NCBI RefSeq assembly: GCF_044324785.1
Contig: NZ_CP172127.1
Source: Escherichia coli
GTDB lineage: Bacteria > Pseudomonadota > Gammaproteobacteria > Enterobacterales > Enterobacteriaceae
Reading direction: 5' to 3' (one strand)
Length of the DNA stretch: 64,000 bases
The position numbers and the translations under genes are program-made. The notes beneath the pieces were generated by a model. That model saw only the letters and a program-made list of their open reading frames with translations. It made no database searches and was not told the DNA's origin. Position 1 is the first letter of the stretch; every line of letters starts with the position of its first letter. Of this stretch, positions 1 through 64,000 are shown piece after piece.

Positions 1-1340
1 TGCCAAAAGCGGCATTTGCGGATATGTGGTTCACCCTGAAAAAAGGGGAGCCCTGGAGTGGCATCGTGAAAAATCGCCGCAAAAATGGCGACCATTATTG
101 GGTGCGGGCCAATGCGGTACCGATGGTGCGCGAGGGAAAAATCAGTGGCTATATGTCGATTCGTACCCGGGCGACGGATGAAGAGATCGCGGCGGTGGAG
201 CCGCTGTACAAAGCGCTAAATGCCGGACGTACCGGTAAGCGTATTCATAAAGGCCTGGTGGTGCGTAAAGGCTGGCTGGGTAAACTGCCTTCATTACCGC
301 TTCGCTGGCGGGCGCGTGGCGTGATGACCCTGATGTTTATCTTGCTGGCGGTCATGCTTTGGTTTGTTGCTGCCCCGGTGGTGACGTATATCCTCTGTGC
401 GTTAGTGGTATTGTTGGCAAGCGCCTGTTTTGAATGGCAGATTGTGCGCCCGATAGAAAATGTCGCCCGTCAGGCACTGAAGGTGGCGACCGGAGAGCGT
501 AATAGTGTTGAGCATCTGAATCGCAGCGATGAGCTGGGGCTGACATTACGCGCGGTAGGGCAGCTTGGCCTGATGTGCCGTTGGCTAATTAACGATGTCT
601 CAAGCCAGGTGTCCAGTGTCAGAAACGGCAGTGAGACGCTGGCGAAAGGCACCGATGAACTGAACGAACATACCCAGCAGACAGTTGATAACGTTCAGCA
701 AACGGTGGCGACCATGAACCAAATGGCGGCGTCGGTGAAACAGAACTCTGCCACGGCGTCGGCTGCCGATAAACTGTCAATCACTGCCAGTAATGCGGCA
801 GTGCAGGGCGGGGAGGCGATGACCACGGTGATCAAGACAATGGACGATATCGCCGACAGTACCCAGCGCATTGGCACCATTACTTCGCTGATTAACGATA
901 TTGCGTTTCAGACCAATATTCTGGCCCTGAATGCGGCGGTGGAAGCGGCGCGTGCCGGCGAACAAGGCAAAGGTTTTGCAGTGGTGGCAGGGGAAGTGCG
1001 TCATTTAGCCAGCCGCAGCGCCAATGCTGCCAACGATATTCGCAAGCTGATTGATGCCAGTGCTGATAAGGTGCAATCCGGTTCGCAGCAGGTACATGCA
1101 GCCGGACGGACGATGGAAGATATTGTGGCACAGGTGAAAAACGTCACCCAATTGATCGCCCAGATTAGCCATTCAACGCTGGAACAGGCCGATGGGCTTT
1201 CCAGCCTGACCCGTGCAGTGGATGAGCTTAACCTCATCACCCAGAAAAATGCCGAGCTGGTGGAAGAGAGTGCGCAGGTGTCGGCGATGGTGAAACACCG
1301 CGCCAGCCGACTGGAAGACGCGGTGACGGTGCTGCATTAA
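1..1340 (+). CDS. aer: Aerotaxis receptor Aer, C-terminal ~445 codons (5' end outside window)
   Basis: Translation from base 3 reads [18 protein letters not shown]... which is internal to Aer; HAMP plus methyl-accepting signalling domain to stop at 1340. The ORF-track start at 24 is only an internal Met. Confidence 0.9.
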
Positions 1341-1368
1341 TCGGTATGTCGCATCCGGCAATCGGTGA

Positions 1369-1992
1369 TTAATCCAGTTGCGTAATATCAAAAGCGGCGC
1401 GGTCGATCACCGCAATGATCTTTTTTATTTGTGCATCAGTGATATCGCTCTGGTTGACGCGTAAATCCAGCACCGCTTTAAAATTATCCAGCGCCCGCTT
1501 CATTTGCGGGTTCTGGCGCAGCGCTGCGCCAACGCAACGCGCTTTGATGCGTTCTTCAATCATCTTCACCTGTTCGCGGTTTTCTTCCAGCCACTGCGCG
1601 CCTTGTTCGGTCAACGCAATCTGCTTCTTACCACCTTCCTCTTCGCGGATGGTAATCAGCGACTGCTCCTGGAGAAAATCCAGCGTCGGGTAGATGACGC
1701 CCGGGCTTGGGGTGTAATTCCCCTGGGTCAGATTTTCAATCGCTTTAATCAACTCGTAACCGTGGCTGTCATCGCGCGAGAGAATATCCAGAATCACCAG
1801 ACGCAATTCACCGTGACCAAAGAAACGCTGCCGACGACCGCCGCCGCGACCGTGGCGACCACCGCAGCATTGACCGTGTTCATGCTGGTGACCGTGTCCG
1901 CAGTGCTCGTGTTCTGACTTCTCACCTTTGCAGCAGCCCTCATGGCGTGGCTGGCCTTCATGTTTACAACACCCTTCGTGATGATGGCTCAT
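1369..1992 (-). CDS. yqjI: PadR-family Ni/Fe-responsive repressor YqjI with His/Cys-rich N-terminus
   Basis: 207 aa ORF, ATG at 1992; N-terminus MSHHHEGCCKHEG...HEHCGHGHQHEH followed by PadR-like wHTH; divergent from yqjH. Confidence 0.88.
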   Translation of the reverse strand: MSHHHEGCCKHEGQPRHEGCCKGEKSEHEHCGHGHQHEHGQCCGGRHGRGGGRRQRFFGHGELRLVILDILSRDDSHGYELIKAIENLTQGNYTPSPGVIYPTLDFLQEQSLITIREEEGGKKQIALTEQGAQWLEENREQVKMIEERIKARCVGAALRQNPQMKRALDNFKAVLDLRVNQSDITDAQIKKIIAVIDRAAFDITQLD

Positions 1993-2010
1993 ATCAGCCT
2001 CCTTTTGCTT

Positions 2011-2247
2011 AATTAGATATATCTAATTTATATCTGATATGAGCATTACTGCAAGTACAAAAATGATTTTTAAACGTGAATACACCTCACATCCAGGCCG
2101 GATAATACGTTCATGCCGCATCCGACAGCCTTGCTACGACGCTGAATGTCTTCTCATACTTCAGATATATCAGTTCTACAAATCGCTTGCATTTATCATG
2201 ATTAACAATCATTATCATTTGCGAAATTTATTTAGATATATCTGATT
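2011..2247. promoter_or_regulatory. yqjI-yqjH divergent control region: repeated AGATATATCT palindromes (2011-2028, 2162-2173, 2232-2247) and a Fur-box-like site (2195-2219)
   Basis: Perfect 18-bp palindrome AATTAGATATATCTAATT at 2011-2028; near-copy TTAGATATATCTGATT at 2232-2247; ATCATGATTAACAATCATTATCATT resembles the Fur consensus GATAATGATAATCATTATC. Confidence 0.6.
2093..2126. repeat. REP-like palindromic element
   Basis: caggccggataatacgttcatgccgcatccgac matches the E. coli REP consensus in inverted orientation. Confidence 0.5.
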
Positions 2248-2268
2248 ACTATCACGAAGGCGATAACA

Positions 2269-3033
2269 ATGAATAACTCCCCCCGCTACCCGCAGCGCGT
2301 TCGCAATGATCTGCGCTTCCGTGAACTGACTGTGCTACGCGTTGAGCGTATTAGCGCCGGTTTTCAGCGCATTGTCCTTGGCGGCGAGGCGCTGGACGGT
2401 TTTACATCGCGCGGCTTTGACGATCACAGCAAACTCTTCTTTCCTCAATCTGATGCTCACTTTGTGCCGCCAACGGTAACGGAAGAGGGTATCGTCTGGC
2501 CGGAAGGACCACGCCCACCGTCGCGTGACTATACGCCGCTGTATGACGAACTACGCCATGAACTGGCGATTGATTTCTTTATTCACGAAGGTGGCGTCGC
2601 CAGCAGCTGGGCAATGCAGGCGCAACCGGGCGATAAACTCACGGTGGCAGGTCCGCGAGGTTCGCTGGTGGTGCCAGAGGATTACGCGTATCAGCTGTAT
2701 GTCTGCGATGAATCCGGAATGCCCGCACTGCGCCGCCGCCTGGAAACGTTGAGCAAACTTGCCGTTAAACCGCAAGTTAGCGCGCTGGTTAGCGTGCGGG
2801 ATAACGCCTGCCAGGATTATCTCGCGCACCTTGATGGTTTTAATATCGAATGGCTGGCACATGATGAGCAGGCAGTAGATGCGCGTCTGGCGCAGATGCA
2901 AATCCCTGCCGATGATTACTTCATCTGGATAACCGGCGAAGGCAAAGTCGTTAAGAATTTAAGCCGCCGCTTTGAAGCGGAACAGTATGATCCACAGCGG
3001 GTACGTGCAGCGGCTTACTGGCACGCAAAGTAA
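2269..3033 (+). CDS. yqjH: NADPH-dependent ferric-siderophore reductase (siderophore-interacting protein)
   Basis: 254 aa ORF, ATG at 2269; FAD-binding siderophore-interacting family; Fur box and YqjI-type palindromes upstream. Confidence 0.9.
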   Translation: MNNSPRYPQRVRNDLRFRELTVLRVERISAGFQRIVLGGEALDGFTSRGFDDHSKLFFPQSDAHFVPPTVTEEGIVWPEGPRPPSRDYTPLYDELRHELAIDFFIHEGGVASSWAMQAQPGDKLTVAGPRGSLVVPEDYAYQLYVCDESGMPALRRRLETLSKLAVKPQVSALVSVRDNACQDYLAHLDGFNIEWLAHDEQAVDARLAQMQIPADDYFIWITGEGKVVKNLSRRFEAEQYDPQRVRAAAYWHAK

Positions 3034-3039
3034 CTGATA

Positions 3040-3076
3040 TATAAAAAGAAAAAGGCTGACGATTTCTCGTCAGCCT
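3040..3076 (-). terminator. Hairpin aggctgacgatttctcgtcagcct flanked by A/T tracts; terminator for ileX (minus), probably bidirectional for yqjH
   Basis: Inverted repeat GGCTGACGA/TCGTCAGCC; on the minus strand it is followed by a U-rich run. Confidence 0.55.
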
Positions 3077-3086
3077 TTGCTATATC

Positions 3087-3162
3087 TGGTGGCCCCTGCT
3101 GGACTTGAACCAGCGACCAAGCGATTATGAGTCGCCTGCTCTAACCACTGAGCTAAGGGGCC
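3087..3162 (-). tRNA. ileX: tRNA-Ile2 (anticodon CAU, lysidine-modified), with encoded CCA
   Basis: Reverse complement reads GGCCCCTTAGCTCAGTGGTTAGAGCAGGCGACTCATAATCGCTTGGTCGCTGGTTCAAGTCCAGCAGGGGCCACCA: cloverleaf with CAT anticodon and 3' CCA. Confidence 0.92.
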
Positions 3163-3286
3163 ATGGTAGCGGATTATAAAGTAACTCCGTGTCGCAATCC
3201 AGCCATTACCGCGCGCCTGCTGTTTTTATAAACAATGTATTTTCAATCCGTTATACTTTTCCTGGTGATGTTAGAAAGGAGTAAAT

Positions 3287-3793
3287 ATGGTTGAGGATAT
3301 TTTGGCTCCAGGGTTACGGGTCGTGTTTTGCGGTATCAACCCTGGGCTTTCATCCGCCGGGACTGGTTTTCCCTTTGCTCATCCGGCAAATCGCTTCTGG
3401 AAGGTGATATATCAGGCCGGGTTTACCGACCGTCAGTTGAAGCCGGAAGAGGCGCAGCATCTGCTGGATTATCGTTGTGGCGTCACCAAACTGGTAGACC
3501 GTCCAACGGTGCAAGCCAATGAAGTTTCAAAGCAAGAGCTACACGCAGGCGGGCGTAAGCTGATTGAAAAAATTGAAAATTACCAACCACAAGCGTTGGC
3601 GATTCTGGGCAAACAAGCATATGAACAGGGATTCAGCCAGCGCGGTGCACAGTGGGGGAAACAAACGCTCACCATTGGTTCGACGCAGATTTGGGTGCTG
3701 CCAAATCCCAGCGGTTTAAGTCGCGTTTCACTGGAGAAACTGGTTGAAGCGTATCGCGAGCTGGACCAGGCGCTGGTAGTGCGGGGCCTGTGA
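3287..3793 (+). CDS. mug: G/U mismatch-specific DNA glycosylase
   Basis: 168 aa ORF, ATG at 3287; N-terminal motif VFCGINPG typical of Mug/TDG. Confidence 0.92.
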
Positions 3794-3849
3794 AGTGCAG
3801 TGTAACGAAGTTATGAGCGGGCAAAGTACCGCTCCTTACAGATATGGGC

Positions 3850-4413
3850 TTATTCTTCCGCCAAACGGTCTCTGACTACCATAAGCGCAAATCCCAGCAG
3901 ATTTTTCCCCTTCCAGTGAGATGGCACACCGGCATGAGGATGATCTTTTGCAAGGCCAATCCCCCAGAGTTTATCCACCGGGCTGGCTTCAACCAAAATG
4001 CGGGACTGTGTATTTAGCAAGAATGTTTTCAATGCCGAATGTTGGCTAAATTTGTGATAGTTCCCTTCACAGACCAGCTCAAAGCAACTGGCTTGCCAGC
4101 GTTGTTCATCAAAGTTTGTCACCTGCCTCCCCAGCTTTTTGGCTTCTGCCGGGGTCGCCGCCGCCAGAATTCTGGCAAGCGTTTTACTGTCATTAAACAG
4201 CCGCGCTTTTCCTGCCATCATCCAGTGCTCTGCGGTAGCGTAGGTTATACCACCATAGGTAAAAGGCGAACCCTGCCACCACTGACTAAAGCAAGAGGCG
4301 GTAATTTCGTTATTCGAGGCAGGTTGATGGCCCCAGAACCACAGGTATTTCACTTTTTTCCCGGAATCAAGGGCGGAAAGAAGGGCGGGGAGAGAATAGT
4401 ATCCTTGCTGCAT
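3850..4413 (-). CDS. NADAR-domain (YbiA-like, DUF1768) protein; accessory gene between mug and the rpoD terminator
   Basis: 187 aa ORF with features I recognise as the YbiA/NADAR family (e.g. ...WGIGL...); ATG at 4413 immediately downstream of the rpoD terminator. Confidence 0.7.
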   Translation of the reverse strand: MQQGYYSLPALLSALDSGKKVKYLWFWGHQPASNNEITASCFSQWWQGSPFTYGGITYATAEHWMMAGKARLFNDSKTLARILAAATPAEAKKLGRQVTNFDEQRWQASCFELVCEGNYHKFSQHSALKTFLLNTQSRILVEASPVDKLWGIGLAKDHPHAGVPSHWKGKNLLGFALMVVRDRLAEE

Positions 4414-4426
4414 TGCCAGATTTCCT

Positions 4427-4457
4427 TAATAAAAAAGCCCTCACGATGGAGGGCTTA
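4427..4457 (-). terminator. rpoD rho-independent terminator
   Basis: Minus-strand transcript reads aagccctccatcgtgagggcttttttatt: GC-rich hairpin plus U tract directly after the rpoD stop. Confidence 0.75.
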
Positions 4458-4472
4458 TGCATATCTTTACGA

Positions 4473-6314
<1,842 letters not shown>

Positions 6315-6508
6315 AAGACGGTATCCACACTTATTTCATGAGGTTGGTGTTGGGCGATTGACCCGATGTCCTTCAGCCGTTAACGCTGAAATCCAACGGT
6401 TGTTTACCGCCAACGATAATTACGAGGGCGTACTTATATATTTGCCGCTGCCTCTCAGTGCGGCTGTCGGGGGCTTCCCGATCGCTCTTCGGCACTTAAG
6501 CCGTTAAA

Positions 6509-8254
6509 TCACTTTTTCGCCAGCTCCTGGTTTAATGTCCAGAGCTCCAGGCGTTCTTCGTTGCTTAAACCATGCGTGCGCTCACGAGCGATTAACTCTT
6601 CCTGGCGCAGTTCAAGCAGCGAATCAAACATATGGTTGAGTGAGTCGGTGAAGGTTTGCTCAGCAATATTCTTATCTGCTATATCGTCCCACATCGACAG
6701 TTTTTCAAGGGTGGCAGCATTATTTGTACCACGATAGTGCTCTAAAAGTTGCCCGGTGGTCAGACCTGGCTGGGAGAGACAAGTGTTGACCAGTTCTCTG
6801 AATAAGCCAAGTCCAGGGAGCTTATTTTCATCCAGATTCTCAAGCGGCGGGACCAACGTCGCTAATTCTGGATTTTGCACCAGCAACCCTATAAGTATAC
6901 GCATGGTCGTGCGTTTTAGCTGCGGAACAGGGCGAGAAACGCCGCTCTCTGCCGCTTTTGGGATTAATCGTTCAAGCTGGCTGTCATCAAGTATGCCTAA
7001 TTTGTTGCCTAATTCCTGACGAAGATATATTCGCAGCGTTTCGCCCGGCACTTGCGATATCAATGGCAGTGCCAGCGTACTCAAACGTGCCCGCCCGTCA
7101 GGGGTACTCAGATCAACTTGCGGCATCAGGCTGTTAAACAGAAATGCGGAGAGCGGCATCGCCTGCTCCATCCGCGCTTCAAACGCTTCTTTACCTTCTT
7201 TTCGTACCAGCGTGTCAGGGTCTTCGCCATCAGGCAAAAACATAAAGCGTAGCTGACGACCGTCTGTCATGTAAGGCAGCGCCGTTTCCAGCGCTCGCCA
7301 TGCGGCATCGCGGCCTGCACGGTCGCCGTCATAACAGCAAATGACATTGTTGGTCGCGCGGAACAACAGTTGTATGTGGTCGGCGGTGGTTGACGTACCT
7401 AACGACGCAACGGCGTAATTAATACCGTATTGCGCCAGCGCCACCACGTCCATATAGCCTTCGACCACAAGCAGACGATTGGGTTCAGCGTTATCCTGCT
7501 GCGCTTCATAAAGACCGTAAAGCTGGCGGCCTTTATGGAAAATGTCCGTTTCCGGCGAGTTCAGGTATTTGGGGGTATCGTTGCCCAGCACGCGTCCGCC
7601 AAAACCAATCACCCGACCGCGTTTATCGCGAATGGGGAACATCACCCGCTCGCGGAAACGATCGTAACTGCGTCCCTGATCGTTAGTGACCAACATGCCC
7701 GCATCAATCAATGACTGGCGATTTTCTGGATTGCCGCCAAACCGCTTCAGGACGTTGTCCCAGCCAGGGGGGGCAAAACCAATCGCAAAGCGGGCGATAA
7801 CCTCGTGGCTTAATCCGCGTTTTTCCAGATACTGGCGCGCAGACGTGGCAACAGGTTGCTGTAAAGATTGTTGGTAAAACGTATTCAGACCGTCCATCAA
7901 CTGATAAAGCGTTTGTCGTTGATGGCGCTCGATCTGGCTGGGGCCGCTACCTGCTTCAAATGGCACTTCAAGATTGTGCATTGCTGCCAGCTCTTCGACC
8001 GTTTCGACGAACTCAAGCTTGTCGTAGTTCATCAGGAAGTCGATCGCGTTGCCGTGCGCGCCACATCCAAAGCAGTGGTAAAACTGTTTCTCACCGTTAA
8101 CGGTGAATGATGGGGTTTTCTCGTTGTGGAATGGACAACACGCGTGGAAATTCTTGCCCTGCTTTTTCAGCTTCACACGGGCATCGATCAGATCGACGAT
8201 GTCAGTGCGTGCCAGCAGATCATTAATGAATACGCGTGGGATTCGTCCAGCCAT
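6509..8254 (-). CDS. dnaG: DNA primase
   Basis: 581 aa; zinc-ribbon CHC2 motif (CPFHNEKTPSF...HCFGCG), TOPRIM domain; in the rpsU-dnaG-rpoD operon. Confidence 0.98.
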   Translation of the reverse strand: MAGRIPRVFINDLLARTDIVDLIDARVKLKKQGKNFHACCPFHNEKTPSFTVNGEKQFYHCFGCGAHGNAIDFLMNYDKLEFVETVEELAAMHNLEVPFEAGSGPSQIERHQRQTLYQLMDGLNTFYQQSLQQPVATSARQYLEKRGLSHEVIARFAIGFAPPGWDNVLKRFGGNPENRQSLIDAGMLVTNDQGRSYDRFRERVMFPIRDKRGRVIGFGGRVLGNDTPKYLNSPETDIFHKGRQLYGLYEAQQDNAEPNRLLVVEGYMDVVALAQYGINYAVASLGTSTTADHIQLLFRATNNVICCYDGDRAGRDAAWRALETALPYMTDGRQLRFMFLPDGEDPDTLVRKEGKEAFEARMEQAMPLSAFLFNSLMPQVDLSTPDGRARLSTLALPLISQVPGETLRIYLRQELGNKLGILDDSQLERLIPKAAESGVSRPVPQLKRTTMRILIGLLVQNPELATLVPPLENLDENKLPGLGLFRELVNTCLSQPGLTTGQLLEHYRGTNNAATLEKLSMWDDIADKNIAEQTFTDSLNHMFDSLLELRQEELIARERTHGLSNEERLELWTLNQELAKK

Positions 8255-8364
8255 AGGCCCCGATTTTTAGCAATTCATAAACGAAAATAAGCCGCGCATT
8301 CCTTTCGGAAGCACGGCCTTACAACTACAACTCGGTCTGATCGGAGAGCAACGCTCTCGGGGAA

Positions 8365-8619
<255 letters not shown>

Positions 8620-8817
8620 TCAACGCCAGCTTATTTCAAAATGGTGCGGAATTTTACTGCAATTGCTGCTGCTTTGTAAAGCACCGCGGCCTTTTTTGAA
8701 AGGGACTTTTATAAGGGTGAGAAGTATACACGAGGCTTTCTCCAGGGGCGAACAAAGTTTTACATCAACCCGCATTGGTCCTACACTGCGCGGTAATAAA
8801 GCGAGGTAAAACAAGTC

Positions 8818-9831
8818 ATGCGTGTACTGGGTATTGAAACTTCCTGCGATGAAACCGGCATCGCCATTTACGACGATGAAAAAGGTTTGTTAGCCAACCA
8901 ATTGTATAGTCAGGTGAAATTGCACGCTGACTACGGCGGCGTAGTGCCTGAGCTGGCCTCCCGCGATCATGTGCGTAAAACCGTACCGTTGATCCAGGCG
9001 GCGCTAAAGGAGTCTGGTTTAACGGCAAAAGACATTGATGCTGTGGCCTATACCGCAGGCCCTGGATTAGTCGGCGCACTGCTGGTTGGCGCGACCGTGG
9101 GGCGTTCTCTGGCGTTTGCCTGGAACGTTCCGGCGATCCCTGTACACCATATGGAAGGGCATCTGTTAGCGCCGATGCTGGAAGATAACCCACCGGAATT
9201 TCCGTTTGTGGCGCTGCTGGTTTCCGGCGGTCATACGCAGTTAATCAGCGTGACTGGCATTGGTCAGTACGAGCTGCTCGGCGAGTCTATCGATGATGCG
9301 GCTGGTGAAGCGTTTGATAAAACCGCGAAGCTGCTGGGGCTGGATTATCCTGGCGGGCCATTACTGTCGAAAATGGCGGCTCAGGGTACAGCCGGGCGCT
9401 TTGTCTTCCCGCGCCCGATGACCGACCGTCCGGGGCTGGATTTCAGCTTCTCCGGCCTGAAAACCTTCGCGGCAAATACCATTCGTGACAACGGCACCGA
9501 CGACCAGACGCGTGCTGATATCGCCCGCGCCTTTGAAGATGCGGTGGTCGATACGCTGATGATTAAGTGCAAGCGGGCGCTGGATCAGACGGGCTTTAAG
9601 CGACTGGTCATGGCGGGCGGCGTGAGTGCTAACCGTACGTTACGGGCGAAGCTGGCTGAAATGATGAAAAAACGCCGCGGCGAAGTGTTCTACGCGCGTC
9701 CGGAATTTTGTACTGATAACGGCGCGATGATCGCCTATGCCGGAATGGTGCGGTTTAAAGCAGGCGCGACGGCGGATCTCGGCGTTAGCGTGCGTCCGCG
9801 CTGGCCGCTGGCGGAGTTACCGGCTGCGTAA
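8818..9831 (+). CDS. tsaD: tRNA N6-threonylcarbamoyladenosine synthase TsaD (Kae1/YgjD)
   Basis: 337 aa; [14 protein letters not shown]... ; divergent from rpsU. Confidence 0.96.
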
Positions 9832-9840
9832 AACTATCGA

Positions 9841-9864
9841 GTGCCGGAGAGTTACTTCCGGCAC
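9841..9864. terminator. Bidirectional hairpin between convergent tsaD and ttdT
   Basis: gtgccggagagttacttccggcac perfect stem. Confidence 0.5.
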
Positions 9865-9873
9865 CGTCCTTAC

Positions 9874-11337
9874 TTAAAGCAACACCACGGGCATCCACAG
9901 TAAGCCGGTAATCACCAGCAATACGAGGAATATCAGCCCAAAAATCGCCCCCAGTCGCCAGTAATCCGCCGTTGGCAGATAACCACTGCCGTAGTAAATC
10001 GGACTGGGGCCGGTGGCGTATGGTGTAAGAATGCTCCCCAGACCAATTGCCGCACCAACCATCAGGCAGAACACCGGCAGCGGGATTTCCGGCATCGCCA
10101 GCGCAGCGGCAATCATCATCGGTGCGAGGGCGGAGGTATACGCCGTGGCGCTGGCAAAGAAGTAGCGCAGCAGATAAAAGACCACAATCAACGCCACCAT
10201 CACCATCGTCGGCGAATAACCGCTTAAGCTGCCTGCTAACAGTTTGCCAAACCAGCTAATAAAACCGGTGTTGTTGAGTCCGGTAGCGAGGGTGATAAGC
10301 GAGGCCAGCCAGAAGAAAACGTTCCACGCGGCTTTATTACTGACAATGTCGTCCCAACTGATAATGCGCAGAAGCAGCATCAGCGCCACCACGCTGTAAC
10401 CGACCATCGCGGCATCGATATAATCACCGCCGAAAATCCACAGCACCAGCGCGCCTACCATCAGCCCAAGCATCCGTTTTTCACGAGAACAGAGCGGGCC
10501 CATTGCCTGCAGTTCCGTCTCTGCCCAGCGCGGCACCTGATCACCAGACTTCAGTACCGGCGGGTACAGCACGTAAGCCAGCCAGGGAACCAGCAGAACC
10601 AGTAAAATACTGAGCGGCAACATCCCGAGGAACCAGTCGCCCCAACTCAGTGTGGCGTGAGATGCGCTTTTCATCAGGCCAATTAACAGCAAGTTAGGTG
10701 CCATCGCCGTCAGGAAAATGGCGCTGGTCACGCAGTCGGCAACAATCCCCATCCACATGATGTACGAGCCAATGCTGCGTGAACTGCTGTCGTTTGGTTG
10801 TGATTGATAGAGCGGTGGCAGGTTACGGATGATGGGATAGATAATCCCCGCACCGCGCGCCGAGTTGGACGGTGTTACAGGTGCCAGGATCAGCTCGGAG
10901 AACATCACCGCATAGCCGAGAAACAGCGTACGATGCCCCATCTTTTTCACCAGAATCAGCGCGATACGTCGCCCCAGCCCGGTTTTTTCATAGCCTGTGC
11001 CAAACATAAAGGCGGCGAAAATCAGCCAGATAACCGAATTAGAAAAACCAGAAACCGCCCAGGAGAGGGATTTGGCGGTGAACTTAAAACCTGGCTGGGC
11101 GAGCTGCTCCGGGCTAAACAGCAGCCACGGCGAGAGAATGGCGATAATGGAGATACCCACCATCGCCACCACGGCACCCGGCACGGGTTCGAGGATCAGT
11201 CCAACGATCACGCCAGTAAAAACGGCAAAGTAGAGCCAGGTATGACTCTCCAGCCCTGCGGGAACCGGAATTAGAGCAATAATGGCGATGACCGCCAGCG
11301 GCGCAAGGTATCGCCACCATTCAGTGGAAGGTTTCAT
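9874..11337 (-). CDS. ttdT: L-tartrate/succinate antiporter (DASS family anion permease)
   Basis: 487 aa polytopic membrane protein; immediately downstream of ttdAB. Confidence 0.9.
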   Translation of the reverse strand: MKPSTEWWRYLAPLAVIAIIALIPVPAGLESHTWLYFAVFTGVIVGLILEPVPGAVVAMVGISIIAILSPWLLFSPEQLAQPGFKFTAKSLSWAVSGFSNSVIWLIFAAFMFGTGYEKTGLGRRIALILVKKMGHRTLFLGYAVMFSELILAPVTPSNSARGAGIIYPIIRNLPPLYQSQPNDSSSRSIGSYIMWMGIVADCVTSAIFLTAMAPNLLLIGLMKSASHATLSWGDWFLGMLPLSILLVLLVPWLAYVLYPPVLKSGDQVPRWAETELQAMGPLCSREKRMLGLMVGALVLWIFGGDYIDAAMVGYSVVALMLLLRIISWDDIVSNKAAWNVFFWLASLITLATGLNNTGFISWFGKLLAGSLSGYSPTMVMVALIVVFYLLRYFFASATAYTSALAPMMIAAALAMPEIPLPVFCLMVGAAIGLGSILTPYATGPSPIYYGSGYLPTADYWRLGAIFGLIFLVLLVITGLLWMPVVLL

Positions 11338-11385
11338 CGTGTTATGCCTGCGAAAAAGGAGAGGGGGTGAGCCTCTCCGGGAGGG

Positions 11386-11991
11386 TTATTTGATGTAGTG
11401 GACGTGCTCGCAAATCTCTTCCACGATGGGATCGCGGCGTTCGGCGAACAGCTTTTTGTTTTCGGCTATCAGGTTGTTGCCGTGGGTATCAATAGAGACA
11501 ATCAGCGGACCGAACTCTTTGACCCGGCAGACCCACAGCGACTCCGGCATCCCGAGTTCTGTCCAGTGCACTTCTTCAATCTCTTCCACCTGGGTTGCCG
11601 CCAGTACTGCGCAGCCTGCCGGGAAAATCACATGCAGCGCCTTGAATTTCTGGCAGCCTTCTTCGGTCAGCGGCCCCATTCCGCCTTTGCCGACCACCAG
11701 TTTCACGCCGGTCTGTTCGATAAATTCACGTTCAAAACTTTCCATACGCATACTGGTTGTCGGGCCGACGGATACCATCTCCCATTTGTCGCCGTTTTTG
11801 CGCACGATGGGGCCAGCGTGGAAAATCGCTTTGCCGTTGAGATCGTAAGGGATCGGACGTTTCAGTTCGATCAAGCGGCGGTGACAAACGTCGCGGCAGG
11901 TTACCAGCGTACCGGTCAGGTAGATCACATCGCCGACGCGAATATCTTGCAGATCTTCAGCTTTGATCGGGGTTGTCAGGATCTTTTTCAT
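11386..11991 (-). CDS. ttdB: L(+)-tartrate dehydratase beta subunit
   Basis: 201 aa fumarase class I C-terminal-like subunit; start overlaps the ttdA stop. Confidence 0.93.
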
Positions 11992-12899
11992 AACGCGCTC
12001 CGGGTGTGAGACAGATTTTCAAAGGTGAGATCGGCATGAACCAGCAGTGTGCCGCGACGATGCGCCCAGCAGCCTGTAGAAACAGCAACGCCGATGGTTG
12101 ACGGATGGCGGGCGGCAGATTCGATATGTACGCCCATCACTGAACTGTTGCCAGTCAGCCCTTGTGGACCAATCCCCAGACGGTTGAGTCCTTCTTCCAG
12201 GCGTACTTCCAGCTCTGCCGCTTTTGGATTTGGATGGCGGCTGCCAATCGGGCGCAAAATGGCTTTACGCGAGAGCACTGCGGCGGTTTCCACCGAGGTG
12301 GCGATGCCCACGCCTACCAGTACCGGTGGACAGGCGTTTACGGCGAGGGTGGAGATATTTTCGAAGACGAATTTCACCACGCCTTCGTATCCTTCCGACG
12401 GCATTAACACTTTCGAACGACCAGGTAGTGTGCAGCCGCCGCCTGCCATGTAAACTTCGATTTCCGCATCGTCACCGTCGGGGATGATATCCCAAGTGAC
12501 CCACGGTACGCCGCTGCCGGTATTTTTGCCGGTGTTCACTTCGTCAAAAATTTCTACCGCATTGTGACGCAGTGGCGCTTTGACGGTTGCCTCTTCCACG
12601 GCTTGCTTAAGAATGCTTTGCAGCTCGCCAAGCAGTGGGAAACGGGAACCGACCTTAACAAAAAACATGATTTCGCCGGTGTCCTGGCAGGCCGGGCGAT
12701 TCAGGTCGATTGCTTTTTGCATGTTGTCGAACATCGTGTGGTAGATGATTTTCCCCATCGACGACGTTTCGGCATCCTTTAGCTGTTTTAGTTTGTCCAC
12801 CACGTCATCGGGCATTCGGGTAGAAATCATGGCGGTAAAGTTAGCGACAATCTCCGTCAACTTATTCACTGCCTGTTGCTTATTACTTTCGCTCATCAT
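11988..12899 (-). CDS. ttdA: L(+)-tartrate dehydratase alpha subunit
   Basis: 303 aa, starts [11 protein letters not shown]...; Fe-S hydro-lyase alpha-type. Confidence 0.93.
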
Positions 12900-13105
12900 G
12901 GCAACTCCAGTTTATGTATTTGTCTGGAAAAATTCACCGCCACAAACTACCACTAAAAATGTGGTTTTATATTTTTTGCCGCCGTGAATATGTAATTCAC
13001 AGTTCGTGAATCAACGCGAAAATAAGAATGAATATTGCGCCAGAGCAGGGAATGGCAATGTTTTGCGAAATACACTGCGCTTATCACAACTGCGGATAAT
13101 TAACG

Positions 13106-14038
13106 ATGCTGAATAGCTGGCCTTTAGCCAAAGATTTGCAGGTACTGGTAGAAATCGTCCACAGCGGGAGTTTTAGCGCCGCAGCGGCGACGCTTGGGCA
13201 AACGCCTGCATTTGTCACCAAGCGGATCCAAATCCTTGAAAATACGCTGGCAACAACGCTGCTGAACCGCTCCGCTCGCGGCGTGGCGCTGACTGAAAGT
13301 GGCCAACGTTGTTACGAGCATGCGCTGGAAATCCTCACCCAATATCAGCGACTGGTCGATGACGTTACGCAAATCAAAACGCGCCCGGAGGGGATGATTC
13401 GTATTGGCTGTAGTTTTGGTTTTGGGCGCAGCCATATTGCGCCAGCTATTACCGAACTGATGCGCAATTATCCTGAGTTACAAGTGCATTTTGAATTGTT
13501 CGATCGGCAAATTGATTTAGTGCAGGATAATATTGATCTGGATATTCGTATTAATGACGAAATTCCTGATTATTATATTGCGCATCTTTTGACAAAAAAT
13601 AAACGAATATTATGTGCTGCACCTGAGTATCTGCAAAAATATCCGCAGCCACAATCCTTGCAGGAATTAAGTCGTCATGACTGTCTGGTGACCAAAGAGC
13701 GTGATATGACCCACGGAATATGGGAGTTGGGGAACGGTCAGGAGAAAAAATCGGTGAAGGTAAGCGGGCACCTTTCCTCCAATAGTGGTGAGATTGTGCT
13801 GCAATGGGCGCTGGAAGGAAAAGGAATTATGCTGCGTTCTGAGTGGGATGTTTTGCCGTTTCTGGAGAGTGGCAAACTGGTGCGAGTATTGCCGGAGTAT
13901 GCACAAAGCGCCAATATCTGGGCTGTTTACCGGGAGCCGCTCTATCGCAGCATGAAATTACGTGTCTGCGTGGAATTTCTGGCGGCATGGTGCCAGCAAC
14001 GGCTGGGCAAGCCCGACGAAGGCTATCAGGTTATGTAG
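13106..14038 (+). CDS. ttdR: LysR-family activator of the ttd operon
   Basis: 310 aa; LysR HTH N-terminus; divergent from ttdA. Confidence 0.92.
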
Positions 14039-14050
14039 ACTCGCGAAAAA

Positions 14051-14668
14051 TCACTCAGGATCCTTTTCGCGCTTTCTTTTGAATTTCGTCCAGATTTTTG
14101 TCTCTTGACGACGCCACAGACGCTGGATGTTGTCATGATGGCGCAGCAGGATCAGGCATGAGAGCATCGAAACCGGGAAGGTGAATTGTGGTTTAAACCA
14201 CCAGACGTAAAACGGAGCAATCAGTGCACTTACAATCGCTCCCAGCGACGAGTATCCGCTCAATAGCACGGTCAGTAACCAGGTTCCCGCCATTACTCCG
14301 GTGAGATCCCAGCCAATTGGTGCGATGGCACCAAAAGCGGTAGCAACGCCTTTTCCTCCTTTAAAACCGAAGAAAACGGGCCAGATGTGTCCAAGGCAGG
14401 CGGCGATGGCAATTAAGCCTAGCCAGAAGGGGCTGACACCTAATTCATACGCGCCCCAGACGGGCAACATTCCTTTCAGAACGTCGAAAATCAGTACTGC
14501 TACGGCTGCTCCCTTGCCACCGATACGTAACACATTGGTTGCGCCTGGATTGCCGGAGCCGCTGGTTCGCGGATCGGGCAGCCCACACAAGCGGCAAACC
14601 AGAATGGCACTGGAAATGGAGCCGCAGAGGTACGCGATGAGGATCATTCCAGGCGCGATTGCACTCAT
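14051..14668 (-). CDS. plsY: Glycerol-3-phosphate acyltransferase PlsY
   Basis: 205 aa membrane protein of the PlsY family. Confidence 0.93.
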
Positions 14669-14772
14669 AAGCTGTTCCGTTTTGAAAATTCGTGTTCAAC
14701 GATGAATCTGTGGATAATACGCACATTTCGCCGGAAGTGGTATCCGGTTAGCCAAAAAGCAGGCAGGACGTG

Positions 14773-15141
14773 ATGGATATTGTATTTATAGAGCAACTTT
14801 CGGTAATCACCACTATTGGTGTTTACGACTGGGAACAGACCATCGAACAGAAGTTAGTGTTCGATATCGAAATGGCGTGGGATAACCGTAAAGCGGCGAA
14901 AAGTGATGATGTGGCGGATTGCCTCAGTTACGCTGACATTGCAGAAACGGTGGTCAGCCATGTTGAGGGAGCGCGTTTTGCGTTGGTGGAGCGCGTGGCG
15001 GAAGAGGTGGCAGAATTACTGCTAACACGCTTTAACTCACCGTGGGTACGTATCAAACTCAGTAAGCCAGGCGCGGTGGCACGTGCCACGAATGTCGGCG
15101 TCATTATTGAGCGTGGCAATAATCCTAAAGAAAATAATTAA
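14773..15141 (+). CDS. folB: Dihydroneopterin aldolase
   Basis: 122 aa from ATG 14773 (MDIVFIEQLSVITTIGVYDWEQ...); the track start at 14770 is an in-frame GTG one codon upstream. Confidence 0.93.
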   Translation: MDIVFIEQLSVITTIGVYDWEQTIEQKLVFDIEMAWDNRKAAKSDDVADCLSYADIAETVVSHVEGARFALVERVAEEVAELLLTRFNSPWVRIKLSKPGAVARATNVGVIIERGNNPKENN

Positions 15142-15231
15142 TTTTACAGTTATAAAACCAAACGGCTATAACCGAGTCTTATTGCAGTATTTTTGACGAG
15201 CAATACATTTTTATTATTTAGGGGTTTATTG

Positions 15232-16053
15232 ATGAGCGATATGCACTCGCTGCTGGTAGCGGCAATATTGGGTGTGGTCGAAGGATTGACAGAATTTCTG
15301 CCGGTATCCAGCACAGGCCACATGATTATTGTCGGTCATTTGTTGGGATTTGAGGGAGATACGGCGAAAACCTTTGAAGTGGTGATCCAGTTAGGATCGA
15401 TTCTGGCTGTGGTTGTCATGTTCTGGCGACGTCTGTTTGGGCTGATCGGTATTCACTTTGGTCGCCCGTTGCAGCACGAAGGAGAAAGCAAAGGCCGTTT
15501 AACGCTGATCCACATTCTGCTTGGCATGATCCCGGCGGTGGTGCTGGGGTTGTTATTCCATGATGCTATCAAGTCCTTGTTTAATCCGATAAATGTGATG
15601 TATGCGCTGGTCGTTGGCGGTTTGTTGCTGATTGCCGCCGAATGCCTGAAACCAAAAGAACCGCGTGCGCCGGGTCTCGATGATATGACCTATCGTCAGG
15701 CGTTTATGATTGGTTGCTTCCAGTGTCTGGCGCTGTGGCCGGGTTTCTCTCGCTCCGGGGCGACCATTTCAGGTGGGATGCTGATGGGCGTGAGCCGTTA
15801 CGCTGCTTCCGAGTTCTCGTTCCTGCTGGCGGTGCCGATGATGATGGGTGCAACGGCGCTCGATCTCTACAAAAGCTGGGGCTTCCTGACAACCGGCGAT
15901 ATCCCGATGTTTGCCGTTGGGTTTATCACCGCTTTTGTGGTGGCGCTGATAGCGATTAAAACCTTCCTGCAATTGATTAAGCGCATTTCGTTTATCCCTT
16001 TCGCCATTTATCGCTTTATTGTGGCGGCTGCGGTGTATGTCGTGTTCTTTTGA
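15232..16053 (+). CDS. uppP: Undecaprenyl-diphosphate phosphatase
   Basis: 273 aa from ATG 15232 ([30 protein letters not shown]...); track ORF begins at an upstream TTG. Confidence 0.93.
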
Positions 16054-16065
16054 TTGAGGAATAGT

Positions 16066-16105
16066 GTCGGATATGACGCTTGTGCGTCTTATCCGACCTG
16101 GCCGG
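16066..16105. repeat. REP-like palindromic element between uppP and cca
   Basis: gtcggatatgacgcttgtgcgtcttatccgacctggccgg. Confidence 0.45.
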
Positions 16106-16133
16106 TGTCTGCAATATATTGAAATTCAAGTGC

Positions 16134-17372
16134 TTAATCAGGCTTTGGGCAACGTTGTTCCTTCCAGTTGGCTACCGCCGCAATCCGCCGTCGGGTCAGC
16201 TCCTCGCGAATCTCCACACCTTTAAATCCCGCTTCAACGACCGCTTTTGTCGGCACTGACTGCGCCACTTCCCAGGCTTCGCGCAACCAGCGGCCTTGCG
16301 GGTAGTCCGCTGATTCAAAACCGGTTCTGCCGCGCACGTCAGCCTCGCTGGTCAGCGCCAGTTGCTCGACACGCTGCGGTTTACGCCAGGCGTCAATGGA
16401 ATCAAATAATTTGACGATGGTTTTTGGGTTCAGCATTGGGAAGGTGTGGATGAGATCGTGAAACTCAGCCACCAGTCGGGCTAAATCGCGAATTTCATTT
16501 GGCACGCGCAGACGCTGGCATAGTTGTTCCACTAACTTCACACCCGCCGGGCCATGACCATGATGACGCGGCCAAAGTTCTGGCGGCGTCAGTCCTTTAC
16601 CGAGATCGTGGCATAGCGTTGCGAAACGGACATCGACCTGCGGACTCAGCATCGCCGCCATTGAGAGCGTCATTAAGGTGTGAATACCGGTGTCGATTTC
16701 CGGATGCCACCTGGCAGGGGCCGGAACGCCAAACAGGGCGTCAATTTCCGGGAATAAAACGCGCAGTGCGCCGCAATCACGCAGTACCTGGAAGAACACC
16801 TGGGGATTGCGGGTAGTGAGGGCGCTTTCCGTCTCTTTCCACACCCGTTCAGGCGTCAGGTGTTCCAGTTCACCCGCGTGGATCATCTCGCGCATCAGCG
16901 CCAGAGTTTCATCGGCAATACGAAAACCGAGGTGGGCATAACGCGCAGCAAAACGCGCCACGCGCAGTACGCGTAACGGATCTTCGCCAAAAGCGGGGGA
17001 AACATGGCGCAACAGACGATTTTGCAGATCGCCCAGACCGTTGTACGGGTCGATAATCTCGCCGTTATCGTCCTGGGCCAGCGCATTAATGGTCAGATCG
17101 CGCCGCTTAAGATCATCTTCCAGCGTGACATCCGGTGCGGCATAGCAGGTAAAACCGGTGTAACCGGAACCGGATTTCCGTTCGGTTCGTGCCAGCGCAT
17201 ACTCTTCATGGGTTTGCGGATGCAGAAAAACAGGAAAATCGCGGCCTACCTGCTGGTAGCCCGCGTCGAGCATCTCCTGTGGCGTACTGCCGACTACTAC
17301 CCAATCTCTGTCTTTGACCGGTAGCCCTAACAATGCATCCCGAACAGCACCACCGACCAGATAAATCTTCAC
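16134..17372 (-). CDS. cca: tRNA nucleotidyltransferase (CCA-adding enzyme) with HD domain
   Basis: 412 aa; [28 protein letters not shown]... Confidence 0.96.
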
Positions 17373-17435
17373 GCCATCATCCCTTCGTCAAATACACAAT
17401 TCCTAATAATAAGACAGTGCAACGAAGAAGGCGAT

Positions 17436-18056
17436 TTAGTTCATCCAGCGATCTTTACGTTTACGCGTTGGGATCAGGTGCGGCAGTACCAGGCCGAGCA
17501 GCAAGCCAAGCCCCAGCACGCCACCGCCATACATAAACCACTGCATGATGATGGTGCGCTGTTTGTCATCCAGCTGTACGCTGGCGGCATCGACCTTTTT
17601 CTGCGCGACAATCAGCTCGTTTTTCAGTTTCTGATTTTCTTCTTTTAACCCGTTGATCACGCTGTCGCTCTGCGCCACTTTTTGCTGCATTTCTGCGGTG
17701 CGCTGATTCCAGGTGTTATCGATATTGGTGAGCTTATCGGTCAGGGTTTTGACCTGATTTTCCAGATCTGGCACACGGGAGCGCAGGCTTGGCTCTGTGC
17801 TAAGTTGTTTCAACGGGATCCAGGCGGTACGGCCAGAGCTGTCTTTCACCTGGGCATAATTGGTGTTGGCGTCAGTTTGTAATAAGGTCACTTCCTCGCC
17901 GGCGTTAACCGTGCCCACGAGGCGATAATGGTCTCCCGGACCGCTACGGACCCAGGTGTTCAGTTCGTCAGAAACATAGCGCGTTTCTTCAGCGTGTGAG
18001 ACGGCAGTCGCGCTAAGTGCGAGTAAAGTTAATCCGATCAGGCGTAATTTTGGCAT
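17436..18056 (-). CDS. ygiM: SH3-domain protein YgiM (signal peptide, C-terminal TM anchor)
   Basis: 206 aa; N-terminal signal peptide, coiled-coil, C-terminal hydrophobic segment. Confidence 0.88.
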   Translation of the reverse strand: MPKLRLIGLTLLALSATAVSHAEETRYVSDELNTWVRSGPGDHYRLVGTVNAGEEVTLLQTDANTNYAQVKDSSGRTAWIPLKQLSTEPSLRSRVPDLENQVKTLTDKLTNIDNTWNQRTAEMQQKVAQSDSVINGLKEENQKLKNELIVAQKKVDAASVQLDDKQRTIIMQWFMYGGGVLGLGLLLGLVLPHLIPTRKRKDRWMN

Positions 18057-18297
18057 CAGGCTGTCGTTATTGTCATGGAAAGTGGAACGATAGTAGTGGC
18101 ATCAGTGTCGCTACGCAAAGCATTCGACATCAATCGGAATCCTCTGTGTCAGGTCTTGCCACTGCTTCAAACTTTTACGCCCGTCAAATTGCCCGTTGCA
18201 TGGCAATTTGGCGCAAAATACTATCTACTGACAAAAAAGATCGCATTAAGTTCGCCGTTCATCGTCACTTATGTGACATAACCGATAAGTAAAGGCT

Positions 18298-19599
18298 ATG
18301 GCTCAGGAAATCGAATTAAAGTTTATTGTTAATCACAGTGCCGTTGCGGCGCTGCGTGACCATCTCAATACGCTGGGCGGCGAGCACCATGACCCCGTGC
18401 AGTTGCTGAATATTTACTACGAAACGCCGGATAACTGGCTGCGTGGGCACGACATGGGCCTGCGTATTCGTGGCGAAAACGGTCGCTATGAGATGACCAT
18501 GAAAGTTGCAGGAAGAGTGACAGGCGGCTTACACCAGCGCCCGGAATATAACGTGGCGTTGAGCGAACCGACGCTCGACCTGGCGCAGTTACCGACGGAA
18601 GTCTGGCCGAATGGCGAATTGCCTGCCGATCTCGCTTCCCGCGTACAACCGCTGTTCAGCACCGATTTTTATCGCGAAAAGTGGCTGGTAGAGGTCGATG
18701 GTAGCCAAATTGAAATCGCCCTCGACCAGGGGGAAGTGAAAGCGGGGGAATTTGCTGAGCCTATCTGCGAGCTGGAACTGGAACTGCTTAGCGGCGACAC
18801 GCGCGCGGTGCTGAAACTGGCGAACCAACTGGTATCGCAAACCGGATTACGCCAGGGCAGCCTGAGCAAAGCGGCGCGTGGCTATCATCTGGCGCAGGGC
18901 AATCCCGCGCGTGAAATCAAACCGACCACCATTTTGCATGTTGCGGCAAAAGCTGATGTGGAACAGGGGCTGGAAGCGGCGCTCGAGCTGGCGTTAGCGC
19001 AATGGCAGTATCATGAAGAACTGTGGGTACGTGGCAACGATACGGCGAAAGAGCAGGTGCTGGCAGCCATTGGCCTTGTTCGCCATACGCTGATGCTGTT
19101 CGGTGGCATTGTGCCGCGTAAAGCGAGCACTCACTTACGTGATTTACTGACTCAATGCGAAGCGACCATCGCTTCTGCGGTGTCTGCCGTAACGGCGGTC
19201 TACTCTACCGAAACGGCAATGGCGAAGCTGGCGTTGACCGAATGGCTGGTAAGCAAAGCCTGGCAGCCGTTTTTAGATGCCAAAGCGCAGAGTAAAATGA
19301 GCGATTCCTTCAAACGCTTTGCCGATATCCATCTTTCCCGCCATGCCGCTGAACTGAAAAGCGTTTTCTGCCAGCCGTTGGGCGATCGCTACCGTGACCA
19401 GTTGCCACGCCTGACGCGTGATATTGACTCAATCCTGTTGCTGGCGGGTTACTACGATCCTGTCGTCGCGCAAGCCTGGCTGGAGAACTGGCAGGGGCTG
19501 CGTCACGCTATTGCGACCGGACAACGCATTGAAATTGAACATTTCCGTAATGAGGCAAACAATCAGGAACCGTTCTGGTTGCACAGCGGAAAACGTTAA
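18298..19599 (+). CDS. ygiF: Inorganic triphosphatase (CYTH plus CHAD domains)
   Basis: 433 aa; [11 protein letters not shown]... CYTH signature. Confidence 0.92.
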
Positions 19600-19621
19600 T
19601 CAGGCAAGGATAAAATCGCTT

Positions 19622-22462
19622 ATGAAGCCGCTCTCTTCACCATTACAGCAGTACTGGCAGACCGTTGTTGAGCGGCTGCCAGAGCCTTTAGCCGAGGAAT
19701 CACTTAGCATACAGGCGAAGTCAGTACTTACTTTCAGTGATTTTGTGCAGGACAGCGTGATTGCGCATCCAGAGTGGCTGACGGAACTGGAAAGCCAACC
19801 GCCGCAGGCCGACGAATGGCAGCATTACGCTGCCTGGTTGCAGGAGGCGCTCAGTAATGTGAGTGACGAAGCCGGGTTAATGCGCGAGCTGCGGCTATTC
19901 CGGCGGCGCATTATGGTGCGCATCGCCTGGGCGCAAACGCTGGCACTGGTTACTGAAGAGAGCATTTTGCAGCAGCTCAGTCATCTGGCGGAGACGCTGA
20001 TTGTTGCGGCGCGTGACTGGCTGTATGACGCCTGCTGCCGCGAGTGGGGAACGCCGTGCAATGCGCAGGGCGAAGCGCAACCGCTGCTGATTTTAGGCAT
20101 GGGTAAGCTGGGTGGCGGGGAATTGAATTTCTCCTCAGATATCGATCTGATTTTTGCCTGGCCGGAACATGGTTGTACCCAGGGCGGACGCCGGGAACTG
20201 GATAACGCCCAGTTTTTTACCCGCATGGGGCAGCGGCTGATTAAAGTGCTGGATCAACCAACGCAGGATGGCTTCGTCTATCGCGTGGATATGCGACTGC
20301 GTCCGTTTGGCGAAAGTGGCCCGCTGGTGCTGAGCTTTGCGGCGCTGGAAGATTATTACCAGGAGCAGGGGCGCGACTGGGAGCGTTACGCGATGGTCAA
20401 GGCGCGGATTATGGGCGATAGCGAAGGCGTCTATGCTAACGAGTTGCGTGCGATGCTGCGCCCGTTTGTTTTCCGTCGTTACATCGATTTCAGCGTGATT
20501 CAGTCGCTGCGCAACATGAAAGGAATGATTGCCCGTGAAGTGCGTCGACGCGGTTTGACCGACAACATCAAACTTGGCGCAGGCGGCATTCGCGAAATTG
20601 AATTTATCGTCCAGGTGTTCCAGCTCATTCGCGGCGGGCGTGAACCGTCGCTGCAATCGCGCTCTTTACTGCCAACGCTCAGCGCCATTTCCGCGCTGCA
20701 TCTGCTTTCTGAAAACGATGCTGAACTATTGCGAGTGGCGTATCTGTTCCTGCGGCGTCTGGAAAACCTGCTGCAAAGCATTAACGACGAACAAACCCAG
20801 ACGCTTCCTTCTGATGAGCTTAACCGTGCGCGGCTGGCGTGGGCGATGGACTTTGCTGACTGGCCGCAACTGACCGGGGCGCTGACCGTACATATGACCA
20901 ATGTGCGTCGGGTGTTTAATGAATTGATTGGCGACGATGAAAGTGAAACTCAGGAAGAGTCGCTGTCGGAACAGTGGCGTGAGCTGTGGCAGGATGCGTT
21001 GCAGGAAGATGACACCACGCCAGTGCTTGCGCATCTTAGCGAGGATGATCGCAAACAGGTGCTAACGCTGATTGCTGATTTTCGCAAAGAGCTGGATAAG
21101 CGTACCATCGGGCCGCGCGGGCGTCAGGTGCTCGACCATCTGATGCCGCATCTGCTAAGTGATGTCTGTGCGCGTGAAGACGCTGCTGTCACGCTGTCGC
21201 GCATTACCGCCTTGCTGGTGGGAATTGTTACCCGCACTACCTATTTAGAATTGCTCAGTGAATTCCCCGCGGCGCTTAAGCATTTGATTTCTCTGTGTGC
21301 CGCATCGCCGATGATTGCCAGCCAGCTAGCGCGTTATCCATTATTGCTGGACGAACTGCTCGATCCAAACACTCTCTACCAACCGACGGCGACGGATGCC
21401 TACCGTGATGAACTGCGCCAGTATTTGCTGCGCGTGCCGGAAGATGACGAAGAACAACAGCTTGAGGCGCTGCGTCAGTTCAAACAGGCGCAACTGTTAC
21501 GTATTGCGGCAGCGGATATCGCCGGTACGCTACCGGTAATGAAAGTGAGCGATCACTTAACCTGGCTGGCGGAGGCTATGATAGATGCCGTCGTTCAGCA
21601 GGCGTGGGTTCAAATGGTTGCCCGCTACGGTAAGCCAAATCACCTGAACGAACGCGAAGGGCGTGGTTTTGCGGTGGTCGGCTACGGCAAGCTGGGCGGC
21701 TGGGAGTTAGGCTACAGTTCCGATCTTGACCTGATCTTCCTCCATGATTGCCCGATGGATGCGATGACTGACGGCGAGCGGGAAATCGACGGGCGACAGT
21801 TTTATCTGCGTCTGGCGCAACGCATTATGCATCTGTTCAGTACGCGAACCTCTTCCGGCATTTTGTATGAAGTGGATGCACGGTTGCGTCCGTCCGGGGC
21901 GGCGGGAATGCTGGTGACATCCGCAGAAGCGTTTGCCGATTATCAGAAAAACGAGGCCTGGACGTGGGAACATCAGGCGCTGGTGCGTGCGCGTGTAGTG
22001 TACGGCGATCCGCAGCTCACCGCGCACTTTGACGCAGTACGCCGGGAGATTATGACGCTGCCGCGCGAAGGCAAAACCCTGCAAACAGAAGTGCGGGAAA
22101 TGCGCGAGAAAATGCGTGCCCATCTCGGCAATAAACATCGCGATCGCTTTGATATCAAAGCCGATGAAGGCGGAATTACCGATATCGAATTTATTACTCA
22201 ATATCTGGTGTTGCGCTACGCTCATGAAAAACCGAAGTTAACGCGCTGGTCAGACAACGTGCGCATTCTGGAACTACTGGCGCAAAACGACATTATGGAA
22301 GAGCAGGAAGCGATGGCGCTGACCCGTGCTTACACGACGCTGCGCGATGAACTTCATCATCTGGCATTACAGGAATTGCCGGGCCATGTGTCGGAGGATT
22401 GCTTCACCGCAGAGCGTGAACTGGTGCGGGCAAGCTGGCAGAAGTGGCTGGTGGAAGAATGA
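19622..22462 (+). CDS. glnE: Glutamine synthetase adenylyltransferase/deadenylylase
   Basis: 946 aa from ATG 19622 ([19 protein letters not shown]...); the track's 1014-aa version is an in-frame upstream extension overlapping ygiF. Confidence 0.95.
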
Positions 22463-22509
22463 AGTATGGTATTATCGCGCGCAAATTTTGAATCTCTCAG
22501 GAGACAGGA

Positions 22510-23943
22510 ATGAAAGTAACGCTGCCAGAGTTTGAACGTGCAGGAGTGATGGTGGTTGGTGATGTGATGCTGGATCGTTACTGGTACGGTCCCACCAGCC
22601 GTATCTCGCCGGAAGCGCCGGTGCCCGTGGTTAAAGTAAATACCATCGAAGAACGTCCGGGCGGCGCGGCTAACGTGGCGATGAATATCGCTTCTCTCGG
22701 TGCTAATGCACGCCTGGTCGGGTTGACGGGCATTGACGATGCGGCGCGCGCGCTGAGTAAATCTCTGGCCGACGTCAACGTCAAATGCGACTTCGTTTCT
22801 GTACCGACGCATCCGACCATCACCAAATTACGGGTACTTTCCCGCAACCAACAGCTGATCCGTCTGGATTTTGAAGAAGGTTTCGAAGGGGTTGATCCGC
22901 AGCCGCTGCACGAGCGGATTAATCAGGCGCTGAGTTCGATTGGCGCGCTGGTGCTCTCTGACTACGCGAAAGGTGCGCTGGCAAGCGTGCAGCAGATGAT
23001 CCAACTGGCGCGTAAAGCGGGCGTTCCGGTGCTGATTGATCCAAAAGGTACCGATTTTGAGCGCTACCGCGGCGCTACGCTGTTAACGCCGAATCTCTCG
23101 GAATTTGAAGCTGTTGTCGGTAAATGTAAGACCGAAGAAGAGATTGTTGAACGCGGCATGAAACTGATTGCCGATTACGAACTCTCGGCTCTGTTGGTGA
23201 CCCGTTCCGAACAGGGTATGTCGCTGCTGCAACCGGGTAAAGCGCCGCTGCATATGCCAACCCAGGCGCAGGAAGTGTATGACGTTACCGGTGCGGGCGA
23301 CACGGTGATTGGCGTCCTGGCGGCAACGCTGGCTGCGGGTAATTCACTGGAAGAAGCCTGCTTCTTTGCCAATGCGGCGGCAGGCGTGGTGGTCGGCAAA
23401 CTGGGGACATCCACGGTATCGCCGATCGAGCTGGAAAATGCAGTACGTGGACGTGCAGATACCGGCTTTGGTGTGATGACCGAAGAGGAACTGAAGCTTG
23501 CTGTAGCGGCGGCGCGTAAACGTGGTGAAAAAGTGGTAATGACCAACGGTGTCTTCGATATCCTACATGCCGGGCACGTCTCTTATCTGGCAAATGCCCG
23601 CAAGCTGGGTGACCGCTTGATTGTTGCCGTCAACAGCGATGCCTCCACCAAACGGCTGAAAGGGGATTCCCGCCCCGTTAACCCGCTCGAACAGCGTATG
23701 ATTGTGCTGGGCGCACTGGAAGCGGTCGACTGGGTAGTGTCGTTTGAAGAAGACACGCCGCAGCGCTTGATCGCCGGGATCCTGCCAGACCTGCTGGTGA
23801 AAGGTGGCGACTATAAACCAGAAGAGATTGCCGGGAGTAAAGAAGTCTGGGCCAACGGCGGCGAAGTGTTGGTGCTCAACTTTGAAGACGGTTGCTCGAC
23901 GACCAACATCATCAAGAAGATCCAACAGGATAAAAAAGGCTAA
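22510..23943 (+). CDS. hldE: Bifunctional heptose 7-phosphate kinase / heptose 1-phosphate adenylyltransferase
   Basis: 477 aa; ribokinase-like N-domain and cytidylyltransferase-like C-domain. Confidence 0.96.
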
Positions 23944-24021
23944 CCGGAAAGCGGTTCACAGATCTCGCTTCGAACCTGGCAGGCCTATTGACGCTGTTGT
24001 TTTTTCAACCTAGAGTAAAGG

Positions 24022-24170
24022 AACAAGGGTAAGGGAGGATTTCTCCCCCCTCTGAATTGGTTGTTAATAAGCCTGGAAACTTACTAGTAACAACACAATC
24101 AGTATGATGACGAGCTTCATCATAACCCTTTCCTTCTATAAGGCCCCTTCCTCGGGAGGGGCTTTCCCGT
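24022..24170 (+). ncRNA. sibE: Sib-type antisense sRNA (antitoxin), copy 1; ends approximate
   Basis: Sigma70-like promoter TTGACG-17-TAGAGT at 23988-24016; transcript would be fully complementary to the minus-strand ibs ORF; hairpin gccccttcctcgggaggggc plus T-rich tail near 24145-24170. The D/E label is positional inference from K-12 order. Confidence 0.6.
24064..24123 (-). CDS. ibsE: Ibs-family 19-aa hydrophobic toxin peptide MMKLVIILIVLLLVSFQAY
   Basis: Reverse complement is ATGATGAAGCTCGTCATCATACTGATTGTGTTGTTACTAGTAAGTTTCCAGGCTTATTAA; classic Ibs peptide; the overlapping plus-strand track ORF is an artefact. The D/E label is positional inference. Confidence 0.75.
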   Translation of the reverse strand: MMKLVIILIVLLLVSFQAY

Positions 24171-24397
24171 TTCAGCTCCTTGCTGACTCCCCGATTGTTG
24201 ATGAGCGCCAGACCCCGCGCAACGCTTTCCCAGAGGCAGTTTTCCTTTCCCCGAGCGGTCACGCAAAACGTTGCAACAGCCTGATCATTTGCACCTTTTA
24301 GCGGAACGCAGATATAAAAAATCCCCGGTTTTTTGGGCCAGGGATATGTGTTAATGAAACCTTCTTGACGCTGTTTTTTTTTCAACCTAAAGTAAAG

Positions 24398-24548
24398 GAA
24401 CAAGGGTGAGGGAGGATTTCTCCCCCCTCTGATTGGCTGTTAGTAAGCGTGGAAACTTATCAGTAACAACACAATCAGTATGATGATGAGCTTCATCATA
24501 ACCCTTTCCTTATACAAGGCCCCTTCTTCGGGAGGGGCTTTCCCGTTT
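24398..24548 (+). ncRNA. sibD: Sib-type antisense sRNA (antitoxin), copy 2; ends approximate
   Basis: Promoter TTGACG-17-TAAAGT at 24366-24394; complementary to the second ibs ORF; hairpin ggccccttcttcgggaggggc downstream. Confidence 0.6.
24440..24499 (-). CDS. ibsD: Ibs-family 19-aa hydrophobic toxin peptide MMKLIIILIVLLLISFHAY
   Basis: Reverse complement is ATGATGAAGCTCATCATCATACTGATTGTGTTGTTACTGATAAGTTTCCACGCTTACTAA. Confidence 0.75.
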   Translation of the reverse strand: MMKLIIILIVLLLISFHAY

Positions 24549-26248
24549 CAGCCCCTTGCTGACTTCCCGATTGTTGATGAACGCCGGACCCCGCGCAATG
24601 CTTTCCCAGAGGCAGTTTTGCCTTCCCCGAGCGGTCACGCAAAATGCTGCAACAGCCCGATCATTTGCACTTTTTATCGGAACGCAGATATAAAGAATCC
24701 CCGGCTTTTTGGGCCAGGGATGTTCATAGTTGAAAATTTATTCTACGTTTTCTGCGACGGGAGTTGTTGAGGTTAAGGGGGAAGTCAATGCCGCCAGCGA
24801 GCCGCCTGAAACGCCAATTTCATTGAGTAAGGAGTCAATCAGCGGTGCTTGTGTGCGGTAAGAGAGTGCGGCTGATAACGCTTGTTCCGCCAGGTTTCCG
24901 CCCCCCACATTACCCGTGTTTGCATCACCCGCAGCGCTGCCACGATTCAGACCATCGACCTGAATAATCTTGATACCGTCAATAGATTTCATCGGCTCAA
25001 CGGATTTTTCTATTACCGCAGGTAGCGCCTGCAACAAGGCCAGTTTGAATTTAAGGCTGGTTTGTTCATCAGAAAGTACGTTGATAGCATCGTTCAGCGC
25101 ACGTTGTGCTTCTGCTTCCGCCAGACCCTTTTTACGTGTAGCTTCGGCTAACTCAACGATAGCCGCCGCCTGCATCTCTGCGGCTTCTTTTTCTGCTTTT
25201 GCCCGGACAGTCAGTTCAACTGCTTTGGTTTCTGCATCCTGCGCGGCAGCGATTAGGGCAACTTGTTTAGCACGATCGGCTTCTGCGGTCTGGCGAGTGG
25301 TTTCTACGTTTTGTTGGGCGCTTACTGCTTCTGCGAGTGCAAGGTTAGCACGCGCTTCTGCCTGGGACTGTTGTTCCGATTTGGCGGCAATAGCGATCGA
25401 TTTCGTCTGGTTGGCGATTTCGGTGACCTGCTGCTGTTCGATCTCTTTAATGCGAACTTCACGTTCAGCTTCAACTTTTCTGGAACGGACGGCCTGTTCG
25501 CGGTCGATTTCCGTTTCCTGAATCTGTCGTTCAGCCAGAATTCGCGTCTGCTCTGCTTCCCGACGACGCTCGGCCTCAAAAGCTGCAATTTTCGCATTCT
25601 GCTCAGCGGTACGGGTTTTAACCTGCTGCTCCTGTTCAAGCGTCATAAACGCTTCTTGTTGTTCAATCTCCAGCTTCCGCGAAAGCGCATCACGATTTTT
25701 CTCACGCACCGCAACTTCTACATCCTGTTCAACTTCGTTACGTTCGCGACGACGGCGCTCCGTCTCCTGCGTCAGCTTGGTTAAACCTTCGGCGTCAAAG
25801 GCGTTGTTAGGATTGAAATGTTCTTTCGACGTCTGGTTAAAGTTGGTAAGTGAAACGCTTTCCAGTTCCAGACCGTTTTTCGACAGATCTTCAGCTACGG
25901 TATTTTGTACTCCCTGCACGAAGTTCTCGCGGGTATCCTGTAACTCATGCATGGTCATTTGTGCAGCTGTTGCACGGAGGGCATCGACGAATTTATCTTC
26001 AACCAACATACGTAAATCTTCTGGTGATAGCGTGCGTTGCCCCAACGTTTGGGCAGCGGTGGCAATCCCTTCTACTGAAGGTTTTACCCGCACAAAGAAA
26101 GCGACTACTACATCGACGCGCATACGATCTTTCGTAATCAGGCTATCAATGGTTGAGCGGCTGACTTCCAGCTTCAGAGTATTCATATTGATGGGGATTA
26201 TTTCATGAAAGATCGGCATCACGATTGCGCCACCGCTCATTACCACTT

Positions 26249-26257
26249 TTTGCCCAC
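26249..26257. repeat. Target-site duplication TTTGCCCAC (left copy)
   Basis: Identical 9-mer directly abuts both ends of the IS (26249-26257 and 27315-27323). Confidence 0.9.
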
Positions 26258-27314
26258 GGCTTTGTTGAATAAATCAGATTTCGGGTAAGTCTCCCCCGTA
26301 GCGGGTTGTGTTTTCAGGCAATACGCACGCTTTCAGGCATACCTGCTTTCGTCATTTTGTTCAGCGCTCGTACCAGGGCCATAGCCTCCGCAACCTGACC
26401 ATCGTAGTCACGCAGCGTCAGTGAACCCCCGAACAGCTGTTTTACCCGGTACATCGCCGTTTCCGCTATCGAGCGACGGTTGTAATCTGTTGTCCATTTC
26501 CACCGCGCATTACTCCCGGTCATTCGCTGATTAGCCACTGCACGGTTACGGTCTGCATATTCACCGGGCCAGTAACCCGCACCTTTTCGGGGAGGGATAA
26601 GCGCGCTGATTTTCTTACGCCGCAGTTCATCGTGACATAGCCGGGTATCGTAAGCGCCATCGGCGGCGGCTGACCTGATTTTCCGGTGGGTTTGCCGGAT
26701 TAACCCGGGGAAGGCCTCTGAGTCCGTAACGTTGTTCAGCGACAGGTCAGCGCAGATGATTTCATGTGTTTTACTGTCAACGGCGAGATGCAGCTTACGC
26801 CAGATACGGCGGCGTTCCTGGCCATGCTTTTTGACTTTCCACTCGCCTTCACCGAAGACCTTCAGCCCGGTGGAATCAATTACCAGGTGTGCGATTTCAC
26901 CCCGGGTGGGCGTTTTGAAACTGACATTAACCGACTTTGCCCGCCTGCTGACACAGCTGTAATCCGGGCAGCGTAGCGGAACGTTCATCAGAGAAAAAAT
27001 GGAATCAATAAAGCCCTGCGCAGCCCGCAGGGTCAGCCTGAATACGCGTTTAATGACCAGCACAGTAGTGATGGCAAGGTCAGAATAGCGCTGAGGTCTG
27101 CCTCGTGAAGAAGGTGTTGCTGACTCATACCAGGCCTGAATAGCTTCATCATCCAGCCAGAAAGTTATGGAGCCACGGTTGATGAGGGCTTTATTGTAGG
27201 TGGGCCAGTTGGTGATTTTGAACTTTTGCTTTGCCACGGAACGGTCTGCGTTGTCGGGAAGATACGTGATCTGATCCTTCAACTCAGCAAAAGTTCGATT
27301 TATTCAACAAAGCC
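26258..27314 (-). mobile_element. IS903-group insertion sequence (IS5 family), 1057 bp with 18-bp terminal inverted repeats GGCTTTGTTGAATAAATC
   Basis: Left IR at 26258-26275, right IR (reverse complement) at 27297-27314; length exactly 1057 bp; single transposase ORF; 9-bp TSD as expected for IS903. Confidence 0.93.
26314..27282 (-). CDS. IS903-type DDE transposase
   Basis: 322-aa ORF (TTG start in track) MKDQITYLPDNADRSVAKQKFKITNWPTYNKALINRGSITFWLDD...; lies within the IS boundaries. Confidence 0.9.
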   Translation of the reverse strand: MKDQITYLPDNADRSVAKQKFKITNWPTYNKALINRGSITFWLDDEAIQAWYESATPSSRGRPQRYSDLAITTVLVIKRVFRLTLRAAQGFIDSIFSLMNVPLRCPDYSCVSRRAKSVNVSFKTPTRGEIAHLVIDSTGLKVFGEGEWKVKKHGQERRRIWRKLHLAVDSKTHEIICADLSLNNVTDSEAFPGLIRQTHRKIRSAAADGAYDTRLCHDELRRKKISALIPPRKGAGYWPGEYADRNRAVANQRMTGSNARWKWTTDYNRRSIAETAMYRVKQLFGGSLTLRDYDGQVAEAMALVRALNKMTKAGMPESVRIA

Positions 27315-27323
27315 TTTGCCCAC
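27315..27323. repeat. Target-site duplication TTTGCCCAC (right copy)
   Basis: See left copy. Confidence 0.9.
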
Positions 27324-27491
27324 CTAAACCAGTACGAACAAAAGCTTGCTCTGCCGAAGCGCGACGATAGAGCCTGGCGAAAATAATTCCAATAATAAAC
27401 AGAATGCATACGGCAATAATCGCGGTAAACATCCAGGAGGGCACAGAATTAACAATATCATCCATTATTAAATTTCCTTTTGATTAATAAA

Positions 27492-28121
27492 TTACAATAT
27501 TTGGGGCCAGGGATTGTTTTCCGCCAAATATCGCGTTGCAGAAAGTCGGCAAATAATTAACACTTTGTCTCCTTTAGTGAAAATTTTTCCTTCTTCAGGC
27601 TCCAGTAGTAAATAATGTATTTGGCCAAATTGATCGGTGAGTTTTCCTTCGCAGGGATTACCTGAAGTGGCCTGATGACCGGTAATTAACGCCATGCTAC
27701 CAATATATTCTTCTTCTGTAATAGCTGAACTATGGTCGCGTGGAATCCAGGGCGCAACTATTTTACCGGTATAATGCACCGCAATAATCGTAAACAGTAA
27801 ACTGACAGGAACCACGAACAGGTTCGAAAGTGGTGATTGCCAGACCATGATGCAGGCATGCTGCAACAGGATGCCAATAAGACCAAAAAAACCAGCCAGT
27901 AAGCAGAGAACGACGAGAGCTGGCAATCTTCCGATATTGAGATAATGAAGTGCCTGGCTAATATGACCTGTGGTTATGGAATCATAATGGTCAAGATGTG
28001 CATCAAGAGCACCGGAGAGCATGTGACCGCAGATAAGCGCAAAAATTTCTAAAAGGCCGATCAACAGTACAAAGGAAATAGCGAAAAGATAAGGGGTATT
28101 ATAGTCGGCGAATAAAATCAT
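27492..28121 (-). CDS. yqiJ: NfeD-like inner membrane protein YqiJ (partner of YqiK)
   Basis: 209 aa, multiple TM helices; directly upstream of yqiK on the same strand. Confidence 0.88.
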
Positions 28122-28389
28122 ATGTCACTCCAATGTCCATTTAGTGACGCAATATTTACTTTGGGATAGTTTCCTTGCTTACATTTATCTTTGTTAATAA
28201 TAACACATGTTAGAGAAGTTCTGGAAGAGAAAGTCTTTTAATATGGTTTTTTATTTTTCACTAAAAAGTGTGATCGGGGACAATATATTTACGCACGTTA
28301 TGTTTAAAGGCACTACACTGATTGGGGAATACTGAAATCAGAAAAAGCATATGGCCTTAAAAGGTATGCGATAACCGGAGGATGTGCTT

Positions 28390-28590
28390 ATGGATCATAG
28401 TCTTAATTCTTTAAATAATTTCGATTTCCTGGCGCGTAGTTTTGCCAGAATGCACGCAGAAGGTCGCCCGGTCGATATTCTGGCCGTTACTGGTAACATG
28501 GATGAAGAACATAGAACCTGGTTTTGCGCACGTTATGCCTGGTATTGCCAACAGATGATGCAAACCAGAGAACTTGAATTAGAACACTGA
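28390..28590 (+). CDS. glgS: Surface composition regulator GlgS
   Basis: 66 aa from ATG 28390 [66 protein letters not shown]. Confidence 0.93.
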
Positions 28591-28595
28591 TATTA

Positions 28596-28618
28596 CGGGC
28601 CGTCTGGCCCGTTTTTGT
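28596..28618 (+). terminator. glgS rho-independent terminator
   Basis: gggccgtctggcccg hairpin followed by TTTTTGTGTT. Confidence 0.7.
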
Positions 28619-28624
28619 GTTGCT

Positions 28625-28924
28625 TTATTCTGCTTTATCAATAGGCGGGATAGCCGGAGGAGATTGAAGATCTGCTACCGAATTATTGCGCGCTTCCAGT
28701 TCACTGATGCGCTGCTCTAGTAATGCCAGTTTCTCACGAGTCCGTAACAGGACTTGCGTCTGTACGTCGAATTCTTCGCGGCTCACCAGATCGAGACGCG
28801 TCAGCTGCGCTTGTAGGGTTTGGCGGATTTTTTTCTCCACATCTTCCCCGAACTCCCTGATTCCTTTAGGCATTGATTCGTGAACCTGGCGAGCGATTTG
28901 CTCAATTTTTTTCGGGTCAATCAT
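28625..28924 (-). CDS. ubiK: Ubiquinone biosynthesis accessory factor UbiK (YqiC)
   Basis: Coiled-coil protein [60 protein letters not shown]...; start chosen at the MIDPKK Met, since the track ORF extends further upstream. Confidence 0.85.
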
Positions 28925-29044
28925 TGTAGTTTCCCTGTACTGATAGGTGTTGAGTGCCATTGTAGTGCGATAAGGGTAAGTCATAAACCAGAATTATGTG
29001 AAGCTATGCGTTGCTGCCGCTAATCATTAGCGTTATAGTGAATC

Positions 29045-29290
29045 CGCTTATTCTCAGGGCGGGGCGAAATTCCCCACCGGCGGTAAATCAACTCAGTTGA
29101 AAGCCCGCGAGCGCTTTGGGTGCGAACTCAAAGGACAGCAGATCCGGTGTAATTCCGGGGCCGACGGTTAGAGTCCGGATGGGAGAGAGTAACGATTCTG
29201 TCGGGCATGGACCCGCTCACGTTATTTTGGCTATATGCCGCCACTCCTAAGACTGCCCTGATTCTGGTAACCATAATTTTAGTGAGGTTT
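29045..29290 (+). ncRNA. FMN riboswitch (RFN element) and ribB leader
   Basis: Conserved RFN core AGGGCGGGGCGAAATTCCCCACCGGCGGTAAA...AGCCCGCGAGCGC...CAGATCCGGTGTAATTCCGGGGCCGACGGTTAGAGTCCGGATGGGAGAG directly upstream of ribB. Confidence 0.85.
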
Positions 29291-29297
29291 TTTTACC

Positions 29298-29951
29298 ATG
29301 AATCAGACGCTACTTTCCTCTTTTGGTACGCCTTTCGAACGTGTTGAAAATGCACTGGCTGCGCTGCGTGAAGGACGCGGTGTAATGGTGCTTGATGATG
29401 AAGACCGTGAAAACGAAGGCGATATGATCTTCCCGGCAGAAACCATGACCGTTGAGCAGATGGCGCTGACCATTCGCCACGGTAGCGGTATTGTTTGCCT
29501 GTGCATTACTGAAGATCGCCGTAAACAACTCGATCTGCCAATGATGGTAGAAAATAACACCAGCGCCTATGGCACCGGTTTTACCGTGACCATTGAAGCG
29601 GCTGAAGGTGTGACTACCGGTGTTTCTGCCGCTGACCGTATTACGACCGTTCGCGCAGCGATTGCCGATGGCGCAAAACCGTCAGATCTGAATCGCCCAG
29701 GCCACGTTTTCCCACTTCGCGCTCAGGCTGGTGGTGTACTGACGCGTGGCGGCCATACTGAAGCGACTATTGATCTGATGACGCTGGCAGGCTTTAAACC
29801 GGCTGGTGTGCTGTGTGAGCTGACTAATGACGATGGCACGATGGCGCGTGCACCAGAGTGCATTGAGTTTGCCAATAAACACAATATGGCGCTCGTGACT
29901 ATTGAAGACCTGGTGGCATACCGTCAGGCACATGAGCGTAAAGCCAGCTGA
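29298..29951 (+). CDS. ribB: 3,4-dihydroxy-2-butanone 4-phosphate synthase
   Basis: 217 aa; [42 protein letters not shown]... Confidence 0.96.
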
Positions 29952-29982
29952 AAACCGCTGCTTAATTTACTGCCTTAATCAA

Positions 29983-30020
29983 GAAACCGAAGTTGTAGCA
30001 GGCTTCGGTTTTTATTTTTC
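29983..30020 (+). terminator. ribB rho-independent terminator
   Basis: gaaaccgaagttgtagcaggcttcggttt hairpin followed by TTATTTTTC. Confidence 0.7.
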
Positions 30021-30212
30021 CCTGCTATGTAAGATGTTAATTCCGCTTCTCTTTCTATGAGAAAATTTCATTAATATCAGGCATTCTTTTTCATTATGAT
30101 CAAAATCATATAATTGTTCCGTTATTATGCGACCATATGAATATATCCGAAAAAGGATATGTGAAATTTATGCGCTAAATGTTTAGTATTGTTAAATATT
30201 AAGGGTAAAAGG

Positions 30213-30383
30213 ATGTTTATCGCCTGGTACTGGATTGTATTGATTGCTCTGGTTGTGGTGGGTTATTTCCTGCATTTGAAACGATATTGTCGGGCGTTTC
30301 GCCAGGACAGAGACGCCCTGCTTGAAGCGCGGAACAAATACTTAAACAGTACGAGAGAAGAGACAGCCGAAAAGGTAGAATAA
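30213..30383 (+). CDS. Small (56-aa) single-TM protein of unknown function
   Basis: ATG at 30213 preceded by aagggtaaaagg; MFIAWYWIVLIALVVVGYFLHLKRYCRAFRQDRDALLEARNKYLNSTREETAEKVE; one N-terminal TM helix and a charged tail. Confidence 0.5.
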   Translation: MFIAWYWIVLIALVVVGYFLHLKRYCRAFRQDRDALLEARNKYLNSTREETAEKVE

Positions 30384-30440
30384 GACTTTAGTGAAGCTGA
30401 CAGAAGTTGTCCATGCGCTGGACAACTTCTGATGTTGCTT

Positions 30441-31214
30441 TTAACCAATTCCCGCCGTTTGTAGCAGCACTAAACTGAATCCCATCACTGACATTCCACA
30501 TAGTACGCCATAGCTGGGGTTATTATTGGGGTCAATCTCTTTGGCGAGCGGCATTAATTCATCAACCGAGAGCGCCACCATAATTCCTGCAACCGCCGCC
30601 ATGATTGCCGCCATGACCACCGGAGAAATCATGCTACCGAGGATTAACCATGCCAGCACACCACCAAGAATTTCTGCCAGTCCGGAAATCCCCGCCCACA
30701 GAATCGCGGTACGTTTCGATCCTGTTGCAGCGTAAACCGGCCCTGCAACCGCCAGACCTTCAGGAATATTGTGCAACGCTACGGCCAGGGCGATACCAAA
30801 TCCCAGCTCCAGGTTGCTGCTCGCCGTGACAAAGGTGGCAATCCCTTCCGGGAAGTTATGCAGACTGATGCCGAGAGTGAGCAGAATGGCTGTGCGCTTG
30901 ATCGATTTTGGCAACGGCTGCACCGATTTTTGCATTAAATCCTGCGGATGTGCATGTGGCAACATGCGGTCTAGACCAAAATAGCCAAGCAGACCGAAGA
31001 TAAACATTCCATAACCCAACACAGGCGACATTCCTTCGGCGGCTAGTGCGGCAGGAAGCATTTCCATTAATGAGATGAGCAACATGATCCCCGCCGCAAA
31101 TCCTAGCGAAAACGCCAGTAAGCGGTTCGAGGGTTTTTGCCCGAGAACGCCGAGAAACGCGCCAATAAACGTGGCTGCCCCCGCCAGTATGGTCAGAATG
31201 AGAGGTACTGACAT
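30441..31214 (-). CDS. zupT: Zinc transporter ZupT (ZIP family)
   Basis: 257 aa from the Met of [22 protein letters not shown]...; track ORF has a 14-codon upstream extension. Confidence 0.93.
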
Positions 31215-31356
31215 CGACAACTCCTTATAAATCTTCACCTTCAGGCAGATCGTCAAAATAACTGATGATCATCATCATTGTTATCCGGGTTCTTACTCCG
31301 CCGAACAAGCGTATTGTGAGGATATCAAAATGACACCTTTAGTTAAGGATATCATC

Positions 31357-32145
31357 ATGTCTTCAACACGTATGCCAGCATTGTTTTTAGGTCACGGTAG
31401 TCCGATGAACGTGCTGGAAGATAATTTGTATACCCGCAGCTGGCAGAAGTTGGGGATGACATTGCCACGCCCGCAAGCGATTGTGGTGGTTTCGGCTCAC
31501 TGGTTTACCCGTGGAACAGGAGTGACCGCGATGGAGACGCCGCCCACGATTCATGACTTTGGTGGCTTCCCGCAGGCGCTGTACGATACGCATTATCCTG
31601 CTCCGGGTTCGCCTGCGCTGGCACAGCGTCTGGTTGAGCTGTTAGCGCCGATCCCGGTGACGCTGGATAAAGAAGCCTGGGGCTTTGACCACGGTTCCTG
31701 GGGCGTGCTGATTAAGATGTATCCTGACGCGGATATCCCGATGGTGCAGTTGAGTATCGACAGTAGCAAACCTGCCGCCTGGCATTTCGAAATGGGGCGC
31801 AAACTGGCAGCGCTGCGAGATGAAGGAATAATGTTGGTCGCCAGCGGTAACGTGGTGCATAACCTGCGCACAGTGAAGTGGCACGGTGATAGTTCACCGT
31901 ATCCGTGGGCGACGTCGTTTAATGAGTATGTGAAAGCGAATCTGACGTGGCAAGGGCCGGTAGAGCAGCATCCTCTGGTGAATTATCTCGACCATGAAGG
32001 TGGCGCGTTATCGAACCCAACGCCAGAGCACTATCTGCCGTTGTTGTATGTCTTAGGTGCGTGGGATGGGCAGGAGCCAATTACCATTCCGGTCGATGGT
32101 ATAGAAATGGGCAGTTTAAGTATGTTGTCGGTGCAGATAGGCTAA
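31357..32145 (+). CDS. ygiD: 4,5-DOPA dioxygenase extradiol-like protein
   Basis: Extradiol ring-cleavage dioxygenase class III family; start set at MSSTRMPALFLGHGSPMN; ATG at 31330 is an alternative. Confidence 0.88.
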   Translation: MSSTRMPALFLGHGSPMNVLEDNLYTRSWQKLGMTLPRPQAIVVVSAHWFTRGTGVTAMETPPTIHDFGGFPQALYDTHYPAPGSPALAQRLVELLAPIPVTLDKEAWGFDHGSWGVLIKMYPDADIPMVQLSIDSSKPAAWHFEMGRKLAALRDEGIMLVASGNVVHNLRTVKWHGDSSPYPWATSFNEYVKANLTWQGPVEQHPLVNYLDHEGGALSNPTPEHYLPLLYVLGAWDGQEPITIPVDGIEMGSLSMLSVQIG

Positions 32146-32150
32146 TAATT

Positions 32151-32174
32151 ACCGGATGGCGAGTGCCATCCGGT
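32151..32174. terminator. Bidirectional hairpin between convergent ygiD and ygiC
   Basis: accggatggcgagtgccatccggt perfect stem. Confidence 0.55.
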
Positions 32175-32182
32175 ATCATGGC

Positions 32183-33343
32183 TTATTCAACAAAAATATG
32201 TGGATAAAACCGAGACATATCCTGGGTGATCAATGCACGGTCTTCACGAATGCCAATTCCGGCAGGTTGATCGTTCACCAGCCAGCTACCAATCAGCATA
32301 TAGCTGTCGCCAAATTTCGGTAACGGGTGGAATTGCTGAACAATCATCCCTTCTTCGCCATACGGACCTTCCGCTGCTTCAATGGTTTTGCCGTTCTCAA
32401 TGATCGACACGTTTGCGCCTTCACGGGAGAAGATCGGTTTAACCACATATTTTTCCATTTGCGGATGATCATCTTCCGCAAAATAAGCAGGCAGCAGGTT
32501 CGGGTGATTCGGGAACATCTCCCACAGTAGCGGCAGAAGCGCTTTGTTGGAGATAATGCTCTTCCACGCCGGTTCCAGCCAGCGTACGCCTGCATCCTCC
32601 AGCTTGGTGGAGAACATCTCACGCAGCATAAATTCCCACGGGTACAGCTTGAACAGGTTAGAAATCACCTGATCCTGTAAATCCGTGAACTGACCTTTTT
32701 CGCCTAAACCGATATCGTCGATGTAGAGGAATTCAGTAGCGATTTCAGCTTCTGTCGCGCAGTCCTGCAAATACTGAATGGTTCCGCGATCTTCCACCGT
32801 GTCGCGACAGCAGGTGAGATGCAGCAACTGGAAGCCATACTGTTCACGCAGCTCGACAAAGCGATCGATCAGCTTCTCTTGCAGACTGTTAAACTGGTCG
32901 CTGCCTTCCGGCAGGTTACCGGCGTTAAGCTGATCTTCCAGCCAGATCCACTGAAAGAATGCGGCTTCATACAGTGACGTTGGCGTATCGGCGTTATTTT
33001 CCAGAAGTTTAGGTTCGCCAGTACCATCCCACGCCAGATCAAGACGCGAATAAAGCGATGGCTGGTGAGTCAGCCATGACTGGCGCACAAAACTCCAGGT
33101 GTGTTTTGGAATGCGGAATTTGGTCATCAGCTCATCGCTGGCGATCACTTTTTCCACCACTTTCAGGCACATCTGGTGCAGTTCGGCGGTGACTTCTTCC
33201 AGCTTTTCAACCTGGGCGAGGGTCAACTTGTAGTAAGCATCTTCACACCAGTACGGCTCGCCGTACATGGTGTGAAAATTGAAACCGTATTCGTGGGCTT
33301 TTTCGCGCCAGTCCGGGCGCTCGGTAATACTGACTCTTTCCAT
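32183..33343 (-). CDS. ygiC: Glutathionylspermidine synthase-like ATP-grasp protein
   Basis: 386 aa; in the tolC-ygiB-ygiC operon. Confidence 0.9.
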
Positions 33344-33348
33344 CGGTA

Positions 33349-34020
33349 TCAGCCACCCATTGAACGAGAAGAGGTGCCGGTTGCGCTACGCTGCATAGTG
33401 CTTTGTTTGACAACAGATTCACCAAAACCGCCACGGGTAACAGTAGTAGTGGTCGCCGGTTTTGGTGCCATTGCCGTCTTCGGTACGGTCATGGTGCGGC
33501 CTGGCTGGGCTGCGCCATAGTTTTTACCCGTCGCGTCGGTATATTTACCGTAAGCCGGGCTGGCTGGGTTTTTCGAGGAGAACAGCGGCTGCTGTGCAAA
33601 TCCCGCGCCGCCGCCCATCAGACGCCCCATCATGTAACCGGCCATCAGCGGCATCCAGAAACTCCCGCTGGATTGCTGGGCCTGCGCCTGGTTTTCTGGT
33701 GCCATACCAGCCTGGGCTGGTGCCTGCTGGCACTGACCTTCACCAAATTCAGCAACACAGTCTTCACGGGTGGCGTATTTCGGCGCAGTACGTTCGGCTT
33801 CTTTCAGCGCATTGTTGTACGCAGTGGTACATTCGGCGCTTTTGCCTGGGTTTGCAGCTGAACAGTCGTCAGCATTTTGATAGAGAGACACTGTTTCATC
33901 ACTCTTTTCACAGCCAGCCAGCATAAAAACAGTGGCAACCGCGAGAGCGACTGGTGTCAGATGGCGTGCGCTCCAGTTTTTGCGGAACGATGCGTGGCGT
34001 ATGGATTTTGTCCGTTTCAT
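33349..34020 (-). CDS. ygiB: DUF1190 lipoprotein YgiB
   Basis: 223 aa from [37 protein letters not shown] (lipobox). Confidence 0.88.
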
Positions 34021-34167
34021 TTTTGTCTTCCGGGACCAGTGGTAAATACCCATCAGAATAGAGGATGGCTGGTCGAAATTGAAGCGAGAAGGGGGAAGAA
34101 TGCGGCAGATAACCCGTATCTTTACGTTGCCTTACGTTCAGACGGGGCCGAAGCCCCGTCGTCGTCA

Positions 34168-35649
34168 TCAGTTACGGAAAGGGTTATGACCGTTACTGGT
34201 GGTAGTGCGTGCGGATGTTTGCTGAACGACGGGTGCCGGGCTATCAGGCGCATAACCATCAGCAATAGCATTCTGTTCCGGCGTTTGCGGGGCAACGTTT
34301 TCCGGATTAGTGGAAACCGGTTTGCTCAGCGCATTGTTCAGTGCCAGCAGATCCTGCTCGTTCAACGTACCCAGAGCTGATTTAATATTCAACTGGTTAA
34401 TCAGGTAGTTATAACGCGCATTCGCCAGCTCTTGCTTGGCGTTGTACAGCGTGGTGGTCGCATCTAACACATCAACGATGGTACGCGTACCGACCGAGTA
34501 GCCCGCTTCCATCGCGTCTAATGAGCTTTGAGCGGAAACTACGGCTTGTTTGTAGGCGTTAATACTACTGATAGAAGCATTAATGTTGTTGAAGGAGGAA
34601 CGTACGGTTTGCACGACGCTACGATGCGCGCTTTCCAGTTGCTCGCTGGCACCAACAAAGTTGTACTGTGCCTGTTTCACCTGCGAGTTAACCATTCCGC
34701 CCTGATAAATCGGCAGCGAGAAGCTCAGGCCAACTTTGTTCTGGCCCATATTGCTATCGTCATACTGGGTACCCGCGGCACCACGGGTTTTCGAACCGCT
34801 ATAAGAGGTGTCAGAAATCCCGGTAGAAGCCGTTAAATCCAGAGTCGGTAAGTGACCATCCTGCGCCTGGCGAATTTGCTCGCGCGCCAGGTCCTGGCTC
34901 AAGCGTGCCTGTAACAGCGACAGGTTGCGTTTTTCGGCTTCTTTCAGCAGCGCGTTAACCGGCTGCGGTTTGTCGGTTTTAAAGTTTTCAACATTCAGCG
35001 CCGCCAGTTCCGGATAGTAGTTACCGGTGATCTGGCGCAGCTGCTCTACCGCGTTATCAAGGTTATTACGTGCGGTCACTTCGTTCGCCAGCACGGTATC
35101 GTACTGCGCGCGGGCGTTCTGCACGTCGGTGATCGCTACCAGGCCCACGTTAAAACGTTGGGTGGTTTGATCTAATTGACGGTAGATCGCTTCTTTTTGT
35201 GCCTGTGTATAGGAAAGAACGTCAATAGCATTCAACACGTTGAAATAAGCGGTCGCGGTGTTGAGGATCAAGGTTTGCTGATCGGTCTGATACGTGACGT
35301 CCTGAATCCCTGCTGCTTTTTCCTGCAGCGTTAACGCACGCCATTTCGACATATCAAAAATGGATTGAGTTAACTGCAGGGACGCACTGGTCGCGTTAGA
35401 GTTGATGCCGTTCGCGTCGCGGTAGCCGTTGCTATAGGTGTAATCTGCACCTAAACCTAGCTGTGGCAGTAATGGACTGCGCGCTTCATTAATTTTTTCA
35501 AAGGCAGCATCACGATCGGCGGCAGACTTACGCAATTCCGGGTTACTAAGGCGTGCTTGCTGATAAACTTGCATCAGGTTCTCGGCCTGGCTCAACGAAC
35601 TGAACCCAGAAAGGCTCAGGCCGATAAGAATGGGGAGCAATTTCTTCAT
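34168..35649 (-). CDS. tolC: Outer membrane channel TolC
   Basis: 493 aa from MKKLLPILIGLSLSGFSSLSQAENLMQVYQQARLSNPELRKS... Confidence 0.98.
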   Translation of the reverse strand: MKKLLPILIGLSLSGFSSLSQAENLMQVYQQARLSNPELRKSAADRDAAFEKINEARSPLLPQLGLGADYTYSNGYRDANGINSNATSASLQLTQSIFDMSKWRALTLQEKAAGIQDVTYQTDQQTLILNTATAYFNVLNAIDVLSYTQAQKEAIYRQLDQTTQRFNVGLVAITDVQNARAQYDTVLANEVTARNNLDNAVEQLRQITGNYYPELAALNVENFKTDKPQPVNALLKEAEKRNLSLLQARLSQDLAREQIRQAQDGHLPTLDLTASTGISDTSYSGSKTRGAAGTQYDDSNMGQNKVGLSFSLPIYQGGMVNSQVKQAQYNFVGASEQLESAHRSVVQTVRSSFNNINASISSINAYKQAVVSAQSSLDAMEAGYSVGTRTIVDVLDATTTLYNAKQELANARYNYLINQLNIKSALGTLNEQDLLALNNALSKPVSTNPENVAPQTPEQNAIADGYAPDSPAPVVQQTSARTTTSNGHNPFRN

Positions 35650-35853
35650 TTGCATTCCTTGTGGTGAAGCAGTATTTAGCGCGATCAAACTGTAAAATTA
35701 TTGCGGATTCTAGCAGAAGCCGCTACCGCAAAAGGTTGGCGTTACGTGCCATAGGGCGTTAATGTGCCTCAATTTAACACATGACTGCTCAAACGGCAGT
35801 CAAACGTCGCTGAAATTCACATTTAATTCACTATTAGTGCCAGGACATTAACA

Positions 35854-36483
35854 ATGCTTAAGCCAGACAACCTGCCCGTTACATTTGGCAAAAACGATGT
35901 AGAAATTATTGCACGAGAAACACTTTATCGCGGCTTTTTTTCATTAGATCTTTATAGATTTCGTCATCGTCTATTCAACGGGCAAATGAGTCATGAGGTA
36001 CGGCGGGAAATTTTTGAGCGCGGTCACGCCGCAGTCTTGCTACCCTTTGACCCAGTGCGTGATGAAGTTGTGCTGATTGAGCAGATTCGGATTGCCGCGT
36101 ACGACACCAGCGAAACCCCCTGGCTACTGGAGATGGTTGCCGGGATGATTGAAGAGGGGGAAAGTGTGGAAGATGTTGCCCGTCGCGAAGCGATTGAAGA
36201 GGCGGGGCTGATAGTCAAACGGACCAAACCGGTGTTAAGTTTCCTGGCAAGCCCGGGGGGCACCAGTGAGCGTTCGTCAATTATGGTGGGCGAAGTGGAC
36301 GCCACGACCGCAAGCGGTATTCACGGTCTGGCTGATGAAAACGAAGATATTCGCGTTCATGTGGTAAGCCGGGAACAGGCATACCAGTGGGTAGAAGAGG
36401 GGAAAATCGACAACGCAGCGTCGGTCATCGCTTTGCAATGGCTGCAGCTGCATCATCAAGCGTTAAAAAATGAGTGGGCATAA
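35854..36483 (+). CDS. nudF: ADP-ribose pyrophosphatase (Nudix)
   Basis: 209 aa; Nudix box GX5EX7REUXEEXGU present ([22 protein letters not shown]). Confidence 0.95.
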
Positions 36484-36906
36484 ATGAAGCGTTACACACC
36501 TGACTTTCCTGAAATGATGCGCCTGTGCGAGATGAACTTTTCACAATTGCGCCGTTTGTTACCGCGCAATGACGCACCCGGCGAAACTGTAAGCTATCAG
36601 GTGGCAAACGCACAATATCGGCTGACGATTGTGGAATCGACCCGATACACTACCCTGGTGACAATAGAACAGACTGCGCCCGCGATCAGTTACTGGAGCC
36701 TTCCGTCAATGACGGTGCGTCTGTATCATGACGCGATGGTGGCTGAAGTGTGTTCAAGCCAGCAGATTTTTCGCTTCAAAGCGCGGTATGATTATCCTAA
36801 TAAAAAGTTGCATCAACGCGACGAAAAGCATCAAATTAATCAGTTTCTAGCGGACTGGTTGCGATACTGTTTAGCACATGGAGCGATGGCGATTCCGGTT
36901 TACTAG
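36484..36906 (+). CDS. yqiB: DUF1249 protein YqiB
   Basis: 140 aa; conserved position between nudF and cpdA. Confidence 0.88.
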
Positions 36907-36930
36907 CGTCGTGAAACCTAAGGACACCAT

Positions 36931-37758
36931 TTGGAAAGCCTGTTAACCCTTCCTCTGGCTGGTGAGGCCAGAGTCAGGATTTTACAAATTACCGACACTC
37001 ACCTGTTTGCGCAAAAGCACGAAGCCCTGTTGGGGGTAAACACCTGGGAAAGCTACCAGGCGGTGCTGGAGGCGATTCGGCCACACCAGCACGAATTCGA
37101 CCTGATTGTCGCGACAGGTGATTTAGCGCAGGATCAATCCTCTGCGGCCTATCAGCATTTCGCTGAAGGCATCGCAAGTTTTCGTGCGCCCTGCGTCTGG
37201 CTGCCGGGCAACCACGATTTCCAGCCCGCGATGTACAGCGCGTTACAGGATGCGGGTATCTCCCCGGCGAAGCGGGTGTTTATTGGTGAGCAATGGCAAA
37301 TCCTGTTGCTGGATAGCCAGGTGTTTGGCGTGCCGCACGGTGAGCTGAGCGAGTTTCAGCTTGAGTGGCTGGAACGTAAACTGGCCGATGCGCCAGAACG
37401 CCATACGTTGCTGCTGCTGCATCATCATCCGCTACCTGCAGGTTGTAGTTGGCTTGATCAACACAGCCTGCGTAACGCGGGCGAACTGGATACCGTGCTG
37501 GCGAAGTTTCCGCACGTCAAATACTTGCTGTGCGGTCATATTCATCAGGAGCTGGATCTCGACTGGAACGGTCGCCGCCTGCTGGCAACGCCGTCGACCT
37601 GTGTGCAATTTAAGCCGCACTGTTCCAACTTTACGCTGGACACCATCGCGCCCGGCTGGCGTACTCTCGAGTTACATGCTGATGGCACGCTGACCACCGA
37701 GGTGCATCGCCTGGCGGACACACGTTTCCAACCTGATACCGCTTCTGAAGGCTACTGA
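36931..37758 (+). CDS. cpdA: 3',5'-cyclic AMP phosphodiesterase (class III, metallophosphatase)
   Basis: 275 aa, [26 protein letters not shown]...; start codon at 36931 is TTG. Confidence 0.92.
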
Positions 37759-38339
37759 TGTCTACGCTTCTTTATTTACACGGTTTCAACAGCTCGCCGC
37801 GCTCTGCAAAAGCGAGCTTGTTAAAAAACTGGCTGGCGGAACATCACCCTGACGTTGAGATGATCATTCCGCAGTTGCCGCCGTATCCTTCCGACGCGGC
37901 AGAACTGCTGGAATCCATTGTCCTGGAACATGGCGGCGATTCGCTGGGTATTGTCGGTTCGTCACTGGGGGGATATTACGCCACCTGGTTGTCGCAATGT
38001 TTTATGCTGCCCGCAGTGGTGGTAAACCCGGCGGTGCGCCCGTTTGAACTGCTGACGGACTATCTCGGTCAGAACGAGAACCCCTACACCGGGCAGCAAT
38101 ATGTGCTAGAGTCACGCCATATTTACGATCTCAAAGTCATGCAGATTGACCCGCTGGAAGCGCCGGATTTGATCTGGCTGCTGCAACAGACGGGAGATGA
38201 AGTGCTGGATTACCGCCAGGCGGTGGCGTACTACGCTTCCTGCCGCCAGACTGTCATAGAAGGCGGCAACCACGCATTCACGGGCTTCGAAGATTATTTC
38301 AACCCGATCGTCGATTTTCTTGGTCTGCACCATCTCTGA
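37758..38339 (+). CDS. yqiA: Esterase YqiA (alpha/beta hydrolase)
   Basis: 193 aa; ATG overlaps the cpdA stop. Confidence 0.92.
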
Positions 38340-38364
38340 CGATCAACTCGAATTGCTAACTTAA

Positions 38365-40260
<1,896 letters not shown>

Positions 40261-40288
40261 TAATCCTCCCGGCAGAAGAATAAAACAT

Positions 40289-40322
40289 AGCCCGGTATAC
40301 AAGTGTATACCGGGCTTTTTTG
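40289..40322. terminator. Hairpin plus T-tract after parE, probably bidirectional with the convergent receptor gene
   Basis: agcccggtatacaagtgtataccgggct followed by TTTTTTT. Confidence 0.7.
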
Positions 40323-40323
40323 A

Positions 40324-42465
40324 TCAAAATTCCATTTTCACCGTGAATTGCACTGCACGCGGATCGCCAATCTGATTCCCCAGATTATTTGTGGCGATGG
40401 AAGAGGTGTAATACGTTTTATCAAACAGGTTTTTGACGTTTAATTGCAGTGTGACCGGATACTGCAATTTCATTTTGTATGCGGCGAAGGCATCGGCAAC
40501 GAAATAGCCAGGCAGATAATAGTCAGCCCCATTGGTTGCCGAACGACGGCTTACGCCATGTCCACCACCGCCAAACGTCAGTGTGTTATTGCCTGGCATG
40601 TTATGAATGTCATAGGTCAGGAATAGCGAACCGGTATGACGAGGAACATTCGGCAATGGTTTCCCTGCATAATCAGGATCTTCCAGAACCTTAGCATCGG
40701 TATAGCCGTAGCTGGCAATGATATTAATGTTTTCAGTTAATGCTCCCGCAAGGTCGACTTCTACCCCTCTTGAACGAACGCGGCCTGCCGTTTTGGCGAT
40801 GGTTTCATCACCAATACTTTCGGTATACAACACGTTACGTTTATGGATATCAAACAGCGCAATATCTGCGGTTATACCATCGAACAGCTCGAATTTTGCC
40901 CCGACTTCGTAAGCATTAGATGATTCCGGTGGAAGATCTCCGATGTAGCTGGCAATTGACGATTGCGGCATAAATGTTTGCGAATAATTAGCAAATAAGG
41001 ATACCGATGGCGTCAGTTTGTAGACTAACCCCAGTTTGGGCGTCCATTGTTCATCGCGGCTGTCAGTATTGACATTAAAAGGACGGCCTTTACCCGCATA
41101 CTGCGTGTAATACTGATAGCGGATCCCGGCGACGGCAATCCAGTTATCGGTCAGATAGAGCGCGTCCTGTGCATACGCTGAGTAGCTCTCCTGTTTGATC
41201 GTCTGATCACTGTCCGACGCCGAAACCGTTGTGCATTTGCTGGTAATACCATAAACGGGGTTGTAGATATTGAAATCTTTAGCTTTTTTACAGCGAATCA
41301 TATCTGTGCGCAGAAGATCATAATATTCATATGACACCCCACCCAGAATCTCATTATAGAATCCGGCAATATCAACATTCCCTTGCAGATCCGCACGAGT
41401 AGCATGCATACGCTGGGTAGATCCTTGGGTTGCATCAACACGCCGTGTCAGCGTTCCTGTCGTTGCATCATATGCGGTAACACGCGCCTGATTATCGCTG
41501 TATTTATCCTGGCTGTAGCTGTAATCAAAGCGCGCTGTCCACTGGCTATTGAGATGATATTCTGCGTTGAGTTGCGCCAGATCGGACTGACCATCTGTAA
41601 TATTAAACGGTTCGTCAAAACGTATTTTTCGATCAACGTTTACGGGCTGTTTCGTCGTAAGGTCGAAAATCGTTCCACGATCGAACGGAGTTTTATAGTC
41701 CCGATGGGAATAGAGCATGGTTACTGTTGCATTATCACCAAACCAGGTGAGTGACGGGGCAATAAATGTACTGCGCTCTTTACCGAAGTTTCGCCAGTAA
41801 TCTTCATCCTGCACTTCCCCGGTAAGGCGATACGCCAGCTGAGTGCCTTCAATGGGACCTGTGATATCAAGTTGCCCAGTGCCGCCACCAAAACTGGAGG
41901 AGGTGGCTGAAACCGAACCATGGAATGTTTTTTCCGGGCGCTTGGTCACGACGTTAATCAGTCCACCAGGATCGAGAATGCCATACAGCGTGGAGGCCGG
42001 ACCTTTTAGCACTTCCACACGTTCTGTGGCGGCGTTGAAACTGCGAGGAAGTACAGTTCGCAGGCCGTTGGTCATGATGGAGCCATCCCGGTTAGCACCA
42101 AACCCACGACGTACAAAGGCGTCCTGAGTTCCGCCTAATGTATTGGTCTGTACCACGTTACTGACGTTATAAAGCGCTTCATCCAGCGTCGTCGCATTCT
42201 GATTTTCCAGAACCTGATCGCTAACCGTATTGACCACCTGCGGGATATCCAGCATCGGCATATCGGTTAATGTCGCCGTGGAAGTGCTCAGAGGTTGATA
42301 ACCATCGGTCGCCTCAGTTGCGGTATTTGCATCCGCTGTAACAGTGATTGTTTCGCCATCTTTGGTCGTTGCAGTGTCGGTTGCATGAATCATTGGTGCT
42401 GCAAAGAGCAGTGAAAAGAGCGCCCGACCTTTGATTCCTGAGAATGAAGGTGTGAACTTAGCCAT
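40324..42465 (-). CDS. TonB-dependent outer-membrane siderophore receptor
   Basis: 713 aa; signal peptide, plug domain, beta-barrel, C-terminal aromatic residue (...FTVKMEF). Confidence 0.88.
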   Translation of the reverse strand: MAKFTPSFSGIKGRALFSLLFAAPMIHATDTATTKDGETITVTADANTATEATDGYQPLSTSTATLTDMPMLDIPQVVNTVSDQVLENQNATTLDEALYNVSNVVQTNTLGGTQDAFVRRGFGANRDGSIMTNGLRTVLPRSFNAATERVEVLKGPASTLYGILDPGGLINVVTKRPEKTFHGSVSATSSSFGGGTGQLDITGPIEGTQLAYRLTGEVQDEDYWRNFGKERSTFIAPSLTWFGDNATVTMLYSHRDYKTPFDRGTIFDLTTKQPVNVDRKIRFDEPFNITDGQSDLAQLNAEYHLNSQWTARFDYSYSQDKYSDNQARVTAYDATTGTLTRRVDATQGSTQRMHATRADLQGNVDIAGFYNEILGGVSYEYYDLLRTDMIRCKKAKDFNIYNPVYGITSKCTTVSASDSDQTIKQESYSAYAQDALYLTDNWIAVAGIRYQYYTQYAGKGRPFNVNTDSRDEQWTPKLGLVYKLTPSVSLFANYSQTFMPQSSIASYIGDLPPESSNAYEVGAKFELFDGITADIALFDIHKRNVLYTESIGDETIAKTAGRVRSRGVEVDLAGALTENINIIASYGYTDAKVLEDPDYAGKPLPNVPRHTGSLFLTYDIHNMPGNNTLTFGGGGHGVSRRSATNGADYYLPGYFVADAFAAYKMKLQYPVTLQLNVKNLFDKTYYTSSIATNNLGNQIGDPRAVQFTVKMEF

Positions 42466-42563
42466 TTAGTCTGTTATCCCAAAAACTCACGGATTGTCGT
42501 GAGTGAAAATTGTTTCTTGTTGCTCACTAAGCACTATCCGTTTGTTATCTCACCATCGGATAT

Positions 42564-42584
42564 GTAATTGAGAATCATTCAATC
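42564..42584. promoter_or_regulatory. Fur-box-like site in the divergent promoter region between the receptor and the ABC operon
   Basis: gtaattgagaatcattcaatc compared with consensus GATAATGATAATCATTATC; embedded in an AT-rich 370-bp intergenic region. Confidence 0.5.
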
Positions 42585-42838
42585 ATGCGGTGATGTAGTA
42601 GTAAATGAGAAATAACAAAAAATTGCTACATGTGTTTTTATGAGAGGTTAATGCAATTCAATTGATTGTAATTTATTAATATTTAATGGTTTTATTTTTA
42701 TCTTTAAAAATATTTCACCTGTTATTTACCTTGTTTTTGTATGGCTTTTAACTTCTTGACTACTACATTTTGTGGCGTCAAACTCTCAAAGGAGAATGAG
42801 TTTTATTTTTGTTTGTCTTTGATTAAGTTGGCGTACAC

Positions 42839-43648
42839 GTGGCACATAACGCAAAAGGGCAGGGGCTGATCCTCGACAATGTTTCTGCCGGGTATCACAC
42901 GAAAATCATTGTTGATGGTGTTTCTTTCTCCGTTCCCACAGAAAAAATGACCGTTCTGGTTGGGGCAAACGGCTGTGGAAAGTCGACGTTGCTCAGCACC
43001 ATTGCACGTATCTTGCAACCTATGGGCGGCTCGATATTGCTGGATGGTAAAGCGATTCACGAGCAACCAACGAAAGCGTTATCCCGTAGACTTGGGATCT
43101 TGCCGCAGTCGCCATTATTGCCGGAGGGATTAACCGTTTATGAACTGGTGTCGCGTGGGCGTTTTCCCTGGCAGAATTTCATTCGTCAATGGAGCGACGC
43201 CGACGAGCAGGCGGTAGAAGAGGCCCTGAAATTAACCGGTACGCAGGAGTTTGCACATTTACCTGTTGAAAAACTTTCTGGTGGGCAGCGCCAGCGTTGC
43301 TGGATTGCGATGGTGTTGGCGCAAAAGACGCCTTATATCCTGCTGGATGAACCCACAACCTGGCTTGATTTACGTTATCAGGTTGAAATTCTTGAGTTAT
43401 TACATGATTTAACGCGTCATCACGGGCGTACAGTCGTCGTGGTGTTGCATGATCTGAATTTTGCCGTCAATTATGGTGATACGTTGATATTTTTACGCCA
43501 GGGGAAAGTGGTGCGTGTGTTGAATGAGGGGGAACATTGCACGCCTGAGCTGGTAAAAGCTGTCTTTGACGTTGATGTTCACGCATCAATAAATCCTCTG
43601 ACGGGAAAGCCGTTCTTCATGCCGTTTCGTGGTGTAGAAAAAGTATGA
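42839..43648 (+). CDS. ABC transporter ATP-binding protein, FepC/FecE-like
   Basis: 269 aa; Walker A GANGCGKST, signature LSGGQRQR, Walker B ILLDEPT; GTG start at 42839 is the most upstream in-frame start. Confidence 0.88.
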   Translation: MAHNAKGQGLILDNVSAGYHTKIIVDGVSFSVPTEKMTVLVGANGCGKSTLLSTIARILQPMGGSILLDGKAIHEQPTKALSRRLGILPQSPLLPEGLTVYELVSRGRFPWQNFIRQWSDADEQAVEEALKLTGTQEFAHLPVEKLSGGQRQRCWIAMVLAQKTPYILLDEPTTWLDLRYQVEILELLHDLTRHHGRTVVVVLHDLNFAVNYGDTLIFLRQGKVVRVLNEGEHCTPELVKAVFDVDVHASINPLTGKPFFMPFRGVEKV

Positions 43649-44628
43649 TGCGCACAGGGCTGGTTACTGTAATTTTCCTCGCCTTACTGCTGGTGGGATG
43701 CGTGGTATATCCAGGGATTGGTGCCCGATTTATTGCACCACAAACGGTGTTGCAGGCATTTCTTCATTTTGATCCGCAAAACTTCGATCACAACGTAATT
43801 GTAAGACTCCGTTTGCCGCGTTTAGCGGCAGCATTGCTTACCGGTGCTTCTCTTGGAGTTGCTGGTGCTTTGTTGCAGGCTGTCATTCGTAACCCATTGG
43901 GGGAGCCACATATTTTAGGCTTAAATGCCGGAGCCGCTCTTGCTGTCGTTGCTGCCAGTGCGCTTGGGCTGGCCTTTCCGGTTGGACGCCCACTGCTGGC
44001 ATCTACGGGCGGCGCGTTATTGTTCCTGTTGATATTGCTGCTTTCCTCCGCAGGGCGTTCAGGGTTAACGCCAATGAAAGTTACTTTATGCGGCGTGGCG
44101 CTATCGGCGTTCGTGTCCTCAATAACGGCTGCAATCCTGATTCTTGACGAACAAACACTGCTGGCGATGCGGACATGGCTAGCAGGTGATTTAGCGGGGC
44201 AGGATTGGGCGACGCTGGGTACGTCCGCCTGGTTTTCTCTGGGGGGGGTTGTGTTAGCCATTTACCTTGCGCCCTCTCTTAACATGTTGGCACTGGGTGA
44301 TCGCATGGCGCAGGGGCTGGGCGTCTCGGTACTCCGCACGCGAACATTCACTCTGCTTGCGATCGCGTTGCTCTGTGGCGCAGCCGTATCGATTGCTGGC
44401 CCCATTGGTTTTGTCGGTCTGCTAGTACCGCAGATTGTCAGGCGTCTGGTATCTGCGGATCTGCGCGTTCTGCTCCCTCTTTCAGCTTGTGTCGGTGCCT
44501 TACTGCTATTACTGGCAGATATTATTGCCCGGACGCTTTTCACGCCCCATGAGCTGGCGACCGGTGTCATGACGGCGTTAGTTGGTGCGCCCGTTTTTGT
44601 CATTATGGCGACGAGGATGTTCAAATGA
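43645..44628 (+). CDS. ABC transporter permease (FecCD family)
   Basis: 327 aa polytopic membrane protein; start overlaps the upstream stop. Confidence 0.85.
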   Translation: MMRTGLVTVIFLALLLVGCVVYPGIGARFIAPQTVLQAFLHFDPQNFDHNVIVRLRLPRLAAALLTGASLGVAGALLQAVIRNPLGEPHILGLNAGAALAVVAASALGLAFPVGRPLLASTGGALLFLLILLLSSAGRSGLTPMKVTLCGVALSAFVSSITAAILILDEQTLLAMRTWLAGDLAGQDWATLGTSAWFSLGGVVLAIYLAPSLNMLALGDRMAQGLGVSVLRTRTFTLLAIALLCGAAVSIAGPIGFVGLLVPQIVRRLVSADLRVLLPLSACVGALLLLLADIIARTLFTPHELATGVMTALVGAPVFVIMATRMFK

Positions 44629-45674
44629 GTCGGATAATGAACGTCGGGCTACGTCCACTACGTGTTGGTAAGTTTTCGACACTGGTACGCCCTAAAAATC
44701 TGGTGTTGCTTGGTGGGCTGTTTCTGTTTGCGGTTGGAATACTGATATTCGGTCTGATGCATGGTTCTTTTTCTGTCCCGGCATCGGAAGTAGGACGAGC
44801 GTTGTTTGCTCCAGAAAACGTAAGCACAGACGCACGTTATATTGTGCAGGATATTCGCTTGCCGAGAGTCATCATGGCATTGCTATGCGGAGCCATGTTA
44901 GGTATGGCGGGGGCCGCGATGCAATCCATTGCGCGTAACGGCCTTGCCGATCCTGGTTTAATCGGCGTCAAAGAAGGATGTAGCGTGGCGGTGCTGTGGC
45001 TGATTTTCCAGTTTCCAATGCTGGGAATGTTCTGGCGTCCAGTGGCTGGTCTTGCTGGTGGCTTGTTGGTGGCTTTAATCGTGATTTTTTGTGCGCGCGA
45101 TATTTCCCGCCCGCGATTTGTTCTGATTGGTATTGGTGTTTCCTGGTTTTTCGCCGCCGGTATCGGTGTATTTATGACCACTGCAGATGTTCGAGATGTA
45201 CAAACTGCATTGATGTGGTTATCGGGAAGCCTGCATGCAGCTAACTGGATGTTAGTCGGTATTTCAGCCTGTTGGATGTTGCCAGCCGCTCTTTTATTGC
45301 TGTTCACCGCCAGGACGGCGGATATCGCTCTGCTTGGTCATCAGGTGGCAACCGGGTTAGGCGTGAATAGTTCTCGCCTGGCGTTGTTACGTGTCGCCGC
45401 ACCCATAATCCTGACAGCCGTCTGCGTTTCGTGTGTTGGTAACATCGGTTTTGTCGGATTGATAGCACCCCATATATCACGTTTTATTCTACGTGGCGGG
45501 CAGACGACATTACTGCTGGGGAGCGCGGTATCGGGGGCGTTGTTAGTCATCCTGGCGGATAGCATTGGTCGTTTGGCTTTTTTGCCTTTGCAACTGCCTG
45601 CCGGAATCATTATTTCATTGATTGGTGGACCATTCTTTTTGCTACTGCTCTGGCAGCGCAGGAACAGTTTTTAA
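44625..45674 (+). CDS. ABC transporter permease (FecCD family), second subunit
   Basis: 349 aa polytopic membrane protein; start overlaps the upstream stop. Confidence 0.85.
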   Translation: MSRIMNVGLRPLRVGKFSTLVRPKNLVLLGGLFLFAVGILIFGLMHGSFSVPASEVGRALFAPENVSTDARYIVQDIRLPRVIMALLCGAMLGMAGAAMQSIARNGLADPGLIGVKEGCSVAVLWLIFQFPMLGMFWRPVAGLAGGLLVALIVIFCARDISRPRFVLIGIGVSWFFAAGIGVFMTTADVRDVQTALMWLSGSLHAANWMLVGISACWMLPAALLLLFTARTADIALLGHQVATGLGVNSSRLALLRVAAPIILTAVCVSCVGNIGFVGLIAPHISRFILRGGQTTLLLGSAVSGALLVILADSIGRLAFLPLQLPAGIIISLIGGPFFLLLLWQRRNSF

Positions 45675-45684
45675 TGGGAGTTAT

Positions 45685-46632
45685 ATGCGTTTATTTTTTT
45701 CTCTGCTGATACTGTTGTCATTCTTTGCCCGCGCGACAGAACCTGTTCAGGTCTTTACTGATGATTTAGGGCGCAAAGTCACTGTTCCTGCTCATCCAAA
45801 GAGAATTGTCTCTTTACACGATCTTGATATCACTATTCCTCTGATTGAGCTCGGTGTACCTCCTGTCGCCAGCCACGGGCGAACCCGGCCTGACGGTAGC
45901 CATTTCATTCGATCAGGCGCGTTATTGACAGGTGTCGACTTTGATAATTCATCGATCGCTTTTATTGGCACCGCTGATATTGATATTGAAGCGATTGTGG
46001 CGGCAAAGCCTGACCTGATCATCACAGAACCGACCCGTAATACGCCCATTGAACAACTGGAAAAAATTGCGCCCACGGTGAGCATTGATCATCTCAAAGG
46101 CGGCGCGCCAGAAATCTACCGCAAGCTGGCAGAACTTACAGGAACGCAGTCGCAGCTGGCGATACTTGAACGCCGCTATCAGGCACAAATCAATGCGCTG
46201 AAGGCGACGCTGGACAGCCAAAAAATAACGGTATCGGTGATTCAGGCAAATCAGGGAAAAATTAATGTGATGCATAGCTATCATTCGCTGGGGCGGGTAT
46301 TACGCGATGCTGGTTTTCGCTTTCCGCCGCTGATTGAGAGCATTCCTGAAGGTGGGCGAATGGATGTGAGCGCAGAGCGTTTACCTGAACTGGATGCCGA
46401 TTTTGTTTTTGCAACCTGGCGCGGTGACACCGGTGGTAAACCTCAGGATGAGCTGGCAGCAATGGAAAAAGTCATGCCGGGATGGTGTCAGTTTCTGACG
46501 GCCTGTCGTTCCGGGCGCTATGTGCTGATTTCTCGTGAAGAGGCGATTTCTAACTCCTTTGCATCTCTGGGGCTGATGGCTGCGCAGATACAATCACAAA
46601 TTGCGGGACGACCTCTACCGGAGGCTAAATGA
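45685..46632 (+). CDS. Periplasmic substrate-binding protein (siderophore/chelate-binding cluster)
   Basis: 315 aa from ATG 45685 (MRLFFSLLILLSFFARA signal peptide) preceded by aatgggag RBS; track ORF extends upstream. Confidence 0.8.
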   Translation: MRLFFSLLILLSFFARATEPVQVFTDDLGRKVTVPAHPKRIVSLHDLDITIPLIELGVPPVASHGRTRPDGSHFIRSGALLTGVDFDNSSIAFIGTADIDIEAIVAAKPDLIITEPTRNTPIEQLEKIAPTVSIDHLKGGAPEIYRKLAELTGTQSQLAILERRYQAQINALKATLDSQKITVSVIQANQGKINVMHSYHSLGRVLRDAGFRFPPLIESIPEGGRMDVSAERLPELDADFVFATWRGDTGGKPQDELAAMEKVMPGWCQFLTACRSGRYVLISREEAISNSFASLGLMAAQIQSQIAGRPLPEAK

Positions 46633-47516
46633 TCCAGAAAGACAAAACGCGGGTTGATATTTATGGTGAGCGTTTTCGCACTCGCGCGAGTCAGTTAACG
46701 CCTGGGTTAAGAACTGTCGCAAGCTACATTAATGAGCATCGTGAAGTGGTACTCGAGCAAACGGCGATGGAAATTGCGGCCACGTTGAACACTTCCGATG
46801 CCACAGTTATCAGGGCTATACAGGCTCTGGGGTTTGCCGGGCTGCGTGATCTGAAACGCACTCTGGAACAGTGGCTTGGTCCAGCCCTTAGTTCCAGCGA
46901 AAAGATGTCTACGACGGTGAGTAACTTGACGAGCGATGTTAACACCGCAATCGACTTTGTTCTTGAAGGGCATTTGTATACTTGTAATGTCCTGTCAGAG
47001 CCTGAAAACCGCCACGCGCTTGCGCAAGCTGTAGCGTTGTTGGTGCAGGCACGGCAAGTCGCTATTTTTGGCATTGGCGCTTCGGGTATCCTGGCGGACT
47101 ATACCGCACGACTATTCAACCGCATAGGTTTGCCTGCCACGGCACTAAACCGTACGGGTATTGGCCTTGCCGAGCAACTGATCGCGCTTCAACGTGGCGA
47201 TGTTCTGATCATGATGGCGCAAAAATCTGCGCACCGGGAAGGGCTGACAACGCTTCGTGAGGCGAGGCGGCTGGGGATCCCTGTTATTTTGCTGACAAAC
47301 GCGCTGGATTCACGTTTTAGCAAAGACGCCAGTATCGTGATTCATGTTCCGCGCGGGGATGAAAAGGGGAAAACGCCACTACATGGTACGGTATTGTTGT
47401 GCCTGGAAATGATTGTTTGGTCGGTGGCTTCCGCGATGCCGCAGCGTGCGGTTAAAACCATTAAGCGAATTAACGATTTCCATCGGGGTTTGAAAACGGG
47501 AAGAAAGAATGGCTAA
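46629..47516 (+). CDS. RpiR/MurR-family transcriptional regulator (N-terminal HTH, C-terminal SIS domain)
   Basis: 295 aa; SIS-type nucleotide/sugar-phosphate-binding fold recognisable (…VAIFGIGASG…); start overlaps the SBP stop. Confidence 0.8.
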   Translation: MIQKDKTRVDIYGERFRTRASQLTPGLRTVASYINEHREVVLEQTAMEIAATLNTSDATVIRAIQALGFAGLRDLKRTLEQWLGPALSSSEKMSTTVSNLTSDVNTAIDFVLEGHLYTCNVLSEPENRHALAQAVALLVQARQVAIFGIGASGILADYTARLFNRIGLPATALNRTGIGLAEQLIALQRGDVLIMMAQKSAHREGLTTLREARRLGIPVILLTNALDSRFSKDASIVIHVPRGDEKGKTPLHGTVLLCLEMIVWSVASAMPQRAVKTIKRINDFHRGLKTGRKNG

Positions 47517-47524
47517 TCTGACCT

Positions 47525-47553
47525 GAGGCCGGTAGCAACACCGGCCTCTTTTC
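47525..47553. terminator. Hairpin plus T-tract between the regulator and ygiN
   Basis: gaggccggtagcaacaccggcctc followed by TTTTC. Confidence 0.65.
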
Positions 47554-47560
47554 AGGAATG

Positions 47561-47875
47561 TTAAATCCCCGGTTGCAGAATACGGATATTCATCTCCAGC
47601 ACGTCGCCTTTTACGGCTTCGCTGTACGCCTTCATGTGCGGGGTTTGCAGATGCGCTTCAAGATGCGCGATGCTTTCCCACTGCTCAATCATCACGATAG
47701 AATCCGGTGCCATAGACTGGAAACTCACGCCAGCAGCGCAATCCACCATTGGCGCATAGCCGTGGCAACCTTCTTCTTTCAGTACGGTTGGAACGATTTT
47801 AGCAAACTGATCCAATACCGCCTGACGGTGATGTTGACCAGGACGAGTACGGATTTCTGCGATTACGGTAAGCAT
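47561..47875 (-). CDS. ygiN: Quinol monooxygenase YgiN
   Basis: 104 aa MLTVIAEIRTRPGQHHRQAVLDQF... Confidence 0.93.
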   Translation of the reverse strand: MLTVIAEIRTRPGQHHRQAVLDQFAKIVPTVLKEEGCHGYAPMVDCAAGVSFQSMAPDSIVMIEQWESIAHLEAHLQTPHMKAYSEAVKGDVLEMNIRILQPGI

Positions 47876-47905
47876 GGTTAACTCCTTCTAAAGCCTGAGC
47901 TCTAG

Positions 47906-48487
47906 TTAACCAAAAATTTCCACAAGATGCTTGCGATATTCTTCAGTATAGCGGGGAACATCAGGCATTTTTATCACGTCATTAGCGATAAATGTCGGCA
48001 GCGGTTCCATGCCAAGGAATTGGTTTGCTTTATGGAATGGCAGATACACACCGTCAACGCCAACGCCGTGGAAGAACTGATCTTTTTCGGTGAAGGCTTC
48101 CATTGGTGCGTTCCAGGTCAGAGAAAGCATATATTTTTTGCCCTGTACCAGGCCGCCGGAACCGTATTTTTTCGACGGATCTTTGCGGGTACGACCATCG
48201 CTGGCATACAGAGTCCCGTGACCTTCGGTGAATACATCATCAATGTATTTTTTCACTGTCCACGGCGCGCCCATCCACCAGCCTGGCATCTGCCAGATCA
48301 CCACATCAGCCCAGAGAAAGTTTTGTACTTCCGCTTTGACATCGTAGTCGCTGTCGGCGCGAACGATGCGAACATCATGCCCGAGGTCGCGCAGTGTGCC
48401 ATCCGCGACTTCGGTCAGGGTGTTGTTCAGTTGACCATTGGAGTGGGCGAATTTTTTCGCGCCGTTGATAATCAGGATGTTGCTCAT
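47906..48487 (-). CDS. mdaB: NADPH:quinone oxidoreductase MdaB
   Basis: 193 aa MSNILIINGAKKFAHSNGQLNNTLTEVADG... Confidence 0.95.
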   Translation of the reverse strand: MSNILIINGAKKFAHSNGQLNNTLTEVADGTLRDLGHDVRIVRADSDYDVKAEVQNFLWADVVIWQMPGWWMGAPWTVKKYIDDVFTEGHGTLYASDGRTRKDPSKKYGSGGLVQGKKYMLSLTWNAPMEAFTEKDQFFHGVGVDGVYLPFHKANQFLGMEPLPTFIANDVIKMPDVPRYTEEYRKHLVEIFG

Positions 48488-48548
48488 TTTTTAACCTCAA
48501 GGTGAGACGTTTGTCGACTATAGTACGTCACAGAGCGGTACGGTGAAA

Positions 48549-48580
48549 TTAGCAAAATGTGCAAAGTCTTTTGCTAATTT
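48549..48580. promoter_or_regulatory. Perfect 10-bp inverted repeat ATTAGCAAAA-N12-TTTTGCTAAT upstream of mdaB and of the Hcp island
   Basis: attagcaaaatgtgcaaagtcttttgctaat, with an extra direct copy ttagcaaaag immediately 3'. Confidence 0.4.
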
Positions 48581-48736
48581 AGCAAAAGTCTGATCTTGCT
48601 CTGATTCACCGATGCGGGATAAATATTTTCTGAAAATGACAATACTGAAATCAACTTCCTATAAGTTCCCACAGGAGAGATGTATTATGTAAATGATAAA
48701 GTAGTTTTTCGGAAAAAATAATCATGGAGAATATAT

Positions 48737-49216
48737 ATGTCAAATATCATATACTTATCAATTAAAGGAAAAACACAAGGTTTGATCTCTGAGGGCTGTG
48801 GTTCGTATGCATCTATTGGTAATAAATATCAAATAAATCATGTGGATGAAATTTTTGTTTTACAGTTCGACCATTCTTTAAGTCGAGAATATAATGTAGT
48901 GCATCATCCCATAAAATTTTACAAGCCAATAGATAAATCCTCTCCTTTATTAAATGCTGCTCTTTCTGAAAATGAAGAGTTATCAGCTGTATTTAATTTT
49001 TATAGAATTAATTCTGGCGGTTGTATTGAAAGGTTTTACACAATTGAATTGCAAGGGGCATATTTATCGAATATTCTGACTTGTTATCCACACTCAATTA
49101 CACATGCGGGTAATCAACCGGAAGAGGTCATTGTTCTTAATTATAAAAATATAACATGGAAGCACCATATCGCGAGTACGGAATCATATAGCTGTTGGGA
49201 AGAAAGGATTTTTTAA
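48737..49216 (+). CDS. hcp: Hcp-family protein (type VI secretion tube protein), orphan copy
   Basis: 159 aa; conserved Hcp blocks: N-terminal Y-x-I-K-G...QGLI-x-GC, FVLQFDH, HHPIKFYKPIDKSSPLLNAAL, VIVLNYKNITWKH; RBS ggag 7 nt upstream; AT-rich context. Confidence 0.85.
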   Translation: MSNIIYLSIKGKTQGLISEGCGSYASIGNKYQINHVDEIFVLQFDHSLSREYNVVHHPIKFYKPIDKSSPLLNAALSENEELSAVFNFYRINSGGCIERFYTIELQGAYLSNILTCYPHSITHAGNQPEEVIVLNYKNITWKHHIASTESYSCWEERIF

Positions 49217-49218
49217 AT

Positions 49219-49926
49219 ATGAAAAGCGATCTCACTATAAAAAATAGATATTGTACAATTCCACAAACGAAGTTCCGTAAATGGGATGAAATGGACGTTT
49301 TACTCTGGAAGTTAGGAAAAAATGATTCGCGTCGCCGTTCAGGAGTATATTATTTAAATGCTTATAAAGATGCATATGTACAATATAATAGGGACAAAAT
49401 AATTAAACATGCATATGCCGCAGGGATTCGTCCAGAGTTATTGGGCGGCGTGGCCTGGATTGAGTCAGGAGGTATGCCTGAAAATTATAAGTTTCAGATA
49501 TATGAAACAAAAAGAATGATCGGATCGTTAGATATGCCTGAAAATAAAACATCATTTGGCTCAATGGGTATACAAATACGAACCGCAGCGATTACTCTAG
49601 GCCTTGACCCTTCAGAATTAACTACCAGAAATCAGTTAGAGTTAGCGACATGCCTGATGGAAGATGATTTTACCTTTAAAATTGCTGCTACTCATTTAAG
49701 AGATCTTGCCCTTTTTGATTATCCCTCTTCGGCAACACTGTATATGACGAATGAGCAGTATATTATGGCTGGTATTAGATATAATCGTGGTGTTGAACGA
49801 GATTTGGGTTTTTTTATTTATTTAATTAATAATTTGCCTGCGCGTGATACAGATGATTATAAATTCATCTCTTATGGTATGAGGTTGTTAGAGATTAGAG
49901 AACATATCAAAAAATTGATTAATTAG
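49219..49926 (+). CDS. Hypothetical protein with lytic-transglycosylase/lysozyme-like motifs; candidate Hcp-associated effector
   Basis: 235 aa from ATG 49219 (RBS ggaagaaagga); motifs WIESGG, SMGIQI and AGIRYNRG with spacing like the ES / GLMQ / AYNxG motifs of family-1 lytic transglycosylases; start 3 nt after the hcp stop. Confidence 0.6.
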   Translation: MKSDLTIKNRYCTIPQTKFRKWDEMDVLLWKLGKNDSRRRSGVYYLNAYKDAYVQYNRDKIIKHAYAAGIRPELLGGVAWIESGGMPENYKFQIYETKRMIGSLDMPENKTSFGSMGIQIRTAAITLGLDPSELTTRNQLELATCLMEDDFTFKIAATHLRDLALFDYPSSATLYMTNEQYIMAGIRYNRGVERDLGFFIYLINNLPARDTDDYKFISYGMRLLEIREHIKKLIN

Positions 49927-49935
49927 TAATCAGAG

Positions 49936-50265
49936 ATGTTAAAAAAACAACTACTATCAATATTTGAAGCACTATTATACATAATGCTTACTTATTGGTT
50001 AATAGATGCTTTTTTTGCTTTCAATAAGTATGACTGGATGCTTGAGTCGGGAGACAATATTTGCAGTATACCTTCCGTTTCAGGCGAAGATCGTATATTG
50101 CAAGCAATGATTGCAGCATTTTTTCTTCTGACGCCACTTATTATTCTTATCTTAAGAAAACTCTTTATGCGGGAAATGTTCGAGTTTTGGCTATATGTAT
50201 TCACGCTCGTTATTTGTTTGGTTTGTGGTTGGTGGCTTTTTTGGGGACGGTTTATATTTTGCTAA
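49936..50265 (+). CDS. Small 3-TM inner-membrane protein; candidate cognate immunity protein (possibly the YgiZ orthologue)
   Basis: 109 aa with three hydrophobic helices; immediately downstream of the putative effector; AT-rich. Confidence 0.55.
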   Translation: MLKKQLLSIFEALLYIMLTYWLIDAFFAFNKYDWMLESGDNICSIPSVSGEDRILQAMIAAFFLLTPLIILILRKLFMREMFEFWLYVFTLVICLVCGWWLFWGRFIFC

Positions 50266-50269
50266 TAGT

Positions 50270-50306
50270 AAAATCTATGAGAGTCGTTTTAACGGCTCTC
50301 ATAGAC
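50270..50306. terminator. 10-bp-stem hairpin closing the Hcp island, convergent with qseC
   Basis: tctatgagagtcgttttaacggctctcataga. Confidence 0.5.
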
Positions 50307-50313
50307 AGAGAAG

Positions 50314-51663
50314 TTACCAGCTCACCTTCGCCTCAAATCCACCTTGTTCCGCATTCCCAAACTCAACATTCATGCCATGCAATTTGGCGATTCGCTGGAC
50401 AATCGATAGCCCAAGTCCACTGCCGGTAGCGGTTTGTCCGGGTGGGCGATAGAAGCGTTCGCCAATTCTCGCCAGTGCCTCTGGTGTCACACCGGGGCCG
50501 TTATCCCTCACGATGAAATTATCGGCATTCAGCGTGACGTCTACCACGCTGCCCTGTGGACTGTAACGCACGGCGTTATCCAGAAGGTTTCGTACCAACA
50601 AACTTAGCAACAGCGGTTGTCCGGTGCGTTTGATGCCGTGGGCATTGAGTGTCAGTCGCACGTCAATTTTCGCCTGCTGCGCCGTGTGGTAAATATCCAT
50701 CACCGACGATTGCAGGAGATCTTCAAGCGGGATCTCCGCGACGTCCTGAAGGTTATCCAGTGAGTCCAGCCGCGATAGCGTGAGCAGTTGATCAACCAGA
50801 CGAGTAGCACGATCGATTCCGGAATGTAATTGAAGCAGCGCTTTTTTCCGCGCCTGCGGATCATCGTCAGAGAGCTGCGCAACTTCGGTTTGCACTTTCA
50901 GCGCCGTTAACGGGCTACGAAGTTCGTGAGCTGCGTCGGAGGTAAAGCGTCGTTCACGAACCATCATCGCATGTGTGCGGGCGAACAGTTGATTCAACGA
51001 CTCAACCAGTGGACGCACTTCGCTGGGTACGCCCGTCGCGTTTAGTGGTTTTTCCGAGTCAGGGTCACGCATACGTAGTGCCAGCGCCAGTTTGTTCAGC
51101 GGCGTGAGTTCACGACCCAGTAGTACCATCATGATGATTAACATAATCGGCAGTGCGACCAGCCACGGGATCAATTGTCCGGCAACAATCGCCAGCGCCA
51201 TGTCTTCACGGTATTCCCATTCCTGACCAACAACGATGCGATATTTGCCATCAGGTGAGGTCATCCAGACAAAACGCCAGGGATCGTCTTCACCGACCAG
51301 TTGCCCGTCAGCAAAACCTTCCCGCTGATAGCTATAGGGAATATCTTCTCCGTTATCGCCATCGTTAAGGACCATTCTGCCGTCGTGGGTAAAGATGGCA
51401 AAGGTCAGCGCATCGTCATCAACATGACCGTGTTTTAATTTATTTGGCGTCTGTGCCATGCGATCCGCCGCGTTGATTTCGTTGAGATCGAGCGTACTTA
51501 ACCGTTTGGCAAACAGCATCAGTTGGGTGTCGAACAACTCATCGACGTTATCCGTTGTTTGTTTCCAGGCGACAAAGCTGGAAAGCAGCCAGGTCACTGA
51601 GGCCAGAATTAAAAAGATTAGCGTCAGCCTGACTCGCAGACTAAGACGTTGGGTAAATTTCAT
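50314..51663 (-). CDS. qseC: Quorum-sensing/adrenergic sensor histidine kinase QseC
   Basis: 449 aa; two TM segments, HisKA and HATPase_c domains. Confidence 0.95.
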
Positions 51664-52319
51664 TTCTCACCTAATGTGTAGCCAATACCATGAACGGTAC
51701 GAATAAAATCACTGCCGAGTTTGCGTCGCAGATGATGCACATGCACTTCAACGGCATTACTGGTGACCTCTTCGTCCCAGGTATACAGTTTCTCTTCAAT
51801 CAGTTTGCGCGGCAGTACCCGACCAGCGTTACGCATCAGTAATTCCAGCAGGGCAAATTCTTTTGGTTTCAGTGTTAAGGGTTCGCCAGCCAGCGTGGCG
51901 ATACGTTTGCCGGGGTCGAGCATGACGTTACCGTGGCGCAGTTCGTTGCTGGCCTGGCCGTTGGTTCGGCGCATCAGAGCTTCCAGCCTGGCGGCGACTT
52001 CTATCAACGCAAAAGGTTTACACAGATAATCGTCAGCTCCCAGACGCAGCCCCTCTACACGTTCCGCTAACGCATCGCGCGCGGTCAGGATCAGTACCGG
52101 CTCACGCTGACCTTTTTCTCGCCATTCGCGCAAAATATCGCGACCATCCATGCCTGGTAAGGTTAAATCCAGGATCACCGCATCATAAGGCGCACTATAT
52201 AGCGCCTCTTTTCCCTGACGACCTTGTGTAAACCAGTCGACGCTAAAACCCATTTTACTAAGGCCCGTTTTGATGCCGTCGCCAATCAGCATGTCATCTT
52301 CTATCAGTAAAATTCGCAT
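51660..52319 (-). CDS. qseB: Response regulator QseB (OmpR family)
   Basis: 219 aa [20 protein letters not shown]...; stop overlaps the qseC start. Confidence 0.95.
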
Positions 52320-52470
52320 TTTTTCATCCCTGCGATAACCGTATTTGCTGCCAGTAAACCGTGTTGTAACGCGCTCTGTACAGCATTAAATTTTATTTTT
52401 TTCCCTTAAGAAGTTGTTAAGGACTATCTTGTTAAATGCTCGGAAACAGACATTAAAGGGAGTAATAAAC

Positions 52471-52863
52471 ATGAAAAAATTCGCAGCAGTAATCGCAGTA
52501 ATGGCCCTGTGCAGCGCACCGGTGATGGCAGCAGAGCAGGGCGGTTTTTCTGGCCCATCGGCAACGCAAAGTCAGGCCGGAGGATTCCAGGGGCCGAACG
52601 GCAGCGTAACGACCGTAGAAAGCGCAAAATCCCTGCGTGACGACACCTGGGTAACCCTGCGCGGCAATATCGTTGAACGCATCTCTGACGATCTCTACGT
52701 GTTCAAAGATGCCAGCGGTACTATCAATGTTGATATCGACCACAAACGCTGGAACGGCGTGACGGTGACGCCGAAAGATACGGTTGAGATTCAGGGTGAA
52801 GTCGATAAAGACTGGAATTCTGTTGAAATTGACGTCAAACAGATCCGCAAAGTAAATCCGTAA
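52471..52863 (+). CDS. ygiW: BOF/OB-fold periplasmic stress protein YgiW (VisP)
   Basis: 130 aa from MKKFAAVIAVMALCSAPVMA signal peptide. Confidence 0.9.
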   Translation: MKKFAAVIAVMALCSAPVMAAEQGGFSGPSATQSQAGGFQGPNGSVTTVESAKSLRDDTWVTLRGNIVERISDDLYVFKDASGTINVDIDHKRWNGVTVTPKDTVEIQGEVDKDWNSVEIDVKQIRKVNP

Positions 52864-52915
52864 TTGTTACCGCTCCCGGGACGCATTCCCGGGAATAATT
52901 TCGCAGGGAGGCAAA

Positions 52916-53398
52916 ATGACAAACCTGACACTGGATGTAAATATTATCGATTTCCCATCAATCCCTGTGGCGATGTTGCCGCACCGCTGTAGCCCTGAGT
53001 TGCTCAACTACAGCGTGGCGAAATTTATCATGTGGCGTAAAGAGACGGGGCTTTCTCCTGTTAACCAAAGCCAGACTTTTGGCGTCGCCTGGGACGACCC
53101 TGCCACCACCGCACCGGAAGCGTTTCGCTTTGATATCTGCGGCAGCGTTAGCGAACCGATCCCCGATAATCGTTATGGTGTGAGTAATGGTGAACTTACC
53201 GGTGGACGTTATGCTGTGGCCCGCCATGTTGGCGAGCTGGACGATATTTCACACACGATATGGGGCATCATTCGCCACTGGCTACCTGCAAGCGGCGAGA
53301 AAATGCGTAAAGCACCGATTCTGTTTCACTACACCAATCTTGCCGAAGGAGTGACAGAGCAGCGACTGGAAACGGATGTTTATGTACCGTTAGCGTGA
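52916..53398 (+). CDS. ygiV: GyrI-like (AraC effector-binding-domain) transcriptional repressor YgiV
   Basis: 160 aa. Confidence 0.88.
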   Translation: MTNLTLDVNIIDFPSIPVAMLPHRCSPELLNYSVAKFIMWRKETGLSPVNQSQTFGVAWDDPATTAPEAFRFDICGSVSEPIPDNRYGVSNGELTGGRYAVARHVGELDDISHTIWGIIRHWLPASGEKMRKAPILFHYTNLAEGVTEQRLETDVYVPLA

Positions 53399-53506
53399 TG
53401 GAGAATCTTTACCGGAGTGTGAGCCACATCACTCGCGATAAGTTTGAGCGAACAATGCCACAGGCGTATTGTTGTCGGGCTTATAATTTCTCCGGTAAGG
53501 AATACC

Positions 53507-55114
53507 ATGTATACGCGAAATTTATTATGGCTGGTCAGCCTGGTAAGTGCGGCTCCTCTCTACGCTGCTGACGTTCCCGCCAACACACCGCTCGCCCCGC
53601 AACAAGTCTTTCGTTACAACAATCATAGCGACCCAGGTACGCTCGACCCGCAAAAGGTAGAGGAGAATACTGCCGCGCAGATTGTGCTGGATCTGTTTGA
53701 AGGTCTGGTATGGATGGACGGTGAAGGCCAGGTGCAGCCCGCTCAGGCTGAACGCTGGGAGATACTGGACGGCGGCAAGCGCTATATTTTCCATCTGCGT
53801 AGCGGTTTGCAGTGGTCAGACGGTCAGCCTCTGACGGCAGAGGATTTTGTCCTCGGCTGGCAGCGCGCGGTTGACCCGAAAACGGCAAGCCCTTTTGCTG
53901 GCTATCTGGCACAGGCGCACATTAACAATGCCGCGGCTATTGTTGCGGGTAAAGCAGATGTTACATCGCTGGGTGTCAAAGCGATGGATGATCGTACTCT
54001 TGAAGTTACGCTTGAGCAGCCGGTTCCTTGGTTCACGACGATGCTCGCCTGGCCGACGCTGTTCCCGGTTCCCCATCATGTCATCGCGAAATATGGCGAT
54101 AGCTGGAGTAAGCCTGCGCATATGGTTTACAACGGTGCCTTTGTGCTTGAACAGTGGGTAGTTAACGAAAAGATTACTGCACGCAAAAATCCAAAGTACC
54201 GCGATGCGCAACATACAGTATTGCAACAGGTTGAGTATCTGGCGCTGGATAATTCGGTCACCGGCTATAACCGCTATCGCGCGGGAGAGGTCGATCTCAC
54301 CTGGGTTCCGGCGCAGCAAATTCCCACCATTGAAAAATCACTGCCTGGCGAGCTACGAATTATCCCGCGTCTGAACAGCGAATATTACAACTTTAACCTT
54401 GAGAAACCGCCATTTAACGATGTGCGGGTGCGTCGGGCGCTATATCTTACGGTTGATCGACAGCTTATTGCGCAAAAGGTACTGGGGTTGAGAACGCCCG
54501 CAACCACGCTGACGCCGCCAGAGGTAAAAGGCTTTAGCGCGACGACGTTCGATGAACTGCAAAAGCCAATGAGTGAGCGTGTCGCGATGGCAAAAGCCTT
54601 GCTGAAACAGGCGGGATACGACGCCTCTCATCCGCTACGCTTTGAGCTGTTCTACAACAAGTACGATCTGCATGAAAAAACCGCGATAGCGTTGTCTTCC
54701 GAATGGAAAAAATGGCTGGGTGCACAGGTGACGCTGCGCACAATGGAGTGGAAAACTTATCTTGATGCCCGACGAGCCGGTGATTTCATGCTGTCGCGGC
54801 AGTCGTGGGATGCGACGTATAATGATGCTTCCAGCTTCCTGAACACGCTCAAAAGCGATAGTGAAGAAAACGTCGGTCACTGGAAAAATGCGCAGTATGA
54901 CGCCTTACTAAACCAGGCCACGCAGATCACTGATGCGACAAAGCGTAATGCGTTGTATCAGCAGGCAGAAGTGATCATCAACCAACAGGCACCGCTGATT
55001 CCTATCTACTATCAGCCGTTAATCAAACTGCTTAAACCCTACGTTGGCGGTTTTCCGCTGCATAATCCCCAGGATTATGTCTACAGCAAAGAGTTGTATA
55101 TCAAGGCACATTGA
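53507..55114 (+). CDS. ygiS: Periplasmic solute-binding protein family 5 (oligopeptide/bile-salt binding) YgiS
   Basis: 535 aa from MYTRNLLWLVSLVSAAPLYA signal peptide. Confidence 0.9.
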   Translation: MYTRNLLWLVSLVSAAPLYAADVPANTPLAPQQVFRYNNHSDPGTLDPQKVEENTAAQIVLDLFEGLVWMDGEGQVQPAQAERWEILDGGKRYIFHLRSGLQWSDGQPLTAEDFVLGWQRAVDPKTASPFAGYLAQAHINNAAAIVAGKADVTSLGVKAMDDRTLEVTLEQPVPWFTTMLAWPTLFPVPHHVIAKYGDSWSKPAHMVYNGAFVLEQWVVNEKITARKNPKYRDAQHTVLQQVEYLALDNSVTGYNRYRAGEVDLTWVPAQQIPTIEKSLPGELRIIPRLNSEYYNFNLEKPPFNDVRVRRALYLTVDRQLIAQKVLGLRTPATTLTPPEVKGFSATTFDELQKPMSERVAMAKALLKQAGYDASHPLRFELFYNKYDLHEKTAIALSSEWKKWLGAQVTLRTMEWKTYLDARRAGDFMLSRQSWDATYNDASSFLNTLKSDSEENVGHWKNAQYDALLNQATQITDATKRNALYQQAEVIINQQAPLIPIYYQPLIKLLKPYVGGFPLHNPQDYVYSKELYIKAH

Positions 55115-55251
55115 TGCCTTTATCGCCGTCGGAGCACGTCCGGCGGCGCTATTCACGCTGATCTCCTGTGACTCGACGCGGCAGATAATGTAGTATCTCC
55201 GGCAATATTGCCCCTTTGAAGGCTGGCGAATAAGTTGAGGAATCAGAATTA

Positions 55252-57510
55252 ATGAGCGATATGGCAGAGCGCCTTGCGCTACATGAATTTACGGAAAACG
55301 CCTACTTAAACTACTCCATGTACGTGATCATGGACCGTGCGTTGCCGTTTATTGGTGATGGTCTGAAACCTGTTCAGCGCCGCATTGTGTATGCGATGTC
55401 TGAGCTGGGCCTGAATGCCAGCGCCAAATTTAAAAAATCGGCCCGTACCGTCGGTGACGTACTGGGTAAATACCATCCGCACGGCGATAGCGCCTGTTAT
55501 GAAGCGATGGTCCTGATGGCGCAGCCGTTCTCTTACCGTTATCCGCTGGTTGATGGTCAGGGGAACTGGGGAGCGCCGGACGATCCGAAATCGTTCGCAG
55601 CAATGCGTTACACCGAATCCCGGTTGTCGAAATATTCCGAGCTGCTATTGAGCGAGCTGGGGCAGGGGACGGCTGACTGGGTGCCAAACTTCGACGGCAC
55701 TTTGCAGGAGCCGAAAATGCTACCTGCCCGTCTGCCAAACATTTTGCTTAACGGCACCACCGGTATTGCCGTCGGCATGGCGACCGATATTCCACCGCAT
55801 AACCTGCGTGAAGTGGCTCAGGCGGCAATCGCATTAATCGACCAGCCGAAAACCACGCTCGACCAGCTGCTGGATATCGTGCAGGGGCCGGATTATCCGA
55901 CTGAAGCGGAAATTATCACTTCGCGCGCCGAGATCCGTAAAATCTACGAGAACGGACGTGGTTCAGTGCGTATGCGCGCGGTTTGGAAGAAAGAAGATGG
56001 CGCGGTGGTTATCAGCGCATTGCCGCATCAGGTTTCAGGTGCGCGCGTACTGGAGCAAATTGCTGCGCAAATGCGCAACAAAAAGCTGCCGATGGTTGAC
56101 GATCTGCGCGATGAATCTGACCACGAGAACCCGACCCGTCTGGTGATTGTGCCGCGTTCCAACCGCGTGGATATGGATCAGGTGATGAACCACCTCTTCG
56201 CAACCACCGATCTGGAAAAGAGCTATCGTATTAACCTCAATATGATCGGTCTGGATGGTCGTCCGGCGGTGAAAAACCTGCTGGAAATCCTCTCCGAATG
56301 GCTGGTGTTCCGCCGCGATACCGTGCGCCGCCGACTGAACTATCGTCTGGAGAAAGTCCTCAAGCGCCTGCATATCCTCGAAGGTTTGCTGGTGGCGTTT
56401 CTCAATATCGACGAAGTGATTGAGATCATTCGTAATGAAGATGAACCGAAACCGGCGCTGATGTCGCGGTTTGGCCTTACGGAAACCCAGGCGGAAGCGA
56501 TCCTCGAACTGAAACTGCGTCATCTTGCCAAACTGGAAGAGATGAAGATTCGCGGTGAGCAGAGTGAGCTGGAAAAAGAGCGCGACCAGTTGCAGGGCAT
56601 TTTGGCTTCCGAGCGTAAAATGAATAACCTGCTGAAGAAAGAACTGCAGGCAGACGCGCAAGCCTACGGTGACGAACGTCGTTCGCCGTTGCAGGAACGC
56701 GAAGAAGCGAAAGCGATGAGCGAGCACGACATGCTGCCGTCTGAACCTGTCACCATTGTGCTATCGCAGATGGGCTGGGTACGCAGCGCTAAAGGCCATG
56801 ATATCGACGCGCCGGGCCTGAATTATAAAGCGGGCGATAGCTTCAAAGCGGCGGTGAAAGGTAAGAGCAACCAACCGGTAGTGTTTGTTGATTCCACCGG
56901 TCGTAGCTATGCCATCGACCCGATCACGCTGCCGTCGGCGCGTGGTCAGGGCGAACCGCTCACCGGCAAATTAACGTTGCCGCCTGGGGCGACCGTTGAC
57001 CATATGCTGATGGAAAGCGACGATCAGAAACTGCTGATGGCTTCCGATGCGGGTTACGGTTTCGTCTGTACCTTTAACGATCTGGTGGCGCGTAACCGTG
57101 CAGGTAAGGCTTTGATCACCTTACCGGAAAATGCCCATGTTATGCCGCCGGTGGTGATTGAAGATGCTTCCGATATGCTGCTGGCAATCACTCAGGCAGG
57201 CCGTATGTTGATGTTCCCGGTAAGCGATCTGCCGCAGCTGTCGAAGGGCAAAGGCAACAAGATTATCAACATTCCATCGGCAGAAGCCGCGCGTGGAGAA
57301 GATGGTCTGGCGCAACTGTACGTTCTGCCGCCGCAAAGCACGCTGACCATTCATGTTGGGAAACGCAAAATTAAACTGCGTCCGGAAGAGCTACAGAAAG
57401 TCACTGGCGAACGTGGACGCCGCGGTACGTTGATGCGCGGTTTGCAGCGTATCGATCGTGTTGAGATCGACTCTCCTCGCCGTGCCAGCAGCGGTGATAG
57501 CGAAGAGTAA
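55252..57510 (+). CDS. parC: DNA topoisomerase IV subunit A
   Basis: 752 aa; active-site tyrosine region AMRYTE. Confidence 0.98.
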
Positions 57511-57550
57511 TATGCCGGGGAGGGCGCTGTTTCCTCCCGCTTGCAAGGAA

Positions 57551-57583
57551 CGCCGGATGAAACGTTAAGTCGTCATCCGGCAG
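57551..57583. repeat. REP-like palindromic element after parC
   Basis: cgccggatgaaacgttaagtcgtcatccggcag. Confidence 0.5.
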
Positions 57584-57743
57584 CGTATTCAACCCCCGGA
57601 AACGATAAAAATTCCCTTGAAACCGTTGTTTATTCATGCGTTGCGATTAACAATACGCTTTTCCAGAGAGCGGCTTTTAACAATGCCCTAACCTGATTTC
57701 AGGTGACGTACAATGCCAGTCTCTCAGACCTTCAGAGGGTGTT

Positions 57744-58481
57744 ATGCTATATATCTTTCGTCTTATTATTACCGTGATTTACAGCATCTTAGTCTGTGTA
57801 TTCGGCTCCATTTACTGCCTTTTCAGCCCGCGTAACCCGAAACATGTGGCCACCTTTGGGCATATGTTTGGTCGTCTTGCACCGCTGTTCGGCCTGAAAG
57901 TTGAGTGCCGCAAACCTGCGGATGCTGAAAGCTACGGCAATGCTATTTATATCGCTAACCACCAGAACAACTATGACATGGTGACAGCATCGAACATTGT
58001 GCAACCGCCGACGGTGACGGTAGGTAAAAAGAGCTTGCTGTGGATCCCCTTCTTCGGGCAGTTGTACTGGTTAACCGGCAACTTATTGATCGACAGAAAC
58101 AATCGCACTAAAGCTCACGGCACTATTGCGGAAGTCGTGAATCACTTCAAAAAACGCCGCATTTCCATCTGGATGTTCCCGGAAGGAACTCGCAGCCGTG
58201 GTCGCGGCCTGCTACCGTTCAAGACCGGGGCATTTCACGCGGCAATTGCGGCGGGCGTCCCGATTATTCCCGTGTGCGTCTCTACAACTTCGAATAAGAT
58301 TAATCTTAATCGTCTACACAACGGTCTGGTGATTGTCGAAATGCTGCCGCCAATTGACGTCAGTCAGTATGGCAAAGATCAGGTTCGCGAGTTGGCTGCC
58401 CATTGTCGTTCGATAATGGAACAAAAAATCGCTGAGCTCGATAAAGAAGTCGCAGAGCGCGAAGCCGCCGGAAAAGTTTAA
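57744..58481 (+). CDS. plsC: 1-acyl-sn-glycerol-3-phosphate acyltransferase
   Basis: 245 aa; acyltransferase HX4D motif NHQNNYD. Confidence 0.96.
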   Translation: MLYIFRLIITVIYSILVCVFGSIYCLFSPRNPKHVATFGHMFGRLAPLFGLKVECRKPADAESYGNAIYIANHQNNYDMVTASNIVQPPTVTVGKKSLLWIPFFGQLYWLTGNLLIDRNNRTKAHGTIAEVVNHFKKRRISIWMFPEGTRSRGRGLLPFKTGAFHAAIAAGVPIIPVCVSTTSNKINLNRLHNGLVIVEMLPPIDVSQYGKDQVRELAAHCRSIMEQKIAELDKEVAEREAAGKV

Positions 58482-58555
58482 GTCGGCAATCTGTATTTTT
58501 GCGGGGAACACTTTCCTGCACGGTATTACTTTAGCCAGTTTTACATGGAGCAAAT

Positions 58556-59968
58556 ATGTCACTCAGTCGGCGTCAGTTCATTCAGGCATCGGGGATTGCA
58601 CTTTGTGCAGGCGCTGTTCCCCTGAAGGCCAGCGCAGCCGGGCAACAGCAACCGCTACCCGTTCCGCCGCTGCTTGAATCTCGCCGTGGGCAACCGCTGT
58701 TTATGACTGTACAACGTGCGCACTGGTCATTTACGCCAGGGACACGCGCGTCGGTCTGGGGAATCAATGGTCGTTACCTGGGGCCGACTATCCGCGTCTG
58801 GAAGGGCGACGATGTTAAGCTTATTTACAGCAACCGCCTGACAGAAAATGTCTCAATGACGGTGGCCGGGCTACAGGTACCAGGCCCGCTGATGGGCGGT
58901 CCGGCACGGATGATGTCGCCAAACGCTGACTGGGCACCCGTACTGCCTATTCGCCAGAACGCAGCTACTCTGTGGTATCACGCCAATACTCCCAACCGCA
59001 CGGCTCAGCAGGTCTATAACGGCCTTGCCGGAATGTGGCTGGTGGAAGATGAAGTCAGCAAGTCGCTGCCTATCCCCAACCATTATGGTGTGGATGATTT
59101 TCCGGTCATTATCCAGGATAAACGGCTGGATAACTTTGGTACGCCAGAATACAACGAACCGGGAAGCGGCGGCTTTGTTGGTGATACGCTGCTGGTTAAC
59201 GGTGTACAAAGCCCGTACGTTGAAGTCTCGCGTGGCTGGGTGCGCTTGCGTCTGTTGAACGCGTCGAACTCTCGACGCTATCAACTACAGATGAGCGATG
59301 GTCGCCCGTTACATGTGATTTCTGGCGATCAGGGATTCCTGCCTGCTCCTGTATCGGTGAAGCAACTTTCGCTGGCACCGGGCGAGCGTCGTGAGATTCT
59401 GGTGGATATGAGCAACGGTGATGAAGTGTCGATCACCTGTGGCGAAGCGGCGAGCATTGTTGATCGTATTCGTGGCTTCTTTGAGCCATCCAGCATTCTG
59501 GTTTCTACGCTGGTGCTCACGCTGCGCCCAACCGGCCTTCTGCCGCTGGTCACAGACAGTCTTCCGATGCGCTTGCTGCCAACTGAAATCATGGCTGGTT
59601 CGCCGATTCGCAGTCGTGATATCAGTCTGGGTGATGACCCGGGTATTAATGGACAACTGTGGGACGTCAACCGTATTGATGTCACCGCGCAGCAAGGAAC
59701 GTGGGAACGCTGGACGGTACGCGCGGACGAGCCGCAAGCGTTCCATATTGAAGGCGTGATGTTCCAGATCCGTAACGTGAATGGTGCGATGCCGTTCCCG
59801 GAAGACAGAGGCTGGAAAGATACCGTTTGGGTTGACGGACAAGTGGAGCTGCTGGTTTATTTCGGTCAGCCTTCTTGGGCGCACTTCCCGTTCTACTTCA
59901 ACAGTCAGACGCTGGAAATGGCGGACCGTGGCTCGATAGGGCAACTGTTGGTCAATCCGGTACCGTAA
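58556..59968 (+). CDS. ftsP: Cell division protein FtsP (SufI), Tat-exported multicopper-oxidase-like
   Basis: 470 aa; twin-arginine signal MSLSRRQFIQASGIALCAGA. Confidence 0.96.
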   Translation: MSLSRRQFIQASGIALCAGAVPLKASAAGQQQPLPVPPLLESRRGQPLFMTVQRAHWSFTPGTRASVWGINGRYLGPTIRVWKGDDVKLIYSNRLTENVSMTVAGLQVPGPLMGGPARMMSPNADWAPVLPIRQNAATLWYHANTPNRTAQQVYNGLAGMWLVEDEVSKSLPIPNHYGVDDFPVIIQDKRLDNFGTPEYNEPGSGGFVGDTLLVNGVQSPYVEVSRGWVRLRLLNASNSRRYQLQMSDGRPLHVISGDQGFLPAPVSVKQLSLAPGERREILVDMSNGDEVSITCGEAASIVDRIRGFFEPSSILVSTLVLTLRPTGLLPLVTDSLPMRLLPTEIMAGSPIRSRDISLGDDPGINGQLWDVNRIDVTAQQGTWERWTVRADEPQAFHIEGVMFQIRNVNGAMPFPEDRGWKDTVWVDGQVELLVYFGQPSWAHFPFYFNSQTLEMADRGSIGQLLVNPVP

Positions 59969-60078
59969 TCTTCATACTCGCCCGAGGAGGGCGAGTATGG
60001 AATACCTTTCGATTTCTCTTTCGTTCCGGCTTATAATCCCCGGCCTTTGATTATTTTTTTATCATTTCTGGAAGCAAA

Positions 60079-62298
60079 ATGAGCTCTATCTCCCTGATCC
60101 AACCGGATCGCGACCTGTTCTCCTGGCCGCAGTACTGGGCCGCCTGTTTTGGACCGGCACCGTTTTTGCCGATGTCTCGTGAAGAGATGGATCAACTTGG
60201 CTGGGATAGCTGCGACATCATTTTGGTTACTGGCGACGCGTATGTCGATCACCCAAGCTTCGGGATGGCGATTTGCGGTCGTATGCTGGAAGCGCAGGGC
60301 TTTCGTGTCGGGATCATTGCCCAACCGGACTGGAGCAGCAAAGACGACTTTATGCGTCTGGGTAAACCGAATCTGTTTTTCGGTGTTACTGCTGGCAACA
60401 TGGACTCGATGATCAACCGCTATACCGCCGATCGCCGTTTACGTCATGACGATGCCTACACACCGGATAACGTCGCGGGTAAGCGCCCGGATCGCGCCAC
60501 GCTAGTTTATACCCAGCGTTGTAAAGAGGCGTGGAAAGATGTGCCGGTGATCCTCGGCGGTATTGAGGCTAGTCTGCGCCGTACCGCGCATTATGATTAC
60601 TGGTCCGATACCGTGCGCCGTTCCGTGCTGGTGGATTCGAAAGCCGACATGCTGATGTTCGGTAACGGTGAGCGTCCGCTGGTGGAAGTGGCGCATCGTC
60701 TGGCGATGGGCGAGCCGATTAGTGAAATCCGCGATGTGCGTAATACCGCGATTATCGTAAAAGAGGCGTTGCCAGGCTGGAGCGGTGTGGATTCCACCCG
60801 TCTTGATACCCCAGGGAAAATCGACCCAATCCCGCATCCGTATGGCGAAGATTTGCCCTGTGCGGATAACAAACCGGTGGCCCCGAAAAAGCAGGAAGCC
60901 AAAGCCGTAACCGTGCAGCCGCCGCGCCCGAAACCGTGGGAAAAAACCTACGTATTGCTGCCTTCTTTCGAGAAAGTGAAGGGCGATAAAGTGCTGTACG
61001 CCCATGCTTCGCGTATTCTGCACCACGAAACTAACCCAGGCTGCGCCCGCGCATTGATGCAAAAACATGGCGACCGCTATGTGTGGATCAACCCGCCTGC
61101 TATTCCGCTCTCTACCGAAGAGATGGACAGCGTTTTTGCGCTGCCGTACAAGCGCGTGCCGCATCCGGCCTATGGCAATGCTCGTATTCCGGCTTACGAA
61201 ATGATCCGTTTCTCGGTCAACATTATGCGTGGCTGCTTTGGTGGCTGTTCTTTCTGTTCTATTACCGAGCATGAAGGGCGCATTATTCAGAGCCGTTCGG
61301 AAGATTCGATCATCAATGAGATCGAAGCGATCCGCGACACCGTTCCAGGTTTTACGGGCGTAATTTCCGATCTCGGTGGGCCAACTGCCAACATGTATAT
61401 GTTGCGCTGCAAATCGCCACGCGCTGAACAGACCTGCCGCCGCTTGTCGTGTGTTTACCCGGATATTTGTCCGCATATGGACACTAACCACGAACCGACG
61501 ATCAACCTCTATCGCCGTGCGCGTGATCTGAAAGGCATTAAAAAGATCCTGATCGCTTCCGGCGTACGTTATGACATCGCCGTGGAAGATCCGCGCTATA
61601 TCAAAGAGCTGGCGACCCATCACGTCGGCGGTTATCTGAAGATTGCCCCGGAACATACCGAAGAAGGGCCGTTGTCGAAGATGATGAAGCCGGGCATGGG
61701 CAGCTATGACCGCTTTAAAGAGTTGTTCGATACCTACTCGAAACAGGCAGGTAAAGAGCAGTATTTGATCCCGTATTTCATCTCGGCACACCCCGGTACG
61801 CGCGATGAAGATATGGTGAATCTGGCGCTGTGGCTGAAAAAGCACCGCTTCCGCCTCGACCAGGTACAGAACTTCTACCCGTCGCCGCTGGCTAACTCGA
61901 CCACTATGTATTACACCGGCAAAAACCCGCTGGCGAAGATTGGTTATAAAAGTGAAGACGTCTTTGTACCGAAGGGCGACAAGCAGCGTCGCCTGCATAA
62001 AGCGTTGTTGCGTTACCACGATCCGGCAAACTGGCCGTTAATCCGCCAGGCGCTGGAAGCGATGGGCAAAAAGCATCTGATTGGCAGCCGTCGCGATTGC
62101 TTAGTGCCTGCGCCAACCATTGAAGAGATGCGTGAGGCTCGTCGCCAGAACCGCAATACCCGTCCGGCGTTGACTAAACATACGCCGATGGCGACCCAGC
62201 GTCAGATGCCTGCTACAGCAAAAAAAGCGTCGTCTACGCAATCTCGTCCGGTGAATACTGGTGCGAAGAAACGCCCTAAAGCGGCGGTTGGACGTTAA
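60079..62298 (+). CDS. ygiQ: Radical SAM protein YgiQ (UPF0313)
   Basis: 739 aa; Cys-rich radical-SAM region CFGGCSFCS; lysine-rich C-terminal tail. Confidence 0.93.
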
Positions 62299-62304
62299 AA
62301 AATA

Positions 62305-62340
62305 TCCCCGGCAACTGACACGCTACCGGGGATTTTTTTA
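62305..62340. terminator. Bidirectional rho-independent terminator between ygiQ and yqhH
   Basis: atccccggcaactgacacgctaccggggat flanked by A-tract upstream and T-tract downstream. Confidence 0.75.
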
Positions 62341-62598
62341 TCATTCTGCGTACATACGCAAGCAGCGCAGGCAATCAAAATAGTCCTGAGCATCAAGACG
62401 CGTATTGGCTCTGTTAGCGTCGGATTTGGCAGCATAGATTTGTGGGCGTAATGCTTTCATATCCTGCTCAAGCCGGGCGATTTTGGCATTTAATGTTTGC
62501 ACATTGCTCGCCAGCTGATTGACCTTTTGCTCATTGACGCAGCCACTGAGCAAGCAGGTTGCCAGAACAACAGCTCCCACGGTGAAAATCGTTTTCAT
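62341..62598 (-). CDS. yqhH: Small lipoprotein YqhH (Lpp-like coiled coil)
   Basis: 85 aa [20 protein letters not shown] lipobox followed by heptad repeats. Confidence 0.88.
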
Positions 62599-62648
62599 AT
62601 AGTGTTCCCTTTTATTTATTGTTCCGGCTAATTGTTATTTAATTCAGC

Positions 62649-63575
62649 TCATTGCTTTAATCTGGCGGCGGTTTTTGCCTCGATCTGCTTAAGTAGGCTG
62701 CCGCTGTTCGGGCGGATAAAATCAGCGATTTCCCACTTACCTTCGCGCCGCTGTAAAACCAGTTCTTGCTCTTCGTTGTTGCCATTGGTCAGCGTAAAAC
62801 GAACATGAATGCGGGCGGAATCGGCGGTTTTATCCAGGACACGGATTTCATCAACGCGTGAAAATAGCGACTCTTCGCCAAAACAGATCGGATTGTCGTA
62901 AATAAATTGCCGTTCTATTTGCATATCTTCATCGGGATTGTTGGCAGTCTTGAAGGTGGTTTTGTAGAAGGCATTGACCGCCTGGCGGTAAGAGTCGGAA
63001 ACCACCCACGTCCACGGCCAGCTATAATCAGCAATATGTTCAAAGAGTTCGGCAACAAAGGCTTCCGGCTGTTCTTTTTGCAACGAAGCTATAGCGGCCA
63101 GCGTTTTTTCATTCTCGCTATTAACTGCTTGTAAGACGCTGCCATGATTGCTGACAATATCGTCAATGACCCAACGACCATTTTCCGCCACCATTTTCAG
63201 TGTCTGCGTGGTCTTTTCTTTATCGTCTTTAAAGATACGAAAGCGCACAACGGCATCGGCATGATCGGCGTCAGGTTGGGTTATCGCTACGCTTTCTAAC
63301 ACCAGATCGCCAAAATCCTGACAATCACAAACCGGATCATAATCCAGCCAGCCAATATTGCCCGGTAGTGTAAGATTGTCGTTCAGGGTAAGCGCCTGTT
63401 GAATACGCGCTGAAGTTATCGCCCGCTCTCCGGTTTCACCGAAATAAGGCGTACTGGCATCTGATTTATAGTTCTGATAAATCTGCCGGACTGTTTGTTC
63501 TACGGTCTGTGAGGGGGGCTGTGCGTGTACGGTAAAACTTGCCAGGGCTGCTAAAAACAGAAGTATTATTTTCAT
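62649..63575 (-). CDS. yqhG: DUF3828 periplasmic protein YqhG
   Basis: 308 aa with signal peptide MKIILLFLAALASFTVHA. Confidence 0.88.
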   Translation of the reverse strand: MKIILLFLAALASFTVHAQPPSQTVEQTVRQIYQNYKSDASTPYFGETGERAITSARIQQALTLNDNLTLPGNIGWLDYDPVCDCQDFGDLVLESVAITQPDADHADAVVRFRIFKDDKEKTTQTLKMVAENGRWVIDDIVSNHGSVLQAVNSENEKTLAAIASLQKEQPEAFVAELFEHIADYSWPWTWVVSDSYRQAVNAFYKTTFKTANNPDEDMQIERQFIYDNPICFGEESLFSRVDEIRVLDKTADSARIHVRFTLTNGNNEEQELVLQRREGKWEIADFIRPNSGSLLKQIEAKTAARLKQ

Positions 63576-63774
63576 CTGTTTTTCACCTCTCCGTTGCGTT
63601 TATCCCGGATATAGATGAGTTGTTCTTTTAAGAGCTTCCGGCTCTGCATGATGATGTCCTTATATTTGGCATTCCTGAACAAGGAAGAGTAACAACGGGC
63701 GGGACGCGAGGGGAATAAATGATTTCTGAAAAGTCCGGTAGCGGAACATTACCGCCACCGGGAGAATTTGCATG

Positions 63775-64000
63775 TTAGCCGCCGAACTGGTCAGGATCGG
63801 GACCGAGACGCTTGCCCTGATCGAGTTTTGCAATTTCGCCGAGTTCGTCTTTGTCGAGACGGAAATCCCAGACATCAAAGTTTTCGGCAATACGTGAAGG
63901 TGTGACCGATTTCGGGATCACCACCAGGCCGCTATCCAGATGCCAGCGGATAACAATCTGCGCCGGGGTTTTGCCGTATTTATCTGCCAGATCGCGAATG
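63775..64000 (-). CDS. dkgA: 2,5-diketo-D-gluconate reductase A / methylglyoxal reductase (aldo-keto reductase), C-terminal ~75 codons; 5' end outside window
   Basis: Minus-strand reading ends ...GLDPDQFGG* at 63775; aldo-keto reductase C-terminal region. Confidence 0.8.
   Translation of the reverse strand, partial: IRDLADKYGKTPAQIVIRWHLDSGLVVIPKSVTPSRIAENFDVWDFRLDKDELGEIAKLDQGKRLGPDPDQFGG

Follow-up and report, generated by a model that had tools for sequence, protein, structure and literature searches.

A predicted immunity function for YgiZ, a small membrane protein of Escherichia coli encoded either behind an Hcp-linked toxin gene or as an orphan

The window, by which we mean the whole 64,000-nucleotide stretch of Escherichia coli DNA that was analysed, carries the gene order ygiN, mdaB, hcp, a 235-aa open reading frame, ygiZ, qseC and qseB. 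The features of this interval are as follows.

47906-48487, minus strand: mdaB, preceded by ygiN, also on the minus strand
48669-49957, no strand assigned: segment of 1,289 bp absent from K-12-type (orphan) genomes, its limits set by blastn comparison of the window with MG1655 and with strain E1
48737-49216, plus strand: orphan hcp (tssD), 159 aa, matching TIGR03344 with E = 4.5e-59 and 199 bits (cut-off 58.9)
49219-49926, plus strand: putative T6SS cargo effector of 235 aa with a predicted lysozyme-like or lytic-transglycosylase-like fold and a putative catalytic Glu82 in the motif AWIESGG
49936-50265, plus strand: ygiZ (DUF2645), encoding the predicted cognate immunity protein, 109 aa, ATG start, end coordinate including the stop codon
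50275-50304, no strand assigned: hairpin with a 13-bp stem between the convergent stops of ygiZ and qseC (RNA fold -24.8 kcal/mol, z = -5.0)
50314-51663, minus strand: qseC, followed by qseB, also on the minus strand

The three plus-strand genes are closely spaced, with a gap of 2 nt between hcp and the 235-aa frame and of 9 nt between the stop of the latter and ygiZ. All three have a GC content of 32-35% (32% for hcp), against 50-53% in the flanking genes, and since ygiZ shares the low GC of the two genes that precede it, we take it to be part of the same foreign segment. No T6SS core genes were found within the 64-kb window.

The original prediction had stated that in K-12 a ygiZ gene of about 110 codons lies between qseC and mdaB, and had suggested that the 109-aa frame of the window occupies the same position and orientation. 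Both points hold. The order in MG1655 is ygiN, mdaB, ygiZ (110 aa), qseC and qseB, the relative strands are the same as in the window, and the frame at 49936-50265 is flanked by the same mdaB and qseC genes. When the two products were aligned they were found to be 91% identical at the amino acid level. Given this identity, together with the shared neighbours and strand, we conclude that the window gene and K-12 ygiZ are orthologous.

The two loci differ upstream of ygiZ. Where the window has the 1,289-bp segment, orphan genomes have approximately 160-200 bp of other AT-rich DNA, which in K-12 amounts to 160 unrelated AT-rich bases. The right-hand breakpoint falls 22 nt inside ygiZ and is common to both of the E. 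coli orphan types examined, K-12 and strain E1. Because the breakpoint lies within the gene, the orphan proteins have a different N-terminus, the first eight residues reading MLKQKIKT in place of MLKKQLLS in the window. E. whittamii has upstream sequence of the K-12 type, which is 87% identical as far as the 5' end of ygiZ.

Several lines of evidence show that 49936-50265 is a real gene and not a chance reading frame. Residues 13-109 of the product match Pfam DUF2645 (PF10840) at model positions 5-98 of 98 (E = 1e-10), and RefSeq labels the gene 'ygiZ: DUF2645 family protein' in matching, near-identical genomes, among them strain TUM1886, which is 99.9% identical to the window across the mdaB-qseC interval. 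In addition, all pairwise comparisons of ygiZ gave dN/dS values of 0.17-0.42, although these are based on small counts of 10-25 substitutions per pair.

That the gene encodes a small protein with three transmembrane helices, as had been proposed, is supported both by hydropathy analysis, which identifies three blocks (Kyte-Doolittle windows > 1.6), and by an AlphaFold2 model built with 19 homologues (pLDDT 85), in which long helices at residues 2-27, 50-77 and 81-107 are connected through a loop of about 22 residues and a turn of three. The N-terminus carries a net charge of +2, the loop at residues 30-54 of -3 and the turn at residues 74-81 of +2. By the positive-inside rule this distribution predicts that the N-terminus is cytoplasmic and that the first loop and the C-terminus are periplasmic, giving the following predicted arrangement.

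Residues ~8-29, ~55-73 and ~82-104: predicted TM1, TM2 and TM3, N-terminus in, with a basic cytoplasmic turn between TM2 and TM3
Residues 30-54: acidic loop, predicted periplasmic, with the motif KYDWMLExGDxxCS including Cys43; the C-terminal Cys109 is also predicted periplasmic

The protein ends in RFIFC, five residues past TM3. Across genera, the features best kept among the immunity candidates are the loop motif N-K-Y-D-W-M-x-E-x-G-D-x-x-C-S, Cys43 included, a proline in TM2 and a cysteine at or adjoining the C-terminus. The sole homologue that has no loop cysteine also has no terminal cysteine. Since both cysteines are predicted to be periplasmic, a disulfide bond stapling the loop to the C-terminus is plausible. 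Relative to the window, the loop of K-12 YgiZ differs at one residue (D40G) and that of strain E1 at none. A Foldseek search of the PDB for structural relatives of YgiZ returned nothing below E = 4.9.

The gene that heads the cluster encodes an Hcp protein that is 56-77% identical to the Hcp proteins heading the corresponding cassettes in Citrobacter, Pseudocitrobacter, Pectobacterium, Serratia and Chania, and is predicted to serve as a carrier or chaperone for the downstream toxin. The possibility that it is the published APEC Hcp2B or STEC Hcp-ET was rejected, as those are other loci with other toxins.

The 235-aa protein (27 kDa) has no signal peptide, no lipobox and no hydrophobic segment. 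Sequence searches of NCBIfam, Pfam and the PDB (the last with both the single sequence and a profile) gave no useful match, and in Pfam there was none even at E <= 10, SLT (PF01464) included. The AlphaFold model is of moderate confidence, with a pLDDT of 72.7 and values below 50 for residues 1-31 and 102-114. When it was submitted to Foldseek, the top ranks were taken by MltE, Slt, MltC and Tse3, with weak E-values, pointing to an all-helical, lysozyme-like fold; of the approaches to annotating this protein, the comparison of folds and the profile search described below were the informative ones. The conservation pattern points the same way. E82, which lies at the C-terminal end of the predicted helix 72-83, is invariant together with Q119 (in GSVAMQ) and Y188-N189-x-G191 in 25 of 25 close relatives; among 75 diverse relatives E82 remains invariant, and Q119 and Y188-N189-x-G191 are at least 90% conserved. 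Family-1 lytic transglycosylases are characterised by the motifs ES, GxMQ (GLMQ) and YNxG (AYNxG). By eye, E82, Q119 and the YNxG motif of the 235-aa protein appear to fit this series, so that E82 would be the counterpart of the catalytic glutamate in the Slt and Mlt enzymes, and the sequence would suit a lytic transglycosylase and a hydrolytic muramidase equally well.

A profile search of 1.84 billion representative proteins placed the toxin domain in 375 clusters, and in the longer members of the family the domain is C-terminal and follows an Rhs core or a PAAR domain. A Pfam scan of the 75 relatives identified eCIS_core in 12, OmpA in five and PAAR in three, with PG_binding_1 and RHS also present; SLT was matched by one of the 75 at E <= 0.001 and by four at E <= 0.1. 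Taken together, the predicted fold, the conserved residues and the fusions to Rhs, PAAR, eCIS_core, OmpA and PG_binding_1 suggest a polymorphic toxin domain aimed at peptidoglycan. Linkage to the T6SS comes from the hcp gene directly upstream in the window and from the fusion of relatives to PAAR and Rhs. An enzyme of periplasmic type that has no export signal and sits behind hcp fits the reading of a T6SS cargo effector.

A DUF2645-type protein accompanies this toxin domain in at least nine distinct genomic contexts, plasmids included. Trios of hcp, toxin and DUF2645 genes are found in Pectobacterium, with pagP on one side and an EamA transporter gene on the other; in Serratia fonticola, on a 75-kb plasmid; in Chania, where the trio adjoins transposase genes; in Serratia sp. 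H1w and P. zantedeschiae; and in Rahnella, on a 553-kb plasmid, with a toxin only 40% identical to that of the window. The sequences flanking the Pectobacterium, S. fonticola, Chania, Serratia sp. H1w and Rahnella trios bear no relation to mdaB and qseC. A further Serratia plasmid has the toxin gene (43% identity) next to a DUF2645 gene, with a signal-peptide protein encoded upstream and hcp convergent downstream, and on a contig encoding a PAAR-toxin fusion a 100-aa DUF2645 gene begins at the toxin stop. Two more distant toxins, from a group with 37-43% identity, are followed by three-TM proteins of 109 aa and 98 aa with the same design. In Pectobacterium, Serratia and Chania the toxin and DUF2645 genes are either adjacent, with a gap of 0-4 nt, or overlap by 4 nt.

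Across genera the identity of the immunity candidate is 36-64%, while that of the toxin is 56-74% and that of Hcp 56-77%. The immunity candidate has thus changed more quickly than the toxin and Hcp, a pattern common among immunity proteins. Downstream of a distant Rhs-fused relative of the toxin, the gene is not DUF2645 but one for a large unrelated protein, indicating that the pairing is limited to the enterobacterial subfamily. A genome scan with DUF2645 peptide patterns found seven loci, which constitute a sample and not a census.

We surveyed 5,426 complete E. coli genomes for the three genes. It can be seen that ygiZ occurs both with and without the hcp-effector pair, the two states whose survey had been proposed. 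The trio is present in 1,261 genomes (about 23%), ygiZ alone in approximately 3,336 (about 61%) and neither in 829 (about 15%), from which it follows that ygiZ is not a core gene. In total ygiZ was detected in 4,597 of the 5,426 genomes, 4,580 of which have it at almost full length. The pair of hcp and the toxin gene was found in 1,261 genomes, the same number in which the mdaB-qseC interval of the window is covered to at least 80%, and toxin carriers include ST131 and strain 83972. Orphan ygiZ, with no hcp or toxin gene, is found in MG1655 (K-12), BL21, DH5alpha, many STEC and strain E1, and also in E. whittamii; strain 536 exemplifies the state with neither, having a spacing of 109 bp between mdaB and qseC.

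The 3' half of the toxin gene is contiguous with ygiZ in 1,260 of the 1,261 hcp-toxin genomes. The exception, NIPH17_0020, has a single deletion that takes the C-terminus of the toxin and the N-terminus of YgiZ together, which, as one case, is what would be expected if immunity is lost only along with the toxin. None of the 5,426 complete genomes has an intact toxin gene without ygiZ.

Outside Escherichia, Citrobacter werkmanii and two Pseudocitrobacter genomes have the trio in the mdaB-qseC interval. Because it occupies the same site there, the K-12-type loci appear to have arisen by deletion, with ygiZ remaining as an orphan. The simplest reading is an old acquisition of the trio between mdaB and qseC, after which Escherichia lost hcp and the toxin gene and, separately, everything. 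The orphan state is itself old, being common to E. coli and E. whittamii. Orphan ygiZ is under purifying selection and has been maintained after loss of the effector; on the same small substitution counts, dN/dS is 0.17-0.21 between K-12 and trio-linked alleles and 0.40 between the K-12 and E. whittamii genes, both of which are orphans. The age of the trio was also assessed from dS against that of flanking genes. As the values are saturated (0.85-4.0) and only roughly comparable with those of the flanks, they are uninformative as to date, being compatible with old residence without proving it.

We also asked whether the DNA upstream of orphan ygiZ could derive from the toxin gene by decay of its 3' end. 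The tblastn matches were at noise level and partly collinear, while local alignment against shuffles gave 1/500 for strain E1, 32/500 for E. whittamii and 73/500 for K-12. A remnant is therefore suggested for strain E1 and E. whittamii, is not significant for K-12, and is unproven.

The original prediction held that the small membrane protein may be an immunity protein and that ygiZ would be an orphan immunity gene in strains lacking the hcp-effector pair. The comparative evidence supports the first part, in that ygiZ directly follows a toxin-type gene, is paired with it across contexts and, in the E. coli genomes surveyed, is never missing where the toxin is intact; for the second, approximately 3,336 of the 5,426 genomes carry ygiZ alone. 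We consider it probable that YgiZ serves as the cognate immunity protein to a T6SS toxin that is borne by Hcp and cleaves peptidoglycan, and that K-12-type ygiZ is an orphan immunity gene.

In the mechanism that we propose, hcp, the 235-aa gene and ygiZ would together form a three-gene T6SS cargo cassette. The 235-aa protein would be a toxin that cleaves the glycan strands of peptidoglycan, with Glu82 as the catalytic acid. It would travel in, or be carried by, the Hcp of its cassette, and a T6SS whose genes lie at another place in the genome would fire it into the periplasm of neighbouring cells. Loop 30-54 and the C-terminal cysteine of YgiZ are predicted to be periplasmic, and the predicted fold of the toxin would imply a periplasmic target. 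YgiZ would be anchored in the inner membrane by its three helices and would display its acidic loop of about 25 residues, which, probably disulfide-tied to the C-terminal cysteine, would bind the incoming toxin and block it. The trio would be old at mdaB-qseC, with hcp and the toxin gene having been deleted in the lineage of K-12, BL21 and most E. coli. There, ygiZ would have survived under a promoter of its own as an orphan immunity gene, shielding cells that have no T6SS from their toxin-armed relatives. The T6SS is indeed absent from K-12 and B strains (PMC6730261).

The main oddity of this assignment is that YgiZ is polytopic, unlike the soluble or lipoprotein immunity proteins characterised for T6SS glycoside hydrolases, and that a loop of about 25 residues offers a small surface for blocking a 27-kDa enzyme. 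Polytopic membrane immunity proteins are more typical for pore-forming toxins. A pore-forming toxin was considered as a reading of the 235-aa protein and rejected, as the protein has no hydrophobic segment. Proteinaceous lysozyme inhibitors act through small protruding loops, and by analogy with these it would fit that the YgiZ loop plugs the active-site cleft. An alternative retains YgiZ as the immunity protein and has the toxin act on the outer surface of the inner membrane, with lipid II or nascent glycan chains as examples of its substrate, instead of on mature peptidoglycan. Action at the membrane surface would account for the antidote being an integral membrane protein, and we regard this variant as unlikely, though the least unlikely of those considered.

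Much less probable is the idea that YgiZ is not an antidote at all and instead helps the toxin, as a holin-like protein or as a loading or export factor. Class I holins are small three-TM proteins that accompany phage endolysins, and a gene for a lysozyme-like fold tightly coupled to one for a three-TM protein of about 100 residues does resemble a phage lysis cassette. However, the first gene of the cassette is hcp, or else the toxin carries a PAAR fusion, and no phage genes adjoin, while YgiZ, ending five residues past TM3, does not have the charged cytoplasmic tail that is typical of holins. Moreover, a helper would have no reason to persist alone, yet approximately 3,336 E. coli genomes retain a toxin-less ygiZ under purifying selection, and where ygiZ function has been lost, in a single genome, the toxin went with it in one deletion.

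In K-12, ygiZ belongs to a set of ten additional loci that respond to activation by the BglJ-RcsB heteromer, which is known to relieve H-NS repression at leuO and bgl, and the binding site at ygiZ was confirmed by mutagenesis (PMC3950696). This activation indicates that orphan ygiZ has its own promoter, which is tied to an envelope regulator. When positions 48400-50400 were scanned for promoters and terminators, promoter-like sites were fewer than in shuffled sequence and no terminator was called; the scan is uninformative on an internal ygiZ promoter. Overexpression of ygiZ improved the sabinene tolerance of BL21 in a 2020 study in which the product was described only as an uncharacterised protein of the inner membrane (PMC7181518), and a report cited in PMC12844161 is given there as having found higher transformation efficiency on deletion of ygiZ. 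Both phenotypes concern the envelope generally and offer no pointer to the T6SS. A full-text literature search, with subscription journals outside its coverage, found 23 papers naming ygiZ, no mention of DUF2645 and no link of either to the T6SS.

As improbable as the holin-like helper is the view that ygiZ, as a membrane gene of the Rcs regulon with an ordinary role in envelope stress, has nothing to do with the genes beside it, and that the mdaB-qseC gap is merely an insertion hot spot for hcp and the toxin gene: activation by BglJ-RcsB (PMC3950696), the improved terpene tolerance on overexpression (PMC7181518) and the presence of ygiZ in most E. coli without the toxin would all suit it, but in Pectobacterium, Serratia, Chania, Rahnella and the PAAR-fusion contig, with flanks other than mdaB and qseC, a DUF2645 gene comes after that for the toxin, ygiZ is similarly low in GC to hcp and the toxin gene, and 829 E. 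coli genomes are entirely without it.

The immunity reading can be set beside several known systems. Tse3/Tsi3 (Tge1/Tgi1) of Pseudomonas aeruginosa and Tge2/Tgi2 of P. protegens are T6SS effectors that act as peptidoglycan glycoside hydrolases, with their immunity proteins. There is no detectable sequence similarity between these and the proteins described here, and the present toxin is a small cargo linked to Hcp. The immunity proteins Tsi3 and Tgi2 reside in the periplasm, in soluble form or as lipoproteins; YgiZ, by contrast, is an inner-membrane protein of 109 aa that is predicted to have three TM helices and has no structural relative in the PDB. The 235-aa protein differs from family-1 lytic transglycosylases such as Slt70, MltE/EmtA and MltC in having no Pfam SLT match, signal peptide or lipobox, and in being encoded in what appears to be a toxin/immunity cassette, unlike a housekeeping enzyme.

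A further comparison is with the DUF3289 (colicin-M-like) T6SS effectors, which act in the periplasm and are paired with tiny membrane proteins of putative immunity function, for example DUF943 (PMC11148199, PMC12135965). In Aeromonas jandaei a 95-aa three-TM ORF has been proposed to give immunity to a DUF3289 effector (PMC12135965), so that membrane mini-immunity to periplasmic T6SS toxins has a precedent. Both the toxin fold and the immunity family are different in that case, and no relationship at the sequence level was apparent, the only Pfam match of YgiZ being to DUF2645.

The retention of an immunity homologue without its effector is likewise familiar from the orphan T6SS immunity genes of Vibrio cholerae arrays and from the acquired interbacterial defence of Bacteroidales, and the concept of the orphan immunity gene is established (PMC6730261). 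In contrast to those orphans, ygiZ is a single gene at a fixed chromosomal site and not part of an array or mobile island, and it stands apart from other orphan immunity genes in that most of the species carries it in the orphan state (about 61% of complete genomes) and in having its own regulated promoter (PMC3950696). The unusual aspects are the membrane-embedded mini-immunity protein and the orphan as species majority, the underlying concepts having already been described. It is possible, although we would put this a little short of probable, that DUF2645/YgiZ represents a new class of T6SS immunity protein, in which a tiny polytopic inner-membrane protein with a disulfide-stapled loop opposes a periplasmic lytic-transglycosylase-like toxin, and which most E. 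coli have long kept as a stand-alone shield inducible by envelope stress.

The orphan-immunity hypothesis is specific and cheaply testable, and it concerns one of the remaining K-12 genes of unknown function; the toxin that ygiZ would oppose is carried by about a quarter of E. coli. If the assignment is correct, it would define a new effector-immunity family around a toxin domain that has no Pfam model, spans 375 representative clusters and is also used by Rhs, PAAR and eCIS systems. The structural solution would be an unusual one, that of a membrane-embedded mini-inhibitor of a cell-wall glycosidase. The laboratory 'prey' strains K-12 and BL21 would then not be naive to every E. coli T6SS toxin, and the armed, shielded and naked states of the locus would provide a natural three-state polymorphism for studying the upkeep of weapon and defence within one species.

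The short region between the convergent ygiZ and qseC stops also merits description. None of 200 shuffled sequences folds as well as the hairpin at 50275-50304. The consensus terminator scan was silent on it because it is followed by no T-run on the plus strand. The hairpin is probably a shared transcription terminator for ygiZ and qseC.

The toxin ORF of the hcp-toxin-ygiZ trio ends in TAG followed at once by TAA (window 49924–49929). The toxin homologues in RefSeq are annotated as 236 aa, one codon longer than that of the window, and these include the homologue from TUM1886, a near-identical E. coli strain that shares 99.9% identity with the window between mdaB and qseC. The window allele therefore appears to stop one codon early at its extreme C-terminus, a difference that is probably without consequence. 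E. coli NIPH17_0020 (locus L021; NZ_AP024560.1, 3483–4203) is the sole complete genome with hcp and toxin that does not carry an intact ygiZ. Here the C-terminus of the toxin and the N-terminus of YgiZ have been lost together through one internal deletion, and RefSeq describes both genes as partial pseudogenes.

A search for YgiZ protein homologues also recovered alleles that are damaged or altered in appearance (P0024, P0026 and P0050). In P0024 the loop of YgiZ is frameshifted. A partial form of 79 aa, with 192 members, is common in Shigella flexneri, and forms of approximately 160–164 aa are found in Shigella dysenteriae and others. These altered alleles may reflect decay of the orphan gene in some lineages, or they may be alternative gene calls.

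Two Serratia loci depart from the arrangement of the trio. In Serratia oryzae J11-6 (locus L015, 3285–4321) a gene for a DUF2645 protein, the family to which YgiZ belongs, is present without hcp or toxin, and orphans therefore also occur outside Escherichia. Two short ORFs (108 and 92 aa) that overlap each other lie directly upstream of it, and from their size and arrangement they look like a toxin-antitoxin pair. The second locus, on a plasmid of Serratia sp. JSRIV002 (L025, 1534–3555), has a variant cassette in which genes for a 151-aa protein, a toxin (43% identical) and a DUF2645 protein follow one another; the 151-aa protein has an apparent signal peptide and occupies the usual position of hcp, and an hcp gene is found downstream of the DUF2645 gene in convergent orientation.

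Among the E. coli counts there is a single match labelled as a plasmid, the 353,691 bp record NZ_MG591698.1 (L026; E. coli PN43 ‘plasmid unnamed’). Its gene order, parE, ygiN, mdaB, the trio, qseBC and ygiW, is that of the chromosome, and the record most likely represents a piece of chromosome submitted under a plasmid label; mobility should not be inferred from it.

The following repeats lie in the intergenic region, on the side nearest mdaB:

48549–48557, third copy of the repeat arm, TTAGCAAAA
48568–48588, perfect inverted repeat of 10 bp with a single central nucleotide, CTTTTGCTAA-T-TTAGCAAAAG

Both are retained in all three states of the locus (trio, orphan ygiZ and neither), and in strain 536 the repeat region is separated from the stop codon of qseC by a few bases. 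The repeats at 48549–48588 could be a terminator, or an operator for mdaB.

Comparison of gene order with MG1655, where ygiN directly follows parE, identified a further block in the window:

40324–47516, block between parE and ygiN, absent from K-12

It encodes a TonB-dependent siderophore receptor, an ABC ATPase, two FecCD permeases, a substrate-binding protein and a MurR/RpiR regulator, and at minimum its ygiN-proximal genes are present in strains 536 and 83972. The block is thus a second presence/absence polymorphism, immediately beside that of ygiZ.

According to the annotation of the related genome TUM1886, the window starts (region 1–1170) inside the end of a prophage, marked by the terminase small subunit, and beside this prophage end lies a tRNA gene:

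approximately 1093–1168, tRNA-Ile gene
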